64,000 bases of DNA from Candidatus Latescibacterota bacterium (GTDB lineage: Bacteria > Latescibacterota > UBA2968 > UBA8231). Position numbers and translations under genes: made by a program. Of this stretch, positions 1 to 64,000 are shown piece by piece. Location: contig OZ242214.1 in assembly GCA_965206595.1 (NCBI GenBank), positions 1,920,001 to 1,984,000 of the forward strand, in the 5' to 3' direction. Positions within the stretch are counted from its first letter, which is position 1, and the number at the start of each line of letters is the position of its first letter. The notes beneath the pieces were generated by a model. It was given only the letters and a program-made list of their open reading frames with translations. It was not told the DNA's origin and made no database searches.

Positions 1-100
1 TATCAACCGCCCCGAACCCGTTCTCCGACAGCCATTCGGCAAATGCGTCAAAACCGGTCTCTCCGGCGAACCCGGGCGGCCGGGCGCCAACCTTCATCAT
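1..100 (-). CDS. 5' end of probable sugar phosphate isomerase/epimerase (runs off the window)
   Basis: Minus strand reads MMKVGARPPGFAGETGFDAFAEWLSENGFGAVD after a GAGGAG RBS; the xxGFxxV(D/E) start resembles xylose-isomerase-like TIM barrels. Confidence 0.45.
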   Translation of the reverse strand, partial: MMKVGARPPGFAGETGFDAFAEWLSENGFGAVD

Positions 101-176
101 TGCTCTCGCTCCTCGTGGGGTTTATTGCGGATCTCAGCTGCGCCTGTCTCCAATCGTATCGGACCGGCTTCCGGCA

Positions 177-1346
177 TTACCGCCCTCTTTCTCGACCCTC
201 GCTTCCGGGGTTGAGCCATTGGCTGGCGACCAGCGAGAGCAGGGCCAGAAACGCACCGATGAAGAAAATCACGCGATAGCCAAAGTAATGCCATGCAAAC
301 CCACCCAGCAACGGCGCTGCTACAGCGGCGAAGTGATTCATCGTCACCCCCATCGACAGCGTCGGCTTGAGGTCTTCCACGAGGGCGATTTTGTTTAAAT
401 AAGTGGTCAGCGCGATAGCGCCGAAGAAAATCAGGTTGTCGATACAGTAGAGGACGTAAAGGATCGGCCGGTTTTCGATGATGCCGTACCCGACAAAGAC
501 GAAGATCACCAGAAAATAGCCGATGCTGAGCATCTGGCGTTCCCCCCGTAAATCGACGAGGCGTCCAATCATGGGAGCGGAAATTGTAATCAGTACCTGG
601 TTGATCAGCACCAGGACCATGGTGGTCTCCACCGGCATCCCGTGAACCTTGACGAGTGCAAAAATCGCGAAGGTGATGAACATCTGCCGTCGGCACCCTT
701 CGAGAAACTGAAGCAGGTAGTAGAGGCCATAGCGGCGTTTGAGCACGAACCCCTTCTCTTCAACCCCGGAATGTCCCCGCGAGGCGAAAAAAAGCGCCAA
801 GCCTCCGAGGATGGTAGCTGCACCCGCGAGGATGTACATGCCTTCATAACTGATCCGCTCCAATAGGACCATGCAGGCGCCGATGGTGATAAACCAGGCG
901 ACGCTGTTTATGCCGCGCAGCTGGCCGAGCCACCTCCCCTTTCCTCCGGGCGGGGAGAAGCGCAGGGCCAAGGTAGATTCCATCGGGAGCCAGCAGTGGA
1001 AACCGATGCTCCACACCAACGAATAGACGGCCAGCTTCGGCACCGAGCTCACGTCGGCATACGCCATCAGACCCACCCCCATGATCGCCAGCCCCACTCC
1101 GGCAACCAGTGAGGGGGCCAAGCGAATCATCAAGGCGATGAAAAGGGCATTCAGAAAACCGGGAATCTCCCGAAGCGACTCCACCCAACCGAGTTCGTGT
1201 GCGTCGATGTCCAGGCGCTCGACGATGAAGTTGTTGAACAAGGTCAGCTGGACGCCGAAAAAGATGCCGACACCGAAAACGGCCGTTGCCAGCAGCGTAA
1301 AGTCGCGATTCCACTCGGAGAATGGAGTGTTCCGGAGCAGGCGCAT
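177..1346 (-). CDS. MFS transporter
   Basis: 389 aa, about 12 hydrophobic segments, GRLVDLRGER motif-A-like loop. Confidence 0.85.
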   Translation of the reverse strand: MRLLRNTPFSEWNRDFTLLATAVFGVGIFFGVQLTLFNNFIVERLDIDAHELGWVESLREIPGFLNALFIALMIRLAPSLVAGVGLAIMGVGLMAYADVSSVPKLAVYSLVWSIGFHCWLPMESTLALRFSPPGGKGRWLGQLRGINSVAWFITIGACMVLLERISYEGMYILAGAATILGGLALFFASRGHSGVEEKGFVLKRRYGLYYLLQFLEGCRRQMFITFAIFALVKVHGMPVETTMVLVLINQVLITISAPMIGRLVDLRGERQMLSIGYFLVIFVFVGYGIIENRPILYVLYCIDNLIFFGAIALTTYLNKIALVEDLKPTLSMGVTMNHFAAVAAPLLGGFAWHYFGYRVIFFIGAFLALLSLVASQWLNPGSEGRERGR

Positions 1347-1625
1347 CAGTCCCCGCCTTCAAGGCGGGCAGAAATGAACATCGAAGGGTTGTTTCGAAGG
1401 GAGGTTTAAAGGAACAAGCCGAGGTGCAGGTGCTTTTCAGCCGATGCCCGGGACCATTCTGCTCCCGGTTCGAGGTGCACTTTGGGGACTAATCAGAGAA
1501 TGTCTTGGGGGAGCCCAAGGCATTGCGGCAGGCAACCAGAATCGATGGGAACGGATCTGCAGCCTGGCTCTGGAGCACCTAGTTCTCGAAAATTAAGGCT
1601 TCCCCCTCAACAAGGAGAAGGGTTC

Positions 1626-2369
1626 GTGAAAGATGAACGTGTATTTGTAGGAGATCTGACGCGCAAGGAGTTTCGGGAGCGCATGCAGGCGGGCACAATA
1701 CAGGCAGCAATCGTTCCTACGGGTGCTACCGAGCAGCACAACGAACATCTGGAGATGGTACACGACATCCTGCATTGTGCTCACATGGCTGAACAGGCAG
1801 CCAGGCGCCTGCTGCCGCGGGTCGTGGTTGCTTCTCCCATATCGATCGGTGTATCCGAGCACTGGATGGAGCACATCGGAACCCTCACGGTCAGGCCCGA
1901 GATTTTCTGCGAGTACGTGTTCGACGTCTGCCGCTCCCTGCAGAGGGCCGGTATCGGGAACATCCTCATTCTGAACGGCCACGGAGGCAACGTAAAGCCG
2001 CTGATGAGACGAATAGACGAGTACCGGGACAAGCTGAAAATCAACCTGAGGTTCCAGTCCTACTGGGACGTGTACGATCCGGAGCTAGTTCAACAGACCA
2101 TGGAACTGGGAAGATTGCCAGGTCACGCCGGCGAGTACGAAACCTCGACCATGTATGTTCTGGCCCCGGAAAGGGTTCATACCGAGGATATCGTCGACGA
2201 GGGTGGAGTCTTGGCAACTCGCGAAAAAGGAGAGCGCCTGATCGAGCCGGTGATCGCCGGGGTAGCCCGGATCCTGGAACAGATGATCGCCGGCGAGAAA
2301 GTCGACTGTCCACCGAAGACCTTCGGACCCGAAGGACCTCTCCACATGATGACAGGAGAGCCTCTGTAG
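1626..2369 (+). CDS. Creatininase / creatinine amidohydrolase family protein
   Basis: PTGATEQHNEHL, GVSEHW..GTL, LNGHGGN and HAGEYETS motifs; GTG start after AGGAG. Confidence 0.88.
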   Translation: MKDERVFVGDLTRKEFRERMQAGTIQAAIVPTGATEQHNEHLEMVHDILHCAHMAEQAARRLLPRVVVASPISIGVSEHWMEHIGTLTVRPEIFCEYVFDVCRSLQRAGIGNILILNGHGGNVKPLMRRIDEYRDKLKINLRFQSYWDVYDPELVQQTMELGRLPGHAGEYETSTMYVLAPERVHTEDIVDEGGVLATREKGERLIEPVIAGVARILEQMIAGEKVDCPPKTFGPEGPLHMMTGEPL

Positions 2370-2528
2370 GAAACTGCATAGCGGTTTTTCCCTGTGTTTG
2401 CCAATCGGCTCGTGCCGGTGTTATTTTGGATTCCACTTTCCTTCCTCATCCGACATCCCTTCCTGCATCGCGCTGCCTTCCCCGGGAATCCGCGACGAAC
2501 CAGGCTCGCTGAAACCGGAACCTCCTGC

Positions 2529-3299
2529 GTGGAAACGATCGTTGCCGCCATAATTGCCGGCCTGCTCCTGCTCTGGGGGGGCGTCTTGGCACTCCTGAAA
2601 ATGGTGGAGCGCTTCGAGAGCAAGCATGTTCTCGGAATCGGTGCGTACACCACTGCAGTCGCCGGACTGGTAATGGGCCTCGTCCTCTTCATTGCTCATG
2701 AGCGTCAGCGGGAACACCGGCGCGAACTGCAGGAGCAGATGGAGGGGGTTACTGAACGACTTGGCGATCTCAGTGAGCGCCTGGTCAGCCAACTGGCGGA
2801 GAAGGCAGACCTGACCGCCTCCGAATTCGAGGTGCGCTCTCGCCTCCAGAGCGAGAAGGTCGCCCATAAGCAGACCCGGGACACACTTGGGGAGTTGGGT
2901 GCGCGATACGGCGAACTCAAGGCGAAACTGGAGAAAGAACGCCGTGCTCGCCTGCAGTACCAGGAGGGGCAGAACGAGAAGGCGGAGGAGCGCTTCCGAA
3001 AAGAGGAGGAGCGCTACGAGGGGATTCGCGAGGTTCTCGACCTTCACCGGGGCACGACGAAGGGGATGCAGAAGCAACTAGCACACATTCAGGATGAGGC
3101 CGCCCGCATCCAGAAGCAGGTGTCGGGATTGAGCGCCAGTCAGAACAGCCTGATCGGCAAGGTGAGTTCAACCGCAGAGGTCCAGGACCTGAACACCCGA
3201 AAGATCGACGCCGTGGCCCGGAGCCAGGCTTCACTTTACCGCGACATGGCGCGAACCATGGCGCAGGTCGACAGTCTTTACAGATGGAAAAGAAAGTAG
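2529..3299 (+). CDS. Hypothetical protein with two N-terminal TM helices and a long coiled coil
   Basis: Two hydrophobic helices followed by about 190 aa of E/R/K/Q-rich heptad sequence; start uncertain (ORF open from 2394). Confidence 0.7.
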   Translation: METIVAAIIAGLLLLWGGVLALLKMVERFESKHVLGIGAYTTAVAGLVMGLVLFIAHERQREHRRELQEQMEGVTERLGDLSERLVSQLAEKADLTASEFEVRSRLQSEKVAHKQTRDTLGELGARYGELKAKLEKERRARLQYQEGQNEKAEERFRKEEERYEGIREVLDLHRGTTKGMQKQLAHIQDEAARIQKQVSGLSASQNSLIGKVSSTAEVQDLNTRKIDAVARSQASLYRDMARTMAQVDSLYRWKRK

Positions 3300-3328
3300 C
3301 CCCGGTTCCTTATTGCGTGGAGAAACAG

Positions 3329-4165
3329 ATGCGTGTCTTCTGGAGAAGCGGTATTGCCGTCCCCTTTGCAAGTGCGGTTTTGTTGACGTTGTCCTGCGGA
3401 CCTTCCGAGGAAGAGATCCTGTTTGCCGAGCTGCAGGAGGATTTGACCAAAGCCAACACGACCATCGACAGCCTGAACTACACAGTCGAATCTTCGAATA
3501 TGCTTATCGACGATATGAGATCCCGCGTCGACAGCCTGCAGCGGGTTGACACCAAGCTGCTGCAGTCGGTTCAGCGCCTCAACAAGGCGGTCAAGAAATG
3601 GCGGGATCTCGCCCGGGATCACAAGCGCAAGAACGAGCAGCTCACCGCGGAGATCCGGAATCTCAAGCGCGAAAAACAGGCGGATATTCAGACCATCTCC
3701 AAGCTGCGACGGCAGGCCGACAGCCTGAACGCGACCTTGCTCGATGCCCATACCAGCATCCGGAGGCAGGAGGACCACATTCGGCGCATGGAAGTCGATC
3801 TCGTCCGTGCCCGGGAGGACGCTGCCGCCTTGCGACGGGCGCAAACTTCGGTGCGTGTCTATGCGGCGACCGAATCTTTTCTGGAAGAGAACAGCTACCT
3901 GAAGTCCTCGCGGGCCTTCCGCCGGGGTTTTCGAAAGTCGTTCAAGATGACGAAGAAACCGGAGCCGAACGACCTCTCGGTCAAGCTGGTAAAAGTAGGA
4001 GAGACACTGATGCTCGAAGGGGAGGTAAAGGCCCTGGTCGATCGGTACGGTTCGCTCAAGAAAGGGGATGATTACAAGTTGGACCGGAGCGAGGGAATGG
4101 CGATCCTGACTTTCTCCAACGAGATGCTTGGCGGCGCCGATGTGCTCGCCATAATGAAAGAGTAA
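3329..4165 (+). CDS. Coiled-coil lipoprotein
   Basis: Signal peptide ending in lipobox-like LTLSC, GGAG RBS, long coiled coil, beta-rich C-terminal domain. Confidence 0.72.
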   Translation: MRVFWRSGIAVPFASAVLLTLSCGPSEEEILFAELQEDLTKANTTIDSLNYTVESSNMLIDDMRSRVDSLQRVDTKLLQSVQRLNKAVKKWRDLARDHKRKNEQLTAEIRNLKREKQADIQTISKLRRQADSLNATLLDAHTSIRRQEDHIRRMEVDLVRAREDAAALRRAQTSVRVYAATESFLEENSYLKSSRAFRRGFRKSFKMTKKPEPNDLSVKLVKVGETLMLEGEVKALVDRYGSLKKGDDYKLDRSEGMAILTFSNEMLGGADVLAIMKE

Positions 4166-4235
4166 ACGAACAGCCGAATAATCCTCGCTCCACATTCAGT
4201 CCCGTCGTGGCGAGTCCCATCGGCGGCGGGACTGC

Positions 4236-4655
4236 TTACCAGCCGTGAACGAACACGGCTGTTCTCACCTTCTCCCCCGATTGATCCGTCGATAGAAGTG
4301 AATCGGCGTACGCGGCATGGCGCACGATCTGCTCGCGGCTGCCGCCTCGCCGAAACAGGTGAAGGTCCGCTTCCGGGTCGCTGATCAGCGAGGCTACCTG
4401 GCGGCGAAAGTCCGCTTCGTTCATGCGGCGCAGGATTTTCGTTCCGTCCGACGACAGCCCGAACCCGTGGTCGCCGTAGACGACGACCACGTCCCCCGTC
4501 CTCGGATCCTGTTTGTGAACCCGCCAAACCGGCTTGGATACGTTGAGAATCATGATGCCGAGGCAGAGTGTCAGCATCATGATGCCGAGAAACAGCTCTT
4601 TGCTGATGTCGTGTTCAACTACATCGGCGTCGACCTTACGCAGGAAGCGGCTCAC
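4236..4655 (-). CDS. Single-TM small protein, putative atypical ExbD/TolR-like partner
   Basis: One TM (SKELFLGIMMLTLCLGIMILNV) with an acidic residue at its start; GTGA overlap with the upstream channel gene. Confidence 0.55.
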   Translation of the reverse strand: MSRFLRKVDADVVEHDISKELFLGIMMLTLCLGIMILNVSKPVWRVHKQDPRTGDVVVVYGDHGFGLSSDGTKILRRMNEADFRRQVASLISDPEADLHLFRRGGSREQIVRHAAYADSLLSTDQSGEKVRTAVFVHGW

Positions 4656-5428
4656 GCCTGCGCTCCTTCATCGCGAGCCTGGAGCCACATCTCCTCGAGC
4701 CTGCCCAGCCGCCGGATCAGGTAGTCGGTGGCTTTGCGAAGCGGCAGAAAAGCGAGCAGTGCTACCAATGTAGTCTGGAAAGCGAGGACAAGGCCGTTCG
4801 CCATGGAGCTCAGCACCTTGAAGGTTTCCGTCGCCTCGTTGATGAAACCCAGTTGCTGCGCCATCAGCAAAATACCGCACACGGTTCCGAGGTAGCCATA
4901 GAAGGGAATCCGCGATAGATCGTTGCGGACATTCAACAGCGGCGTTCCCAGCACCCCAACAAGCTCTTCGAGCGCCTCGTCATCCCGCATCCTGATGTCC
5001 GCGTAATGCTGGTGACCGCGCCGGAATTTCGACAGGGCTTGCTGGCGCTGGTAGGCCAGTGTTTCCCGCGGAGGATCTTCCCTGGATGCCCAGGCAGCCT
5101 CTTCTGACTGCAAGTGCAAGGCGGTGCGTATCAGAACCAGCAGATGGCCGGAAGCCGCGCCGGTTACCAGTAAATACGATCCGCGCCCCACCCACTCGAT
5201 GAGGTTGAAGCGGGCCGTCTGGGAGGCGAAGTAAAGGACGATGGCGCCGATTGTCAGTCCGGAAAGGGCTCCCAGAACGCTGGCTATTTCTCGCAGCCGG
5301 GGGGTGACGATTCCGTACTCCCGCTCGCGTCGAGAAATTTCGCGGGCACGGAGCAGCAACACGAGGCTGCCACTGGCCCCACAGGCCAAAAGGAACAGGA
5401 CGGCGACGACGTAGGAAAGCCAGTTCAC
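4652..5428 (-). CDS. MotA/TolQ/ExbB proton channel family protein
   Basis: PFYGYLGTVCGI and GLVLAFQTTLVAL match the two channel-helix signatures; three extra N-terminal TMs; GTG start overlaps upstream TGA. Confidence 0.8.
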   Translation of the reverse strand: MNWLSYVVAVLFLLACGASGSLVLLLRAREISRREREYGIVTPRLREIASVLGALSGLTIGAIVLYFASQTARFNLIEWVGRGSYLLVTGAASGHLLVLIRTALHLQSEEAAWASREDPPRETLAYQRQQALSKFRRGHQHYADIRMRDDEALEELVGVLGTPLLNVRNDLSRIPFYGYLGTVCGILLMAQQLGFINEATETFKVLSSMANGLVLAFQTTLVALLAFLPLRKATDYLIRRLGRLEEMWLQARDEGAQA

Positions 5429-6708
5429 GAGCTTTCCCAAACCCCAGCTTCCTTCGAGGTCGATTCCGCGCGGAACAGCTTCCACCACCGGTGGGACGCT
5501 GCCCCGGTGTAGACAGACAGTATAGTGAACACCAGCAACAACCGGGCGTTGGGTTCGTCTCTCCCAATCCCGAGGGCTTCCCCTGCTGGGGGCGTGGCGA
5601 CCGGACGACCACCCTGCGGTCCGAGGTCGCGGGGAGGCTGATAATCGAGACGGCGGTCTTCCTCCCCCTTTCCCGACCGGAGTGTAAACTCCTGGTGCGT
5701 CGCCGCGGACACCCCCTTCAACTGGCGCGCCGGCCGCAGGACGAGTTTGCGGTCGTCCTGGGGCAGAAGCTTCACCCATTTTAGCAGTCGGGCTGAAGTT
5801 GCCACGCTTGCCAGCTCTTCGGAAAGGGGCTCGCTCCTTCCGAGGCTGTAGGCAATCGGCGAGCGATGGGAACCCCTGAACCGCAAGTACGGCTCAACCC
5901 AGGTGTGCCTCTGCTCCAGGGCTTGTGCCAATCGGCGGCGCTCCTGCTGGAGATGGGCAAGGCGGCTGATCGCGACGTGGAAATCCATCGGCTGTTCTTT
6001 TCCCCAGGTGGGGGGCAGGCCGGGAACTGGCGCCCTGCGGTTTCCGGCTGCGCGAACATCCTCGGCAGAGAAGCGTGCACTCAGCCAGATCTCCCCGAAA
6101 AGCTTCTCCCCCCAGACGACCTTTGCTTCGGGGATATCCGGTTGTGCGTGGGTGTAGAAAATTTCCTCGGCCATCTGGTTACCGCTCCCCCCCTTCCCCC
6201 GCTTCCAACTCCCTTCACGAGTCGTTACCACCGGACTCAGGCCGCCGTCGCTCCATTCGACGTAGAGACCTGCCATGAAACCGCTCTCCACCCGGTCCGT
6301 GTCCCAGCAGTGGGCCTGCAAGAGGTTGTTTTTTCGCAGATAGAACTCGGGAATCTCTACTCGTGTCGGGATCAAACGGGTAGCGCTGACCGGGGTACCG
6401 TTGAGGAACAACTCCGCTTCGTCATCCGCCCAGAACAACAGCACGAGTTGTGCGTCGTTCGGCAGCAGGTTCCTGGGGGCGGATTTCTTGGTGAGCTCAT
6501 CGACGCTGTCGGGACCGAGTTGCCGCATGATCGTGTCGACGGCCGCGGCCACAGCATTGTACTGCCGCCGCAGCGACAGGCTCTCGCCGTCAACCCAATC
6601 CGTCCGATGGCGACCCCCGGCGCCCGAACTCGCGTCGATGACGACCGCGACGAAAAAAACCGCAAGGGAACATCCTCCCGCCAGCAACAGAAGCATCGGT
6701 CTATACAT
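5425..6708 (-). CDS. Hypothetical membrane-anchored protein with beta-sandwich (lectin/galactose-binding-like) domain
   Basis: N-terminal hydrophobic signal/TM; ADDEAELFLNG...NNLLQAHCWD...GFMAGLYV...SWK pattern; C-terminal TM followed by basic residues. Confidence 0.65.
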   Translation of the reverse strand: MYRPMLLLLAGGCSLAVFFVAVVIDASSGAGGRHRTDWVDGESLSLRRQYNAVAAAVDTIMRQLGPDSVDELTKKSAPRNLLPNDAQLVLLFWADDEAELFLNGTPVSATRLIPTRVEIPEFYLRKNNLLQAHCWDTDRVESGFMAGLYVEWSDGGLSPVVTTREGSWKRGKGGSGNQMAEEIFYTHAQPDIPEAKVVWGEKLFGEIWLSARFSAEDVRAAGNRRAPVPGLPPTWGKEQPMDFHVAISRLAHLQQERRRLAQALEQRHTWVEPYLRFRGSHRSPIAYSLGRSEPLSEELASVATSARLLKWVKLLPQDDRKLVLRPARQLKGVSAATHQEFTLRSGKGEEDRRLDYQPPRDLGPQGGRPVATPPAGEALGIGRDEPNARLLLVFTILSVYTGAASHRWWKLFRAESTSKEAGVWESS

Positions 6709-6977
6709 CAGCTTCCAGGCTATTCTGAATTTGACAAAGCTGGTGTCAGAAAAACGGTTGTGGCAAACAAACCGTACGGGAAATCGCACGAATCATTCCC
6801 CCCGAATAGCCCGGGGAAATTTGACGTTTCGCCGGATTCCAGGTGTCAGGGATTCCAATGCTCCCTAGGCGGAACCGAGCCAGTGTTCAGGTCGACTCCA
6901 TGCAGCGAAAGGTGCCGGAAATCCGTTTGCGATTCGATGTAAGCCCGAGCCGGTTACCGAGGTCGGTGGGTGAGAGG

Positions 6978-7748
6978 TCAGGTGTTCGACCTCGACTGTC
7001 CCCCGTCGACATTGATGCACGTCCCAGTCACCCAGCTGGCCCGGGGAGAAGCGAGGAAGGCGACCACCGCGGCCACCTCTTCGGGGGTTCCGAACCTGCC
7101 CGAAGGGATATTCTCCTCCACGAATTTGGCGATCCTCTCCGGGTTCTCCTTCTGGCGGCGTTCCCAGCTTCCGCCCGGGAAGACAATGGACCCGGGGGCT
7201 ACGGAATTGACGCGAATCCCCTTCTCAGCCGCTTCCCTGGCGAAATTGGCAGTCATGCTGATCATCGCCGACTTGGCGGCGTTGTAGGAGATCGGACCGC
7301 CCGTCTCTCGACCGAAAATCGAGGAGATGTTGATGATGCTGCCGCCGCCTCGCTTCTCCATGACCGGTACTGCTGCCCTTGACATGCGTACGGCCGAGAA
7401 GAAACTCAGGGAGAATACCCGGTCCCATTCGTCGTCCGTGATGTCGGCAAATGGTGTCCATACCGATCCCCCCACATTGTTGACGAGGATATCGACCCCC
7501 CCATACCGGTCGCTGGCGGCCGCGACCACGCGTTCGGACTCATCCGGGGTGGTTACGTCGGCGACTTCCGAGCCGACCTCGACCCCGGCCTCTGCAAGTT
7601 TCGCCGCGGCGGCATGCAGCGGTTCCGCGGTTCGGGCGCAGATAAACAGATCGGCTCCCTCAGCGGCCAGACAGCGTGCGATTCCAAGGCCGATGCCACG
7701 GCTGGCGCCGGTAACCAGAGCGACCTTGCCTTTCAGTTCGAGATCCAT
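6978..7748 (-). CDS. SDR family oxidoreductase
   Basis: TGASRGIG, NNVG, YNAAK catalytic motif, VDGG. Confidence 0.92.
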   Translation of the reverse strand: MDLELKGKVALVTGASRGIGLGIARCLAAEGADLFICARTAEPLHAAAAKLAEAGVEVGSEVADVTTPDESERVVAAASDRYGGVDILVNNVGGSVWTPFADITDDEWDRVFSLSFFSAVRMSRAAVPVMEKRGGGSIINISSIFGRETGGPISYNAAKSAMISMTANFAREAAEKGIRVNSVAPGSIVFPGGSWERRQKENPERIAKFVEENIPSGRFGTPEEVAAVVAFLASPRASWVTGTCINVDGGQSRSNT

Positions 7749-7766
7749 CGAATGTTCCCTTCTTTC

Positions 7767-8723
7767 CTAGGCGGGGCTTTTCAGGACGAGGAGCAGGACA
7801 TACACCACACACAGTCCGAGGAGGACGACGCCTTTCCACCTGTCGAAACGGTATCCGATCCGCATCAGCCCCAACATCGTCAAGACCACGACGAGCATGG
7901 CGGGGAACATGAAATGGATGACTTCTTCCTCCACCTTCAGGTCGTTGACGGTAGCCGAGGCTCCTGCTATCCAGCAGATGTTGAGGATATCCGCCCCGAG
8001 AATATTTCCGACCGCGACGCTCCCCTGTTTTTTGAGGGCCGAGGCGACACAGGTGGCGATTTCCGGGATCGACGTTCCCAGGGCGATCAGGCCGAGAGCG
8101 ACGACGGTCTCGGAAACTCCGAGGCCGAGAGCGACCACCTCCGCTGATTCGACGATGTACTCGCTGCTGACGACGACCCCCCCCAACCCGACGGCAAACA
8201 GCAGCAGTATCCGCAACAACGAGCGTTCCGGTACACCTTCGGGCACGTCATCCTGGCTGGGATTGCGCCGTCGCTGGACGTAAGTGAAAACCAGGTAACC
8301 GCAAAAACCGACCACGAGGAGAAGCCCTTCCCAACGCGACAAAGTGCCGTCGAAGCAAAGGGCGTAGGCAACCACATCGACGCAGATCAGGAAAACCGCC
8401 GCGGCTCTGAATACCGGCCTGTCGATCAGGACCACAACCGGTGAGAGCAGCGCGACCAGGGGAAGCGCGAGGACGTCGTCGTAGATGACCGAACCGACGG
8501 CATTCCCTAGAGCCAATTCCGACTTACCTGAAGCAGCGGCCTGTACCGAAACCGCCAGCTCGGGGGCAGTGGTTCCGATACTGACGATGACGATGCCGAT
8601 CAGGATGGCCGGTACCTGCAGGCGGCGGGCAAGATCCACGGCTCCCTCGACCATCCAGTCGGCACACTTCCCCAAGACGGCAAAACAGAGCACCATGATC
8701 CCTGCAGCAGTCCAGAAATCCAT
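7767..8723 (-). CDS. Calcium/sodium antiporter (YrbG/CaCA family)
   Basis: Two alpha repeats: GTTAPE...GNAVGS and GTSIPE...GNILGA. Confidence 0.9.
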   Translation of the reverse strand: MDFWTAAGIMVLCFAVLGKCADWMVEGAVDLARRLQVPAILIGIVIVSIGTTAPELAVSVQAAASGKSELALGNAVGSVIYDDVLALPLVALLSPVVVLIDRPVFRAAAVFLICVDVVAYALCFDGTLSRWEGLLLVVGFCGYLVFTYVQRRRNPSQDDVPEGVPERSLLRILLLFAVGLGGVVVSSEYIVESAEVVALGLGVSETVVALGLIALGTSIPEIATCVASALKKQGSVAVGNILGADILNICWIAGASATVNDLKVEEEVIHFMFPAMLVVVLTMLGLMRIGYRFDRWKGVVLLGLCVVYVLLLVLKSPA

Positions 8724-8954
8724 CGATTATCTTGTTGAAACTGAGGGAGTTACGGTGAAAGAAGAGGATTTGAAAAGGCCGCTTAGGTTAGGACCCACCT
8801 CCCCCCTTGTCAAGGGAAGGGATCTACTTTCAGATAGAAGAACAAGGGGCGGTTTCACTGATCTGCATGGCTTCGAGGTGGGAGTCAGACCGGTTTGGCA
8901 CTGCCCCCAACCAGGTATTTCCGGGTGGTTGCATCTTCGTACACACAAGTCTTT

Positions 8955-8992
8955 TTGTAATAATTATTCTTGCCAGGGCATAATTATTACCT
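8955..8992 (+). promoter_or_regulatory. Tandem ArgR (ARG) boxes upstream of argG
   Basis: TAATAATTATTC (8958-8969) and GCATAATTATTA (8978-8989), each 11/12 to G(A/C)ATAATTATTC, with a 20-bp period. Confidence 0.7.
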
Positions 8993-9064
8993 AACTTCAC
9001 CTACTTCGGAGTAGGCGAAACAAGGCCCTTACGGTCATCCCATCGAGAGGGAGAAGAAAATCAC

Positions 9065-10318
9065 GTGGAAATCACGGCCAGCGATCTCAAGGGCCGGACG
9101 GTGGTCATGGCCGTTTCCGGAGGACTGGACAGCTGTACCATAACCCATTGGCTCGCACGGCAGGGAGTCGGGGTAATCGCCTACACCGCTGACCTCGGAC
9201 AACCGGATGAAGATGACGTCGGAGACGTGCGCGCGCGCATGCTGGCATGCGGCGCAAAGGAGGCCGTCCTCGATGATCTCAAACCTGAAATCGCCACCGC
9301 TGGACTGCAGCTAGTTCAGGCATCGGCACGTTATGAAGGCGGGTACTGGAACACGACCGCCATAGCCCGCCATGTGGTGGTTGCGGCAATGGTCCCGGTG
9401 TTGCGACAACGTGGAGTCTCGATTCTGGGCCATGGCTGTACCGGTCGCGGCAACGATCAGGTGCGCTTCGAACTGGGGGTCCAGATGCTCGATCCCGCAA
9501 TCGGTGTGTACGCTCCCTGGCGTGACCCTGCATTCCTTCAGGAGTTCGGGGGTCGCCGGCAGATGATCGACTACTGCCGTGATTTCGGCCTGCCCGTCAG
9601 GGCGACTCACGACTCCCCCTATTCGACCGACGCCAACATGCTGGGATTGACCCACGAAGCGGGGGAACTCGAAGACCTCGCCACCCCGGCCTGCCGAATC
9701 GATCCGGGCATGGGACGGTTTCCCGTGGATGCACCGGACGAGCCCGAAGCTTTCGAGGTCCACTTTGAAAAGGGTTTGCCGGTGAAACTCGGAAAGCGCG
9801 AGGTTACCCCTGTCGAAGCGCTCGAGACCTGCAACCAGATCGCCGGCCGCCATGGGGTGGGGATCGGACTGCACACCGTCGAGAACCGCTTTGTCGGCAT
9901 CAAATCCCGGGGGGTGTACGAGGCGCCCGGCATGGAGCTACTGGGGCGCAGTCACGAGTACCTGCTGCAGTTGATCCTCGACCGCCGCTGCCGGCGATTG
10001 TACGATCAGATATCGTCCCACATCGCCGAACAGATCTACCAGGGATACGGGTTCGACACCGCGACCCAGGCATCCTGGGCTTTCGTAAAACAGCTGAGCC
10101 GCATGGTCACCGGAACCATTTCCTCGACACTCTACAAGGGGAATGTGTCCTTTCGGGCCGCGGCGAATGCGCCGTACAGCCTGTACGACGCCGACACCTC
10201 CTCAATGGAGGAGATCGGTGAATTCGACCACCGCGATTCCCAGGGATTCCTCGGGGTTCTCGGTGTCTCCGCCCGGGCCCTCAACCACGCTGGTCAGAGC
10301 CGTTTGCGGGATGAATGA
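9065..10318 (+). CDS. argG: Argininosuccinate synthase
   Basis: SGGLDS, HGCTGRGNDQVRF, YSTDAN, ENRFVGIKSRGVYEAPG. Confidence 0.96.
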   Translation: MEITASDLKGRTVVMAVSGGLDSCTITHWLARQGVGVIAYTADLGQPDEDDVGDVRARMLACGAKEAVLDDLKPEIATAGLQLVQASARYEGGYWNTTAIARHVVVAAMVPVLRQRGVSILGHGCTGRGNDQVRFELGVQMLDPAIGVYAPWRDPAFLQEFGGRRQMIDYCRDFGLPVRATHDSPYSTDANMLGLTHEAGELEDLATPACRIDPGMGRFPVDAPDEPEAFEVHFEKGLPVKLGKREVTPVEALETCNQIAGRHGVGIGLHTVENRFVGIKSRGVYEAPGMELLGRSHEYLLQLILDRRCRRLYDQISSHIAEQIYQGYGFDTATQASWAFVKQLSRMVTGTISSTLYKGNVSFRAAANAPYSLYDADTSSMEEIGEFDHRDSQGFLGVLGVSARALNHAGQSRLRDE

Positions 10319-10358
10319 GAGGCGTGCCCGGCTTCGTCCGGTTGACCGTGAGGCGCGG

Positions 10359-11270
10359 TCAGAGATTCAGCAACGAGTCGAGATCTCCGAGAATGCGATT
10401 GAGCTCGCGGCGGTCGAACGCATCCAAATCCGGGCCGGGTACCCTTCTCTTTGCCGTTGCAATGAGGCCCCTTCTCACGAGAATCTCCTTGTAGACGGCC
10501 AGTCCGTACAATCTCTCGTAGCTCATCAAGGGAAGAATACGCTCGAAAAGAGCACGGGCTTCCTCCTCGGCACCCCGTTCCAGCTTGTCCCAGATTGAAG
10601 CGAGCAAGTCGGCATTGTGAGAGCCTGGCATGCTTCCGGTCGCTCCGCGCAGGTATTCATCTATGAGGAAGATGCCCCCCTGGCCGCCGAAAATGCCCCT
10701 GCAATCAGCGCCGGTCGCTGACAGCGTTGCCGAGATCCGCTGGGGTTCGGGAGCCACCTCTTCCTTGATATAGTCGACCCCCTCCAACTCCCGGCAGATC
10801 CGCGCCAGCAGTTCTGGGCTCATCGGGGTCCCGAGCGGGGCGCTGAAATTCTGTACGATGACCGGTACGCGCAGATTCCTGGAGAGGTGTTCGTAATACC
10901 GGAAACATCCGTCCGGTTCGCGGTGCAACACGAGGGGCGGCATCGACATCACTCCTGCGGCTCCCAGACCTTCGGCGAACCGGCCGAGCTCGACAGCGGG
11001 CAGTTCGTGGCCCGAGGTGATCGAGGCGATCACCGGCACCCGCTCCTGCGCGGCCCTGACGGCGATTTCCAGCCAGCGCCTGCGCTCGCCGTCCGACAGG
11101 GCCGTAAACTCGCTCGCATTCGCCGGGCCGACGATGCCGCGAACCCCCCCTTCGACACAGAGCCCGACCTGTCTTCGCAGCCCCTCTTCGTCGAGTTCCA
11201 GGGAATCCGAAAAAGGGGTGATGACTATGGCGAAAATCCCCGACCAGTTGTCAGCCTCTCTTTTTCCGAT
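10359..11270 (-). CDS. Dihydrodipicolinate synthase-like aldolase family protein (apparent ATC start)
   Basis: Frame is open upstream of the called GTG: WSGIFAIVITPF..LDEEGLRRQV..GPANASEFTALSDGER; YIKEE Schiff-base Lys; AAGGAG RBS precedes ATC at 11270. Confidence 0.8.
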   Translation of the reverse strand: MGKREADNWSGIFAIVITPFSDSLELDEEGLRRQVGLCVEGGVRGIVGPANASEFTALSDGERRRWLEIAVRAAQERVPVIASITSGHELPAVELGRFAEGLGAAGVMSMPPLVLHREPDGCFRYYEHLSRNLRVPVIVQNFSAPLGTPMSPELLARICRELEGVDYIKEEVAPEPQRISATLSATGADCRGIFGGQGGIFLIDEYLRGATGSMPGSHNADLLASIWDKLERGAEEEARALFERILPLMSYERLYGLAVYKEILVRRGLIATAKRRVPGPDLDAFDRRELNRILGDLDSLLNL

Positions 11271-12132
11271 GGTGATTTCTCCTTTGTTTCCGCTGTGATT
11301 TCCCCTTTCCCCTGACAGCTATCCAGACCTGGATTCCGCCCTGGGCGACCGGCTCCCCGCGGAAGCCACCGTATAGCGCGGCCACCTCGAAACCGCTGGC
11401 GCGCAATACTTTTTCGATGTGTGTTCTGGAGCAGCAGCGCAACGACAGCCCGGTCGTCCGGCTTCGCAGAAACCGGCCGTTTTCGTCGCGCTCGTCGAAG
11501 ATCAACTGCTGACGCAGAATTCGGGTATCTGCATCTACATTGCGTGTGTAGCGGACTTCCACGCTGATTCCGCCGGCAACTTCAAACCTGGTGTCGAAAG
11601 TCGGATCAGGCTGCCCGGCGAGCGATGACGGATCGAAGGTGTCGAATACCAGCGCCCCACCGGGGCTCAGATGCTCGCGTATCCGATGCAGACAGCGGCG
11701 CTGATCTGCATCGCTCAGGAGATGCTGAAAAGCGCGGTACGGAACGAGGATCAGGGGGAACCGCTCCCGAAGCCAGAAGTTGCGCATATCGCCGCGGATG
11801 GCATGTGCGATTCCCCGGCGGGAGGACCCGAGCGCAGCGAGCTTGGGCCGCAACAGCCGGAGCATCTGAGCCGAGCGCTCTATGCCGACTACTGCCTTGC
11901 CGGTTCCTGCTATCGGTATCAGGATACGCCCGCTGCCACACCCCAACTCGAGGATAGGCGAACCAGCCTGCTCGGCGGCGAGAAGATAGAAGTCGAGGTC
12001 GCCATCGACCCCGGTGAAATACTGGTCGTAGTACTGCGCCTGGGGGCCGGTGTATTCTTCGATGAGCTGGCTGATTCTACAGCAGGTCTTCGACCACCGA
12101 TTGTTCCTCCCGCAGCTCGGTGGTCGTGGCAT
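11251..12132 (-). CDS. Class I SAM-dependent methyltransferase
   Basis: [27 protein letters not shown]; start uncertain. Confidence 0.85.
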
Positions 12133-13063
12133 CGATCTTTTGCTGCGCGAAGTCGCTCAGTGGAAGGTTCTGAACGACTCTGCAGCTGCCGTTGCCGTTG
12201 CTCGTGACTGGGTAGGAAAAGATGATTCCCGGGGCGATCCCGTAACTGCCGTCCGAGGGCACCGCCGCGGAAAACCAGTCCCCCTCCGGCGTCGGAGACT
12301 GCAGGCTGATCACGTGATCGAGGGCGGCGTTGGCCGCCGATGCCGCGGACGACAGCCCGCGGGCGCTGATTACGGCAGCGCCCCGCTGCTGGACGACCTC
12401 GATGAATTCCCCCTGTATCCAGTCCTCGTCGTCGATGACGTCCGTTGCAGGCTTGCCGTCTATGCGGGCATTTTCCGCGTCGGGATACTGAGTGGCACTG
12501 TGGTTGCCCCAGATCGTCATGTTGGTTACCGAAGTCACCGGGACTCCCGCCTTCTTGGAGAGTTGGGTCATTGCCCGGTTCTGGTCCAGCCGCGTCATGG
12601 CGTGAAAGCGCTCAGAGGGAATACCGGCCTTGACTCCGTGGTTCATCGCAATCAGGCAGTTGGTGTTGGCGGGATTGCCGACCACCAAAACCCTGATATC
12701 GCTAGCCGCCCTGGCAAAGGCCTGGCCCTGGCCCACGAAAATCGGACCGTTCTCCCGCAGGAGATCCCCCCGCTCCATCCCCTTGCCGCGAGGTTTTGCA
12801 CCGACGAGCAAGGCCCAGTTGACGCCGTCGAAGGCAACCCCGGCCCTGTCGGTAGTGACGACGTCCGCCAGCAGGGGAAAGGCGCAGTCGTCCAGTTCCA
12901 TCACTACACCTTCGAGGGCTGGCAAGGCCGATGTTATTTCCAGCAGACGAAGGATGACCTTGGTATCTGGCCCGAAGATCTCGCCCGAGGCCAGTCGGGG
13001 TAGCAAGGCGTAACCAATTTGTCCTGCTGCGCCGGTGACGGCGACTCGAACCGTTTGTGCCAT
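12077..13063 (-). CDS. mdh: Malate dehydrogenase
   Basis: [48 protein letters not shown]. Confidence 0.96.
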
Positions 13064-13213
13064 ATCAGATCGATGCTCCTCGAAAAAACTGGGGTTGTGA
13101 ATCGGTGCAAATCAAAACTGGAGAAACCGCCGGAACCCGGCAACCCGTTAATCGACGCAGCGGATACCGGGGTACCGGGACGGAGAGTAGACCGGTCCCA
13201 TGGAGTGCATCTG

Positions 13214-13241
13214 TTGACACTTCGGGGCTGTGAGCTACCTT
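13214..13241 (+). promoter_or_regulatory. Putative sigma70 promoter for tRNA-Tyr
   Basis: TTGACA-N16-TACCTT just upstream of the tRNA. Confidence 0.45.
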
Positions 13242-13258
13242 CTTCTGCCGCCTCGGAA

Positions 13259-13344
13259 GGGGGGATACCCAAGCGGTCAACGGGGGTAGACTGTAAATCT
13301 ACTGGCGTACGCCTTCGCAGGTTCGAATCCTGCTCCCCCCACCA
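13259..13344 (+). tRNA. tRNA-Tyr (GTA)
   Basis: GGGGGGA/TCCCCCC acceptor stem, GTAGA-CTGTAAA-TCTAC anticodon arm, long variable arm, GTTCGAATC, encoded CCA. Confidence 0.96.
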
Positions 13345-13488
13345 TTCATCCCCCCAGGTACCCTGCTCGCCATCCACTCCGTTTTGCCGTCCCATCGGCG
13401 GCGCGTCGTTCTGTCCGAACCCCCATACAATCTTTCGTATGGTAACCACAAAAGTGAAAGCAGCCAGGGCAGCGACCTGACCCCATTG

Positions 13489-13508
13489 CCATATCCGCCA
13501 GGATATGG
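13489..13508. terminator. Hairpin between convergent tRNA-Tyr and the wzz-like gene
   Basis: CCATATCC-GCCA-GGATATGG; weak U-tract. Confidence 0.4.
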
Positions 13509-13571
13509 GTTCACGCTTCGGGAGTGCGCAGATTCGGCCGCTCGAGGATCTCTACCGGCGGCCAAGTGGAA

Positions 13572-14792
13572 CTACCGACCTTTAAGCTCCCTGCGGATGG
13601 AAGCGAGCTTGTTCTGGTTTTCCCCGTCCAACCGGTTAAAGGCCTCGAAGAGAAACGCCAAGACCCCGCTGAGGAGCGCGCTCACCGCGAAGGCTCCGAC
13701 TACGATCAGGGTTCGGCGTGGGCGGCTGCGGGTACGGGGAGGGGTCGCCGGGTCGAGGATCTGCAGGGTGGGAGTGTTGAGGGCCTCGCGGTATTTCGCC
13801 TCTTCGAATCTGGTCCCGAGGAAACGGATGATCTCCGCGCGCAACTCGACTGCGAGGGTGAGTTCGGAGTGCTCGAGCATCAATTTGGGCAGTTCCCGAA
13901 GAGGTGGACCAAGAGACTCGAGCGGCTCCGCGTATTCCGGTTGTCCAGGGTCACTCCCCGCCACTGCCAAATTCCCCTGAAGCTTCTCCACTTGCTCGCG
14001 GAGGGCCGTCACCTTCATCTCGTGCAGCTTTCGGTCTTCGTGCTGCGAGTACAGCTGGCGTTCCAACAGGCTGAGCTCGACCTCGAGTTCAGCCAACTCC
14101 TTGACGATTCCCTTCAGGACATCGACGGCGGCGCTGGTCTGGGCCTCAAGATCGACCAACCCGTGCTGCTCCTGAAACGACTGCAAGGACCTCGCGCTCA
14201 GCCTAAGCTCCTCCTCGGTCAGCTCGATTCGCTTTTCCAGGAACTCTTTCAGGTCGCGTGCCTGCTGGCGTTTGTACTGGCGATTGACCCTGTCGAGCTG
14301 CCTTGCCAACCCATTGGTCAGATTCGCGGCAAGTTGGGGATCATCCGCGCTGACGCGAATCGTCAGCGAGCCATCGTCTTCCATTTCGTATTCGATCTGC
14401 TCGCGCAGGGTTTCGATCGCCCTGTCGCGGTGGGGCACTCCGAAAAGTGAGACCAGCTCGAACTCGTCGACGATACCGCCGGCGACTCTATTGCTTTCGA
14501 GCAGGGTTACCAGTCGCTCCGATGGAGTGGCTCCTCCCACCAGACCGCGGAGACCTGCCGGCATTGCGTTTCCAAGGACAAAAGACAAGCCCATCCTGGC
14601 TCCTCCCTCTTCTTCGGGAGGCAACAGCTTCGTCTGCGCAGTCCAGGTCTGGGGCAGCACCAGGCTCGTGGCAACTGCGGCGATCGTAACAGTCAGTGTC
14701 GATACCACAATGAAGCGGCGCCACCTGACCAGTACCAAGAGGTGGTCGAGAAGGTTATGCTCGCCGCGGAGCCCGTGTTCGGATTCACCCAT
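13572..14792 (-). CDS. Wzz/GumC-type polysaccharide chain-length determinant
   Basis: N-terminal LLDHLLVLVRWRRFI plus TM, periplasmic coiled coil, ILDPATPP..RSRPRR plus C-terminal TM. Confidence 0.88.
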   Translation of the reverse strand: MGESEHGLRGEHNLLDHLLVLVRWRRFIVVSTLTVTIAAVATSLVLPQTWTAQTKLLPPEEEGGARMGLSFVLGNAMPAGLRGLVGGATPSERLVTLLESNRVAGGIVDEFELVSLFGVPHRDRAIETLREQIEYEMEDDGSLTIRVSADDPQLAANLTNGLARQLDRVNRQYKRQQARDLKEFLEKRIELTEEELRLSARSLQSFQEQHGLVDLEAQTSAAVDVLKGIVKELAELEVELSLLERQLYSQHEDRKLHEMKVTALREQVEKLQGNLAVAGSDPGQPEYAEPLESLGPPLRELPKLMLEHSELTLAVELRAEIIRFLGTRFEEAKYREALNTPTLQILDPATPPRTRSRPRRTLIVVGAFAVSALLSGVLAFLFEAFNRLDGENQNKLASIRRELKGR

Positions 14793-15693
14793 GGATTTCC
14801 ACTACCATGCCAGCGTCGTCGAAGGGGAGCTGCAGGATTCGGCTTTCGATGCTGCTGTTTCTCCAGGTTTCCTGCATCGCCTTTCCGGGAAACTCGTCCC
14901 CGGCCCTCACGAAGGCGAGCACGGATGGGCCGGAACCGCTCAGCGCCGCTCCGAGCGCCCCCGCTTCCACAGCGGCGTCGCACACCGCCTGCATTCCGGG
15001 GACAAGGCCGAGCCTGTACGGTTGGTGCAGCAGATCGCGCATCGCACAGGCCAGCAGTTCGACTTCACCGGAGGCGACCGCGGCGGTGAGAAGGGCGACC
15101 CGGGCTTGGTTGGCAACCGCGTCGTCGAAGGCAACTGTGGCTGGCAAAGCTGCCCGCGACGGGATCGTCTCCAGTTCGAAGTCCGAAATGGCTACTGCCG
15201 CCTCCAATCCCGGGGGCTCGGGAAGTCGCACAAAATCGCCTGCCCCTGCTGCGTGAGCGGTCACGCAGAAACCTCCGAAGAGGCTGGCACAGACGTTGTC
15301 GGCGTGCCCCTCCCTGGCCGATGCCTGCGCCAGCAGCTGTCCCCGGTCGACCTCGCCTACAGCCAGGGCCGAAGCTGCGGCCAGGGCCGCCAGGGTCGCT
15401 GCGGCGCTGCTGCCGAGACCCCGTGCCAGAGGTATGCGATTGTCCGACTCGACTCGCAGATGCCCAGGTTTGTACCCGGTTTCTTCAAAGACCGCGGACA
15501 TGGCTATCAAGACCGGATTGGTCTCATCACTCGGAAGCGACTCGGAGCCTTCCCCGGTCAGGGAGACATCGACACCGGCTCCAGGCAGCTCACTGACGAT
15601 AAGAGTATGGTGGAGGGCGAGCGCCAGTCCGATGCAGTCGAAGCCCGGTCCCAGGTTTGCGGTGGAGGCGGGCACTTTCACGCGGACGTTCAC
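14785..15693 (-). CDS. thrB: Homoserine kinase
   Basis: VPASTANLGPGFD, PLARGLGSS, EGHADN, LHQPYR, LSGSGPS. Confidence 0.95.
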   Translation of the reverse strand: MNVRVKVPASTANLGPGFDCIGLALALHHTLIVSELPGAGVDVSLTGEGSESLPSDETNPVLIAMSAVFEETGYKPGHLRVESDNRIPLARGLGSSAAATLAALAAASALAVGEVDRGQLLAQASAREGHADNVCASLFGGFCVTAHAAGAGDFVRLPEPPGLEAAVAISDFELETIPSRAALPATVAFDDAVANQARVALLTAAVASGEVELLACAMRDLLHQPYRLGLVPGMQAVCDAAVEAGALGAALSGSGPSVLAFVRAGDEFPGKAMQETWRNSSIESRILQLPFDDAGMVVEIHG

Positions 15694-16859
15694 GCCGGTT
15701 CCCGTGCGCAGCGCTCAAACAGCTCCGCAATCTCGACGCTGATCGCGTCTGCCACCGGAATCCCCTTTGCCGTGAGCCGCAAGTGGCTGTCACACATCTC
15801 GAGATAGCCCTCCGTCACCAGTGGAATCCGCTTCAACTCGCGCCCGAGCCGCAACTGCTCTTGTCCACTCAAGGCCACTCCGTCCCTGGTGCGCAGCCCC
15901 AGAAACAGGCGTTCCCTGTTCTCGATGGACAGATCGATTGCCTCCTGTCCAGCTATAGGAGAATCCCCCTCCTCCAGGGCCCTCATGTAGTCGTACAGAT
16001 TCGCGCGGTTCCAACAGCGCACTCCCCTGAGGTGGCTGTGCGCAGACATGCCGACACCGAGGTACTCCCCACGAGCCCAGTATGCCGAATTGTGACGGCA
16101 ACGATGGCCGGGCTTCGCGAAGTTCGAAACCTCGTACTGCTCGTACCCCGCTTGCGACAGCCTTTCGATCCCTAGGGAAAACTGCTCGGCCTCCTCCTCC
16201 TGGGATTGCGGTTGTACGCGACCTGAAGCAACCTGCCTCTCCAGCGCCGTCCCTTCTTCTATCGTCAGGGAATAGGTCGATACGTGATCGGGGGAGAGAC
16301 AAAGGACTGTATCCAAGGTTCGCAGCCAATCGCTTCGAGGGACACCGGGAACGGCAAAGATCAGATCGAGATTGACGCTGGCGAACCCCGCCTCTCGAGC
16401 GCGTTCGAACGCGCTCTCCGCGTCCGCGGCGGAGTGAAGGCGACCTAGCTTCTTCAGGCTTGAGTCGCGGAACGACTGGGCGCCGATGCTAATGCGGTTG
16501 AACCCCACCTTCCGCAAGTCTCCGAAGTGGGCACAGTCTCTTCCTGGATTTACCTCTATGCTGATCTCGCAATCCGCTTCCATCCCACAGGCGCTGTCAG
16601 CGGTTTCGAGAATCCGGGCAAGGTGCTGGTCGTCGAGTCGGCTTGGCGTTCCACCGCCGAAAAACACGGTCGCAAAGGGGGCTCCGGGCTCCTCACCTCG
16701 GCGGGCAAGTTCCCGGCAGACTGCATCGACGTAACGCCCGTGGAGGGATCGCTTTCCCACGACCACCGCAAAGCCGCAATAGGGACAGTGCTGCGGGCAG
16801 AATGGAATATGCACGTACAGCCCCATCCGGTTCGGTTTCCCGTGGAAGGAGGAGGGCAT
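15690..16859 (-). CDS. hemW: Radical SAM heme chaperone HemW (HemN-like)
   Basis: LYVHIPFCPQHCPYC, GGGTPS, YEVSNFA..HNSAYW; follows lepA-lepB. Confidence 0.88.
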   Translation of the reverse strand: MPSSFHGKPNRMGLYVHIPFCPQHCPYCGFAVVVGKRSLHGRYVDAVCRELARRGEEPGAPFATVFFGGGTPSRLDDQHLARILETADSACGMEADCEISIEVNPGRDCAHFGDLRKVGFNRISIGAQSFRDSSLKKLGRLHSAADAESAFERAREAGFASVNLDLIFAVPGVPRSDWLRTLDTVLCLSPDHVSTYSLTIEEGTALERQVASGRVQPQSQEEEAEQFSLGIERLSQAGYEQYEVSNFAKPGHRCRHNSAYWARGEYLGVGMSAHSHLRGVRCWNRANLYDYMRALEEGDSPIAGQEAIDLSIENRERLFLGLRTRDGVALSGQEQLRLGRELKRIPLVTEGYLEMCDSHLRLTAKGIPVADAISVEIAELFERCAREPA

Positions 16860-16865
16860 CTTGCC

Positions 16866-17612
16866 CTAAATAACCCCCTTTCCCAGCCGCGACCATCGGA
16901 TTCGCGAGGGCAGCGAGCGAACCGATTGGAAAAGGGAAACGCGGGCGTTTTCGTCCCCCCGGCTCGAGGCCTCGGGCTCGGACGACCAATACACAAGGAG
17001 CGCGCGCCCGACGGCGAATTCGTTAGGCAGGGATCCCCAGTGACGACTGTCGCGGCTGTTATCGCGGTTGTCGCCCACGAGAAACAGATGTCCGTCGGGA
17101 ACGTCGATCGGGCCCATGTTGTCCCTGGGAGTTTGCGAGGCTTCGTATACACGGGGATCGAGGTACTTGGAGAACGGCGGATCCCGAAGCCGGACTCCGT
17201 CTACATACAGCACCTTTTTCCTTACCTCCACTCTTTGCCCGCCTGCGGCGATGCACCTCTTGGCGTACAGCCGCTGGCTGTCCGGCGCCCGAAAAATCAC
17301 CACGTCTCCGGGGCGCGGGGCCCGCACCACGGGAAAGCGGAAGTTCGTGAACGGAATCTCGGCTCCATAAGAGATGTTTTCGATCAGGAGGTAGTCGCCA
17401 TAGAGAACGGTGTCCTCCATGGATCGGGAAGGAATCCGGTAACTGTCGAAAAACAGAGCCGACATCGCCCCCATGGCGGCTACCGCGATAAGTACAAGAG
17501 CTTTTCTCCCTGCCTTTCCCTTTGCCGGCCTACGCACCAGTCTTCCCGGGCTCGCTCTTTTTTTCGTGGTGGTAACGCGCCCGCTAGCGACAGGTCTTGC
17601 TCGCGCCGCCAT
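16866..17612 (-). CDS. lepB: Signal peptidase I
   Basis: IPSRSMEDT (catalytic Ser), YAKRC (catalytic Lys), GDNRDNSRDSR. Confidence 0.93.
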   Translation of the reverse strand: MAARARPVASGRVTTTKKRASPGRLVRRPAKGKAGRKALVLIAVAAMGAMSALFFDSYRIPSRSMEDTVLYGDYLLIENISYGAEIPFTNFRFPVVRAPRPGDVVIFRAPDSQRLYAKRCIAAGGQRVEVRKKVLYVDGVRLRDPPFSKYLDPRVYEASQTPRDNMGPIDVPDGHLFLVGDNRDNSRDSRHWGSLPNEFAVGRALLVYWSSEPEASSRGDENARVSLFQSVRSLPSRIRWSRLGKGVI

Positions 17613-19426
17613 CAGTCTTCGATTCTTAGCGCCGCCAAGAAGGCCTCCTGAGGAATCTCGACGTTGCCGAACTGTTTCATTCGCTTCTTGCCCTCCTTCT
17701 GGCGCTCGAGCAGCTTGCGCTTACGCGTTACATCGCCCCCGTAGCACTTGGCGATCACGTTCTTGCGGAAGGGCCTTACCGTCTCGCGTGCGATCACCTT
17801 GCTTCCGATCGCCGCCTGGATCACCACTTCGAACATCTGGCGCGGGATCAACTCTTTGAGCTTGGCGCACAACCGGCGCCCCCAATCCTGCGCCTTGTCG
17901 CGGTGAATTATCACGGCTAGTGCGTCCATCAGGTCTCCGTTTATCAGTACGTCGACCCGCTGCAAGGGCCCTGCCCGCATCTCCTTGTGCTCGTAGTCCA
18001 ACGACGCGTACCCCCGCGACACCGACTTGAGCCGGTCGTAGAAATCGACGACGACTTCAGCGAGAGGCAGCTCGTAATGGAGGAGCGCTCGGCTACCATC
18101 CAGGTACTCGGTGTTGACGTACGAACCGCGGCGGTCTTCTGAAATCTGCATGACACTGCCAATGAACTGGCTGGGAACAAGTATCTGCGCGTCCAGCATG
18201 GGTTCGCGAATCTCGTCAATCTCGGACAGGGCCGGCAGCAGTGAGGGGTTGTCGACCTCCACAACCTCTCCCTTCCTGGTGGAGACTTCGTAGCGAACGT
18301 TCGGTAAGGTGGTGATAATGTCGATGCGATGCTCCCGATCCAGCCTTTCCTGAACGATTTCCATGTGTAGAAGTCCGAGAAATCCGCAGCGAAAACCGAA
18401 CCCCAGCGCTGGCGAGGTCTCTGGTTCATAGGTGAAAGCGGCGTCATTCAACCGCAGTCGATCCAGCGCATCACGCAATTCGGCGTGTTCGTCCGAGTTG
18501 ACCGGGTATACACCGCTGAAAACCATTGGCTTGAGAGGCTTGTATCCTGGCAGAGGTGCGACCGTCGACGCTTCCGAGCCGGTTACGGTGTCACCTACCC
18601 GAGCCTCTGAAAGTTTCTTAACGCCGGCAATCAGGTACCCGACTTCTCCCGCCTGCAGGGAATCGCATGGAATCCGCTCGATTCGCAGTCGCCCGATCTC
18701 CTCGACCTCGTATTCCCTTCCCGTGGAATGGAAGCGGATTCTCCCGCCTTTGCGAACCTCTCCATCTACGACGCGGATAAAACAGATGACGCCCCGATAT
18801 TGGTCGTAGAGCGAGTCGAAAATCAGCGCCCGAAGCGGACCTTCTTCCACACCTGATGGCGGCGGGACTTGATCGATGATTGCCGCGGCCACCTCCTCGA
18901 TCCCAATCCCCTCCTTGGCACTGATACAGATTGCTTCATCTTCGGTTCCTGCCCCGATCAGATCCGCGATCTGTTGACGAACGCTGTCTACCTGAGCGCC
19001 CGGCATGTCGATTTTGTTGATACAGGGGATTACGGCCAGGTCGTGACCCATTGCGAGCAGAAGGTTGCTCACGGTCTGAGCTTCAACACCCTGAGTCGCA
19101 TCGACGACGAGAACAGCCCCCTCGCAGGCGGCCAGACTGCGCGAGACCTCGTACGCAAAGTCTACGTGCCCGGGGGTATCGATAAGGTTGAAGGCATACA
19201 CTTCGCCGCCCGGCGTCCGGTGTTGCATGTGCACGGCGTGTGCCTTGATGGTGATTCCGCGCTCGCGCTCCAAGTCCATGTTGTCGAGTACCTGGTCCTG
19301 CATCTGCTTGGGAGCGAGTGTTCCGGTGTACTCGAGAAAGCGATCGGCTAGGGTAGATTTGCCATGATCGATATGGGCGATAATGCAGAAGTTGCGCGTA
19401 AAGAACTGCTTGCTTGGATCTGTCAC
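17612..19426 (-). CDS. lepA: Elongation factor 4 LepA
   Basis: RNFCIIAHIDHGKSTLADR, GFRCGFLGLLHME, KCYGGDVTRKRKLL. Confidence 0.98.
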   Translation of the reverse strand: MTDPSKQFFTRNFCIIAHIDHGKSTLADRFLEYTGTLAPKQMQDQVLDNMDLERERGITIKAHAVHMQHRTPGGEVYAFNLIDTPGHVDFAYEVSRSLAACEGAVLVVDATQGVEAQTVSNLLLAMGHDLAVIPCINKIDMPGAQVDSVRQQIADLIGAGTEDEAICISAKEGIGIEEVAAAIIDQVPPPSGVEEGPLRALIFDSLYDQYRGVICFIRVVDGEVRKGGRIRFHSTGREYEVEEIGRLRIERIPCDSLQAGEVGYLIAGVKKLSEARVGDTVTGSEASTVAPLPGYKPLKPMVFSGVYPVNSDEHAELRDALDRLRLNDAAFTYEPETSPALGFGFRCGFLGLLHMEIVQERLDREHRIDIITTLPNVRYEVSTRKGEVVEVDNPSLLPALSEIDEIREPMLDAQILVPSQFIGSVMQISEDRRGSYVNTEYLDGSRALLHYELPLAEVVVDFYDRLKSVSRGYASLDYEHKEMRAGPLQRVDVLINGDLMDALAVIIHRDKAQDWGRRLCAKLKELIPRQMFEVVIQAAIGSKVIARETVRPFRKNVIAKCYGGDVTRKRKLLERQKEGKKRMKQFGNVEIPQEAFLAALRIED

Positions 19427-19465
19427 GATAGGCTGTCCGGTTGTTTTGCGATCAATTTCAAGACC

Positions 19466-20676
19466 TGAGGTTTACCCCGTCAACTGGACAGGAAGTGGCT
19501 GAAATATGGTGTCTTTGAATCTCGGTCTGTTCTTGGATCGGGGTTGTTCCCCGTACCGAATACCGGTACGGACTGAGGATCGGCCTGCTCCGAGGGGCGT
19601 GGTGCGCCTGGCAGATCCACCCCATGCCGGATCTTGGCTACTGTCTCGTATCCCTTCAGGTAGATGTCCTCGTATTTGAGCGAACGCCACAAGCGCTCGA
19701 TGAAGATAGGCCTTGCCACGAATTAACTGCACCACTGCGGTGGAGGTATCCGGTCTGTAACGCCTCCAATTATGACTCATTTATTTCGTGACAAATCCAT
19801 AGTGTCCCAGCAGCGCCAGCGGCCGTCTATGTTCATGCGCACCCCGGCGGCTCGACCCGCTGCGTAAAACTCGCTGCCGGTGAATTGCGAGCCTTGGTCG
19901 GTGATGATAATCTCGGGCGTCCCTGGGCCAGCGCTTCGTCCAGCGCTCCAGGCAGAAGGCCGCGTCCAAGGTGTTGGCCAAGCGCCAAGAGAGCACGTAG
20001 CGAGGGAACCAGCCATGATCGCCACGCGGCAGGTAGGCGATGTCACTGGCCCATACGATGTCGGGCAGGTCGACCACCCGCCGGCAAGGCAGATAGGGGC
20101 AGATTAGGTGCGAGGCTGTCGGCCCAGGACCTGCATGAGCCGGTGTGCGCGTTTGTGATTGATCGCGTAGCCCTCCTGGCGCAACGCCTGCACGAGGCGA
20201 CGCACGCCTTAGAAAAGGATTGCGGGTGTAGAGGCGATCCAGAGCGGGCATGAGCTCGAGACCGAACGGGTTCGGCGGCCGAGCGCCGACAGTAGTAACT
20301 GGAGCGCGACAGCCCCGGCAAGGCGCACTGGCGCGCCACGCTCACCCACTCAGGGCCGACTTCGATAATCGCCCGGCGCTCAGTCACAGAGAGATTCATG
20401 ATTTTTTTCAACCACTCAAGCTCCACCTTAAGGCGGCCGGTTTGCTGGTAGAGCTCGGGAATCAACGCTGTTTCGTCCTCTTTGCCGGTCTTCGACCGGG
20501 GCGGTGGAAAATCTCGGCCAGATGCTCCACCAACTGCTTCTTCCATCCGCGAATCAAGTTGGGAGGGAGGGATTACTTGCGCGCCAATTCGCTGATCCTG
20601 TACTGCTTGCGGGCGGCCCTCCAAGGCGACTTTGGCCTTGATCTGCGGGGAGTGAGAGGTGCGGTTCCTTGCCACC
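19466..20676 (-). mobile_element. Degenerate IS3-family element, relative of the intact copy at 53844-55213
   Basis: IRR TGAGGTTTACCCCGTCAACTGGACAG; fragmented orfA/orfB with many indels; left IR lost. Confidence 0.9.
19709..19798. mobile_element. 90-bp MITE-like insertion inside the degenerate IS3 orfB
   Basis: Imperfect TIRs GGCCTTGCCACGAATTA / GGATTTGTCACGAAATA, ATA direct repeats on both sides, absent from the intact IS3 copy. Confidence 0.75.
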
Positions 20677-21061
20677 GGACAAATTTCAATAACCACTTCA
20701 ACGCCTCGCCGAGTATTTCTATCCCTCGTAAGGGGCAACAGGGGCTTGGTACTGAGTGGAAGAGTACTGTACTGAAAGGAGAGGAAACATCGATAGGCTC
20801 GGGAAAATAGGCTTCTCTGCATCTTCTTGTCAAACCGGTACTTACGCCAACTCACCCAAGCTCCCAGATATTCGTCGGACTCTCCCAGGAGGTCCACGAT
20901 GGCGCCTTCTCTCCCCCGTATTGGATGCTTCTGGGGTAAGGTTGATGTTGCCTTTGGAAATACTGGCCAGACCCCGGTGGAGAGTAACTGAGGCGAATGA
21001 ACCCTAACGTTGCATAAATCAGCTTGAAGGAGGTGGTTGTGGTCAGGCCGCATCCTTCAGT

Positions 21062-22732
21062 CCTGAATCCGTGAAGCCGAGAGCCTGATTTTTGGTTGCT
21101 TTCCGAGGGGAATCCAGGGTATAGTAGAGCAGGATTTGGACTCACCCTGGAGGTGAAGAATTGAGACCGGTTTCGTTTCACATTACGCAGGGCGAAGAAG
21201 CGCTGACGTCGCATTCGGGCTTGGCCTTGATCGGGGCCTTGATGGGACGCACGCGCCTGGCAGCGCGGGTGGATGAGATCACCTTGGCGGAACGACCCCA
21301 TCCCGAGGTTTCTCACGGCGACGTGATGGCGTCGATGATCGGCTTGCTGGCGCTGGGCAAGCCGGATTACGAGGCCGTGGAAGCGTTTCGTGCGGACCCT
21401 TTTTTCTGCCAGGCGCTGGGCCTGAATGCGGTGCCGTCGGCGGCCACCCTGCGGCAGCGGCTCGATGGCTTGTCCGGACCGGTGGAAGCCGCGATTCGAG
21501 AGGAGTCGGCCGACAGGGTGGCTCGTCACGCGCCGCCGATCACCCCCTGTTACGAAGTCGCCGACGGGCGTTACGGTCCCTGGATCGCGCTCGATATCGA
21601 CGTGTCGGTGTTCGACAACTCCCACACCAAAAAGCAAGGGGTGTCGTGGACCTACAAGAAGGTCGACGGCTTTGCCCCGATCTTCGCCTACTTGGGCCAG
21701 GAAGGGTACCTGATCCACTGCCAGCTGCGGCAGGGCAGCCAGCACTCCCAGGAAGGAGCCCCGGACTTTATTCGAGAGACGCTGCGGCTGGCGCGCCGCA
21801 TCACCAAGGAAAAGCTGCTGGTGCGCATGGACAGCGCCCACGACGACCTTGCCACCGTACGGCAGCTGCGGCGCACGCCCAAGACCGACTTTATCGTCAA
21901 GCGCACCCTGCGCCACGAATCGAAGCAGACGTGGCTGGAGGAGGCCCAGGCCCTGGGCCAGCGCACCTGTCCGCGGCCCGGCAAGGAACTCTTCACCGGG
22001 GCGCTGGTAGCGGACCGACAGGGGATCTTCGAACGGGTCGTTTTCGAGGTCGTGCGGCGCACGATCAGCGCCGAGGGTCAGGCGCTGCTGATCCCCGACA
22101 TCGAGGTGCAGACCTGGTGGACGAACCTGGCAGCGCCGCCCGAGGACGTGGTCCGGCTCTACCGCGAGCACAGCACCTGCGAGCAATTCCACTCCGAGCT
22201 GAAGACGGACAGGGACCTCGAACGCCTGCCGTCGGGCAAGTTCGCCACCAACGCCCTGGTGCTGCTGCTGGCCATGATGGCCTACAACACCCTGCGCCTG
22301 TGCGGCCAGACCAGCCTGCGCGAGGCGCGCCGTCTGCCTGCCGAAAAGCACGTGACTTTTCGTAAAAAGGCCGGCCGTCGGCGGCTCCGCAGTGTCATTC
22401 TGGACCTCATGTATCAGGCCGCTCGCTGGGTCCGGCACGGGCGCCGTTTCGGCCTCAGCTTCGGCTGTTTCAACCCCTGGTTCGATGTCTGGAGACGGAC
22501 CTACCTGAGAGTGTGTGCCTAAAGGCGACGATTTCCCCCGCCCTCGACTCCCCGGAGCACTCAAGGCACGCCTATGCACGCTCTTGCGACTCCTACCGAC
22601 TGGGAGAGCCATCGGGAGCGGAATCCGACGAAATGGCCTGTCGGTGACACCCAAATCCGCTGTTGACAAGTACATGACTCAGATTAAATATCGAATTTGA
22701 TCACTCGCTATAAAAGCGATCACGGATTCAGG
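21062..22732 (+). mobile_element. IS1380-family element (inner, apparently intact)
   Basis: Perfect 13-bp TIR CCTGAATCCGTGA; TCAGT duplication at 21057-21061 and 22733-22737. Confidence 0.93.
21161..22522 (+). CDS. IS1380-family DDE transposase
   Basis: LTSHSGLA, LDIDVS, VRMDSAHD, YREHSTCEQFHSELKTD, LPSGKFATN. Confidence 0.92.
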   Translation: MRPVSFHITQGEEALTSHSGLALIGALMGRTRLAARVDEITLAERPHPEVSHGDVMASMIGLLALGKPDYEAVEAFRADPFFCQALGLNAVPSAATLRQRLDGLSGPVEAAIREESADRVARHAPPITPCYEVADGRYGPWIALDIDVSVFDNSHTKKQGVSWTYKKVDGFAPIFAYLGQEGYLIHCQLRQGSQHSQEGAPDFIRETLRLARRITKEKLLVRMDSAHDDLATVRQLRRTPKTDFIVKRTLRHESKQTWLEEAQALGQRTCPRPGKELFTGALVADRQGIFERVVFEVVRRTISAEGQALLIPDIEVQTWWTNLAAPPEDVVRLYREHSTCEQFHSELKTDRDLERLPSGKFATNALVLLLAMMAYNTLRLCGQTSLREARRLPAEKHVTFRKKAGRRRLRSVILDLMYQAARWVRHGRRFGLSFGCFNPWFDVWRRTYLRVCA

Positions 22733-24093
22733 TCAGTGTATCGAGAAAATGCAACAGATCTTTTTCGATTTTTGGATTCGAGTTCATGGTCAGGGTCAAC
22801 TCGCCCTTGGGCTGAGTGAGACGCCCGGCGCGATGCAGGAAGCGCTGACGCAGGGTGCCCAGGGTCTGGAAGGTCCACGCCGCCGGCCGTTTGCCACGCG
22901 AATAGTTGGATCGCGCTTGCGCCAGCATCTGCATTTCGCGCCCCAGGTTGTGGGCCATCATCGCACCCAAAGTAACCATTCGGTTTCCGAGCAGCCGTCG
23001 GGTGGGGATCAGATCCAGCCCGGCCTGTTGCTTGGCCTCGGCGAAGATCCCTTCCTGAGCGCCGCGGCCATAGTGGAAGAGGAGCACGCTACGTGCCGAG
23101 CTCGGCTTGTTGGTAACCACAACGCGGTACTCGTGATCGAATGCTCGGGGTTCGAACAGATCCAGTTGCAGCGCTTCCTTGGTCTGGCGCTGTACCCTAC
23201 GGCGCGACGAAGAGAAACCGGTACGAGGCCGGCCAGCTTTTGGGTTTCCAGTCCCTCTCGAAATAGGAGCATTGCTCATCGAGATAGCACCAGCGCTGGC
23301 GCGCCTCGATTTTGTCCTTGAGTAGCGCAAAGCGTTCGCAAGGGACACTGATCGTGCATCCGACGCCATACAGGTCCATGAGGGTAAGCGTGTGGTGGCT
23401 GAAGAAGGCGCTGTCCAGTCGGGACTCGAGCACGGGGTGCGCCAGTTCGTCGCCCACGCGATCGAAAACGTTCATCATGAATTCATGAGCGTCCTTGCTG
23501 TCATGGACGTTGCCGGGCCGGTGAAGGACATCGAAGAATTGACCGGTTTGGGCCACCGTGCAAAACAGAGTGTAGTAGCTGCGCGCCCCTTTTTTCTTGG
23601 GATGGTAGCCGACCGCGGTACCTTCGGCATGACCACAAGTGGAGGACACCGAGCCGTCGAAGTCGAGGGTCAGGCGAGGACAGCGTTCGCGCCGGAGCGC
23701 TTGCACCACCAAGGTCGAAGACAGGTGGCGCACTTTTTCGACACTGGAAGGGCCCATTTTCGCCAGCGTGCGACTGACGGTGGCCACATCCGGCAGGCGA
23801 CGTACGCCCAACAAGCGCAGTACCACGGGATCGTCCCGGTAATAATCGACGTCGCGCAGCCGCCGGAAGCCCAGCAGCAGATGCAAGATGAGCCACATTA
23901 CAATGAGATGGGGACCAAAGATCGCTGGGCTTTTGGCGGGGAAGCATGGCTTCAGTCGAGCCTTGAGATCCAGGCGCTGGAAGAGGAGTTGAAAAACAAT
24001 CGTTCCGGCAAAGGAGGTAAGCTGTTGATCCTCGAAGCGAAGACGTGGGAGCTTGTGAAAACGGGCTAAAATGGCTTGTTTGCTACACTTCAC
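22728..24093 (-). pseudogene. IS1380-family transposase, frameshifted and truncated
   Basis: LTSFAG, LDFDGS, HRPGNVHDS, RLDSAFF; frameshift near 23200; last codons (KDAA-stop) lie at about 21043-21057 beyond the inner IS. Confidence 0.88.
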
Positions 24094-24553
24094 TTGCGGT
24101 GTCCTCCTGGAAGGGGTCGATAAATGTCTTGGTCGACATCATCAATACCCCATTTTCAGAGACGCCGCAAGTGAAGTGTGGCAGTTCAGAGATGAAAAAT
24201 GCCCTGTTTTTATGCAACCAGAGGGTGAACCCCCAATCCATCTACACAAAGACCCGGAGCGAAGCCTCGTGTTGGGAAGAGCCGAGCTAATTGTGCTGAC
24301 TGTGCTCAATCTCTTGCTGGTTCATGGGGCCGACCAAGGCTCTGCGAACATCGGCAGATCATACCTGAAGCCCCTTAAGGGACGGGTGTAACGGAGAAAG
24401 ACGTGGTTTCTTCAACAGAAAACTGCTGCAGAAGGAGACCGGAGTTCGGCATGATGAAACCAATCCGGTATCTCTACCTCTTCACCACTTTACCAGTGGT
24501 ACGCGGGGACTGAAAATTTTGGGCCCTTGCACTCGATCCCTATGTGTATGCCC

Positions 24554-25810
24554 TGGAGTTGACCCGATTTCGTGGACACTTCATTTCTTGGAGAAAGGAA
24601 GGAGGATGTCCAACATGGCGAAATCCCATGTCCCGTATCCGCCGGAATTCCGACAACAGATGGTGGAGCTCGTACGGGCCGGTCGTAGCCCGGAGGCGCT
24701 GGCCAAGAAATTCGAACCGTCCGGGCAGACGATCCGCAACTGGGTGATCCAGGCCGAACGCGATGAGGGGGTGCGCCGCGACGGGCCGAGCCGCCCGGAG
24801 CAGGAGGAGCTGCGGCGGCTCCGCCGTGAGAACAAGCAACTGCGTATTGAACGGGGGATCCTGGCAAAAGCCACGGCTTGGTTCGCTCGCGAGGCCGACT
24901 CGGGGTGCGGCCCGTCTACGAGTTCATGAGAGCGCACCAGGCCGACTTTCCGGTGTTCACGATGTGCCGCGTGCTGAAGGTTTCCCCCAGCGGCTACTAC
25001 GCCTGGTTGAAACGTCCGCCGTCGGGTCGCACTCGGGCCGATGCGGTGCTCAAGGCGCGCGTCGAGCAGATCCACCCACGCTGCCGAGGCACTTACGGGG
25101 CGCCGAGGATCCGGGCCGAACTGGCCGAGGAGGGGCGCGGCGTCAGTCGCAAGCGCATCGCCCGATGGAGGCTCGAGCTCGGCGTGCGTGGGGTATGCGG
25201 GCGGCGCCGGATCTCCACGACCCGCCGCAGCCGGCAGGGCCGGGTCGCCTCCGATCTGGTTAACCGGGTGTTTTCGGCCTCGGGCCCGAATCTGCTGTGG
25301 GTTGCCGACATCACCTACCTGCCCACCGCTTCGGGTTTTTTGTATCTGAGTGTGGTGGTCGACGCCTGGAGCCGCCGGGGGGTGGGCTGGGCCATGGCGA
25401 GCCAGCTGCGTACGCAGCTGGTGCTCGACGCCCTGGACATGGCCCTGTACCGGCGTCGTCCCCACTCGGTAATCCACCCCTCCGATCACGGCAGTCAAGT
25501 ATACGGCCCTGGCCTTCGGGCAACGCAGCCGCCAGGCCGGGGTGCGCCCGTCGATGGGATCGGTCGGTGATGGCTACGACAATGCCCTGTGCGAACGCTT
25601 TTTCGCCACGCTGGAAAGGGAGGTGTTGGATCGTCATCGCTTTGCTACCCATGCCGAGCTAGCTGTTTTCGAGTACCTGGAAGGCTGGTACAATCGCCAT
25701 CGACGGCATTCCGCCCTGGGACAACGGTCTCCCGTCAACTACGAGAATTATCACTTATCAAAGGGTGTAGATCCAAACGAAAAACTGTCCGTGAAATCGG
25801 GGTAAGCCCA
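24554..25810 (+). mobile_element. IS3-family element, decayed (orfA about 24606-24929, frameshifted orfB about 24926-25805)
   Basis: TIRs TGGAGTTGACCCGATTTCGTGGACA / TGGGCTTACCCCGATTTCACGGACA; WVADITY, SDHGSQ, YDNALCERFF; imperfect GCCC/GCTC flanks. Confidence 0.9.
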
Positions 25811-26044
25811 GCTCGCCCAACGCTTTTGGACGGTGTTCAACCCCATTTTCTCACACTCTCTGAGCATCCGGGGTTGCGGAAAGCACTGGATGAACAATGA
25901 GGTCCCTCCTTGCTAAAATGAAATAGAGCCGTTATATTCCGTCCTTGTGTCTGTTCGGGATCAGCAAATCCATGGGATTTCGGTCCCAAACAGTTGGGAT
26001 TGGCCGGGAAGAAGGGCGCTTCTCGCAAAAGAGGAAAGAACAGC

Positions 26045-26299
26045 GTGCCGAAGCTGAAATCTTCAAAAAAACGACTCGTCAAGAGCCTTGCGCTGAGAAC
26101 GAGAAATCGAAGCTACGTATCTGCGGTACGAACGGCCGTGAAGACTGTCTACTCGGCAGACGATGCCGAGACGGCGCAACGGGCCCTCGAATCGGCAGTG
26201 TCCATTATTGACAAGACTGCGAGAAAGGGAATCATCCATTCGAACAGGGCAGCGCGCACAAAATCGAGGCTTACGAGGCGAGTGGCTGGGATAGCTTGA
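26045..26299 (+). CDS. rpsT: 30S ribosomal protein S20
   Basis: MPKLKSSKKR...RNRS...IDKTARKGIIHSNRAARTKSRL; GAGGA RBS and GTG start. Confidence 0.95.
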   Translation: MPKLKSSKKRLVKSLALRTRNRSYVSAVRTAVKTVYSADDAETAQRALESAVSIIDKTARKGIIHSNRAARTKSRLTRRVAGIA

Positions 26300-26314
26300 T
26301 CAGGACGCGGTCTT

Positions 26315-26355
26315 GCATCGACCCCGGCGCGTCCTTGACGCTGCGGGGTCGATGC
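26315..26355. terminator. Long hairpin between convergent rpsT and cysK
   Basis: GCATCGACCCC...GGGGTCGATGC. Confidence 0.55.
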
Positions 26356-26433
26356 GATCAGTGAGTAGTAAAGCACGCAGTAGATTCGCTGTTGTATGCA
26401 AATGGAGCTACATCTATTCTTTCCGGGGCCGGA

Positions 26434-27351
26434 TCAATCGTAGACACCAGCGCTCAAGTATCTCAAACCGCTGTCGCAAAGGATGGTCACAACCCGCCTC
26501 CCCTCCCCCATTTCTCGGGCTACTTCGACAGCCTTGACAACGTTGGCTCCGGCTGACACACCCACCAGCAAACCTTCCTCCCGGGCCAAGCGGCGCGACA
26601 TGGCATACGCGTCATCGTCACTCACTGGTCGGATTTCGTCCAGGATGTCGATGTCGAGGATTTCGGGGACAAACCCGGCACCGATTCCCTCGATATAGCT
26701 AAGACCGGGGTCCCCACCGGACAGCACGGGGGATCCTTCCGGCTCAACTGCGATTACCCGCATTTTGGGCAACTTTCGCTTGAGGACTCCGCCGACCCCC
26801 GTAACCGAGCCGCCGGTACCGACGCCAGCCACAAGCGCATCCACCTGTCCGTTCAACTGTTGCAGAATCTCGGCACCCGTAGTGCGTCTGTGTATCTCGG
26901 GATTTGCTAGGTTCGCGAACTGCTGCGGGAGGAAATACTCAGGGTTCTCAGCCTTCAACTCGATTGCCCGTTCTATGGCACCTCGCATACCCTCGGACGC
27001 AGGTGTGAGGAGGACCTCTGCTCCATACGCCTGCATCTGCAGCCGTCGCTCGCGGCTGGCAGTGTCGAACATGGTAACGATCAGCCTGTAGCCCTTGACC
27101 GCGGCGACCATCGCCAACCCGATACCAGTGTTGCCACTCGTCGGTTCGACGATTGTTCCGCTAGGTTGCAGATCTCCCGCTTCCTCAGCGGCCTCCACCA
27201 TCGCCAGGGCTATGCGGTCCTTAACACTCCCTCCTGGATTGGCTGACTCGAGTTTTCCCCAAACTTCGGCACCTCCCTCCACCACCACCCGGTTTAGGCG
27301 CACAATTGGGGTAGCCCCGATCAACCCGAGGACATTTTCAACCGTTCTCAT
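26434..27351 (-). CDS. cysK: Cysteine synthase A
   Basis: KLESANPGGSVKDR, EPTSGNTG, QQFANLANP, GVGTGGSVTG, IEGIGAGFVP. Confidence 0.92.
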   Translation of the reverse strand: MRTVENVLGLIGATPIVRLNRVVVEGGAEVWGKLESANPGGSVKDRIALAMVEAAEEAGDLQPSGTIVEPTSGNTGIGLAMVAAVKGYRLIVTMFDTASRERRLQMQAYGAEVLLTPASEGMRGAIERAIELKAENPEYFLPQQFANLANPEIHRRTTGAEILQQLNGQVDALVAGVGTGGSVTGVGGVLKRKLPKMRVIAVEPEGSPVLSGGDPGLSYIEGIGAGFVPEILDIDILDEIRPVSDDDAYAMSRRLAREEGLLVGVSAGANVVKAVEVAREMGEGRRVVTILCDSGLRYLSAGVYD

Positions 27352-27723
27352 GAGCCGCGGTTCAAGTCCCAAATTGTTGAAAATCCCGCAGGGGTCCACT
27401 CGGGAAAGTTCGCAATGGGGGCAGGATACCATGTAGGACAGGTGGCTGCACGCAGCCTCCATTTTGAGGGATCTCTGCGGGCCAACCTACTGACAGGAAC
27501 CAATTCGACGCCCGTACTTATTCGAGGGCCTAGTGTTCTGTCCCAGGAATATATTAAAAAGGTGTGAATTTCTCATTAGGTTACCCTAAAGCGATACCGC
27601 AAGGAGGAACCTATGGCATGGGATCGGGCGTCCTGATCTCATCGTGTCTCTCCTTCGGAAAAGGTCCTTGGAGAAAAATACCCACGAAGCGGATATTATG
27701 CTAGTTATTCCTGCGACGAGGCA

Positions 27724-28008
27724 CTAGGTGTCGCATCCCCCCGCTATGGAAGGCACGATGGAAACCTTGTCGCCGTCCTTGAGTTCCGTCTCTTTGCCTT
27801 CCAGGAAGCGAATATCCTCGTCATTGACAAAGATGTTCACGTAACGGCGAAGCTCTCCCGACTCGTCAAGCAATTTCTCTTTGATGCCAGAGTGGGCGTT
27901 TTCAAGGCCCTCGATCAGGTCATCAACTGATGCCGCATCGATCTCTACTTCCGCCTGATTGTCAGTCAGCTTTCGGAGTGGGGTCGGTACGTTTACGCTC
28001 ACTGTCAT
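27724..28008 (-). CDS. MoaD/ThiS-family ubiquitin-like sulfur carrier (CysO-like)
   Basis: VPTPLR...RRYVNIFVNDEDIRFL..PSIAGG plus a CDT extension. Confidence 0.92.
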   Translation of the reverse strand: MTVSVNVPTPLRKLTDNQAEVEIDAASVDDLIEGLENAHSGIKEKLLDESGELRRYVNIFVNDEDIRFLEGKETELKDGDKVSIVPSIAGGCDT

Positions 28009-28363
28009 AGCTACCCTCCATTCTTGCTGTGTGCGGTCTACCTGCGGTCTAATTTCAATTCAAAGGGGGAGGATTGTTGGCATCGATTCCGATCCCGGGC
28101 GAGATGAATTTGCCACTGTTCAATCGAACTTCAGGAATAAACGCGATAGTATAAGCTCGGATTCCGGAAGCGGCCACCCAACGCCGATGCGAAGAGTCCC
28201 ATGGGCGACCTTCGCTGCGTAGGCCGATAGCAATCGGACGATACCGCAAGGAGTTGCGGCCGCCGCTTCCGCAAAAACAGCCAGCGACGGAAATTACGCT
28301 GTTTCCCCAGTCGGAAAACAGAAATGCTGGTTCAGGCAAAAAGTTGGTTTCCGCAGAGCCCGT

Positions 28364-28840
28364 TCACGCCGAGCCGACTTCCACCTCTGCCTCTATGAAA
28401 TCCCGCCTTCCTTCGTCCCAAGCAAACGCCCTGTGGCCGCGGACGCCGTCGCCGAAAACCGAGACGACGAGATACACAGCATGGGGGTATCCCGGTTCGT
28501 CCCAAACCATGGCGCGTTCCTTGTCTTCATCGGAGAAATAGGCATCGCAGCCGACGTGAGAGTGATAGAACCCCGATATCCAGCCCCCTTCGCGCTCCGC
28601 TGCGGAAATGATCCGAAACTGTTCCTGAGAGTCTATGAAGTAGGCGATGCGGGCGTCGCGAGGGTACCGTTGAGGGTCTTCCTGGTGCAGCCGATTCTGG
28701 ACGTTCACGCACGAGTGCACTCTCGATAGCGGACTCATTCTTCCTACTGTGAGGATCCCGCAGCACTCGGCCGGGTGCTGCGCTTCTGCATGTCGAACAA
28801 TCTGCCTCATACCTTGTTCGCTCAATCTGAGAACCTGCAC
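28364..28840 (-). CDS. JAMM/MPN+ (M67) metallopeptidase, Mec-like
   Basis: PAECCGIL and the JAMM motif YHSH-x7-SDED. Confidence 0.9.
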   Translation of the reverse strand: MQVLRLSEQGMRQIVRHAEAQHPAECCGILTVGRMSPLSRVHSCVNVQNRLHQEDPQRYPRDARIAYFIDSQEQFRIISAAEREGGWISGFYHSHVGCDAYFSDEDKERAMVWDEPGYPHAVYLVVSVFGDGVRGHRAFAWDEGRRDFIEAEVEVGSA

Positions 28841-28855
28841 TCTTACCGCACCTCC

Positions 28856-29785
28856 CTAAGGCGCCACATTTCCAGCTTCTTTCAGTGTCTTGCGCCACAT
28901 TGGCGTGCTCATGTACTTGTCCCCGCCATCGCAAAATACCGTTACCACCACCCCTTCATCGAGCCCACGGGCAACTTCGACCGCCGCCCAGTAGGCAGCT
29001 CCCGACGACTGCCCAACAAGCAAACCCTGCTCCCGCGCCAATCTCAATGTGGTGTCATAGGCAATATCGGTATCGACGGTGATCTTGTAATCGAGAAACG
29101 ATTCGTCATAAATCCCCGGCACGATTGAGCTCGCCATGTGTTTGAGGCCCTCGATCCCGTGAAAAGATTCCGGCTCGACGCCCACGACCTGGATCGCACT
29201 GTTATATCCCTTCAAGCCACGCCCAGTCCCCATAGCGGTACCGCTCGTACCCAGTGTCGCGACGAAATGGGTGACACCCCCTCCCGTTTCGCTCCAGATT
29301 TCCGGTGCTGTGGTGTCTCTGTGTGCTTTCCAGTTGGCCGGATTGTTGTACTGATCGGGTTTGAAGAAGGCCCCATCGCCGTTCTCGTAGATCCTCCGCG
29401 CCTGCAGAATGGCGCCGTCCGAACCCTCACCCGGATCGGTCAGAACGACACCGGCACCGTATGCCGAGAGGATGGCCTTTCGCTCCCGGGATACACTCGC
29501 CGGCATCGCCAGCAGTACACGGTATCCAAGGGCCGCCCCGATCATGGCGTAGGCTATTCCCGTGTTCCCCGATGTCGAGTCGAGGATGACCTTGCCTGGA
29601 ACGAGTTCTCCGCTGCGCTCGCCATCCCTGATCATGCGCAGAGCAGGCCGGTCTTTGACCGAGCCACCAGGATTGAAGAATTCGAGCTTGGCGTACAGCT
29701 CGACCTTTCGCGGGATCTCCTCGTCGTGCAGGCGAAGGAGTGGAGTGTTGCCGATTTGGTCGACTACGGACGACGTCCCAGTCAA
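28856..29785 (-). CDS. cysM: PLP-dependent cysteine synthase (CysM-like)
   Basis: IGNTPL, KLEFFNPGGSVKDR, DSTSGNTG, DQYNNPAN, GTSGT. Confidence 0.75.
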   Translation of the reverse strand: MTGTSSVVDQIGNTPLLRLHDEEIPRKVELYAKLEFFNPGGSVKDRPALRMIRDGERSGELVPGKVILDSTSGNTGIAYAMIGAALGYRVLLAMPASVSRERKAILSAYGAGVVLTDPGEGSDGAILQARRIYENGDGAFFKPDQYNNPANWKAHRDTTAPEIWSETGGGVTHFVATLGTSGTAMGTGRGLKGYNSAIQVVGVEPESFHGIEGLKHMASSIVPGIYDESFLDYKITVDTDIAYDTTLRLAREQGLLVGQSSGAAYWAAVEVARGLDEGVVVTVFCDGGDKYMSTPMWRKTLKEAGNVAP

Positions 29786-29866
29786 GCGTTGCTGTGAACC
29801 TTTGCATGCCTTACGTCAATGACTGCTGCCCAAACTCGGAGTTTCTCCAATATAGCCTTGAACAAT

Positions 29867-31451
29867 CGGAACGTGTCAATGGAAATGAGACACTTCGCGT
29901 GAAAGTTTACTGTCCTGTTCGTGCGCATTCGATGATGGTCGGGGGTGGGTTGATCCACACCTCGGCTGGTATTTTCGGTGCTTGGGGCGGCCCCTTTACG
30001 AAGCGCTCGGGATGTCGTGCATGGGCGTCATCGAGGATGGATTGGCGCGCTGCCTGGAGCTCCTCGGCGCGCCCGTGATGTACCGCCTCCGGGGTCAGCA
30101 GGCCCAATCCGCTATGGCGATGGCGGGTGTTGTACCAGAGAAAGAACGAGCGAAAATACGCCCGCGCCTGCTCCGGGTCGGCAAAGCGGCCCGGGTAGGT
30201 GGGCGCGTATTTGACGGTTTTGAACTGGCTCTCCGAATAGGGGTTGTCGTCGGCGGTTCGCGGGCGGCTGTAGCTGGCCAGGATCTCGAGATCGACCAGC
30301 AGCTGCGAAAAGGTCTTGGCCGTCATCGGGGCGCCCCGGTCCTGGTGCAGGGTCAGCTGCCCCGGCTCGATGGCTTGCTTGCGGCAGGCGGTCCGGATCA
30401 GGCGCCGTGCGCTGCCGGCGCTTTCCCGGGTGGCCACCATCCAGGCGACGACGTAACGCGAAAACAGGTCGAGCACCACGTAAAGCGGATACGTCCCCCC
30501 TGTACGCGGGCCCGCCAGACGGGTAATGTCCCATGTCCAGACCTGGTTGGGGGCCCTGGCCACCAGCCGCGGCGGCTCGGCCCGAGGGTGGCGGCGCTGG
30601 CGGCGGCGTTCCCGCACCTCGCCGGCGCCGTGCAGCAGACGATACATCGTGCGTTGGGAACACAGGTAGCGTCCTTCCTCCAGCAGATTCGCGTATACGG
30701 CGGCCGGGGCCTGGTCGACGAAACGGTCTTCGTGCAGGGTAGCCAGTACGTGGGCGCGCTCTTCCGGGGCCAAGGCACGAGGCGAACGGCAAAGGCGCCG
30801 CGTCCCGGCGCGGCAGCGGGGGGGTGCGGTGGCGATAGACCGAAGCGCGGGCCACCCCCAGGGCGCGGCAAGCCGGGGCCACCCCGACCGTGGTCGCCAA
30901 CTGTTCGACCGCCGCGCTCATGCGTCGTCGCCGTTGGCGGGCCGGTTCAGGGGGATCCCCAGGATCTCGGAGGCTTTTTTTTGGATCTCGAGAATCACTT
31001 GGGCCTGCTCCAGACGCCGCCGCAGACGGGCGTTCTCCATGCGCAAGCGCTCGTTGTCGCTGGCCACCGGGTCCCGACGACGGCCTTGGGGACCCCGCGG
31101 CGTGGCCAACGCCTGCAACGAGCCTTCCCGCCGCGCCCGCCGCCAGGCGGTCAGCTGCGAGGAGTACAGGCCCTCGCGGCGCAGTAAGGCACCGACCTCC
31201 CCGGGAGCCCGGCAGACATCGGCTTCTTCCAGTACCCGCAGCTTATACTGGGCACTGAAATACCGACGCTTGGCTCTGTCTGGCACTTCCGGATCGAGAC
31301 GAGGAACCTCGGGGGTGGACTCTTCCACAGGCAACGAAACTCGCTCCGCCTTTCCAGTACGGGAAGCCATCTTCTATCGCTCTCCTTTCCGCCCTCCTGA
31401 CTACTCTAAACTCCGATGCGGAAATGTCTCACTCTATATTGGCACGTAGGG
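29867..31451 (-). mobile_element. IS3-like element (orfA 30918-31370, orfB 29907-30921 with a frameshift near 30790)
   Basis: IRs ACGTGTCAATGGAAATGAGACA / ACGTGCCAATATAGAGTGAGACA; WTWDIT, LHQDRG, DDNPYSESQFK; orfA/orfB ATGA overlap; exact tips uncertain by about 7 bp. Confidence 0.88.
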
Positions 31452-31912
31452 GTTCAAGGCTCCGGGCTTCCCCGGATTCAGGTAGATGCCGGTAGTGGCG
31501 GTCATGATCGACGAAGTGGAAGAAGTGGTGAGATGATCTTCATCCCCCCGGGAGGGTGGGGGAATTTAGGCATCCGTATTAGGCATTTAAAATCTGGTTT
31601 AGTATTGGTAATAGCCCCCCGGTACAGAGCAGGTCTGTCCTGTGCCCCACCTGATTGCCAACTGTCGGCCTGCAAAGCGACCTTCACCACAGCCACAAGA
31701 CCTTGCATCCTAAAGTAGAGTTGCGTAGGAGGATCTTGAAACGGCAGCTTGGCAGGCCTGAAAACATGCCTCCTGATCTAAGCCCGGCCCCTTGATCCGG
31801 TGCTTCGGTGATTCCCGCATTCTGTATCCTCACCTTGAAAATCAGAAAAAGGCAGGGTTGCCCGTGCCCGTGTTGACAGCATATGACCGCAGATCAAAAC
31901 AGTCCGGTACGC

Positions 31913-31947
31913 AAAAGACCCCAAAGGGGTCGCCCCTCGGGGTCTTT
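31913..31947 (-). terminator. Rho-independent terminator downstream of tRNA-Asn
   Basis: AAAGACCCC...GGGGTCTTT stem with a nested GC hairpin; TTTT tail on the minus strand. Confidence 0.65.
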
Positions 31948-31975
31948 CAATGATTGCCGCCGGAATCGGCGGCAA

Positions 31976-32051
31976 TGGCTCCGGCGGTAGGATTCGAACC
32001 TACGACCAATCGGTTAACAGCCGACCGCTCTGCCAGCTGAGCTACGCCGGA
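31976..32051 (-). tRNA. tRNA-Asn (GTT)
   Basis: TCCGGCGTAGCTCAG...TCGGCTGTTAACCGA...GTTCGAATCC..GCCGGAGCCA, 76 nt. Confidence 0.97.
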
Positions 32052-32077
32052 AAATCCTTCTCACGTTCTAACAGCTG

Positions 32078-32106
32078 AAATTAGCCCCGACCAATACCAC
32101 TGTCAA
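32078..32106 (-). promoter_or_regulatory. sigma70 promoter of tRNA-Asn
   Basis: TTGACA-N17-TAATTT on the minus strand, 26 nt upstream of the tRNA. Confidence 0.7.
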
Positions 32107-32132
32107 TGCGGAGGATTGCTTTTCCGCCTCGT

Positions 32133-32984
32133 TCAGTCTTCGCCGTAGTATTCCTTCAATACCTCGCTGCGGTTGGGGTGCCGCAGCTTCTGCAGAGCCT
32201 TCTCTTTTATCTGGCGAACCCGCTCCCGCGTGCGCCCGACATGTCTTCCGATCTCTTCAAGGGTCATCGGTTGCTGTCCATCGAGCCCATAGTACATCCG
32301 CAACACGCGAGCCTCCCCATCCGTTAGCGTTTCCATGGCGCTACGGATCTCGTCTTTCAACTTCCCTTCCGACAGGACTTCGTCGCAGGCCGGAAGGGTT
32401 TCATCCGGAAGCAGATCACCCAGACAGCGATCCGCTTCGCCATCATCGCATGGGGTTTCCAGCGACACCGGGCGCTGCGCCATCCGCAGCAGCAGATCTA
32501 TGCCGTCTGGATTGACATCGAGCTCCGCCGCGATTTCGTCGCTTTCCGGAGGACGCCCGAGCCGTTGCTCCAGCTTGGTCAGCACTTTGTTGACGCGAGT
32601 CAACTCCCCGATCCGGTTCAGCGGCAACCGCACGATGCGCGACTGCTCAGCCAGCGCCTGCAGGATCGACTGTCTGATCCACCAGACGGCGTAGGAGATG
32701 AACTTGAATCCCTTCGAACCGTCGAAACGCCTGGCAGCCACCATCAGCCCAAGGTTGCCTTCGTTTATCAGGTCGGAAAGCGGCAGCCCGAGATTCTGAT
32801 ACTGCTTGGCGACGCTGACGACAAAGCGAAGATTCGCCTGCACCAAGCGAGTGAGTGCTCCTTCGTCCCCATCTTTTATGCGTTTTGCCATCTCGATTTC
32901 GTCCTTCGCCGATAGTCCGACCGAGTCTTCGATCTCGTGGAAATACTGATCGACCAAGGTGTCGGTCTGTAGCGTGGAAGCCAT
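32133..32984 (-). CDS. RpoD/SigA-family sigma70 factor lacking region 1.1
   Basis: NLRFVVSVAKQY, DLINEGNLGL, FKFISYAVWWIRQSI, TLEEIG..TRERVRQI. Confidence 0.93.
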   Translation of the reverse strand: MASTLQTDTLVDQYFHEIEDSVGLSAKDEIEMAKRIKDGDEGALTRLVQANLRFVVSVAKQYQNLGLPLSDLINEGNLGLMVAARRFDGSKGFKFISYAVWWIRQSILQALAEQSRIVRLPLNRIGELTRVNKVLTKLEQRLGRPPESDEIAAELDVNPDGIDLLLRMAQRPVSLETPCDDGEADRCLGDLLPDETLPACDEVLSEGKLKDEIRSAMETLTDGEARVLRMYYGLDGQQPMTLEEIGRHVGRTRERVRQIKEKALQKLRHPNRSEVLKEYYGED

Positions 32985-33867
32985 TGGACACGCCCCTTCT
33001 CTCACAGGTGTCGAAATCGCGCTAAGTCCGCCCTGCCGCCTTTTAGGCCACATGAGGCGAACTCTCCGCACTTGGCACCGCCACTGCAATACGGCGGTCG
33101 CTGTGCTGTTCGATCTACTCGGGGAGGGGATCGAACACAGGGGAATCTGACGGCTGTCTCAAGGACGGTTCGTCAGCGTGGGGAAAGGCGGATCAACTTC
33201 GCGCGGGGAAGCGCGAAAGGGAGTCGGAACTACAACACCAAGGGGAGTGCGAAAACTACGACAAGGGGTAAACTCCGATCAACCCAGAAAAGCGAATTGC
33301 TGTATAGAGAGATAAGCCGGGGAGTTTTGTCAACCATTGCGATGTGGTTCTGGCCGTCGTCGGGAGATCGCGAACACAGAAGCCGTATCGCCAAGGGCGA
33401 TCGTGTTGCGCATGTCAAATTCCGCCAAAATATAGGATAAGCGTCAGATTTTACAACACTTTTTTATCCGCTTTATTCCCGCCTGTTCGCCTGTCGGGTC
33501 CGGCCTCCGCGGCAGGAACCGCTCCAGCCTCCTGCCTCACCGACCTGCGGGGAGTTTCACACGGATTGCATCGAAGGTCAGGGTGTTTTTCAAACCGTGA
33601 CAGGATGCCTCCATCAGGGGCCAGGAGAGCGCATGAGCGCTGCATTCTCGAAAACCCGGGTGGCGCTGGATTGATTCCCTTCCAGGCAGCCACCGGCATT
33701 TTACATATTGGAAACGAACTGCCAGCGTGGTCCCGTTCAATCATTTGACTGCTTCAAGTTGTATCAGGAAATAGGTCCGCCGGCTCATTCTGTTCGATTA
33801 CAAAAACTCCCAGTATATTCTGCCCCCCTTGGCGAACGCAGGAAACCCCATACCGGAGAGGACCTAC

Positions 33868-34644
33868 TTGAGTAATGTCGAAGGTTGCCCATTCCGTCTC
33901 GATGGCAAGCGCGCCGTAATTACGGGAGGAGGTCGCGGTATCGGCCGCGCCGCGGCCATTGCCCTTGCCCGCTGTGGAGCCGATGTAACCGTGGTCAGCC
34001 GCACGCGCGAGCAGCTGGAAGCTACTATATCCGAGGTTCAAGAGTTCGGAGGAACAGGGGTTGCTCTCGTCGGAGACATCGGCAATCCGGAAAGTGTCGA
34101 CGCCCTCGTTAGAGAACTAGGCAGGAAAGGTGTGGCACCTGACATTTTGGTGAACAACGCCGGGATCAGCCCTGTCGTCAAACATACACAGGAAATCGAG
34201 CGCGAAGAGTTTGCGCAGGTCTTGGAGATCAACCTGAACGGAACCTTTGATCTCCTGCGCAGGCTTGCCCCGGGAATGCTCGAGCGTGGGAGCGGGTCGA
34301 TCATCAACGTAACGTCGATTGCCTCCGAGCGGGCCCTGCCGTTGCTCGCTGCTTACAACGCCAGCAAAGCTGCCCTCGACGGGCTGACTCGAACCATGGC
34401 GGTCGAGTGGGCGCCTTCGGGAGTGCGCGTCAACTCCGTCGCTCCCGCGTACATCGAAACCGAGATGACGGCCGCTATCCGGGAGCGGGAGAAACTCAAG
34501 CGGGCCATTATCCGGCGCACCCCGGTCGGCCGCCTTGGCAAACCCGAGGAGGTGGCTTGGGCGATTGTCTTTCTCGCCTCGGAGGAAGCCAGCTACATCA
34601 CCGGCCACACCTTGTTCGTCGACGGCGGCTGGACCTGCCTTTGA
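33868..34644 (+). CDS. SDR family oxidoreductase
   Basis: TGGGRGIG, NNAG, YNASK, VDGG. Confidence 0.92.
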   Translation: MSNVEGCPFRLDGKRAVITGGGRGIGRAAAIALARCGADVTVVSRTREQLEATISEVQEFGGTGVALVGDIGNPESVDALVRELGRKGVAPDILVNNAGISPVVKHTQEIEREEFAQVLEINLNGTFDLLRRLAPGMLERGSGSIINVTSIASERALPLLAAYNASKAALDGLTRTMAVEWAPSGVRVNSVAPAYIETEMTAAIREREKLKRAIIRRTPVGRLGKPEEVAWAIVFLASEEASYITGHTLFVDGGWTCL

Positions 34645-34669
34645 CAGTCCCCCCGACGAGCGCGGCCGG

Positions 34670-36115
34670 CTACTCCTTCGAGTCGGCGATTACCTGCAAA
34701 GCCAGCTGCTTGCAACGGCCGATGTCGAAGTCGCGCAGGATCGTGATCTTCTGCGCTTCCAGCGATCCTTCGGCATGGATCGACAGCAGTTCGTTGTAAC
34801 CGCCGAAGTCTGAGGCAGTCAGATCCCGAACGAGGTTGAAAGCCCGCAGGCGGTCCTCTGTCGCTACCCCCCCGGCTCCGCCGAGGAAACGCTCGATGTA
34901 CTCACGGGTATCGGGATTCTCCAGATCCTTCTCCGACGGCCCCGTTACCACCAACCCTCCGGCGATGTCCTGCACCCAGCAGACCGCCTGGTGGTAATTG
35001 CTGGCAAAGTAATACTTGGCCAGGTTGGTCAGGATGATATTCGGCACCGCCAGGCCGTGTTCGGTGATACGGCAATCGAAGGCTGCGGCGCGGCTAAGCC
35101 CTCGCACGGTTTCCGCCCAGGCGATCAGCTTCGTCAGTTTCTCGCGCACGTGACTGGGTTTTTCGATTCCGTTGTACTCCGCCAACAGGGCCGAGGCTCC
35201 GATGAACATGTCGCAAAGGGGTGGCTTGTATGACACCGCGGTGAACCGGTGGAACTCGACGAAGGTGTTGGCCAGGAAACCGGCCGCTTGCCACTCTCCT
35301 TTGAGAAACACGTTCTCGTTGGGTATGAAGACATCGTCGAAAACGGTCAGGGTGTCGACGAGCCGGTGCTGTGAGCTGACCGGGTGGTGAAATCGGCTCG
35401 GCTCGGGAGAGCCGAACGGACTGGCGATAAGTTTGACCCCATCTGCGCCCACCGAAACCGCGAAGGCAACGGCGTACTCTGAGTCCCCCTCGCCGATGGC
35501 GCGCGTGGGAATGACGATGAGATAGTCGACAAAGGGTGAATTGGTGGTGTGAGCCTTGGCTCCGCGCACGACAATGCCGTCGCTGCGCTCTTCGACGATG
35601 TGGACGTAGTAGTCGGGGTGTGCCTGCTGAGAAGGCAACAGGCTGCGGTCGCCCTTGGCATCGGTCTGGGCCACCGCCAGGGCGAGATCCTCCCGTCGGC
35701 ATTTGCGATGAAACGCCGCAACCCGTTCGCCGTAGTTCGTTCCCGCCTTGGAATCGACTACCCTGGTAACGAGATCGAGGGCGAAAAGAGCGTCGGTGCC
35801 GATCTCCTTGATCAGCAGCACCACGCTGCCCCCGAGACGGGTCGAGCGCTCGATCATCTCCCTGCGGTTGAGCAGATCCTCGGTACATGCCGGCTTTTTG
35901 AAATAGCGGCTGCTCAGCTCCCCATCCTCGTCTTCGTACACAAAGAGATCGCGATGGTCGGGATCTTCCGCGAGTCTGTAGTCGAGCGCCACGTGCTCAC
36001 AGCAGATCCCGAGGTCGGGGTGGGTCGTCACGTCATCGACCCGTTCCCCTTTCGAGTAGACCGCTCTCCCGTCCCGAAGGCCGGCCTTGAATTCCTCTTC
36101 CGTGCGCAGTCCCAT
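34670..36115 (-). CDS. 4-hydroxybutyryl-CoA dehydratase / HpaB-family flavoprotein
   Basis: GERVDDVTTHP, AQTDAKGDRS, DGIVVRGAKAH, VFDDVFIP..VFLKGE, DIAGG, HAEGS. Confidence 0.85.
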   Translation of the reverse strand: MGLRTEEEFKAGLRDGRAVYSKGERVDDVTTHPDLGICCEHVALDYRLAEDPDHRDLFVYEDEDGELSSRYFKKPACTEDLLNRREMIERSTRLGGSVVLLIKEIGTDALFALDLVTRVVDSKAGTNYGERVAAFHRKCRREDLALAVAQTDAKGDRSLLPSQQAHPDYYVHIVEERSDGIVVRGAKAHTTNSPFVDYLIVIPTRAIGEGDSEYAVAFAVSVGADGVKLIASPFGSPEPSRFHHPVSSQHRLVDTLTVFDDVFIPNENVFLKGEWQAAGFLANTFVEFHRFTAVSYKPPLCDMFIGASALLAEYNGIEKPSHVREKLTKLIAWAETVRGLSRAAAFDCRITEHGLAVPNIILTNLAKYYFASNYHQAVCWVQDIAGGLVVTGPSEKDLENPDTREYIERFLGGAGGVATEDRLRAFNLVRDLTASDFGGYNELLSIHAEGSLEAQKITILRDFDIGRCKQLALQVIADSKE

Positions 36116-36180
36116 CGCTCAGAAATCCTCCTTACCCGTTTCGCATATCGATTTCCACGATCCTTCGGCTCTTGGGTTCA

Positions 36181-38493
36181 TCAGTTTCTCAATGGCTTGC
36201 CGGTCTTGAGCATGTGCCGCATGCGCTCCCTTGTTGCAGGCATGCCGCACAGCTCGAGAAAGGTCTCTCGTTCGAGGTCGAGAAAATCCTGCTCGCTCGC
36301 TCCTGTGGGAGTCAGCCCGCGACCACAGACTACCTTGGCAAGGCGCACCCCCACCTCATGATCGTGATGGGTGATCCTTTCGGCATCGCGCTCCGCGACC
36401 AGGACCTGCTGCAGACGCTCCGCTTCTCGATCTCCGGCGGTTTGGATCACCTCCCTGACGGGCGGCTGGTACCCGGAGGCAAGATCGGAGCCGAGACGGA
36501 GAGCTTCGCCGACAATTCCGCCGTCGTTCATGCGCACCCTGTCTTCGGCTTGGACGAGCCCCCATTGCCTGCCCTGGTGGGCATTTTCGCTGAAGCGCCC
36601 GGAGGAAATCGTCTGGAAGGCGCGATCGATTGGCCCGCCGGCGCTCCGGCGGGCCATCTCCTTGCAGCCGCCGGCGCCCGGGATGAGGCCGACCGAGGTC
36701 TCGACCAAGCCGATGCGCAGCTCCGCGGCGACGACGCGTGCCGAAGCCGAGAGACAGAACTCGCACCCACCTCCCAGAGCGAGGCCGCGGGCTGAGGCGA
36801 TCACGGGAAAGGGGGCGAAGCGAACCGCCATGCACGCCTCCTGGAAATCCGCTACGTAGCGTTCCAGCTCGTCCCACCTGCCGGACTCTGCCAGCCCCAT
36901 GATGTAGGAAAGGTCGGCTCCGGCAGAAAAATTGCCGCCGTCTCCGTACAGTACCAGGAAATCCAGCCCCGCCCCTCCAACAGTGCGCTCGACCAGGGTC
37001 AGCGGCGAGGGGCCGATCACGTTCAGCTTTCCGGAGAAAACCAGGACACCCACCCCGCCGAGCCGCACCAGGCGGGCGTTTTCCACTTCGTCTGCAATCT
37101 CCCCGGATGCAAGCAGATCCGCATCGGTCGGGTCGGGAACCGGCGCGGAGCAATGCCCTTCTTCGGAGAGTGAGTACGCCTGCCTCCCACGGTCGGTGCT
37201 TGTATAGAACCCCTTGGCAGAAGACCGCGATATCCCCTCCAGCAGCCCGGGTACGGAGCGGCCGCTCTTCCTGAGATGAGCTGCCAGTCTGTCGGTCCCG
37301 ATCAAGTCGGCGACCTCGAACGGCCCGGCCTCCCAGTTGAATCCCCACCTCATCGCGCGATCGATCCGGTCGACGCCTGCGGCCATTTCCGCGCCGTTTT
37401 CGGCTGCGTAGGCGATGACTTCCGCGAGATGGCCGCGGGCAAAATCCGCCAACTTTCCGCTGCTGTTCATCAACCCCTCGAGGCGGTCCCGAAAGCCGCG
37501 GCGCGAGGCGACCTCCGCTAGCTCTCCCCCGAGGTCCACCTGCCGTCGCGGTCTGTACTGCATGCTGGCGAGATCGAGGACTTCGATTTGCCCTGCTTCA
37601 TTCCTGCGGTAAAACCCGCCCCCGGATTTTTCGCCTAGAAATTCCCCGGCGATCATCGGAGTCAGAAATCCGGGTGCCGCGAAGGTTTCCCGCCCAGGGC
37701 CTTCGGGTAGGTTGTCGTAGGCCGTTGCGGCAACGTCGGCGAGCACGTCGAGCCCGATGATATCGCTGAGTCGCAGGGTTGCGCTGCGCGGCCTTCCGAT
37801 CAGCACCCCGGTCGCTGCATCGACCTCCTCGGGGACCAGGTCCGCCCGCTGCATGCGGTGGAGGGCATCCATGAGCGCGAAGACCCCTATCCTGTTGGCG
37901 ATGAAGTTGGGTGTATCGCGGCACTCGACCACTCCCTTGCCGAGTTCCCGTTCCAGAAAGCGAGTCATCCGCCGCACGACCTCCGTGTCGGTATCCGCCG
38001 CGGGGACGACTTCGACGAGCTTCATGTAGCGAGGCGGATTGAAGAAGTGCACCCCCATGAACAGGCGCCTGAACTCTTCGGAGCGGTCCGTTGACATCCC
38101 GTTGACCGACAGACCGGAAGTGTTGGTGCTGATACACTGAATCACCGCGGAGCCGGCAACGGCGTCGTCGACGCGGGCGAGCAGCTCCCGCTTGGCAGCC
38201 AGGTCTTCGACAATCGCCTCAACGATCCAGTGAGTGGTGCGCAGGGGCTGGAGGTCTTCGAGTGACCGGCAGCGGATGGACCTGGCGATCTCGCTGGAGA
38301 AAAACGCCGCCGGCCTGCTGTTCAGGGCGCTGGCCAACCCCTCCTCTGCCAGACGGGTGGGGTTGCCTTCATCCGGGAGGTCGTAGAGATCGACGCTGAG
38401 ACCTGCGTTGGCGAGAAGCGCTGCAATCCGCGATCCCATCACCCCTGACCCAAGAACCGCCACCCTTGCGAGCGGCTCGTTCCCCGACGCCAT
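36181..38493 (-). CDS. 3-hydroxyacyl-CoA dehydrogenase / enoyl-CoA hydratase (FadN-like)
   Basis: GSGVMGS, EAIVED, TNTSG, HFFNPP, DTPNFIANR; C-terminal FSAGADL, GGGCE, TGKPLRN. Confidence 0.9.
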   Translation of the reverse strand: MASGNEPLARVAVLGSGVMGSRIAALLANAGLSVDLYDLPDEGNPTRLAEEGLASALNSRPAAFFSSEIARSIRCRSLEDLQPLRTTHWIVEAIVEDLAAKRELLARVDDAVAGSAVIQCISTNTSGLSVNGMSTDRSEEFRRLFMGVHFFNPPRYMKLVEVVPAADTDTEVVRRMTRFLERELGKGVVECRDTPNFIANRIGVFALMDALHRMQRADLVPEEVDAATGVLIGRPRSATLRLSDIIGLDVLADVAATAYDNLPEGPGRETFAAPGFLTPMIAGEFLGEKSGGGFYRRNEAGQIEVLDLASMQYRPRRQVDLGGELAEVASRRGFRDRLEGLMNSSGKLADFARGHLAEVIAYAAENGAEMAAGVDRIDRAMRWGFNWEAGPFEVADLIGTDRLAAHLRKSGRSVPGLLEGISRSSAKGFYTSTDRGRQAYSLSEEGHCSAPVPDPTDADLLASGEIADEVENARLVRLGGVGVLVFSGKLNVIGPSPLTLVERTVGGAGLDFLVLYGDGGNFSAGADLSYIMGLAESGRWDELERYVADFQEACMAVRFAPFPVIASARGLALGGGCEFCLSASARVVAAELRIGLVETSVGLIPGAGGCKEMARRSAGGPIDRAFQTISSGRFSENAHQGRQWGLVQAEDRVRMNDGGIVGEALRLGSDLASGYQPPVREVIQTAGDREAERLQQVLVAERDAERITHHDHEVGVRLAKVVCGRGLTPTGASEQDFLDLERETFLELCGMPATRERMRHMLKTGKPLRN

Positions 38494-38695
38494 TTCCGCC
38501 TCGCCATAAGTTTTCAATCTCATGCCGACCATTTTGGTCCCAATTCCAGGGAGGAGGGCTTTCTCGAACTCAAGGCAAGACCGGGTCTGGTGCCGTACCA
38601 AACTAGACCGCACGCTCGTTTCCGGGCGGAACGGCGGATTGGCGCCAGAAAAGCCGAAACGCCCAACACGCAACCAGGTCCAGCCAACTGGGGAA

Positions 38696-39031
38696 CTACA
38701 GCCTCTTGAGTAGTCCGGTGGCCTGCAGGTCGCCTGTACCGAGCCATTTCTGCAACCGCACGCGTACCGTCCAGATCGCCAGCGAAGTGACCGCCGCTCC
38801 GACCACCACGAAATACAACCCTTTGCCGACAACCTGGACCAAGGAGCCGGTCGAGACAGTCGTCATCGCAATAACGAGAAGGATGGAGGTCATTATGGTG
38901 ATGGTGAGCCATTTGAGCGCCCGTTGGCACATGACGATCAGGGCGGCACACGTCTCGGGATCGACAGCATCTCCCGACCGTCTCCCCCAGAGAAGCTGAG
39001 GTTTTTCCGCCTTCTTTCTGTTTCTGGCCAT
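38696..39031 (-). CDS. Small two-TM hypothetical protein
   Basis: Starts 3 nt after the dxr stop; two hydrophobic helices. Confidence 0.55.
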   Translation of the reverse strand: MARNRKKAEKPQLLWGRRSGDAVDPETCAALIVMCQRALKWLTITIMTSILLVIAMTTVSTGSLVQVVGKGLYFVVVGAAVTSLAIWTVRVRLQKWLGTGDLQATGLLKRL

Positions 39032-39034
39032 GAT

Positions 39035-40243
39035 TCAGGTGGTTTGCGTTTTGTCCTCGGTACGGGTGCGCTCATCCACGAGCGCGGAAGCGAGCTCTCT
39101 GGCTTCGCTGTCGGCTTCGAGCACGTCATCGAGCGGCACGACGGTCCCCCAGCCAATCCCGCCACCTGCCTGCTCGCAAACTTCGCGGTTGATCTCGTAA
39201 ATGTCGAGAAAACCGATGCGCCCTTGGAGGAAGGCAGCCACGGCGATTTCGTCAGCGGCGTTGAGGGCCGCGGGTGCGCAACCGCCCGTCCTCCCGGCTT
39301 CGTAACAGAGCCGCAAACAGGGAAACCCGGTCCAATCCGGTTCCTCGAAGTGCAAGGCCCCGACGGCGGTCAGGTCGAGGGGCTCGAGGATGGCCGGTTC
39401 CCGCGCCGGATGGGTCAAGGCGTACTGGATCGGCAGTTTCATGTCGGTCCTGCCGAGGTGGGCGAGCCATGCCCCATCTGCAAACTCCACCATCGAGTGC
39501 ACGACCGATTCCCTGTGGACGAGGACGTCGATTTGGTCGATCTCCACGTCGAATAGCCACGAAGCTTCAATCACCTCGAAACCCTTGTTCATCAAGGTGC
39601 CCGAATCGACGGTGATCTTGCTACCCATCTTCCAGGTGGGATGAGCCAGGGCCTGCTGTGGAGTTACGGACATCATCTGCTCCCGAGTCAGGCCGCGGAA
39701 GGGGCCGCCCGATGCCGTCAGTATCACCCGCTTCAGGCTCTCCTTCGGTTCCCCGTGCAGGCACTGCCATATGGCGCTTGGCTCGCTGTCGATGGGGAGG
39801 ATCTCTCCTCCGTGAGCCCTGGCCGCATCCAAAATGATCCCTCCGGCCATGACAAGCGGCTCCTTGTTGGCCATGGCCACCTTCTTACCTGCGCTGACCG
39901 AGTCGAGAGTCGGCAGCAACCCCGCCGCACCTACCAGCCCGTTTATGACGACATCGACCTCGTCGATGACGGCAATCTCCCTGAGACCGGCGATCCCGGA
40001 GAGCACCGAGATCTCGGACGGCAGGCTCTCCCGCACACGGGTTTCGTCCTTGCCGTCGGCGACGCTGACCCAGCGGGGCCGCCAGACGCGTGCCCGCTCG
40101 ATGAGCTTGTCTACCCGGCGCCCGGCACTCAGGGCGACGACGCGAAACCGATCCCGTCCCAGGCTTTCGATGACGTCGAAGGTCGAGTCCCCTATGGATC
40201 CTGTGCATCCGAGGATGGCTACTGCGGTGGAATCCGGGTTCAT
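39035..40243 (-). CDS. dxr: 1-deoxy-D-xylulose 5-phosphate reductoisomerase
   Basis: LGCTGSIG, ANKE, PIDSE, TASGGPF, HPTWKMGSKITVDS, NKGFEVIEA. Confidence 0.96.
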   Translation of the reverse strand: MNPDSTAVAILGCTGSIGDSTFDVIESLGRDRFRVVALSAGRRVDKLIERARVWRPRWVSVADGKDETRVRESLPSEISVLSGIAGLREIAVIDEVDVVINGLVGAAGLLPTLDSVSAGKKVAMANKEPLVMAGGIILDAARAHGGEILPIDSEPSAIWQCLHGEPKESLKRVILTASGGPFRGLTREQMMSVTPQQALAHPTWKMGSKITVDSGTLMNKGFEVIEASWLFDVEIDQIDVLVHRESVVHSMVEFADGAWLAHLGRTDMKLPIQYALTHPAREPAILEPLDLTAVGALHFEEPDWTGFPCLRLCYEAGRTGGCAPAALNAADEIAVAAFLQGRIGFLDIYEINREVCEQAGGGIGWGTVVPLDDVLEADSEARELASALVDERTRTEDKTQTT

Positions 40244-40303
40244 CGCGCGTTGTGGTCGTCCGTGCCGCTTAGAAAAGGACGCTCTCTCTTCCCAGACGCT
40301 CAG

Positions 40304-41989
40304 CTAGCTGGGAACGCCGCGCGGCCTTCGCTGCTGGTGGCGACGGTGGTTGCCGTGGCGGTTGTTGTTGCGCTGATCGCTCTTCGGCCGCTGGCGTCCG
40401 GTGAAACGAACCGACCGGGTCTCTCGGACTACCATTACCTTCACCTCACCCGCGAAGGTAAGCTCGTTCTTGACGCGCTCGGCAATGTCGAAGGCCAGGA
40501 TTTCCGCATCGTCATCGCTTATGCGGTCACCGCGGACCATCACGCGGATCTCACGTCCGGCATTTATGGCATAGACGTCCTTCACCCCGTCGAACGAGTT
40601 GGCGATCTCCTCGAGCTTCATGATGCGGCGGGCATATCCCTCGAGATCTTCACGGCGCCCCCCGGGACGGCTCGACGAGATCGCGTCCGCCGCCTTCACC
40701 AGGAAACAGATCGGATTGAGGCGCTCGTGATCCTCGTGATGCTCGGCGATCACTTCCTTGACGACCGGGTGCTCCCCGTACCTGTCCGCCAGCTCCACAC
40801 CGAGGTCGATGTGAGTGCCCTTCATGTCGTGGCTGACGGTCTTGCCGATGTCGTGCAACAGTCCAGCCCTGCGCGCCAACTTGGCCTCGACCCCGATGTC
40901 GCCTGCCATCAGCCCAGCCAGATGCGCTACCTCCAGGCAGTGCTGCAGCTGGTTCTGACCGTAGCTGCTGCGGTACTTCAGGCGCCCTATCGTACGCGGC
41001 AGTTCCGGATGGTATTCGGTCGCCCCGATCTCTTTCAGCGCACACTTGCCGGCCTCCACCATTTCCGACTCGAGTTCTTTCCTGGCCGCTTCTACAACTT
41101 CATCGATTCGGTTGGGCGTGAACCCCCCATCCTTTACCAGCCGCTCCATCGAGAGCGCGGCGACCTCCCTCTTGATCGGATCGAAGGATGAAATCAGGAC
41201 GGTATCGGGAGTATCGTCGACCACGACCTTGACACCCGTAGCGTTCTCGAAAGCCCTGACGTTGCGCCCCTCCTTGCCGATGATGCGGCTCTTGAGGCCC
41301 TCATTGGGCAAGGCTACGGTCGCAGTGGAAAAGTGTTCAGCCTCTTCCACTGCGCAACGCTGAATCGCCTGCGCAATGATTTTGCGGGCTTCGCGGTCGG
41401 ACTCCTCTCGCGCCCGGGCGCGCTCCGCCCGTATCATCGCCGCCGCACTCCCCTTCACTTCAGCGGACAGGTTCTCCAGCAGCTGTTCCTTGGCCTCTTC
41501 TGCCGTAAGGTTGGCGACCATCTCCAGCCGCTGCCGGTACTGATCGCGCTTCTGGTTCAGTTCGGCCGCGGACTCGCTCACCGACTTTTGGCGGGCTGCG
41601 ACTTTGTGATCGTCGTCCTTCAGACGCGCCCAATCCTTGCGTAGATCCTCGCGTTTGCTGGTGAGTTCGCGATCCTTTGCAGCAACCGTGTTCTCCCGCT
41701 TTCCAATTTCGACGAGCTGGTTTTCCAGATCCTTCTCCTGCTCGGCCCTGGCCTTGTACCAGTTATCCTTCTCCTCCAGGATACTGATTCTTTGCGACCG
41801 CTCTTCCTCGGCGAGCCGGCGCGCTGCGCGTTTCTCGGCTTCTTCCTCCATGCGCGCCTGGCTGCTTTTCTTCAAAAAATGGAAAACCGAAAAACCGATC
41901 CCCGCTCCCAACACAAGGAGACCGGTGCAAAAGAGCGCCGCGAGCCAGACATCCACACTCGGGATGAAAGACTGCGTCGTGTTTACCAT
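40304..41989 (-). CDS. rny: Ribonuclease Y
   Basis: N-terminal TM, coiled coil, KH domain (RIIGKEGRN), HD domain (LLHDIGK), ADAISSSRPGGR. Confidence 0.95.
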   Translation of the reverse strand: MVNTTQSFIPSVDVWLAALFCTGLLVLGAGIGFSVFHFLKKSSQARMEEEAEKRAARRLAEEERSQRISILEEKDNWYKARAEQEKDLENQLVEIGKRENTVAAKDRELTSKREDLRKDWARLKDDDHKVAARQKSVSESAAELNQKRDQYRQRLEMVANLTAEEAKEQLLENLSAEVKGSAAAMIRAERARAREESDREARKIIAQAIQRCAVEEAEHFSTATVALPNEGLKSRIIGKEGRNVRAFENATGVKVVVDDTPDTVLISSFDPIKREVAALSMERLVKDGGFTPNRIDEVVEAARKELESEMVEAGKCALKEIGATEYHPELPRTIGRLKYRSSYGQNQLQHCLEVAHLAGLMAGDIGVEAKLARRAGLLHDIGKTVSHDMKGTHIDLGVELADRYGEHPVVKEVIAEHHEDHERLNPICFLVKAADAISSSRPGGRREDLEGYARRIMKLEEIANSFDGVKDVYAINAGREIRVMVRGDRISDDDAEILAFDIAERVKNELTFAGEVKVMVVRETRSVRFTGRQRPKSDQRNNNRHGNHRRHQQRRPRGVPS

Positions 41990-42118
41990 GGTAATTCACC
42001 GTTGACATCCAGTTAGTCGGGTTTGACTTGTAGTCCTTGAGTCCGGGTTCGTCCCTAGGCAAATGCGGCCTTGTCCTGATTCGGGCGAACACAGATCCTG
42101 CCTTCCCGCTACCGTCGG

Positions 42119-42138
42119 GCACGGAGCCGGCTCCGTGC
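42119..42138. terminator. Hairpin immediately downstream of the KamA-family gene
   Basis: Perfect palindrome GCACGGAGCCGGCTCCGTGC; no U-tract. Confidence 0.4.
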
Positions 42139-42145
42139 GGGGCCA

Positions 42146-43549
42146 TTACTTGCAATTCTCCCGCGCTTTCTGCATTGCGCCTGCGATCATCGCACGGCGC
42201 TCTTCGCTTCTGAGCCAGCGTTTAACCACATCCTCCGACAGCTCGTGAATGGGATCAAAAAACAGGAACAGTTCGCCGGGGCGAACCACCGGACTGAGGA
42301 ATACGGCAATTCCGAGTTCCTGGTCGTAGAATTCGTGAGAATGAACGTGCCGCTTGCCGCCGCCACCCATCGTGTCGACGACGAAGTTCGGCATGTGAAA
42401 TCCTGCGGTAACGCCGCGAATCTCCTTTTCCAGCCGCTGCGCCGCGGCCAGAGTCGTGCGCAACTCCTCGACTCCTTTCACCATGTCGTGAAGGAACACG
42501 TAGTACGGCTGAACGTTGATGTAACCGAGCCTGAGGACCAGCAGCTTCAAGGTATTCGCGTCGTCGTTCACGCCTCGTTGCAGCACCGCCTGATTGCGAA
42601 CGACCATGCCCTCCCCGGTCAATCGGTCCAAGGCAGCTTTCGTCAACGCGGTTATCTCGCGAGGGTGATTGAAGTGGGTGTGGAGCGCGACCTGCTTATG
42701 CTCGCGACGCCCGCGCTCGAACACGCTGCACAAGGCCGCCACCCAAGGTTCATCCGTCAGCAGCTTCTGTGGCATGACCGCAGGTCCCTTGGTGGCAAAC
42801 CGCAGTCTGCGGATGTGATCGATGTCCAGCAACCTGTCGCCAACGAGCTTGAGGTTTTCCGGCTTGAGGTTGTAGGCGTCGCCGCCGCTGATGACGATGT
42901 CCTCGAGCTCCGGGTGGTTGGCGACGTATGCAAAAACATCCTCCCAGCGCTTGGGGTTGACCCCGAAGCGGGCCTTCTCGACTTCTTCGGTGTCGAGCCC
43001 CACGGAATACGACCGGGTGCAGAACCGGCAGTAGACCGGACAGGTATCGAGCGCTAGGAACAGCCCCCGGTCGCGGTAGCGATGCGTGAGACCGGAAACC
43101 GGCGAGTCCGCCTGTTCATTCAGGGAATCGAGCCTGAGTTCGGGATGGTCCGGCGTTGTGCGCGAGGCCAACGGCAGGAATTGCGTGCGCAACGGATCGC
43201 CGTACGGCTCGCTCCAATCGATGAGGCTGACGATGTAGGGCGAAATGCGCACGCTCATCGTTGCGTTCCGCACCCCTCGCTCGGCGTCTTCCCAGAACCC
43301 GTCGGTGACCAAGCCCCCAAGAATTTCGCGGAGCTTGCGGACCGAGGTGATCGAGTTGCGACTCTGGAAACGGTGGTCGTTGAACTCCTCGGCACTCAAC
43401 CGCGAGTAGGCCGGGATTCGACGCCAGAAGTCGTCGTCGCGAAGCCGGCGGTGGTCGTCTCCCAAGTCGGAGCCAAGTGAGGTTGGAACCTCACCGGACG
43501 ACTTGTTTACGGCTGCGGACCACGCCGCGTCCTGGGCAGGCGTAGACAT
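42146..43549 (-). CDS. KamA-family radical SAM 2,3-aminomutase
   Basis: GLTHRY, CPVYCRFCTR, ISGGD, THFNHPREIT, NQAVLQRGVND, GGGGK. Confidence 0.9.
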   Translation of the reverse strand: MSTPAQDAAWSAAVNKSSGEVPTSLGSDLGDDHRRLRDDDFWRRIPAYSRLSAEEFNDHRFQSRNSITSVRKLREILGGLVTDGFWEDAERGVRNATMSVRISPYIVSLIDWSEPYGDPLRTQFLPLASRTTPDHPELRLDSLNEQADSPVSGLTHRYRDRGLFLALDTCPVYCRFCTRSYSVGLDTEEVEKARFGVNPKRWEDVFAYVANHPELEDIVISGGDAYNLKPENLKLVGDRLLDIDHIRRLRFATKGPAVMPQKLLTDEPWVAALCSVFERGRREHKQVALHTHFNHPREITALTKAALDRLTGEGMVVRNQAVLQRGVNDDANTLKLLVLRLGYINVQPYYVFLHDMVKGVEELRTTLAAAQRLEKEIRGVTAGFHMPNFVVDTMGGGGKRHVHSHEFYDQELGIAVFLSPVVRPGELFLFFDPIHELSEDVVKRWLRSEERRAMIAGAMQKARENCK

Positions 43550-43869
43550 CTGATCCGGGGGGCTACCCAGCGCTGCCACCAGTTTGCAATAACTGGGGAA
43601 CCGCGCCGGGTCCGGAAGAGAGGGGTTGGAAATGCAGCTGGCGAACCTTCGACTGCCATGCAACTCACATGGCGAATCGCCCGGTTAGCTTAGAGGTCGG
43701 GAATTTCGCTGACTGTGCCGCTTCTACCGTCAGTCCGGCAATCGACGATCATTTCCGGCTCCTTTGCCGATTGCCCTGCATCGACGTAGCAGGCTAACCG
43801 CGCAGGCCGATTCGTCTTGCCGCACAGGCCCGGGCCTCCAGACTAACTGCCTCTCTCCGGCGACTTCCC

Positions 43870-44478
43870 CTACCCCGCTTCCCCGAAACGCCGCGCCACC
43901 TCGTCCCAGTTGATGACGTTGAAGAAGGCGGCAATGTAGTCGGGGCGACGATTCTGGTAGGTCAGGTAGTAGGCGTGCTCCCAGACATCGAGTCCGAGAA
44001 TGGGTGTTCCTTCCCCCGTCATCAGGGGATTGTCCTGGTTGGGAGTGCTCATCACGCTGAGCTTGCCACCATTGGCGACGAGCCATGCCCAGCCACTGCC
44101 GAAACGCTTGGCTCCGGCGTCGGAGAAAGCCTCCTTGAAGGAGTCGAAACCGCCAAGGTCGCTGTCGATGGCCGCAGCGATGTCGCCCGAAGGAGCTCCT
44201 TCTCCTGGTCCCATGACGGTCCAGAACAGGCTGTGGTTGGCATGTCCTCCGGCGTTGTTCCGAACAGCGGTGCTGATGTCCTCGGGCACCGAACCGAGAT
44301 CGGCGATCAACTCCTCGACATCTTTTGCCGCGAGATCGCCATGCCCCTCGAGAGCTGTGTTCGCGTTGGTGATGTACGTGTTGTGGTGCTTTGAGTGGTG
44401 TATCTCCATCGTGCGCGCGTTGATGTGGGGTTCAAGGGCATCATATGCGTACGGGAGATCAGGAAGACTGTAGGCCAT
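43870..44478 (-). CDS. sodA: Mn/Fe superoxide dismutase
   Basis: [32 protein letters not shown]. Confidence 0.93.
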
Positions 44479-44616
44479 GACTCATCCTTTCGTGAATTTG
44501 AATATTGGAGTGTTCGCTGCAAAAAAAATGCGCCACCGCGCAGTCGCTTCCGTCGGCAACGCATCTGAGTTGAGAAATAAGGGATTTCCGGGAACCGATG
44601 CGAGGGGTGTTTGCAA

Positions 44617-45000
44617 TCAACTCTCCGCGATCTGCCGCTTGGCGAGATCGGCCAAAGCTGCCCGAATGGCGTCCTCGGCGAGAACGGAACAGTGTACTTT
44701 CATGGGGGGAAGCCCGCCCAACGCCAGTACCACGTCCTGCTTGCTGATGCGGGAAATCTCTTCGACGGTGGTGCCGGTGACCATTTCGGTCAGGATCGAA
44801 CCTGCGGCAATGGCAGCTGCGCAACCGAAGGATTTGAAGGATGCGCGTTCGGCGCGCCCGTCCGCAATGGACAGATACAAGTGAAGAACGTCCCCGCAGG
44901 CTGAATTTTCAGCTATCCCAACCGCGTCTGCGCCTTCAATAATGCCGGTGTTGCGCGGATTCCGGAAATGATCAAGAACGGTATTACTGTAACCGGACAC
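44617..45000 (-). CDS. IscU/NifU-like Fe-S scaffold
   Basis: DHFRNPRN, ACGD, FGCAAAIA, LPPMKVHCS. Confidence 0.92.
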   Translation of the reverse strand: MSGYSNTVLDHFRNPRNTGIIEGADAVGIAENSACGDVLHLYLSIADGRAERASFKSFGCAAAIAAGSILTEMVTGTTVEEISRISKQDVVLALGGLPPMKVHCSVLAEDAIRAALADLAKRQIAES

Positions 45001-45109
45001 GGGAAAAATAACCTTGTAAGTAACTGTTAATCAGTAGGTTCCGCTATTTTACAAGCGGCGAAAATGTACTCGGCTTCCATGCGGATGTCAACCGCGGAGG
45101 TCGGGGGCA

Positions 45110-45427
45110 TCAGGTACTGAGGTCGAGAGTACCTGTCGCCCCTTGGCTGTTCTGCCAGTAGGCGCGCGCATGCTTGACCAGATCCCACATCACCGTTTCG
45201 GAAGCAACCGCGTCTACCAAGCGGTACATGCTTTCCCTCTTCTCCTCTTCGATCAGACCAAGTCCACCCATCATGGTCAGATGATGAACGAGTCCTGTCT
45301 GCAGCAAGGTCCGGTTCATTTCTGCCAGGCCAATTGTACTTTTGGTCTCGAATTCCTCCATCAATCCCTCGTAAAGCTGGGCGAGTTCGTTCGACAAGGT
45401 GGCCTCGATCTCAAAAACCAGATCCAT
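45110..45427 (-). CDS. Hypothetical protein (105 aa, helical)
   Basis: AAGGA RBS, MDLVFEIEATL..., natural composition. Confidence 0.6.
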   Translation of the reverse strand: MDLVFEIEATLSNELAQLYEGLMEEFETKSTIGLAEMNRTLLQTGLVHHLTMMGGLGLIEEEKRESMYRLVDAVASETVMWDLVKHARAYWQNSQGATGTLDLST

Positions 45428-45584
45428 GGCAAGAGTCCTTTTCGGGATGTTTCGGGGATCTTCTGACAGAAACCCGAACGGGCAAGTGCTTCTGCAACCC
45501 TCCTTCGGGCACAACCCTACGGAAGCTGCGTCGATCTGCCTCGGGCGGTCGATTCATGACTCGGAAAAGGCCTTTGTGGTTCCA

Positions 45585-45737
45585 TCAGGGACCTCTCGAC
45601 AACAGGCGCCAGCCGTAATAGAGAAAGGCCGCTATCAGGGCGATACAACCGGCTGCGACCAGGATGTCGAATAACACTTTCAGCGCAAAGAAGGCGCCGA
45701 CGGCCAGCATCAAACCTCCCAGTATCTTGACCAACAT
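45585..45737 (-). CDS. Small membrane protein (50 aa)
   Basis: GGAGAG RBS; MLVKILGGLMLAVGAFFALKVLF...YYGWRLL, two TMs. Confidence 0.6.
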   Translation of the reverse strand: MLVKILGGLMLAVGAFFALKVLFDILVAAGCIALIAAFLYYGWRLLSRGP

Positions 45738-46092
45738 CTCCTCTCCGATCCTCCTCTTTTCAAGCGACCCTGTGCCAACCTGTCCATCGAAGGCCAGCTC
45801 CGTGACGGCAGGTGGTGAAAGTGGCTCCAAAACCGAGGTCGGGCAATCGATCCGGGGATGCATTATCCCACCTCACCAAGACAACAGGCTGATTAATTCC
45901 AGCGGTCCGGGATGCTGCCGGCGGTCCGCAAGAGTGGCCGGAAACATTTTCAGTCATCTATCCTTGTCTACGGCCTGTCCTTGGGGACGGCCGCTTTGGG
46001 AAACGATGACCGTGGCCGCCTCCCCTGGCAGGGCTGTTTGGAGCTCGTTATCATTGACCCTCCTGTCTTCTTTCTACGGAAACCATCTGAAA

Positions 46093-47550
46093 ATGTCCAC
46101 GGCACCAGTCCTTGTGGGTCTTTGCCTATACCTCCTGTCGATGCTGGCCATCGGCCTGTGGGCCAGCCGGCGGATCGCAGTCTCGGAGGACTACATAGTC
46201 GCCGGCAAGCGTTTGTCCCTCCTGCTGGCGACCGGAACCCTTGCGGCCACCTGGTTCGGGGGGGGACTCTGCATCGGGGCGGCGAGCGCTGCCTATTCCG
46301 GCGGTTTCCTGGCGGTCATTGCCGATCCCTTCGGCGCGGCACTGTGCCTTTTTCTGGCCGGCCTCTTCTACGTGCGCATGCTGCGGCGCATGGGCCTGAT
46401 GACGATCGCTTCCTTTTTCACCAGCCGTTTCGACGGCCGCGCCGGACTGCTGGCGAGCCTGTGCACCATCCCCGCGTACGTCGGCTGGGTCGCTTCGTTG
46501 ATGGTTGCCTTCGGCAAGGTGCTGCAGTCCCTGACCGGCATGGATCCCACGACCGGCATCCTGCTGGCCGCCGCAGTGGTGTTGGTCTACACCTGGGCCG
46601 GGGGCATGTGGGCGGTCACCCTGACCGATTTCGTCCAGCTGACCATCCTGATCGCGGGGATGCTGATCATAACGCCGATGTTGCTGGCCGACATGGGCGG
46701 CTGGTCCACCATCGCTGCGCGCATACCCGAAGACAGGTTCCACCTGTACCCACGGGATGCCGGTGCTTCCGGCTGGTTCGCCTATGCCCGCGATTGGCTG
46801 GTGATCGGCCTGGGCAACCTCGCCGGGCAGGATCTGGTGCAGCGCTCCCTCTCCAGCCGCGACGAAAAGGTCGCCTGCCGCAGCGCCTACCTCGCCTGCC
46901 TGATCTACGCAACTATCGGACTGTTGCCGGTGCTCCTCGGGATGGCGGGAGCCGTCATTCTTCCCGGCCTCGAGGAACCCGATCTCGTGATGATGGAGCT
47001 CGCTTCGAGGTATCTGCCGACAGCGGCGCTGGCCTTGTTCGCCGGGGCCCTCGTCTCCGCCCTGCTTAGCAGCGCCGACAGCGCCCTGCTCGCCCCGGCA
47101 AGCGTGGTCGGCTGGGACGTGGTCCGTTTCTTCAACCCCAACGCGCAGGAGAGGACGTCCCTCCGCATCGCCCGCATTTCGGTGCTGCTGCTCGGGGTAA
47201 TCTCCCTGGCACTCGCCCTCCACAAGACCTCGGTCTACGACCTGATGGTCGACTCCTGGTCGGTGCTGCTCGCCACGTTGTTCGTGCCCCTCACCGGGGG
47301 ACTCTGGTGGTCACGCGCAAACGCCACCGGGGCCTTGGCGGCGATCGCTGTCGGCCTGGTCTCCTGGCTGTTGTTCGTCTTCTTGCTGCCGCAGCTGCCC
47401 GGTGACCTGCTCGCCGTGCCTTTCGCCGTTGCTGCGCTAGTTGTCGGCAGCCTTGCCGGTTCGCAGCCTCCACGCCCCCTGACGGACGCCGAGGGCCGCG
47501 TTCTCCCTCCGGAGAACCGACTGGGATGGCCCTTCGGCAATTCGCAATGA
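46093..47550 (+). CDS. Sodium:solute symporter family
   Basis: EDYIVAGK, ATWFGGG, YTWAGGMWAVTLTDFVQ, QDLVQR, SALLSSADS. Confidence 0.92.
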   Translation: MSTAPVLVGLCLYLLSMLAIGLWASRRIAVSEDYIVAGKRLSLLLATGTLAATWFGGGLCIGAASAAYSGGFLAVIADPFGAALCLFLAGLFYVRMLRRMGLMTIASFFTSRFDGRAGLLASLCTIPAYVGWVASLMVAFGKVLQSLTGMDPTTGILLAAAVVLVYTWAGGMWAVTLTDFVQLTILIAGMLIITPMLLADMGGWSTIAARIPEDRFHLYPRDAGASGWFAYARDWLVIGLGNLAGQDLVQRSLSSRDEKVACRSAYLACLIYATIGLLPVLLGMAGAVILPGLEEPDLVMMELASRYLPTAALALFAGALVSALLSSADSALLAPASVVGWDVVRFFNPNAQERTSLRIARISVLLLGVISLALALHKTSVYDLMVDSWSVLLATLFVPLTGGLWWSRANATGALAAIAVGLVSWLLFVFLLPQLPGDLLAVPFAVAALVVGSLAGSQPPRPLTDAEGRVLPPENRLGWPFGNSQ

Positions 47551-47675
47551 TCCGCGTTTCCCAAAGGCCGGCACCGACCGGTTCTTTGCGGGAACAAAAC
47601 CGCTCCGTAAAATTCATATAACTTGTCCGCCGCGGTGGCGGACAATAATCCCACAAAGGAGGAATCGCCTGGCTC

Positions 47676-48578
47676 ATGTTTGGCAGGACATACCCGACGC
47701 TCACTCGCGCTTGGCCGGCGGCTGTCTCCATGGCGGTTGCCCTGCTGTCACTTACCCGTTGCGCCCCGGACCCGGAAATCACTTCAGATGACGGTGCAAC
47801 GATGCTGCTCATCCCGGAAGGGGAATTCACCATGGGTGCGGAGGAGGGGGAGCTCGCGGATTTCGAAATGGGCAGGTACCTCAACTACGAAGCGGAGCGC
47901 CCTTCCCGGCGGGTTTCATTGGCCAGCTTCTACATCGATCGCCACGAGGTGACCAACGCTCGTTACCGCAAGTTTCTCGCCCACGTGAAGGCGTCCGGCG
48001 ACGAGGCCTATCGGCATCCCGAGCAGCCGGATGGACAGGATTACAACCAGGATCTGATGACGGAAAATCTCGCCGGCGACGACCAACCGGCCGTGTGCGT
48101 GTCCTGGTACAACGCCCATGCGTATTGCCAATGGGCAGGCAAACGCCTGCCTACCGAAGCGGAGTGGGAGTACACTGCCCGGGGGGGAGATCCCTACAGG
48201 AAGTATCCCTGGGGAGGGAGTGAACCGGACGGCGACGGCATCTGGTGGGCGAACTACCAACCGGCTCGAGGACGCGGCGCCGACGGGTACCGGCTGTCGG
48301 CACCGGTCGGATCCTTTCCCGACGGCGTCAGTCCCTTTGGCCTTCTCGACATGGCGGGGAACGTCGAGGAATGGGTCCAGGACTGGCACGACCCCCATTA
48401 TTACAGGCGCTCAAAAGAAACCCTGAATCCAACCGGCCCGGCAAAGGGGCGCAACAAGGTCGTCAAGGGGGGCTCGTACGCCACCGACAAATGGCACATC
48501 CGCGTCGCAACCCGCCTGTTCGGAAGACCTTCGCACCGGAGCGTGCAACTCGGATTCCGCTGTGCCCGCGATCTTTAA
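47676..48578 (+). CDS. Exported FGE-sulfatase (SUMF1/EgtB/PvdO) domain protein
   Basis: IPEGEFTMG, HEVTN, RLPTEAEWE, DMAGNVEEW, KGGS, GFRCA. Confidence 0.9.
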   Translation: MFGRTYPTLTRAWPAAVSMAVALLSLTRCAPDPEITSDDGATMLLIPEGEFTMGAEEGELADFEMGRYLNYEAERPSRRVSLASFYIDRHEVTNARYRKFLAHVKASGDEAYRHPEQPDGQDYNQDLMTENLAGDDQPAVCVSWYNAHAYCQWAGKRLPTEAEWEYTARGGDPYRKYPWGGSEPDGDGIWWANYQPARGRGADGYRLSAPVGSFPDGVSPFGLLDMAGNVEEWVQDWHDPHYYRRSKETLNPTGPAKGRNKVVKGGSYATDKWHIRVATRLFGRPSHRSVQLGFRCARDL

Positions 48579-48590
48579 GGCGAGGTTGCC

Positions 48591-49073
48591 GTGAGTTGCC
48601 GTAACCTCGAGCAGCACCGGGTCGGAGTCGTTGCCGATACCCATGGCTTCTTCGATCCCCGGATTCCAAACCTGTTCGAATCGGTCGATCTGATTCTTCA
48701 TGCCGGCGACGTCGGCGGGCGGGAGATCCTGCGCAAGCTCGCCGAGATAGCGCCAGTCGTAGCGGTCCAGGGCAACGTCGATCCGGGAACCGATTGCGGA
48801 GATCTTCCCGAAGCCGCCTGGGTCAGCATCGGCAAGCTCGACATCTACATGACCCACATCCTCACCCCACCCCAAGCGGATTCACCCCCGTCCGTCGATG
48901 CGCGCCTGATTCTCTTCGGGCACAGTCACCGGCAGCATCTCTCGGAACACTTGGGGACCTTGTATTTCAACCCGGCGAGCGCCGGCAGGAAGCGGTTCGC
49001 AAATCCTCGTTCGGTCGGCATGCTGGAGCTTGCCGGTGAGGAGGTCACCGCGACCTTCCTGTCTCTGGAATGA
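48591..49073 (+). CDS. YfcE-like metallophosphoesterase
   Basis: ADTHG, HAGD, GNVD, GHSH, NPAS. Confidence 0.9.
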   Translation: MSCRNLEQHRVGVVADTHGFFDPRIPNLFESVDLILHAGDVGGREILRKLAEIAPVVAVQGNVDPGTDCGDLPEAAWVSIGKLDIYMTHILTPPQADSPPSVDARLILFGHSHRQHLSEHLGTLYFNPASAGRKRFANPRSVGMLELAGEEVTATFLSLE

Positions 49074-49200
49074 CCGGCATCAGCAGGGCGGAGCAATGGG
49101 TTGACAGCACCCCTTCTGCAGCAATAACTATTCTCCGTCGGCAAACGCCGACCGGACAGCGGAACAACAACTGCAACACTAGCGAACGAGGAAAACGACG

Positions 49201-50610
49201 ATGAAAATGCACGTAGGAGGCAGATGGATCGACAAAGCCGAGAAGATCGAAGTCCTGAACCCCTTTGATGGTTCCGTGGTGGACACGGTGCCCAAGGGAG
49301 ACGCTGCCGATGTCGACGCGGCGATTACCGCCGCCGCCGAAGGGGCCAGGATCATGGGCGATATGCCTGCGTACGAGCGCTATCAGATTCTACACAAGGC
49401 TTCGGAACTCATGACCGAGCGTCTCGAGGATCTGGCGCGCACGATCACCATGGAAGAGGGCAAGGTGATTTCCGAGGCCCGCATGGAGGCAGCGCGCGCC
49501 ACCGAGACCATCACCCTGTCGGCTGAAGAGGCGAAGCGTCTTACCGGGGAAGTTCTCCAACTCGACGGGGCCTCGAACGGAGCCGGGAAATTCGGGTTTA
49601 CGATCCGCATTCCGGTCGGTATCGTCGCCGCGGTCACGCCGTTCAACTTTCCCCTCAACCTCGTCTGTCACAAGGTCGGTCCTGCGTTGGCCGCCGGAAA
49701 CGCCGTCGTCGTCAAGCCGGCCACCGACACCCCGCTGTCGGCGTTGAAGTTGACGGAAATCCTGCTGGAGGCCGGGGTGCCCAGCGAGGCGATTCAGTGT
49801 GTGACAGGGTCGGGCGGCGTAATTGGGGACGCGATCTCCCGCGACCCCCGGGTGCGCAAGATTTCGTTCACCGGCAGCCGCAACGTCGGCGAACACATCT
49901 GCCGCCAGGCAGGGATCAAGAAAGTCACCATGGAACTCGGTTCGAACGCGCCTGTTATCGTCATGGACGACGCCGATCTCGACAAGGTCACCGACGCCAT
50001 GGCGATGACGGGTTTCGCCAACGCCGGTCAGGTCTGCATCTCGTCTCAGCGCGTTCTCGTCGACGACGGGGTGTACGGCGACGTCATCGATTCCCTGAAA
50101 CCCAAGGTGGAGAGCCTGGCGACCGGCGACCCGCTGGAAGATTCCATGAAGATGGGGCCGATGATTCGCGAGTCGGATGCTGCCCGCGTCAACGAGTGGA
50201 TCCACGAGGCGGTGGGAGCGGGAGCGACGCTGGTCACCGGGGGTGAGCGGACCGGCACGCTTCACCAGCCGACCATCGTCGCCGACGTGAAACCGGAAAT
50301 GCGCATCTCCAGCGAAGAGCTGTTCGGTCCTGCCATCGCCCTGACCCGGGTCGACGACATCGACAAGGCGATCACCATGGCCAACGACAGCAACTACGGT
50401 CTCAGCGCCTCGATATTCACCGAGAACGTCAACCACGCAATGAGGTTTGCGAGAGAGGTTCATTCCGGAAATCTCCACATCAACTTCGGCACTGTCTGGC
50501 GCGCGGACATGATGCCGTACGGCGGGGTCAAGGACAGCGGCATGGGCAAGGAGGGTCCGAAGTACGCCGTGGAAGAAATGACGGAAACCAAGATGGTGGT
50601 ATTCCACTAA
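49201..50610 (+). CDS. Aldehyde dehydrogenase family
   Basis: PFNFP, FTGS, ELGSN, GQVCIS, EELFGP, YGGVKDSG. Confidence 0.94.
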   Translation: MKMHVGGRWIDKAEKIEVLNPFDGSVVDTVPKGDAADVDAAITAAAEGARIMGDMPAYERYQILHKASELMTERLEDLARTITMEEGKVISEARMEAARATETITLSAEEAKRLTGEVLQLDGASNGAGKFGFTIRIPVGIVAAVTPFNFPLNLVCHKVGPALAAGNAVVVKPATDTPLSALKLTEILLEAGVPSEAIQCVTGSGGVIGDAISRDPRVRKISFTGSRNVGEHICRQAGIKKVTMELGSNAPVIVMDDADLDKVTDAMAMTGFANAGQVCISSQRVLVDDGVYGDVIDSLKPKVESLATGDPLEDSMKMGPMIRESDAARVNEWIHEAVGAGATLVTGGERTGTLHQPTIVADVKPEMRISSEELFGPAIALTRVDDIDKAITMANDSNYGLSASIFTENVNHAMRFAREVHSGNLHINFGTVWRADMMPYGGVKDSGMGKEGPKYAVEEMTETKMVVFH

Positions 50611-50777
50611 CGAAAACGGGCATGCGGTGGTGGTTGCGCCGCCAGGCCCGGGGGACGATAACCGACAGATAGTGGGGATTCGAGGGCTGGATGAATGCTT
50701 TCTGCCGGGATGCAGATGGTTCCGGCCATTCTCAGCAGGAGCTCAGCAACCGAACATCCCATGCGCCCCCGGCGCGG

Positions 50778-50810
50778 AAAAAGGGGCTCCTTTTCAGGAG
50801 CCCCTTTTTT
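50778..50810. terminator. Bidirectional rho-independent terminator
   Basis: AAAAAGGGGCTCC-TTTTCA-GGAGCCCCTTTTTT between convergent genes. Confidence 0.85.
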
Positions 50811-50816
50811 GCGTAA

Positions 50817-51660
50817 TCAGGCTCCCGCCCTTCGCAGGAAGGCGGTTCGCAATCGCCCGGAAAGCGAGCCAGGAAGGCCGCATCCGATAGTCGCGCCGTC
50901 GATCGCGACTACCGGCATCACCTCGGTTGCGGTGCCACAGAGGAAAACTTCGTCGGCGTCCAGGTACTCGGCGAGAGCGCTGAACTCCTCGCGAACCGGT
51001 ATCTGCAGATCGCCCGCCAATTCGAGGATGACTTCACGGGTTATCCCTGGAAGGATGTGCGGCCCCTGAGGCGCCGTTTTGAGAACGCCGCCGACCACGC
51101 AGAACGAACTCGTCGACGCCCCTTCCGTCACCCTTTCCGCGCCGTCGATCAGCAACACCTCAAAGGCGCCGACGGCCGCGGCCTCCTGCTTTGCCAGGAC
51201 GTTGGGCAGCAGGGACACGCTTTTGATATCGCACCGTTTCCAGCGCTGATCCTCCAAAGTGATGGTGCGGACGCCTGTTTTCCAGAGGTTTGCGTCCGGC
51301 CTCAGGTTCTTTGAAGGTCATGACGACAGTGGGGGCGATTCCGGAGAAGAACTCGTGCCTCCGCGGAGCGACTCCCCTGCTGATCTGGATGTAAACCAGG
51401 GTCTCTGGGAATCCGGCGCGCTCGATCCCGGAGGCAATCGACCTGGCAACCCCCTGCCCGACGACGTCGTACCCGATTCCCAGCGCGTCGAGACTGCGCT
51501 GCAGGCGTTCGAGGTGACGGTCCATCTCGAACGGAATTCCGCCGTAGGTCGCCATGACCTCGTACACGGCGTCCGCAAACTGAAAGCCGCGATCTTCGAC
51601 CGGCACCACGGCCTGCTCGACAGGAAGAAATAACCCGTTGACGAAAGCTAGTTCGGGCAC
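50817..51660 (-). pseudogene. Class IV (D-amino acid) aminotransferase, split by a single frameshift
   Basis: EDRGFQFADAVYEV..YIQISRG in one frame; RWKRCDIKS..TEGAS..ILPGITR..ADEVF in the next; shift near 51305. Confidence 0.8.
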
Positions 51661-51687
51661 GGTCGATGAAGTGAGCCGATGGCTGCT

Positions 51688-52452
51688 TCAGGAGTGTTGC
51701 AGAGCCGTCCAGAGGGCGCGGTAATAACGCATCAGGCGCACCGCGTCCGGACTTTCGGGAATTTCGGCCAGACAGAATCCCCGGTAGCCCGATTCCGAGA
51801 GCAGTTCGAACAGCCGCCGCCAGGGGTAGTCGTTCCAGAGTTCGGTGATGTGGACGAGGCGGATATCCTCCTGCAGTAGGCCGAAATTCCGGTCGATCGA
51901 CCCGTCCTCCACGTCCTGGGGATTGGAATTCCAGCACACGAACAGGTTGTCCGAGCCGGCGTAGTCGAGGATGGCGCGAATGTTCCGGGGCTCGCAGGTG
52001 ACCGGTCCGTGCACTTCGAGTCTAATCTCGATGCCGGCGTCGCCTGCGAAACCGGCACATTCCGCCAGGGCCTGGCCGATCTGCTCGAACGTCTGCTCCC
52101 GCGGCACGCCCTCATCGTCGTGAACGCGGTTCGGTCTCACCTTGACGCCCGCAGCGCCGAGGTCGGCTGCCAGACGGACGTACTCCTTGGTGCCCTCGAT
52201 GTTGCGGCGCACCTCTCCGGGGTCGATGGCGTCGTATTCGAAGGCGGACCCCAGTCCGGCCAGCTCCACCCCGGACTCCTCGAAACGGGCGCGGACCTCC
52301 GCACGCTCCGCAGCCGAAAACCCCACCTCGACGCCGTGGGCATGGGTGGTGCGCAACTCCACCCCTTCGAAGCCGGTCTCCTCGCAGTTGGCGATAATCG
52401 TGTCCACGTCCCAGTCCCTGGCCAGTTGGTAGGTCACAAGACCCAGCCGCAT
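51688..52452 (-). CDS. Sugar phosphate isomerase/epimerase (TIM barrel)
   Basis: GFEGVELR, IRLEVHG, VCWNS, LVHI, CLAEI. Confidence 0.85.
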   Translation of the reverse strand: MRLGLVTYQLARDWDVDTIIANCEETGFEGVELRTTHAHGVEVGFSAAERAEVRARFEESGVELAGLGSAFEYDAIDPGEVRRNIEGTKEYVRLAADLGAAGVKVRPNRVHDDEGVPREQTFEQIGQALAECAGFAGDAGIEIRLEVHGPVTCEPRNIRAILDYAGSDNLFVCWNSNPQDVEDGSIDRNFGLLQEDIRLVHITELWNDYPWRRLFELLSESGYRGFCLAEIPESPDAVRLMRYYRALWTALQHS

Positions 52453-52790
52453 TTCACCCTACCTCCATCGAAAAAGTCCGTTGCGGAAATCCCCTACTCT
52501 TGTCCATCCGGGCTTCCATGGCCAGCCCGGGACCGTGCTCGGCGAGAATGCCCCACCCCGTCCCCTCGTCGCCGGCAGATGGACTGCCATTGTAAAGAGC
52601 GCTTCGGTGCCGGGGAATCTTTCCTCCGCCGGCTCGAGATCTCTTCAACTCCCTGGGCCATCCCTCCTTCTGAAATCCGAGCTTGGCGCACCCAAGATCC
52701 CTTCGCCCTGTGCGACCGCATTGCCAGCCAATCGACGTCGGCGCAGACCGCATGCCACAGCTGTTCCCTGCCCCTGCCCATCAACGGCCC

Positions 52791-53447
52791 TCAGACTATC
52801 CGGAGCAACCAACGAACGGCGTTGTGCAACAGCAGCTGCACCATCGGGTGCTGCAGGGTTTCCAGGGTGTGGCCGTTGGCCAGGTAGGCTACGCGACCTT
52901 TGCCATACTCGTATGCCCAACCTGCGGGCGATTCCCTGCCATCTCTCCCGATGCTTTTCAAGAGCAGGTTCACCCGCTCGTAATCGAACCACAGGAAGTG
53001 CTGCTCGTCGACGATCTCGAAATCCGAGACACCCGCTGTGATGGGGTGGTCGCCCTGGACGACGCCAACGTCGAAAGGCAAAACCGGAGGATGTCCCTGG
53101 TAGTAGCCGCCCAGAACCCGCCGGTAGAGCCCGTTCCAGGGATAGGCCCACCCCGAATTGTGAAGGGGCAGGAAGCCGCCGCCCCTCCGCACGAAGGCCT
53201 CGACAGCCTCTTCCTGATCGGGCTGCATCCAGACTTCGTACGGCTCCTCGTACCCGTTGGGCCACTCCATGCCGTCACGGAGAATGGCGAGCAGCCGCTT
53301 GCCCTCGAGGTGCTCGTTATCCAGCCTCTTGAAATCGGTTGTGTACTCGATTTCGAGGCCGGCCGACTCTAGCGCGGGTCCGACCCCTGCAAAGGCATCC
53401 TCTGCCTTGTGGTAACGATCTCCGGCCAACAGTATCGCGTCTGCCAT
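52791..53447 (-). CDS. ThuA-like domain protein
   Basis: FVRRGGGFLPLH, GHPP, HPIT, DEQH, YGKGRVAYLANGH. Confidence 0.85.
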   Translation of the reverse strand: MADAILLAGDRYHKAEDAFAGVGPALESAGLEIEYTTDFKRLDNEHLEGKRLLAILRDGMEWPNGYEEPYEVWMQPDQEEAVEAFVRRGGGFLPLHNSGWAYPWNGLYRRVLGGYYQGHPPVLPFDVGVVQGDHPITAGVSDFEIVDEQHFLWFDYERVNLLLKSIGRDGRESPAGWAYEYGKGRVAYLANGHTLETLQHPMVQLLLHNAVRWLLRIV

Positions 53448-54024
53448 TGGTATTCCCCCGCCCCGTCAAAGGATGGTTATCATATGGCAATCCCGCGTCT
53501 TCAACCATGCCTGGTTCAGACCGGGAAGGAAACGACCTATCGGGGCCGAAATTTCAGACGTATCTCAGGACCGGATTTTGAGGGTGCAAATCCCAGGGAA
53601 CGCCTGCTTCATGTTCCCGTTCTCCAGGACGCCGACCTGCTGGAGGCGTATTTGTGCGGGCAAACCTGCGGTGAGCGGACCTCCTCCTTGCCAGAATGGC
53701 CGGTGCCGTGTTGCGAGATGCCACTTCCAGAACTGCTATCTCAACTCAACGGAGCTGACCTGGAGGGGGGGGACCTTGCATACGCCGACTTGCGCTGGAG
53801 CAAACTCTACACAGCCAACCTGAGTGCAGCGCGGCTCGAGTACTGAAGTGTACCCCGTCAACTGGACAGAAAGTTGGGTAAAATAAGGTGCATTTCTCAT
53901 GTTTCCTGGATCGGGGTTGTTCCCCGCACCCAATACCGGTACCGGCCGCCGGATCGTCCTTCTCCGAAGTGGCCTTTATGGGCCTGACCGAGAGGGAGAG
54001 TACGGGCACGGATGTAGATCCCCC

Positions 54025-54849
54025 TCAGGCCGCCCGGTAGACCTGAGCCGGCGTGGCATACCCCAGCGCCTGGTGAAAGCGATCCTGGTTGTAAAAATCG
54101 AAATAGCGATCCACCCCCTGCCGGATCTCGGCTACCGTCTCGTATCCCTTCAGGTAGATGTCCTCGTATTTGAGCGAACGCCACAAGCGCTCGATGAAAA
54201 TGTTGTCCCAGCAGCGCCCGCGGCCGTCCATGCTCATGCGCACCCCGGCGGCCTCGACCCGCTGCGTGAACTCGCTGCTGGTGAATTGCGATCCCTGGTC
54301 GGTGTTGAAAATCTCGGGGCGCCCCTGGGCCAGCGCCTCGTCCAGCGCTTCCAGGCAGAAGGCCGCGTCCAGGGTGTTGGCCAGACGCCAGGAGAGCACG
54401 TAGCGGGAGAACCAATCCATGACCGCCACCAGGTAAACGAAACCGCGTCGCAGCGGCAGGTAGGTGATGTCACTTGCCCATACGAGGTCGGGCCGATCGA
54501 TCACCCGCCGGCGCAGCAGATAGGGGTAGATTCGGTGCGAGGTGTCGGCGGCCGACAGGCGCCGGCGCACAGGGATCGCCTGCAGACCCAGGACCTGCAT
54601 GAGCCGGTGTACGCGTTTGTGATTGACCGCGTAGCCCTCCTGACGCAACGCCTGCACGAGGCGACGCACGCCGTAGAAAGGATAGCGGGTGTAGAGGCGA
54701 TCCAGGGCGTGCATGAGCTCGAGGCCGAACGGGTCCGGCGGCCGCGGCCGATAGTAGTAACTGGATCGCGACAGCCCCAGCAAGGCGCACTGGCGCGCCA
54801 CGCTCACCCGCGTATGGCCGACTTCGATCATCGCCCGGCGCTCAGTCAC
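54025..54849 (-). CDS. IS3 OrfB (DDE integrase core)
   Basis: WASDITY, NTDQGSQF, DNIFIERLWRSLKYE. Confidence 0.93.
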   Translation of the reverse strand: MTERRAMIEVGHTRVSVARQCALLGLSRSSYYYRPRPPDPFGLELMHALDRLYTRYPFYGVRRLVQALRQEGYAVNHKRVHRLMQVLGLQAIPVRRRLSAADTSHRIYPYLLRRRVIDRPDLVWASDITYLPLRRGFVYLVAVMDWFSRYVLSWRLANTLDAAFCLEALDEALAQGRPEIFNTDQGSQFTSSEFTQRVEAAGVRMSMDGRGRCWDNIFIERLWRSLKYEDIYLKGYETVAEIRQGVDRYFDFYNQDRFHQALGYATPAQVYRAA

Positions 54850-55138
54850 CGAGAGATTCGTGTTTTTTTTTCAGCCACTCCAGCTCCACCTGAAGGCGGC
54901 CGATCTGCTGGTAGAGCTCGGGAATCAACGCTGTTTCGTCCCCTTTGCCGGTCCTCGAACCGGGCCGCTGGAAAAGCTCCGGCAGGTGCTCCACCAACTG
55001 CTTCTTCCATCCGCGAATCACGTTGGGATGGAGGGAATACTTGCGCGCCAACTCGCTGATCGTGTACTGCTCGCGGGCCGCCTCCAGGGCGACTTTGGCC
55101 TTGAACTGCGGGGCATGAGAGGTGCGTTTCCTTGCCAT
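54842..55138 (-). CDS. IS3 OrfA (HTH)
   Basis: FKAKVALEA..ELARKYSLHPN..WKKQL; A9-C slippery run at its 3' end for -1 frameshifting into OrfB. Confidence 0.92.
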   Translation of the reverse strand: MARKRTSHAPQFKAKVALEAAREQYTISELARKYSLHPNVIRGWKKQLVEHLPELFQRPGSRTGKGDETALIPELYQQIGRLQVELEWLKKKHESLGD

Positions 55139-55364
55139 CGGTTATCCTCTGGACGGAGATGATTCTCAAATATCGCACCTTAACCAACTGTCCAGTTTTT
55201 GGGGTACATTACATACTCCATGCTCTCCGATGAGGCTATGTCCCGAAAAATGGTGTACGAAGGAGCCGAACAGGGGGTCCAGAGGTGATGCCCGGTGCGG
55301 CTTGGCAACGCTGACAGTTTGCAAAAGCCGGACCCGGTCGAAGGATTCGCCGAACAGGACCCTA

Positions 55365-56087
55365 TCAAAGCAGAACCGCCAGAATCCCCGCACCGCCGAC
55401 CAGTGTCAGGGCGGCCGACCGGTAGGACCGTTCCGAAACGCGCCGCTTCAGGCGCAATCCTGCCAGGAAGCCCACCGCGATTCCAGGAAAGGAACCTGCG
55501 CTCATGGCAATCGTCTCGATTTCCAACAGGCCCCTGGTATGGAAAAAAAGGGCGATAGAGAAATGCAGGATCAGGAAATAACCGATGAGATCCGCTCTCA
55601 AGGCGGTGTGGGGCCATCGCTGCTTTAGCCCCAGAAGGACCACCGGGGGGCCGGTCATGCCGCTGACACCCCCCATCAGGCCACTGAGCAAACCGGCCCC
55701 GCAGGTGGCCATGGCGTTGCTCCTGAAGGGTTTCCCCGAATGCAGGGCCATCATCCCTGCTCCCGTCAAGGCAACCAAGCCCGTCGCCGTGCGCATCAGG
55801 CCGGCGTCGAAGGTCGCGAGAGCGTGAACACCAACGGGTACTCCGACCATGGCGCAGGCGTACAGACGTAATACGCGACCCGCGTTGATTGTGCGAAAAC
55901 AGTTGACGACGAGCAGCAGGGACAGTGGCAGCCAGCTGAGGACCACCACCGGCACTGCCTGGACAGGGGGCAGAACCAGGATGGCTATCGGCGTTGCGAC
56001 CATCGCAAAGCCGAACCCCGTCACCGAAACGACCAAGGCCGCAAACGCGAAGAGGGAGTTGAGGAAGATGGCGGTCGATAAGTCCAT
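55365..56087 (-). CDS. Sulfite exporter TauE/SafE family membrane protein
   Basis: TGFGFAMVATP, GVPVG, GLLSGLMGGVSGMTGPP. Confidence 0.85.
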   Translation of the reverse strand: MDLSTAIFLNSLFAFAALVVSVTGFGFAMVATPIAILVLPPVQAVPVVVLSWLPLSLLLVVNCFRTINAGRVLRLYACAMVGVPVGVHALATFDAGLMRTATGLVALTGAGMMALHSGKPFRSNAMATCGAGLLSGLMGGVSGMTGPPVVLLGLKQRWPHTALRADLIGYFLILHFSIALFFHTRGLLEIETIAMSAGSFPGIAVGFLAGLRLKRRVSERSYRSAALTLVGGAGILAVLL

Positions 56088-56454
56088 CGAAACTACTGAG
56101 GAGGTACGAGGCCGCGTGCGGCTCTCACGAGGCAGGTCCCCCTGGCTTGTTTAGATGGTGTCGGGGGTTGGCAGGCCGTCCCTGGAACGCCGCGCCAATG
56201 GAAAGGCTCCTCAGGCAACTTGGATCAAGCGGGCGGCAACCGGATTTCTGGAGCAGTTTTCGCGGAATGTACGTGGCGGGTGTCGGGCTACAAAACTCCC
56301 GAGCGGGATTTGTTTGTGAAGACCTTCCCGTTCTGCGGCTGCCCACAGACCGGGTGAATCCGTCAAGCAGCCCCGCCGAATCGACACGTGATTCGGGCGC
56401 AATGGCCGGCCGGGCCTGAATGGACTGTTGTTTCTCGCTCGCAGGGCTGAACTT

Positions 56455-58227
56455 ATGCCACTTATGAATGAGCAGGTGGAAACAGGATGCCTTGCCAGGG
56501 CGCGACAGATTTCCAGCACCCTCTTTCCGCATCAGGTAGAAGGGCTGGCGTTCCTGCTGGGCCGCAGGCGCTCGATACTCGCCGACGACATGGGGCTGGG
56601 GAAGACGCGCCAGTCGATTCTCGGGTTGACCGAAGCCACCGACGAAGGACCGTACCTGGTCGTCTGTCCGGCCTCGGTCAAGAGAAACTGGGTGCGTGAG
56701 ATCCTGATGGTTCTTCCCGAAACCGAGACGCATATCGCCGGCCCGGCACCAGTGCCCGAGCCGGGGTACCTTGGCTGGGTGGTCCTCAACTACGACATCC
56801 TTCACCGGCAGATCGGCGCGCTCCTTGCGCACGACTGGAAGGGGCTGGTGTTTGACGAAGCTCACTTCCTCAAGAACCACCGCTCCATCCGCAGCCGAAC
56901 AGGGACGCGCCTAGTCGCCGAGGCCGCCGGCGACCCGGTCGTACACGCCCTTACCGGGACACCGCTGGCCAACAGGCCCCGCGACCTGTTTCCCCTTCTG
57001 CGGCTGGTCGGCCACTCGCTGGGACGCAGTTTCCTCTCCTTCTCGAAGCGCTACTGCAACGGTCACAGGAACGATTATGGGTACTGGGAATCGTCGGGTG
57101 CCAGCAACGTCGAGGAGTTGTCGGTGCAGCTTTACGGTACCATGTTGCGCCGCACCAAAGCGGAAGTTCTCGACCTTCCGGACAAGGTGCGAACGTGGAT
57201 CGACATCGACGTTCCCCAGCGCGCCATCGACCGCATGAACGATGCCGTCGGGCGATTTCTGGGCTCTGATGCGGAGCGCGACCGGCGCGGCTACAGGATG
57301 GGGATCGGGATGCTCCAGGGAGCCCGCCGAACCATGGCCGCGGTAAAGGCCAGGCATACCCTCGAATTCGCGAAGGGAGCTGTAGACCAAGGGGAGAAGG
57401 TCCTTCTGTTTTCCGGGTTCGTGAACCCCATCGAGCGTTTCGCCCACCACTTCGGAAAGCAGGCCGTGGTCATTTCCGGCGAGGTTCCGCAGTCGAGGCG
57501 CCAGGCCCTCGTCGACCGCTTCCAGGAAGAGGAGGAGGTGCGCGTGTACGTCGGGCAAATCCACGCCGGGGGCATGGGGGTCAACCTGACCGCGGCCAGC
57601 CAGGTGATCTTCAACGATCTCGACTGGGTGCCGGCCAATCACTTCCAGGCCGAGGACAGGGCCCACCGCATCGGTCAGACCGGCATCGTCAACGTCACCT
57701 ACATGATAGCCAGGGGCACGATCGAGGAATTCGTGCGCACGGTCCTGGAAACCAAGGCGCAACTGGTGGACGACGTCGTCGAAGGCCGCTCCCTGGGGCC
57801 CGACCTCGACACCGACGTCCTCGCCGAGCTGAAGCGCATGCTCAAGGTCCTTGGACTGCACATGGAGACAGTTAGGGAGGACCTGTCCGGGGAGGATCTG
57901 CTTCTTAGCATGCGGGAAGCGAGCAACGCCTACCTCGAAGATCGAGGTGGCCACCTGCAGCCGGGACTGCGGGCGGCTCTCACCCCGGTTTCGGACCAGG
58001 CGATTCGCGCCCTGGCCAGCGTCCTGACCGGCCCGCGGCGACAGCTGTTCCGCTCCCGCAGCTCGCGGCAGGCTGGCCGGTTCTACAGCCTCGAAGTCGT
58101 CGGCGCGGACATCACCTGCGAGTGCAAGGGGTTTTCCTACCGGGGCGCATGCACCCACGTTCGCGAGTTGAAAGCCTGCCTGGTCGCCAGTTCGGAGCTG
58201 CCGGACGGCTTTGAGAGAATCCAGTGA
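56455..58227 (+). CDS. SNF2-family ATPase/helicase with C-terminal SWIM zinc finger
   Basis: LADDMGLGKT, DEAH, LTGTP, MLRRTK, GVNLT, QAEDRAHRIGQ; CECKGFSYRGACTH. Confidence 0.9.
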   Translation: MPLMNEQVETGCLARARQISSTLFPHQVEGLAFLLGRRRSILADDMGLGKTRQSILGLTEATDEGPYLVVCPASVKRNWVREILMVLPETETHIAGPAPVPEPGYLGWVVLNYDILHRQIGALLAHDWKGLVFDEAHFLKNHRSIRSRTGTRLVAEAAGDPVVHALTGTPLANRPRDLFPLLRLVGHSLGRSFLSFSKRYCNGHRNDYGYWESSGASNVEELSVQLYGTMLRRTKAEVLDLPDKVRTWIDIDVPQRAIDRMNDAVGRFLGSDAERDRRGYRMGIGMLQGARRTMAAVKARHTLEFAKGAVDQGEKVLLFSGFVNPIERFAHHFGKQAVVISGEVPQSRRQALVDRFQEEEEVRVYVGQIHAGGMGVNLTAASQVIFNDLDWVPANHFQAEDRAHRIGQTGIVNVTYMIARGTIEEFVRTVLETKAQLVDDVVEGRSLGPDLDTDVLAELKRMLKVLGLHMETVREDLSGEDLLLSMREASNAYLEDRGGHLQPGLRAALTPVSDQAIRALASVLTGPRRQLFRSRSSRQAGRFYSLEVVGADITCECKGFSYRGACTHVRELKACLVASSELPDGFERIQ

Positions 58228-58397
58228 AGCGCTCTCGCCGAAGCTCATCATGAGACCCCGGGAATGCGAACCAGGACGAACGTCACCGCACGATTGAGAC
58301 TGCAGGCCAGCGGCGCGGGTGTGTGCACGGCGCCGCAAGGAACCGATTGCGCCCGGCAGTGCGCAATCATATCACGCGACCTCGGGAGATTCGAAAA

Positions 58398-59765
58398 ATG
58401 ACCAAAAAGCAGATCGACACAGACTCGGTTCGGGAGCGCGACCGCGCCCACGTTTGGCATCCGCTTTTACAGCACAGCCTGCTCGAACACCAGGACCTGA
58501 TGGTGCTCGACAGGGGAGAAGGCTGTTTCCTCTTCGACAGCGATGGCCGGCGATATCTCGACGGGTACTCCGGACTGTGGAACGTCAATGTCGGCTACGG
58601 ACGCACGGAGATCGCCGCGGCCGTGCACGAACAGCTGCAGCGGCTCCCCTATTATCCGCAGTCCCAGATCAACGAGCCCGCGGCGACGCTGGCCTCCCGC
58701 CTGGCGGAGATTCTACCCGGCGACTTGGGCCACGTGTTCTATTCCAACAGCGGCTCCGAGGCGAACGAGACCGCCTTCAAGATCGCCCGGCAGTACGGCC
58801 GCCAGAAGTTCCCGGGGCAGAATCGCTACAAGATCATCTCACGATACCAGGGATATCACGGATTCACCTTCGGGGCGATGTCGGCGACCGGCCAGACGAG
58901 CCGGCGCTCGAAGTTCGAGCCCCTGGTACCTGGATTCCTGCATGTCGATCCCCCTTACTGCTTCCGCTGTCCCCTGAAGCTGACGTACCCCAGTTGCGGT
59001 ATTGCATGTGTCGAGGAAGTCGAGGAAGTGATCAGACGTGAAGATCCGGAAACAGTGGCGGCGGTGGTTGCCGAACCTGTCATCGGAGGGGGTGGGGTGA
59101 TCGTACCTCCCGACGAGTACCTTCCTCGCCTGCGAGCGATCTGCGACCGTTACGGAGTTTTGCTTATTCTCGACGAGGTGATCACAGGTTTCGGCCGCAC
59201 CGGAGCGCTCTTCGCCGCCCAGCACTGGGACGTGGTGCCCGATATTATGACACTCGCCAAGGGGGTGACGAGCGGCTACCTGCCACTGGCTGCATGCGCC
59301 GTCCTCCCCCACGTCTTCGAGACCTTTCTCGGAGCGCCCGGAGAGCAGCGCGAGCTGGCCCAGGTTTCGACCTACGGAGGCCATCCGGCCTGTTGTGCGG
59401 CGGCCTTGGCCAACATCGATATACTGCTGAATGAGGGATTGACCGAGAACGCCGCAACAGTCGGTTCCTATCTACTGGAACAGCTCGCTGCGCTACGATC
59501 ACCGGTGCTGGGAGACGTGCGTGGCAAGGGGTTGATGCTGGCGCTGGAGCTGACCGAGCCGGGAGGCAGGGAGCTGCTGAACGCCGGTGCAACGGCTGCG
59601 GTGAAGAGTGCCATACGGGACGCCGGCGTCATCGTCGGACAGATGAGCCACGTGATCCCGGCGCCGGAGAGCATCCTCTATCTGGCGCCCCCGCTGATTC
59701 TGACCGCGGCAGAGGCGGACATGATCGTCGAAGTAGTGACCGCGGGGCTGGGGGCAGCGGCGTAG
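58398..59765 (+). CDS. Class III (omega-amino acid) aminotransferase
   Basis: SGLWNVNVGYG, SGSEANE, YHG, DEVITGFGRTG, LAKGVTSGY. Confidence 0.93.
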   Translation: MTKKQIDTDSVRERDRAHVWHPLLQHSLLEHQDLMVLDRGEGCFLFDSDGRRYLDGYSGLWNVNVGYGRTEIAAAVHEQLQRLPYYPQSQINEPAATLASRLAEILPGDLGHVFYSNSGSEANETAFKIARQYGRQKFPGQNRYKIISRYQGYHGFTFGAMSATGQTSRRSKFEPLVPGFLHVDPPYCFRCPLKLTYPSCGIACVEEVEEVIRREDPETVAAVVAEPVIGGGGVIVPPDEYLPRLRAICDRYGVLLILDEVITGFGRTGALFAAQHWDVVPDIMTLAKGVTSGYLPLAACAVLPHVFETFLGAPGEQRELAQVSTYGGHPACCAAALANIDILLNEGLTENAATVGSYLLEQLAALRSPVLGDVRGKGLMLALELTEPGGRELLNAGATAAVKSAIRDAGVIVGQMSHVIPAPESILYLAPPLILTAAEADMIVEVVTAGLGAAA

Positions 59766-59777
59766 CACCGCTGCGTC

Positions 59778-60482
59778 TCAACCCCCTTTGGAAAGATGGT
59801 AGACGATCAGGTCTGTCGCCTCTCCGGCGCTCATGCGGCCGGTGTTGATCGTCAGGTGGTAGAGCAGGAGATCGTCCCAGTCGGCGTCGTGGTGGTTCCT
59901 GAGGTACAGCTTGCGCCAGCGATCGTGCTGTTCGACCAGCTCCTTCGCCTGATCGAAGCTGACATTACGCGATTGCATCAGGCGCTCGCATCTGACCTCG
60001 AGCGGGGCGATGATCTTCACGTGCACGGCCTTGTCGCGGCCCGAAAGAATCAACTGGCTGGCGCGGCCGACGATCACCGCCTTGCCCGCTTCGCCGTAGT
60101 CCTGGATCAGGGTGGTAATCAGGAGCTGGTAGGTACCGCGATCAAGGTAGGCGGCCTGTTCGCCTCCCTCCCTCTCGAGAACGTACGGGAATTCGAGCCC
60201 GAACTCGGGAAAATAGGCTGCCGACGAAAGCGGGAAACCACCCGGACTCATTTCGGGAACGAGCAGTCGCTTCAGGAAATAGCGCACCCTGCCCTCTCCC
60301 TTTTCGTCGTACTTCTCCACCTCCTCGACCGAGGTGTCGGTTATGCTGGCAATCTCCTCGACGAGCCGGCGATCGACATACTCGTAACCGAGGGCCTTGG
60401 CGACGTTCTCGGCGATGCGATCTCCCTCGCTGCCGAGCTGCCGGGAGACGGTGACTACATCCAGTTCCACGTCGAATCCCAT
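59778..60482 (-). CDS. Cytidylate kinase-like family protein
   Basis: VTVSRQLGSEG, VIVGR, DRWRKLY, YHLTINT. Confidence 0.85.
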   Translation of the reverse strand: MGFDVELDVVTVSRQLGSEGDRIAENVAKALGYEYVDRRLVEEIASITDTSVEEVEKYDEKGEGRVRYFLKRLLVPEMSPGGFPLSSAAYFPEFGLEFPYVLEREGGEQAAYLDRGTYQLLITTLIQDYGEAGKAVIVGRASQLILSGRDKAVHVKIIAPLEVRCERLMQSRNVSFDQAKELVEQHDRWRKLYLRNHHDADWDDLLLYHLTINTGRMSAGEATDLIVYHLSKGG

Positions 60483-60677
60483 CCTGTTCCGGTCGCTGTC
60501 AAACTAACCAATCCCCCTGCCAGTGGCAACAAATCGAAGCGTCCCGAAGCGGTGAGAAACAAGCGCCGTGGAAAAAATATAGGATAGTGGTTATCTTTAT
60601 ACGAGTGTTGCAGTTACGGCAATTCCAGGGGTGGAAAATCCCTCCCTTGGAGCCCCCGGAAACCCGCGCAATCGACA

Positions 60678-61955
60678 TTGCCCAGAAGCGCCCTCCGTAT
60701 CCTCGTAGCCGTTCAGAACCCCGCAACTGAAGAGGCTCTTGTGCGCCTGGCAGCGACCCTCGCCTCGCTGCCGGGAGGACAGCTGTATCTGACCCATGTC
60801 ATGCGGTCGAACGGCACCAGCGAGGCCGAGCGCAACCGGACACTGTCGCGGGCAGCATCAGTGGCAAGGGAAACGGGGGCAGATGCGGAGCCCCACCTGC
60901 TGAAGGGCAAAGACGTCACCCAGGTCATCAGTTCGGCGGCCAGAAGCTGGGAATGCAACATGATGGTCATGGGCTGGTACGGGGATGTGAATCGCGAGGC
61001 CGTTCTTTCTTCCGACAACCGAGCCCTGGCAAAATCCGTCGACCTCGACACGCTGATCTTCAAGGAGAAGAGCTTCCGCCCCGCGCGCAAGATCATCGTT
61101 CCGACCGGGGGCGGCAGCCACTCACTCATGGGGCTGCAGATCGCCGCGGACCTCGCCCAGGCGTGGGGATCGGAACTGCGCGTGCTGCGGGTGGCTCGCG
61201 ACCGTGAATGCCGGCCGCGAGATCCGATTCTGGAGCGCTACTGCAGCCAGGTGTACGCCGACACCGAGCTGCGGCTGAAGCTGCTCGGAATCGAGGCCGA
61301 CATCGACGTCGTGCCTTCCGTCGACATAGTGGAACCGATCATCGAACGCACCCGCAAAGACGACTTCCTCGTTCTCGGGGCTTCCAACGACTGGCGGCAG
61401 GAGGAGTTTCTGGCCGGCTCGATTCCGGATGAGATCGCCTTTGAATCCCCTTGTTCGGTTCTTATGGTGAGGTCGAGGTCAACCGAAAACAACAGGTTGA
61501 GCGGGATCTTTTTCGAAAACACCATCCGCCTTCAGCTGCAAACCCGGGACAAATGGAACGCCATCGGACAGATGGTCGATGTTCTTGTGGAGGAGAGACA
61601 GATCCCCGCCTCACAGCGCGACCACGTCCTCGGTTCGGCGTTGCATCGCGAACGCAAGAGCAGCACCGCCATGGGGAGGGAGACCGCGATCCCCCATGCG
61701 GCGATCGAGAACCTCCCCAGCATCATCGGCGCCCTCGGAATCTGCCGCGAAGGCGTCGACTTCGACGGACTGGACGGCGAACCGGTGCGCTACATCTTTC
61801 TACTCCTCACTCCGAGGCAGAACTACCGCAGCTACATCCCCGTGCTCGCCCAGATCGCCTCGCTGATGCGGGGAGAGGATACCCGTTCCATGCTTCTCGA
61901 CTGCCGCACCCCCGCCGAGCTCACCGCCCTCCTGAAGCGACGGGAATCGGGCTGA
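60678..61955 (+). CDS. Tandem universal stress protein domains fused to PTS EIIA
   Basis: ILVAVQNP, IIVPTGGG, LAGSIPDEIA..PCSVLMV; C-terminal RERKSSTAMG..AIPHA..GVDFDGLDGEPV. Confidence 0.85.
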   Translation: MPRSALRILVAVQNPATEEALVRLAATLASLPGGQLYLTHVMRSNGTSEAERNRTLSRAASVARETGADAEPHLLKGKDVTQVISSAARSWECNMMVMGWYGDVNREAVLSSDNRALAKSVDLDTLIFKEKSFRPARKIIVPTGGGSHSLMGLQIAADLAQAWGSELRVLRVARDRECRPRDPILERYCSQVYADTELRLKLLGIEADIDVVPSVDIVEPIIERTRKDDFLVLGASNDWRQEEFLAGSIPDEIAFESPCSVLMVRSRSTENNRLSGIFFENTIRLQLQTRDKWNAIGQMVDVLVEERQIPASQRDHVLGSALHRERKSSTAMGRETAIPHAAIENLPSIIGALGICREGVDFDGLDGEPVRYIFLLLTPRQNYRSYIPVLAQIASLMRGEDTRSMLLDCRTPAELTALLKRRESG

Positions 61956-62041
61956 GAGCCGCTGGAAAACCCCTTTTCCCCGCCCCTCGGCGCCCCTGAA
62001 GAGCATTTCCTTCAAGGGCCCCCCAACCTGCCCTCCAGGCA

Positions 62042-62989
62042 TTGAAGAGCCGGCACTATAGCTCCCACCCCGCCGCAGCCGCGGTCGATCTGGGAACCAA
62101 TACCATTCTGATGGTTGCGGGCAGGAGGCGGTCGCCACGCCCTGGAGACCTCGAGATCCTCGACGACGCTCATGCCATCGCGCGGCTCGGACAGGGGGTC
62201 GATGCCGAGCGTCGCATTCAACCCGAGGCGATCGATCGCGTCTGCGATTGCCTGCTGCGCTACCGTGACAGGGCGGCCGGCCTCGGCGCGACCTGGATAC
62301 GGGCCTACGGGACCTCGGCGCTGCGCGATGCCTCCAACAAGAGGGAGCTGATCGCCGCAGTGGTCGAGAGAACCGGGGTCGAACTCGTCGAGCTCTCCGG
62401 GGAGGAGGAGGCCCGCCTGACCTTCACGGGGGCGGCCTTCGGACTGGATCTTCCGGAGCGCTACGGAGTCGTCGACATCGGCGGAGGTTCTACCGAACTG
62501 GCCCTGGGCAAGGGTGACGGCACGGTGGAACAATCGATCTCCGTCGATGTGGGCGCCGTCCGCGTCAGCGAGCGGCTCTTTCCCTCCCTGCCCCCCTCGC
62601 CGGGGCAGGTCTGGAAAGCCCAAGAGATGATTGCCAGTGTGATGGCAAACCTCTTCGATGTCCCCTCCGGGATCCCGGTCGTCGGAGTGGCCGGAACCGT
62701 AACGACTCTCGGGGCGCTCGACCGGAGGATCGAGCGCTTCGACTCCGCGGAGCTCGACGGCCAGGTTCTCGCGCGTCCACGCGTGGTGGAGCTGAGCGAC
62801 ATGCTTCTCGGGTTGAACCTCGAACAAATACGGGCCCTTCCTCAGGTGAGTGATCAGCGGGCTGACATAATCACCGCGGGCTCGCTCATCCTGCGCCGCT
62901 TCCTGGAACAGTTCGGCCTGCCATCGGTCACTGTATCGACCAAGGGAATTCGCTACGGACTGCTGCAGCAGATGCTTGCCGGGGAATAG
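62042..62989 (+). CDS. Ppx/GppA family phosphatase
   Basis: VDLGTNT, ARLGQG, GTSALRDASN, SGEEEA, DIGGGSTE, RADII. Confidence 0.92.
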   Translation: MKSRHYSSHPAAAAVDLGTNTILMVAGRRRSPRPGDLEILDDAHAIARLGQGVDAERRIQPEAIDRVCDCLLRYRDRAAGLGATWIRAYGTSALRDASNKRELIAAVVERTGVELVELSGEEEARLTFTGAAFGLDLPERYGVVDIGGGSTELALGKGDGTVEQSISVDVGAVRVSERLFPSLPPSPGQVWKAQEMIASVMANLFDVPSGIPVVGVAGTVTTLGALDRRIERFDSAELDGQVLARPRVVELSDMLLGLNLEQIRALPQVSDQRADIITAGSLILRRFLEQFGLPSVTVSTKGIRYGLLQQMLAGE

Positions 62990-63060
62990 CAGAGGGACGG
63001 AAGTCGCCTCAAGACGTGCCGGAAAGAAGGCGGTTCTTGCGTCGATTCTCCCGGGTGGGA

Positions 63061-64000
63061 TCACCTGGACAGGCTGGGCCGTTTCTCCATATCCGACACC
63101 CCGGGGGTATCAGGGCCTCCCCCCGGCTTGGATGCAACGCAGCCCGCTTCTACACCCCATCGGTAGGGGCGGCCCTTCCAGTCGAAGCTGCCCAGCGCCC
63201 CGAACAGGCCAACGGCGACGATGTAGAGGGGATGACTCAGGGTCCAGGGCAGAAACTGCCAGTGGAGATCCCGGCGCTGGAATACCTGCCTGGCGCGGGC
63301 GAACAGCGCTCCTTCAGCGGCGCTCTTCGCGAGCCAGGCAGCCGCGACGGAGAACCAGCTGACGGTCCCCCACCAGGCGAGAACGGGTGTCGCCAGGAGC
63401 ATTGCACTCATGGCGAAGGTGCAGACCAGGTAGGCGAAGAAGGGCGGGTCGAGCAAGGCTTGGCAGGGAGCGTTCGAAGCCCAGCGGCTGCGTTTGGCGA
63501 GAAGCCCCGAAAGGGATGGGGAGGGGGGGTGGGCAACGTGCCCGTCGGCATCTCCCGCAAACAGAATACGCCACCGCCGCGTGCGCCGGATGAGCTGCAT
63601 CAGGAGTACGTCGTCGCCCGAACCCCTGTGCATGATGCGGCCGTATCCGCCGACCTCATCGTACGCCGCCTTGCGAAAGCCGAGACTCTGCCCCGACGCG
63701 GCCAGTGCCCGCCCGCGACCGGCGCCGGCCGCGGCCGAGGCCATCAGGTTGAGGAAATCGACCGCCTCCCAACCTCCGAGAGCTCCCAACCGACCGTTGT
63801 CCAAGCGTATCCCGGAGTAGCCGATGACCACGCCGACAGTGTCCTCGTCGAAGCGGAGCGCCATGGAGGACCCCCAGCTGGGAGGCAGGCGGCAGTCGGC
63901 GTCGGTGGTCAGGACAACCTCCCCTGCCGCCTTCTCGACGCCGAGCGACAGGGCCCTCTTCTTCGATCCCGCCCGCCCAGGAAACCCGGAAGTCTCGAGA
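63061..64000 (-). CDS. GT2 glycosyltransferase (5' part outside the window)
   Basis: KKRAL..TTDADC, YDEVGGY, SGDD, KRSRWAS, C-terminal TMs. Confidence 0.85.
   Translation of the reverse strand, partial: LETSGFPGRAGSKKRALSLGVEKAAGEVVLTTDADCRLPPSWGSSMALRFDEDTVGVVIGYSGIRLDNGRLGALGGWEAVDFLNLMASAAAGAGRGRALAASGQSLGFRKAAYDEVGGYGRIMHRGSGDDVLLMQLIRRTRRWRILFAGDADGHVAHPPSPSLSGLLAKRSRWASNAPCQALLDPPFFAYLVCTFAMSAMLLATPVLAWWGTVSWFSVAAAWLAKSAAEGALFARARQVFQRRDLHWQFLPWTLSHPLYIVAVGLFGALGSFDWKGRPYRWGVEAGCVASKPGGGPDTPGVSDMEKRPSLSR

Follow-up and report, generated by a model that had tools for sequence, protein, structure and literature searches.

The window analysed here is the whole 64,000-nucleotide stretch of DNA from a Latescibacterota bacterium, and all coordinates refer to it. 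Three open reading frames on its minus strand form an operon, in the order A (5425-6708), B (4652-5428) and C (4236-4655). As pointed out in the preliminary description of this DNA, GTGA start/stop overlaps join A to B (5425-5428) and B to C (4652-4655). The genes lie similarly close in the relatives: in a survey of 14 related loci, for which gene starts were picked heuristically, the gap between A and B is at most 10 nt in 12 (a 4-nt overlap in 6) and that between B and C at most 14 nt in 13 (a 4-nt overlap in 8), so that the junctions span -4 to +14 nt in 12 to 13 of the 14. A consensus scan identified a promoter-like -35/-10 pair on the minus strand (6722-6749), immediately before the start codon (ATG) of A, which with 9 of 12 matches constitutes weak evidence for a promoter; the scan returned four promoter-like sites in the region, versus 0.5 expected. 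No Rfam family reached its gathering score between positions 2000 and 9200 of the window. As neighbours the trio has genes for coiled-coil proteins, a short-chain dehydrogenase-type (SDR) gene and one that resembles Ca/cation antiporters, and in line with the earlier description no TonB, TolA, flagellar or Zorya gene that Pfam can recognise adjoins it. Two of the coiled-coil genes, which code for envelope proteins and which that description did not mention, adjoin the trio convergently.

Gene B (258 aa; 4652-5428, minus strand) encodes a divergent protein for which hydropathy and loop charges predict five membrane helices, with the N-terminus outside and the C-terminus inside. The protein scores 26.8 bits against the PF01618 (MotA_ExbB) model, for which the cut-off is 22.9, and the match covers residues 174-247 only, i.e. 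the last two membrane helices. This conserved channel hairpin (4688-4909, minus strand) contains the invariant residues P175, G178, G181, T182, G185, T219, T220 and P229, and carries both the conserved motif G-x-x-G-T-V-x-G of the family and the Thr/Pro positions of the last helix. Judged by its sequence, B is a member of the MotA/TolQ/ExbB family: PF01618 is carried by 111 of the 120 B homologues listed, B is one of five matches to PF01618 in its own genome, and the B family profile finds TolQ structures with an E-value of 0.004 over residues 175-254, with a residue-by-residue alignment to TolQ 8odt. Of the three hydrophobic segments in the N-terminal part, two have a strong hydropathy signal, whereas the signal of the third is weaker and this segment was deduced from the topology. 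The channel signatures reported earlier are therefore present, in the form of the PF01618 hairpin, whereas the number of helices beyond those of ExbB/TolQ is two and not three. The loop comprises 68 residues and a long cytoplasmic tail is lacking. A possible lipoprotein signal in B (LLACG) was rejected, because its Cys is not conserved.

Gene C (139 aa; 4236-4655, minus strand) is predicted to encode a protein that starts with a short cytoplasmic stretch, crosses the membrane with a single helix and has a periplasmic domain of the TolR/ExbD fold. We found 188 homologues, with identities of 59-99% among the best 120 listed. A profile search of 1.84 billion representatives gave 10 matches, without an ExbD-like protein among them; searches of Pfam and NCBIfam gave no match at E<=1, and no OmpA-like domain; a profile search of the PDB sequences gave none at E<=10; and comparison with five ExbD/TolR proteins that this genome encodes (hhalign) yielded a probability of 0.3%. 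At the level of sequence C is thus without detectable homology to ExbD/TolR (PF02472), in agreement with the earlier description of it as an atypical ExbD-like partner. The AF2 model (pLDDT 76.5) shows a helix at residues 4-39 and a beta-alpha-beta domain, and the chain ends at residue 139 after this TolR-like domain. Among 48,161 chains compared by VIA, the best structural match is E. coli TolR (5by4; Z 7.0, rmsd 3.6, 87 aa), and the six best are all TolR or ExbD, the others being the ExbD structures 8p9r, 8vgc, 8vgd and 8pek (Z 6.3-6.9) and TolR 2jwk (Z 5.6), after which the next match to the domain has a Z of 4.4. Since all of these scores lie below 8, a range that according to the tool can reflect a common arrangement, the likeness to TolR/ExbD is a statement on the level of the fold only. 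At that level it supports the ExbD-like partner that had been anticipated. Foldseek returned nothing from the PDB at E<=0.001, its top rows being unrelated long-helix or alpha/beta proteins.

The membrane helix of C has a single hydrophobic core (residues 21-39), which directly follows the SKE motif as originally noted. At its cytoplasmic end lie residues 16-20 (D-I-S-K-E; 4596-4610, minus strand), of which D16, S18, K19 and E20 are invariant in all 61 aligned homologues. H15 is invariant as well, and the membrane helix is nearly so. E20 is located directly before the hydrophobic core, exactly where the TolR of the same genome has D21. The position of the conserved Asp in the ExbD/TolR membrane helix is thus occupied in C by a Glu, as had been claimed, with Asp16 four residues earlier. 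We propose that E20 may be an ion-binding carboxylate; no characterised case of an axle with a Glu instead of the Asp is known to us. A fusion of B and C, at which long open frames hinted in several genomes, was rejected as the two genes are in different frames in L022.

Gene A (427 aa; 5425-6708, minus strand) belongs to no family of Pfam, NCBIfam or PADLOC; 123 homologues were found, of which 60 were aligned. The AF2 model (pLDDT 77) and the alignment suggest a signal-peptide-like N-terminus, a helical stalk, a beta-sandwich head, a linker of about 65 aa and, towards the C-terminus, a membrane helix that ends in a short tail in the cytoplasm. The N-terminal hydrophobic segment (residues 1-26; 6631-6708, minus strand) has its hydropathy peak at residues 6-24 and a pLDDT below 50, and in the homologues it shows no conservation, remains short and leads up to Ala-rich sites. 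This suggests that it is probably a cleavable signal peptide rather than an anchor. Of the two hydrophobic anchors originally placed on either side of a beta-sandwich only the C-terminal one is thus retained, together with the sandwich itself, which extends from about residue 86 to 239.

The head (5992-6453, minus strand) is defined by the strands of the model and contains two invariant acidic motifs, WADDEA and DTD..ESG. Its best match by VIA is a fungal lectin (6kbj, Z 7.7), and N-terminal domains of GH78 rhamnosidases are found as well (3w5n, Z 7.6; 2okx, Z 7.4; 6i60, Z 6.3; 6gsz, Z 6.2), all matches to A being weak (Z 6.2-7.7). The ESM Atlas provides a lead to Bac_rhamnosid_N (0.89), for which there is no Pfam match. 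Foldseek found nothing in the PDB at E<=0.001, and its weak rows, which include clostridial neurotoxin binding domains, GH2 and CBM60, support nothing past "beta-sandwich"; the profile of A retrieved only chance rows from the PDB sequences (E 1.2-4.1). The modelled head therefore resembles, weakly, a lectin-like or carbohydrate-binding jelly roll, as the preliminary description had supposed.

Further motifs of A lie at residues 286-296, 330-332 and 352-363. Residues 352-363 (5620-5655, minus strand) form a juxtamembrane motif in which R352, Y356 and P359 are invariant and D355, P358 and G363 nearly so, within an otherwise unconserved linker that has a pLDDT below 50 at residues 332-347 and 364-384. 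An ExbD dimer captures a short motif of TonB via beta-strand recruitment (PMC10907165), and by analogy with the D-box of TonB the motif in A is a candidate docking motif. The C-terminal membrane helix (residues 388-410; 5479-5547, minus strand), then a nearly invariant WW, is supported by the model and by the alignment. The model helix spans residues 388-423 with a pLDDT of about 93, and L397, Y400, W408 and W409 are nearly invariant among the 60 aligned sequences. The hydropathy of this segment is under the threshold in the copy studied here and strong in homologues, e.g. that of L008.

The combination of a ring-type channel protein, an axle-type partner with a carboxylate and a membrane-anchored periplasmic protein leads us to favour, with some reserve, the reading that A, B and C constitute a lineage-specific, divergent ion-driven envelope motor of the 5:2 type, with a Glu-bearing axle and with A as the periplasmic partner. 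Several observations count against this reading: C has no sequence link to ExbD/TolR, the match of B covers only about 75 residues and lies just above the cut-off, and the fold matches of A are weak. The first two, together with the Glu in place of the Asp in C, would also fit a trio that is no motor at all, in which B is a degenerate channel-fold protein in a passive membrane complex, for instance a sensor of envelope stress or of glycans. We consider this unlikely. Throughout the class, the channel-lining Thr, Gly and Pro residues of B vary little or not at all, and so does the whole membrane helix of C, and this conservation favours a working ion path over a relic.

The distribution of the genes counts in favour of the proposed reading. 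A, B and C occur together, each as a single copy and adjacent to one another with B between A and C, in 105 of the 168 Latescibacterota genomes, a co-occurrence elsewhere that the preliminary description had left to be checked and that, being counted among relatives, is not independent evidence. The individual genes were found in 111 (A), 106 (B) and 107 (C) genomes, and one genome (G037) has kept A without B and C. All trio-bearing genomes belong to three families of one class; in ten further families, represented by 39 genomes, the trio was not found. In genus g18, five genomes have the trio and five lack it. Within the class the locus displays conserved synteny and vertical inheritance, and in three loci (L008, L023 and L024) the trio is intact though every other neighbour differs. 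It is nevertheless missing from close relatives whose genomes are complete or nearly so (G106, G107, G164 and G167), which, like its absence from the ten families, implies that the trio is dispensable. None of the papers listed on MotA/ExbB relatives, or on Latescibacterota and the type 9 secretion system (T9SS), contains the word "Latescibacter" or describes the trio; the supplementary tables of surveys could list homologues.

Among the known systems closest to the trio are the motors TolQ-TolR(-TolA) and ExbB-ExbD(-TonB). The similarities are the PF01618 channel hairpin in the ring subunit, a partner whose single membrane helix bears a carboxylate at its cytoplasmic end and whose periplasmic domain has the TolR/ExbD fold and no OmpA module, and an operon that encodes a third, membrane-anchored periplasmic protein. 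The differences concern all three proteins: B has five helices versus three, C lacks homology to PF02472 and has a Glu instead of an Asp, and A is encoded first in the operon and has, unlike TonB and TolA, a reversed topology (probable signal peptide and C-terminal anchor), a beta-sandwich head and no TonB_C or TolA domain. The genome contains, at other positions, ordinary ExbB-ExbD-ExbD-TonB and TolQ-TolR clusters, and the trio is therefore not the Ton or Tol system of the cell. A genome scan with TonB_C gave matches in two places only, neither of them in A. The stators MotA-MotB and PomA-PomB share with the trio the superfamily of the ring subunit and a carboxylate near the cytoplasmic end of the helix of its partner. 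In contrast to these stators, C has no OmpA-like domain, B has no large cytoplasmic torque domain (a 68-residue loop is found instead), and no flagellar genes are adjacent.

ZorA-ZorB is likewise a MotAB-like pair that functions without flagella, and B and C, as orphan genes of a motor, could suggest that the trio is a Zorya-type module for anti-phage defence, with a MotAB-like sensor in the envelope. This is highly improbable, since PADLOC gave no ZorA or ZorB match at E<=1 for any of the three proteins and no match to another defence system for A or C (for B its sole row was a weak one to AbiEi, E 0.032, 11.5 bits), there are no ZorC- or ZorD-like effector genes nearby, and B is without a long cytoplasmic tail. 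Moreover, a single-copy locus that is vertically inherited in a stable chromosomal context is unlike a defence island.

A further parallel is formed by the newly described vWA force transducers, membrane-helix-tethered proteins encoded next to tolQ/exbB homologues (PMC12204202). There, too, an orphan TolQ/ExbB-like motor gene keeps synteny with the gene of a periplasmic protein that is not TonB and has its anchor in the inner membrane. Those partners are N-terminally anchored vWA proteins, whereas the trio has as its partner a C-terminally anchored beta-sandwich protein and includes a gene for a TolR-fold axle. The word "Latescibacter" is absent from PMC12204202. The genome studied here contains one locus of this vWA type as well.

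The GldL-GldM (PorL-PorM) motor of the T9SS is also of the 5:2 type, uses a Glu for ion coupling and has a partner that spans the periplasm. In that motor the Glu is located on GldL, whereas the trio carries it on the axle. T9SS cargo is abundant in the genome, where the C-terminal sorting domain of the T9SS is matched 92 times, and SprA is present. Searches of the genome for GldL and GldM matched nothing, B and C included, and GldM was over the cut-off in none of the 168 genomes; both searches are to be read with the control genomes, in which they matched nothing either. The trio might on these grounds be supposed to serve the T9SS in place of GldL/GldM. We regard this as quite improbable. 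SprA was found in 163 of the 168 genomes, including all ten trio-less families and trio-less genera, so that the distributions of the T9SS and of the trio do not match. In addition, the trio adjoins no T9SS gene, and another orphan MotA-like gene is situated within a cluster rich in T9SS cargo genes. A GldK-like match in the window (47676-48578) was rejected as a lone lipoprotein of the FGE-sulfatase type, not followed by gldLMN.

The two convergent coiled-coil genes are possibly associated with the trio. The first, cc293 (3284-4165, plus strand), encodes a periplasmic protein that has a coiled coil and, at its C-terminus, a globular domain; for this protein there is a lead to the Cbp1 family. 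The protein is a lipoprotein, with a lipobox, in one family (f1) and is anchored by a membrane helix in the families f2-f4. In f1, in f3 and in part of f4 its gene is a neighbour of the trio, the remaining neighbours being different there. The second, cc301 (2394-3299, plus strand), encodes two membrane helices and a long coiled coil, and its homologues suggest a start near 2511. It follows the distribution of cc293 genus by genus (117 of the 168 genomes). Both genes have been kept without the trio in one genus (g15) and in the genome G093, and in another genus (g31) they are located far from it.

These genes bear on a reading in which B and C are a real motor and A is not its output, A being instead an anchor of the stator or a factor for assembly or regulation. 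The head of A could, for example, hold the complex on peptidoglycan or on a different glycan, and thereby replace the missing OmpA-like domain, and the work would be delivered elsewhere, to a cytoplasmic partner, via the 68-residue loop of B, or to cc293/cc301. The lack of a peptidoglycan-binding domain in C and the resemblance of the head of A to carbohydrate-binding jelly rolls agree with such an anchor, and cc293, next to the trio in the families mentioned, has a TolA-like layout (membrane anchor, long helix and C-terminal globular domain). On the other hand, cc293 and cc301 are transcribed convergently and outside the operon, they persist in genomes without the trio, and a joint loss of the two genes and the trio could represent a single deletion of adjacent genes; as for a cytoplasmic partner, nothing identifies one. 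We therefore hold this reading to be rather doubtful.

In the motor that we favour, with A as its periplasmic partner, B would be the ring subunit, its last two helices carrying the channel motifs and its two extra N-terminal helices lying outside, and C would be the axle, the two assembling in a 5:2 stoichiometry. Glu20, with Asp16 one turn below, would replace the canonical Asp in the binding and release of the ion. The periplasmic TolR/ExbD-fold domain of C would act without a peptidoglycan-binding module. A would be exported by means of its signal peptide, held in the inner membrane by its C-terminal helix, and present the beta-sandwich head with its invariant acidic pocket on a helical stalk. 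Conduction of ions through B and C would move or remodel A, probably by a docking of the invariant juxtamembrane motifs of A on the C dimer, of the helix of A on the extra helices of B, or of both. The head of A, finally, may bind a glycan-bearing component of the envelope.

A more far-reaching version of this model, which we offer as speculative, is that the trio, perhaps with cc293 (the Cbp1-like lipoprotein) and cc301, represents a new class of trans-envelope 5:2 motors, with a Glu axle, a five-helix ring and a lectin-like, C-terminally anchored transducer that pulls on a glycan layer as an "inverted TonB". Such a motor would operate in a phylum that degrades polysaccharides and in which T9SS cargo and SprA occur without a recognisable GldLM.

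Each new partner of such motors, be it TonB, TolA, FliG, GldM, the Zorya effectors or the vWA proteins, has revealed a new process of the cell envelope. The trio would add to these systems a ring subunit with two extra helices and a partner with a reversed topology and a sugar-binding-like head. It would also add an axle family that has no sequence link to ExbD/TolR and carries a Glu at the coupling site, which bears on the question how strict the requirement for the Asp is. The general importance of the trio is limited, as many genomes of the phylum lack it, complete ones of close relatives among them. Within the one class of this uncultured phylum, A and C are families of "hypothetical proteins" that are conserved in most genomes, and the reading proposed here provides them with a name and a testable hypothesis.

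The genes A, B and C form a real, conserved and lineage-restricted operon of the Latescibacterota. In the genome studied here (G000; 7.05 Mb on a single contig) all three are encoded on the minus strand: A (5425-6708; 427 aa from an ATG, or 27 aa more from a GTG at 6789) specifies a beta-sandwich protein, B (4652-5428; 258 aa, GTG start) a candidate ring protein of the MotA/TolQ/ExbB type and C (4236-4655; 139 aa, GTG start) a candidate axle protein. As the preliminary description had it, the stop codon of A overlaps the start codon of B in a GTGA at 5425-5428, and B and C are joined in the same way by a second GTGA at 4652-4655. The sequence GAAGGAG is found 7 nt ahead of the start of C, and GGAAG ahead of the ATG of A. 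Between A and the upstream SDR gene lie a promoter-like pair (6749-6722) and a terminator-like hairpin (6791-6772), which tentatively favour the ATG at 6708 as the start of A and a separate transcription unit for the trio. The junctions between the genes remain tight in related loci, where the starts were picked by a heuristic.

The closest public loci all belong to Candidatus Latescibacterota MAGs. A and C flank B in all eight of those with a whole B; a ninth locus breaks off within B. In a scan of 168 genomes of the phylum, A was found in 111 (58/75 in family f1, 1/3 in f2, 22/22 in f3, 29/31 in f4), B, counted at E<=1e-40, in 106 (56/75, 0/3, 21/22 and 28/31, respectively) and C in 107 (57/75, 0/3, 21/22 and 28/31); none of the three occurs in the 39 genomes of families f5-f14. 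Co-occurrence in other genomes, which the preliminary description had proposed as a check, is thus seen in 105/168 genomes. The exceptions (A alone in G119, G155, G049, G062, G063 and G037, C alone in G126, B with C in G068) are mostly fragmented assemblies or matches at contig ends. In the f2 genome G037 (locus L021, G037:C1:332000-344000, region 4591-6404) A is intact, B and C are missing, and an IS200/IS605-like transposase ORF (L021 5904-6404, minus strand) is found in their place. Each gene has one match per genome, save for A in G163 and C in G070, where one gene is reported as two pieces. B lies between A and C wherever coordinates are listed, e.g. in G141 (A 6314983-6316194, B 6316222-6316980, C 6316986-6317399), and in loci L008, L023 and L024 the trio is kept together although all other neighbours differ. 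None of A, B and C is present in the relatives G106, G107, G164 and G167, whose genomes are complete or nearly so, which implies that the trio is dispensable. Since relatives are non-independent samples, we give counts and no statistics.

B already carries the NCBI name 'MotA/TolQ/ExbB proton channel family protein', A and C being 'hypothetical'. The Pfam model PF01618 (MotA_ExbB) scores B at 26.8 bits (cut-off 22.9), with a match confined to residues 174-247; the ExbB, TolQ and MotP rows of NCBIfam are weak and far under their cut-offs. A profile of 57 homologues matched the solved TolQ chains 8odt and 9kpz at E 0.004 (positions 175-254) and nothing else meaningful among solved structures. 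The invariant positions of the alignment (P175, Y177, G178, Y179, G181, T182, G185, F217, T219, T220, P229 and K232) are, judged by sequence, those of the channel hairpin of the family, in agreement with the channel signatures described earlier. By hydropathy, B has three strong helices (approximately residues 7-25, 48-66 and 212-230) and two weaker segments (82-104 and 175-193). Segment 175-193 corresponds to TolQ TM2 in the alignment, and 82-104 is needed as a helix by the topology because the loop 27-48 holds seven Lys/Arg. B is therefore predicted to have five helices, N-out and C-in, so that the extra N-terminal helices claimed earlier stand, but number two, not three, beyond ExbB/TolQ. 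The third helix has a conserved motif (W79, G81, R82, S84, Y85) at its periplasmic start.

C belongs to no Pfam, NCBIfam or PADLOC family at E<=1. Its 188 relatives in the big protein database include a best 120 at 59-99% identity, nearly all of 138-142 aa. In an alignment of the query with 60 of these (61 sequences), H15, D16, S18, K19, E20, F22, G24, M26, M27, L28, L30, G33, I34, L37, P42, V43, W44 and R45 are invariant; hardly anything varies in the membrane helix. By sequence C does not match ordinary ExbD: hhalign against five ExbD/TolR proteins of G000 gave 0.3% probability, and a search of 1.84 billion cluster representatives with the C profile returned only 10 proteins at the E<=0.001 level, a single full-length one and otherwise fragments, none of them ExbD-like. 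In the AF2 model (pLDDT 76.5), residues 4-39 form a helix, and a beta-beta-beta-alpha-beta-alpha-beta domain follows. Foldseek returned no significant match to this model; the top VIA match among 48,161 chains was E. coli TolR 5by4 (Z 7.0, rmsd 3.6 A, 87 residues aligned over model residues 40-139). On a second VIA look the six best rows were all TolR/ExbD periplasmic domains (5by4, Z 7.0; 8p9r, 6.9; 8vgc and 8vgd, 6.6; 8pek, 6.3; 2jwk, 5.6), the next match over this domain scoring 4.4. As all values are below 8, we claim for the modelled domain a shared TolR/ExbD fold and not homology. The TolR of G000 has Asp21 immediately ahead of its 17-residue hydrophobic core, and C has Glu20 immediately ahead of its core (21-37/39); the invariant Glu thus sits at the position of the essential Asp of MotB/ExbD/TolR, as first noticed from the sequence.

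No Pfam, NCBIfam or PADLOC family includes A, for which 123 relatives were found. It diverges more quickly than B and C, with 40-45% identity against 60-70% for C. In an alignment of 60 sequences its N-terminus varies in length and sequence and usually ends in small residues (...STAAAADD, ...VSGAKTP), and so would be a signal peptide rather than the hydrophobic anchor first proposed. The AF2 model (pLDDT 77) comprises helices at 41-73, a beta-sandwich at ~86-239, a helix at 242-267, helices at 299-323, a low-confidence stretch and a helix at 388-423. Invariant in the sandwich are W93-A-D-D-E-A98, N103, R111, P114, P120, N128, D136-T-D138 and E141-S-G143. Its best structural likeness is the Pleurotus lectin 6kbj (Z 7.7), followed by the sandwich at the N-terminus of GH78 rhamnosidases (3w5n, Z 7.6; 2okx, 7.4; 6i60, 6.3; 6gsz, 6.2), with about 111 residues aligned each. 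Foldseek gave only weak rows (GH2 and the calcium-dependent CBM60), and the ESM Atlas a lead to Bac_rhamnosid_N-type clusters (0.89). The sandwich of the preliminary description is thus recovered in the model, while its 'lectin-like' character is plausible but unproven. Between the last helix and the membrane helix, the linker shows little conservation outside three islands (L289-G290...L295, L330-K-G332 and R352..D355-Y356.P358-P359...G363); W408-W409 is conserved past the membrane helix.

Beyond C, and convergent to the trio, are two plus-strand genes, cc293 (3284-4165), encoding a lipoprotein or membrane-anchored coiled-coil envelope protein with a weak Cbp1-family lead, and cc301 (2394-3299, or about 2511-3299), encoding a coiled-coil protein with two membrane helices. 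Both occur in 117/168 genomes with identical genus tallies. They adjoin the trio in the examined f1 and f3 loci and one f4 locus (L026), and lie downstream of A in G037; in genus g31 they are far from the trio, and in genus g15 and in G093 they occur without it. A single deletion spanning neighbouring genes could account for their joint loss elsewhere. They are possibly associated with the trio. A paralogue of cc293 is present at G000:C1:6917314-6918114.

PF01618 has five matches in G000 and PF02472 six. Some of these belong to a TolQ-TolR cluster near 0.23 Mb and to an ExbB-ExbD-ExbD cluster near 5.09 Mb that has a TonB_C protein after it, which makes the trio an extra system. In line with the preliminary description, no flagellar genes were found near the trio (Pfam, neighbouring ORFs), and PADLOC matched neither A nor C to Zorya or any other defence profile; for B it listed a weak match to AbiEi and nothing more (E 0.032, 11.5 bits). 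Elsewhere in G000 there are an ExbD gene pair without adjacent ExbB (G000:C1:3760559-3761403), an apparently lone ExbB-like gene (G000:C1 3803780-3804532) and another orphan MotA/ExbB gene (L013, G000:C1:2998180-3000664; PF01618, 38.9 bits), preceded by a weak-VWA membrane-anchored protein and followed by an FHA-domain protein. The last is similar to a class ('TMH-tethered vWA plus tolQ without tolR') from a 2025 study of new motor-linked transducers, which are vWA proteins held by a membrane-helix tether (PMC12204202). L013 sits among many genes for T9SS cargo; the T9SS C-terminal sorting domain has 92 matches in G000. SprA is present (G000:C1:6657307-6662565), as in 163/168 genomes of the phylum. 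GldL and GldM had no match in G000, nor GldM any over the cut-off in the 168 genomes, with models that also matched nothing in the control genomes. In the window, a lone FGE-sulfatase/GldK-like lipoprotein (47676-48578, plus strand; TIGR03525, 100 bits, below the cut-off of 350) is not followed by gldL, gldM or gldN genes, and an ORF at 54025-54849 (minus strand) resembles an IS3-family transposase, with an integrase core and DDE-type motifs (translation judged by eye).

Our literature searches found no published account of the trio. A 2025 survey of MotAB relatives uses 'generic ion transporters' as its group for the non-flagellar homologues, among which are proteins of unknown function (PMC12505986); 'Latescibacter' is absent from the main texts of this survey and of PMC12204202. 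Going by family and fold, the most economical reading would be a 5:2-type motor with a ring of B around a dimer of C. The ion path may run between the invariant Thr/Gly face of the last two helices of B and Glu20 of C (with Asp16), and ion passage would drive rotation or a power stroke. Translational coupling would supply A in fixed proportion to B and C, and its C-terminal helix would place it with them in the inner membrane, the two extra helices of B being a candidate site for that helix. The short D-box of TonB is captured by the ExbD dimer through beta-strand recruitment, according to PMC10907165; by analogy, the invariant linker islands of A are candidate docking sites for the periplasmic domain of C. 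The head of A, with its invariant acidic cluster, would then hold a glycan-bearing target.
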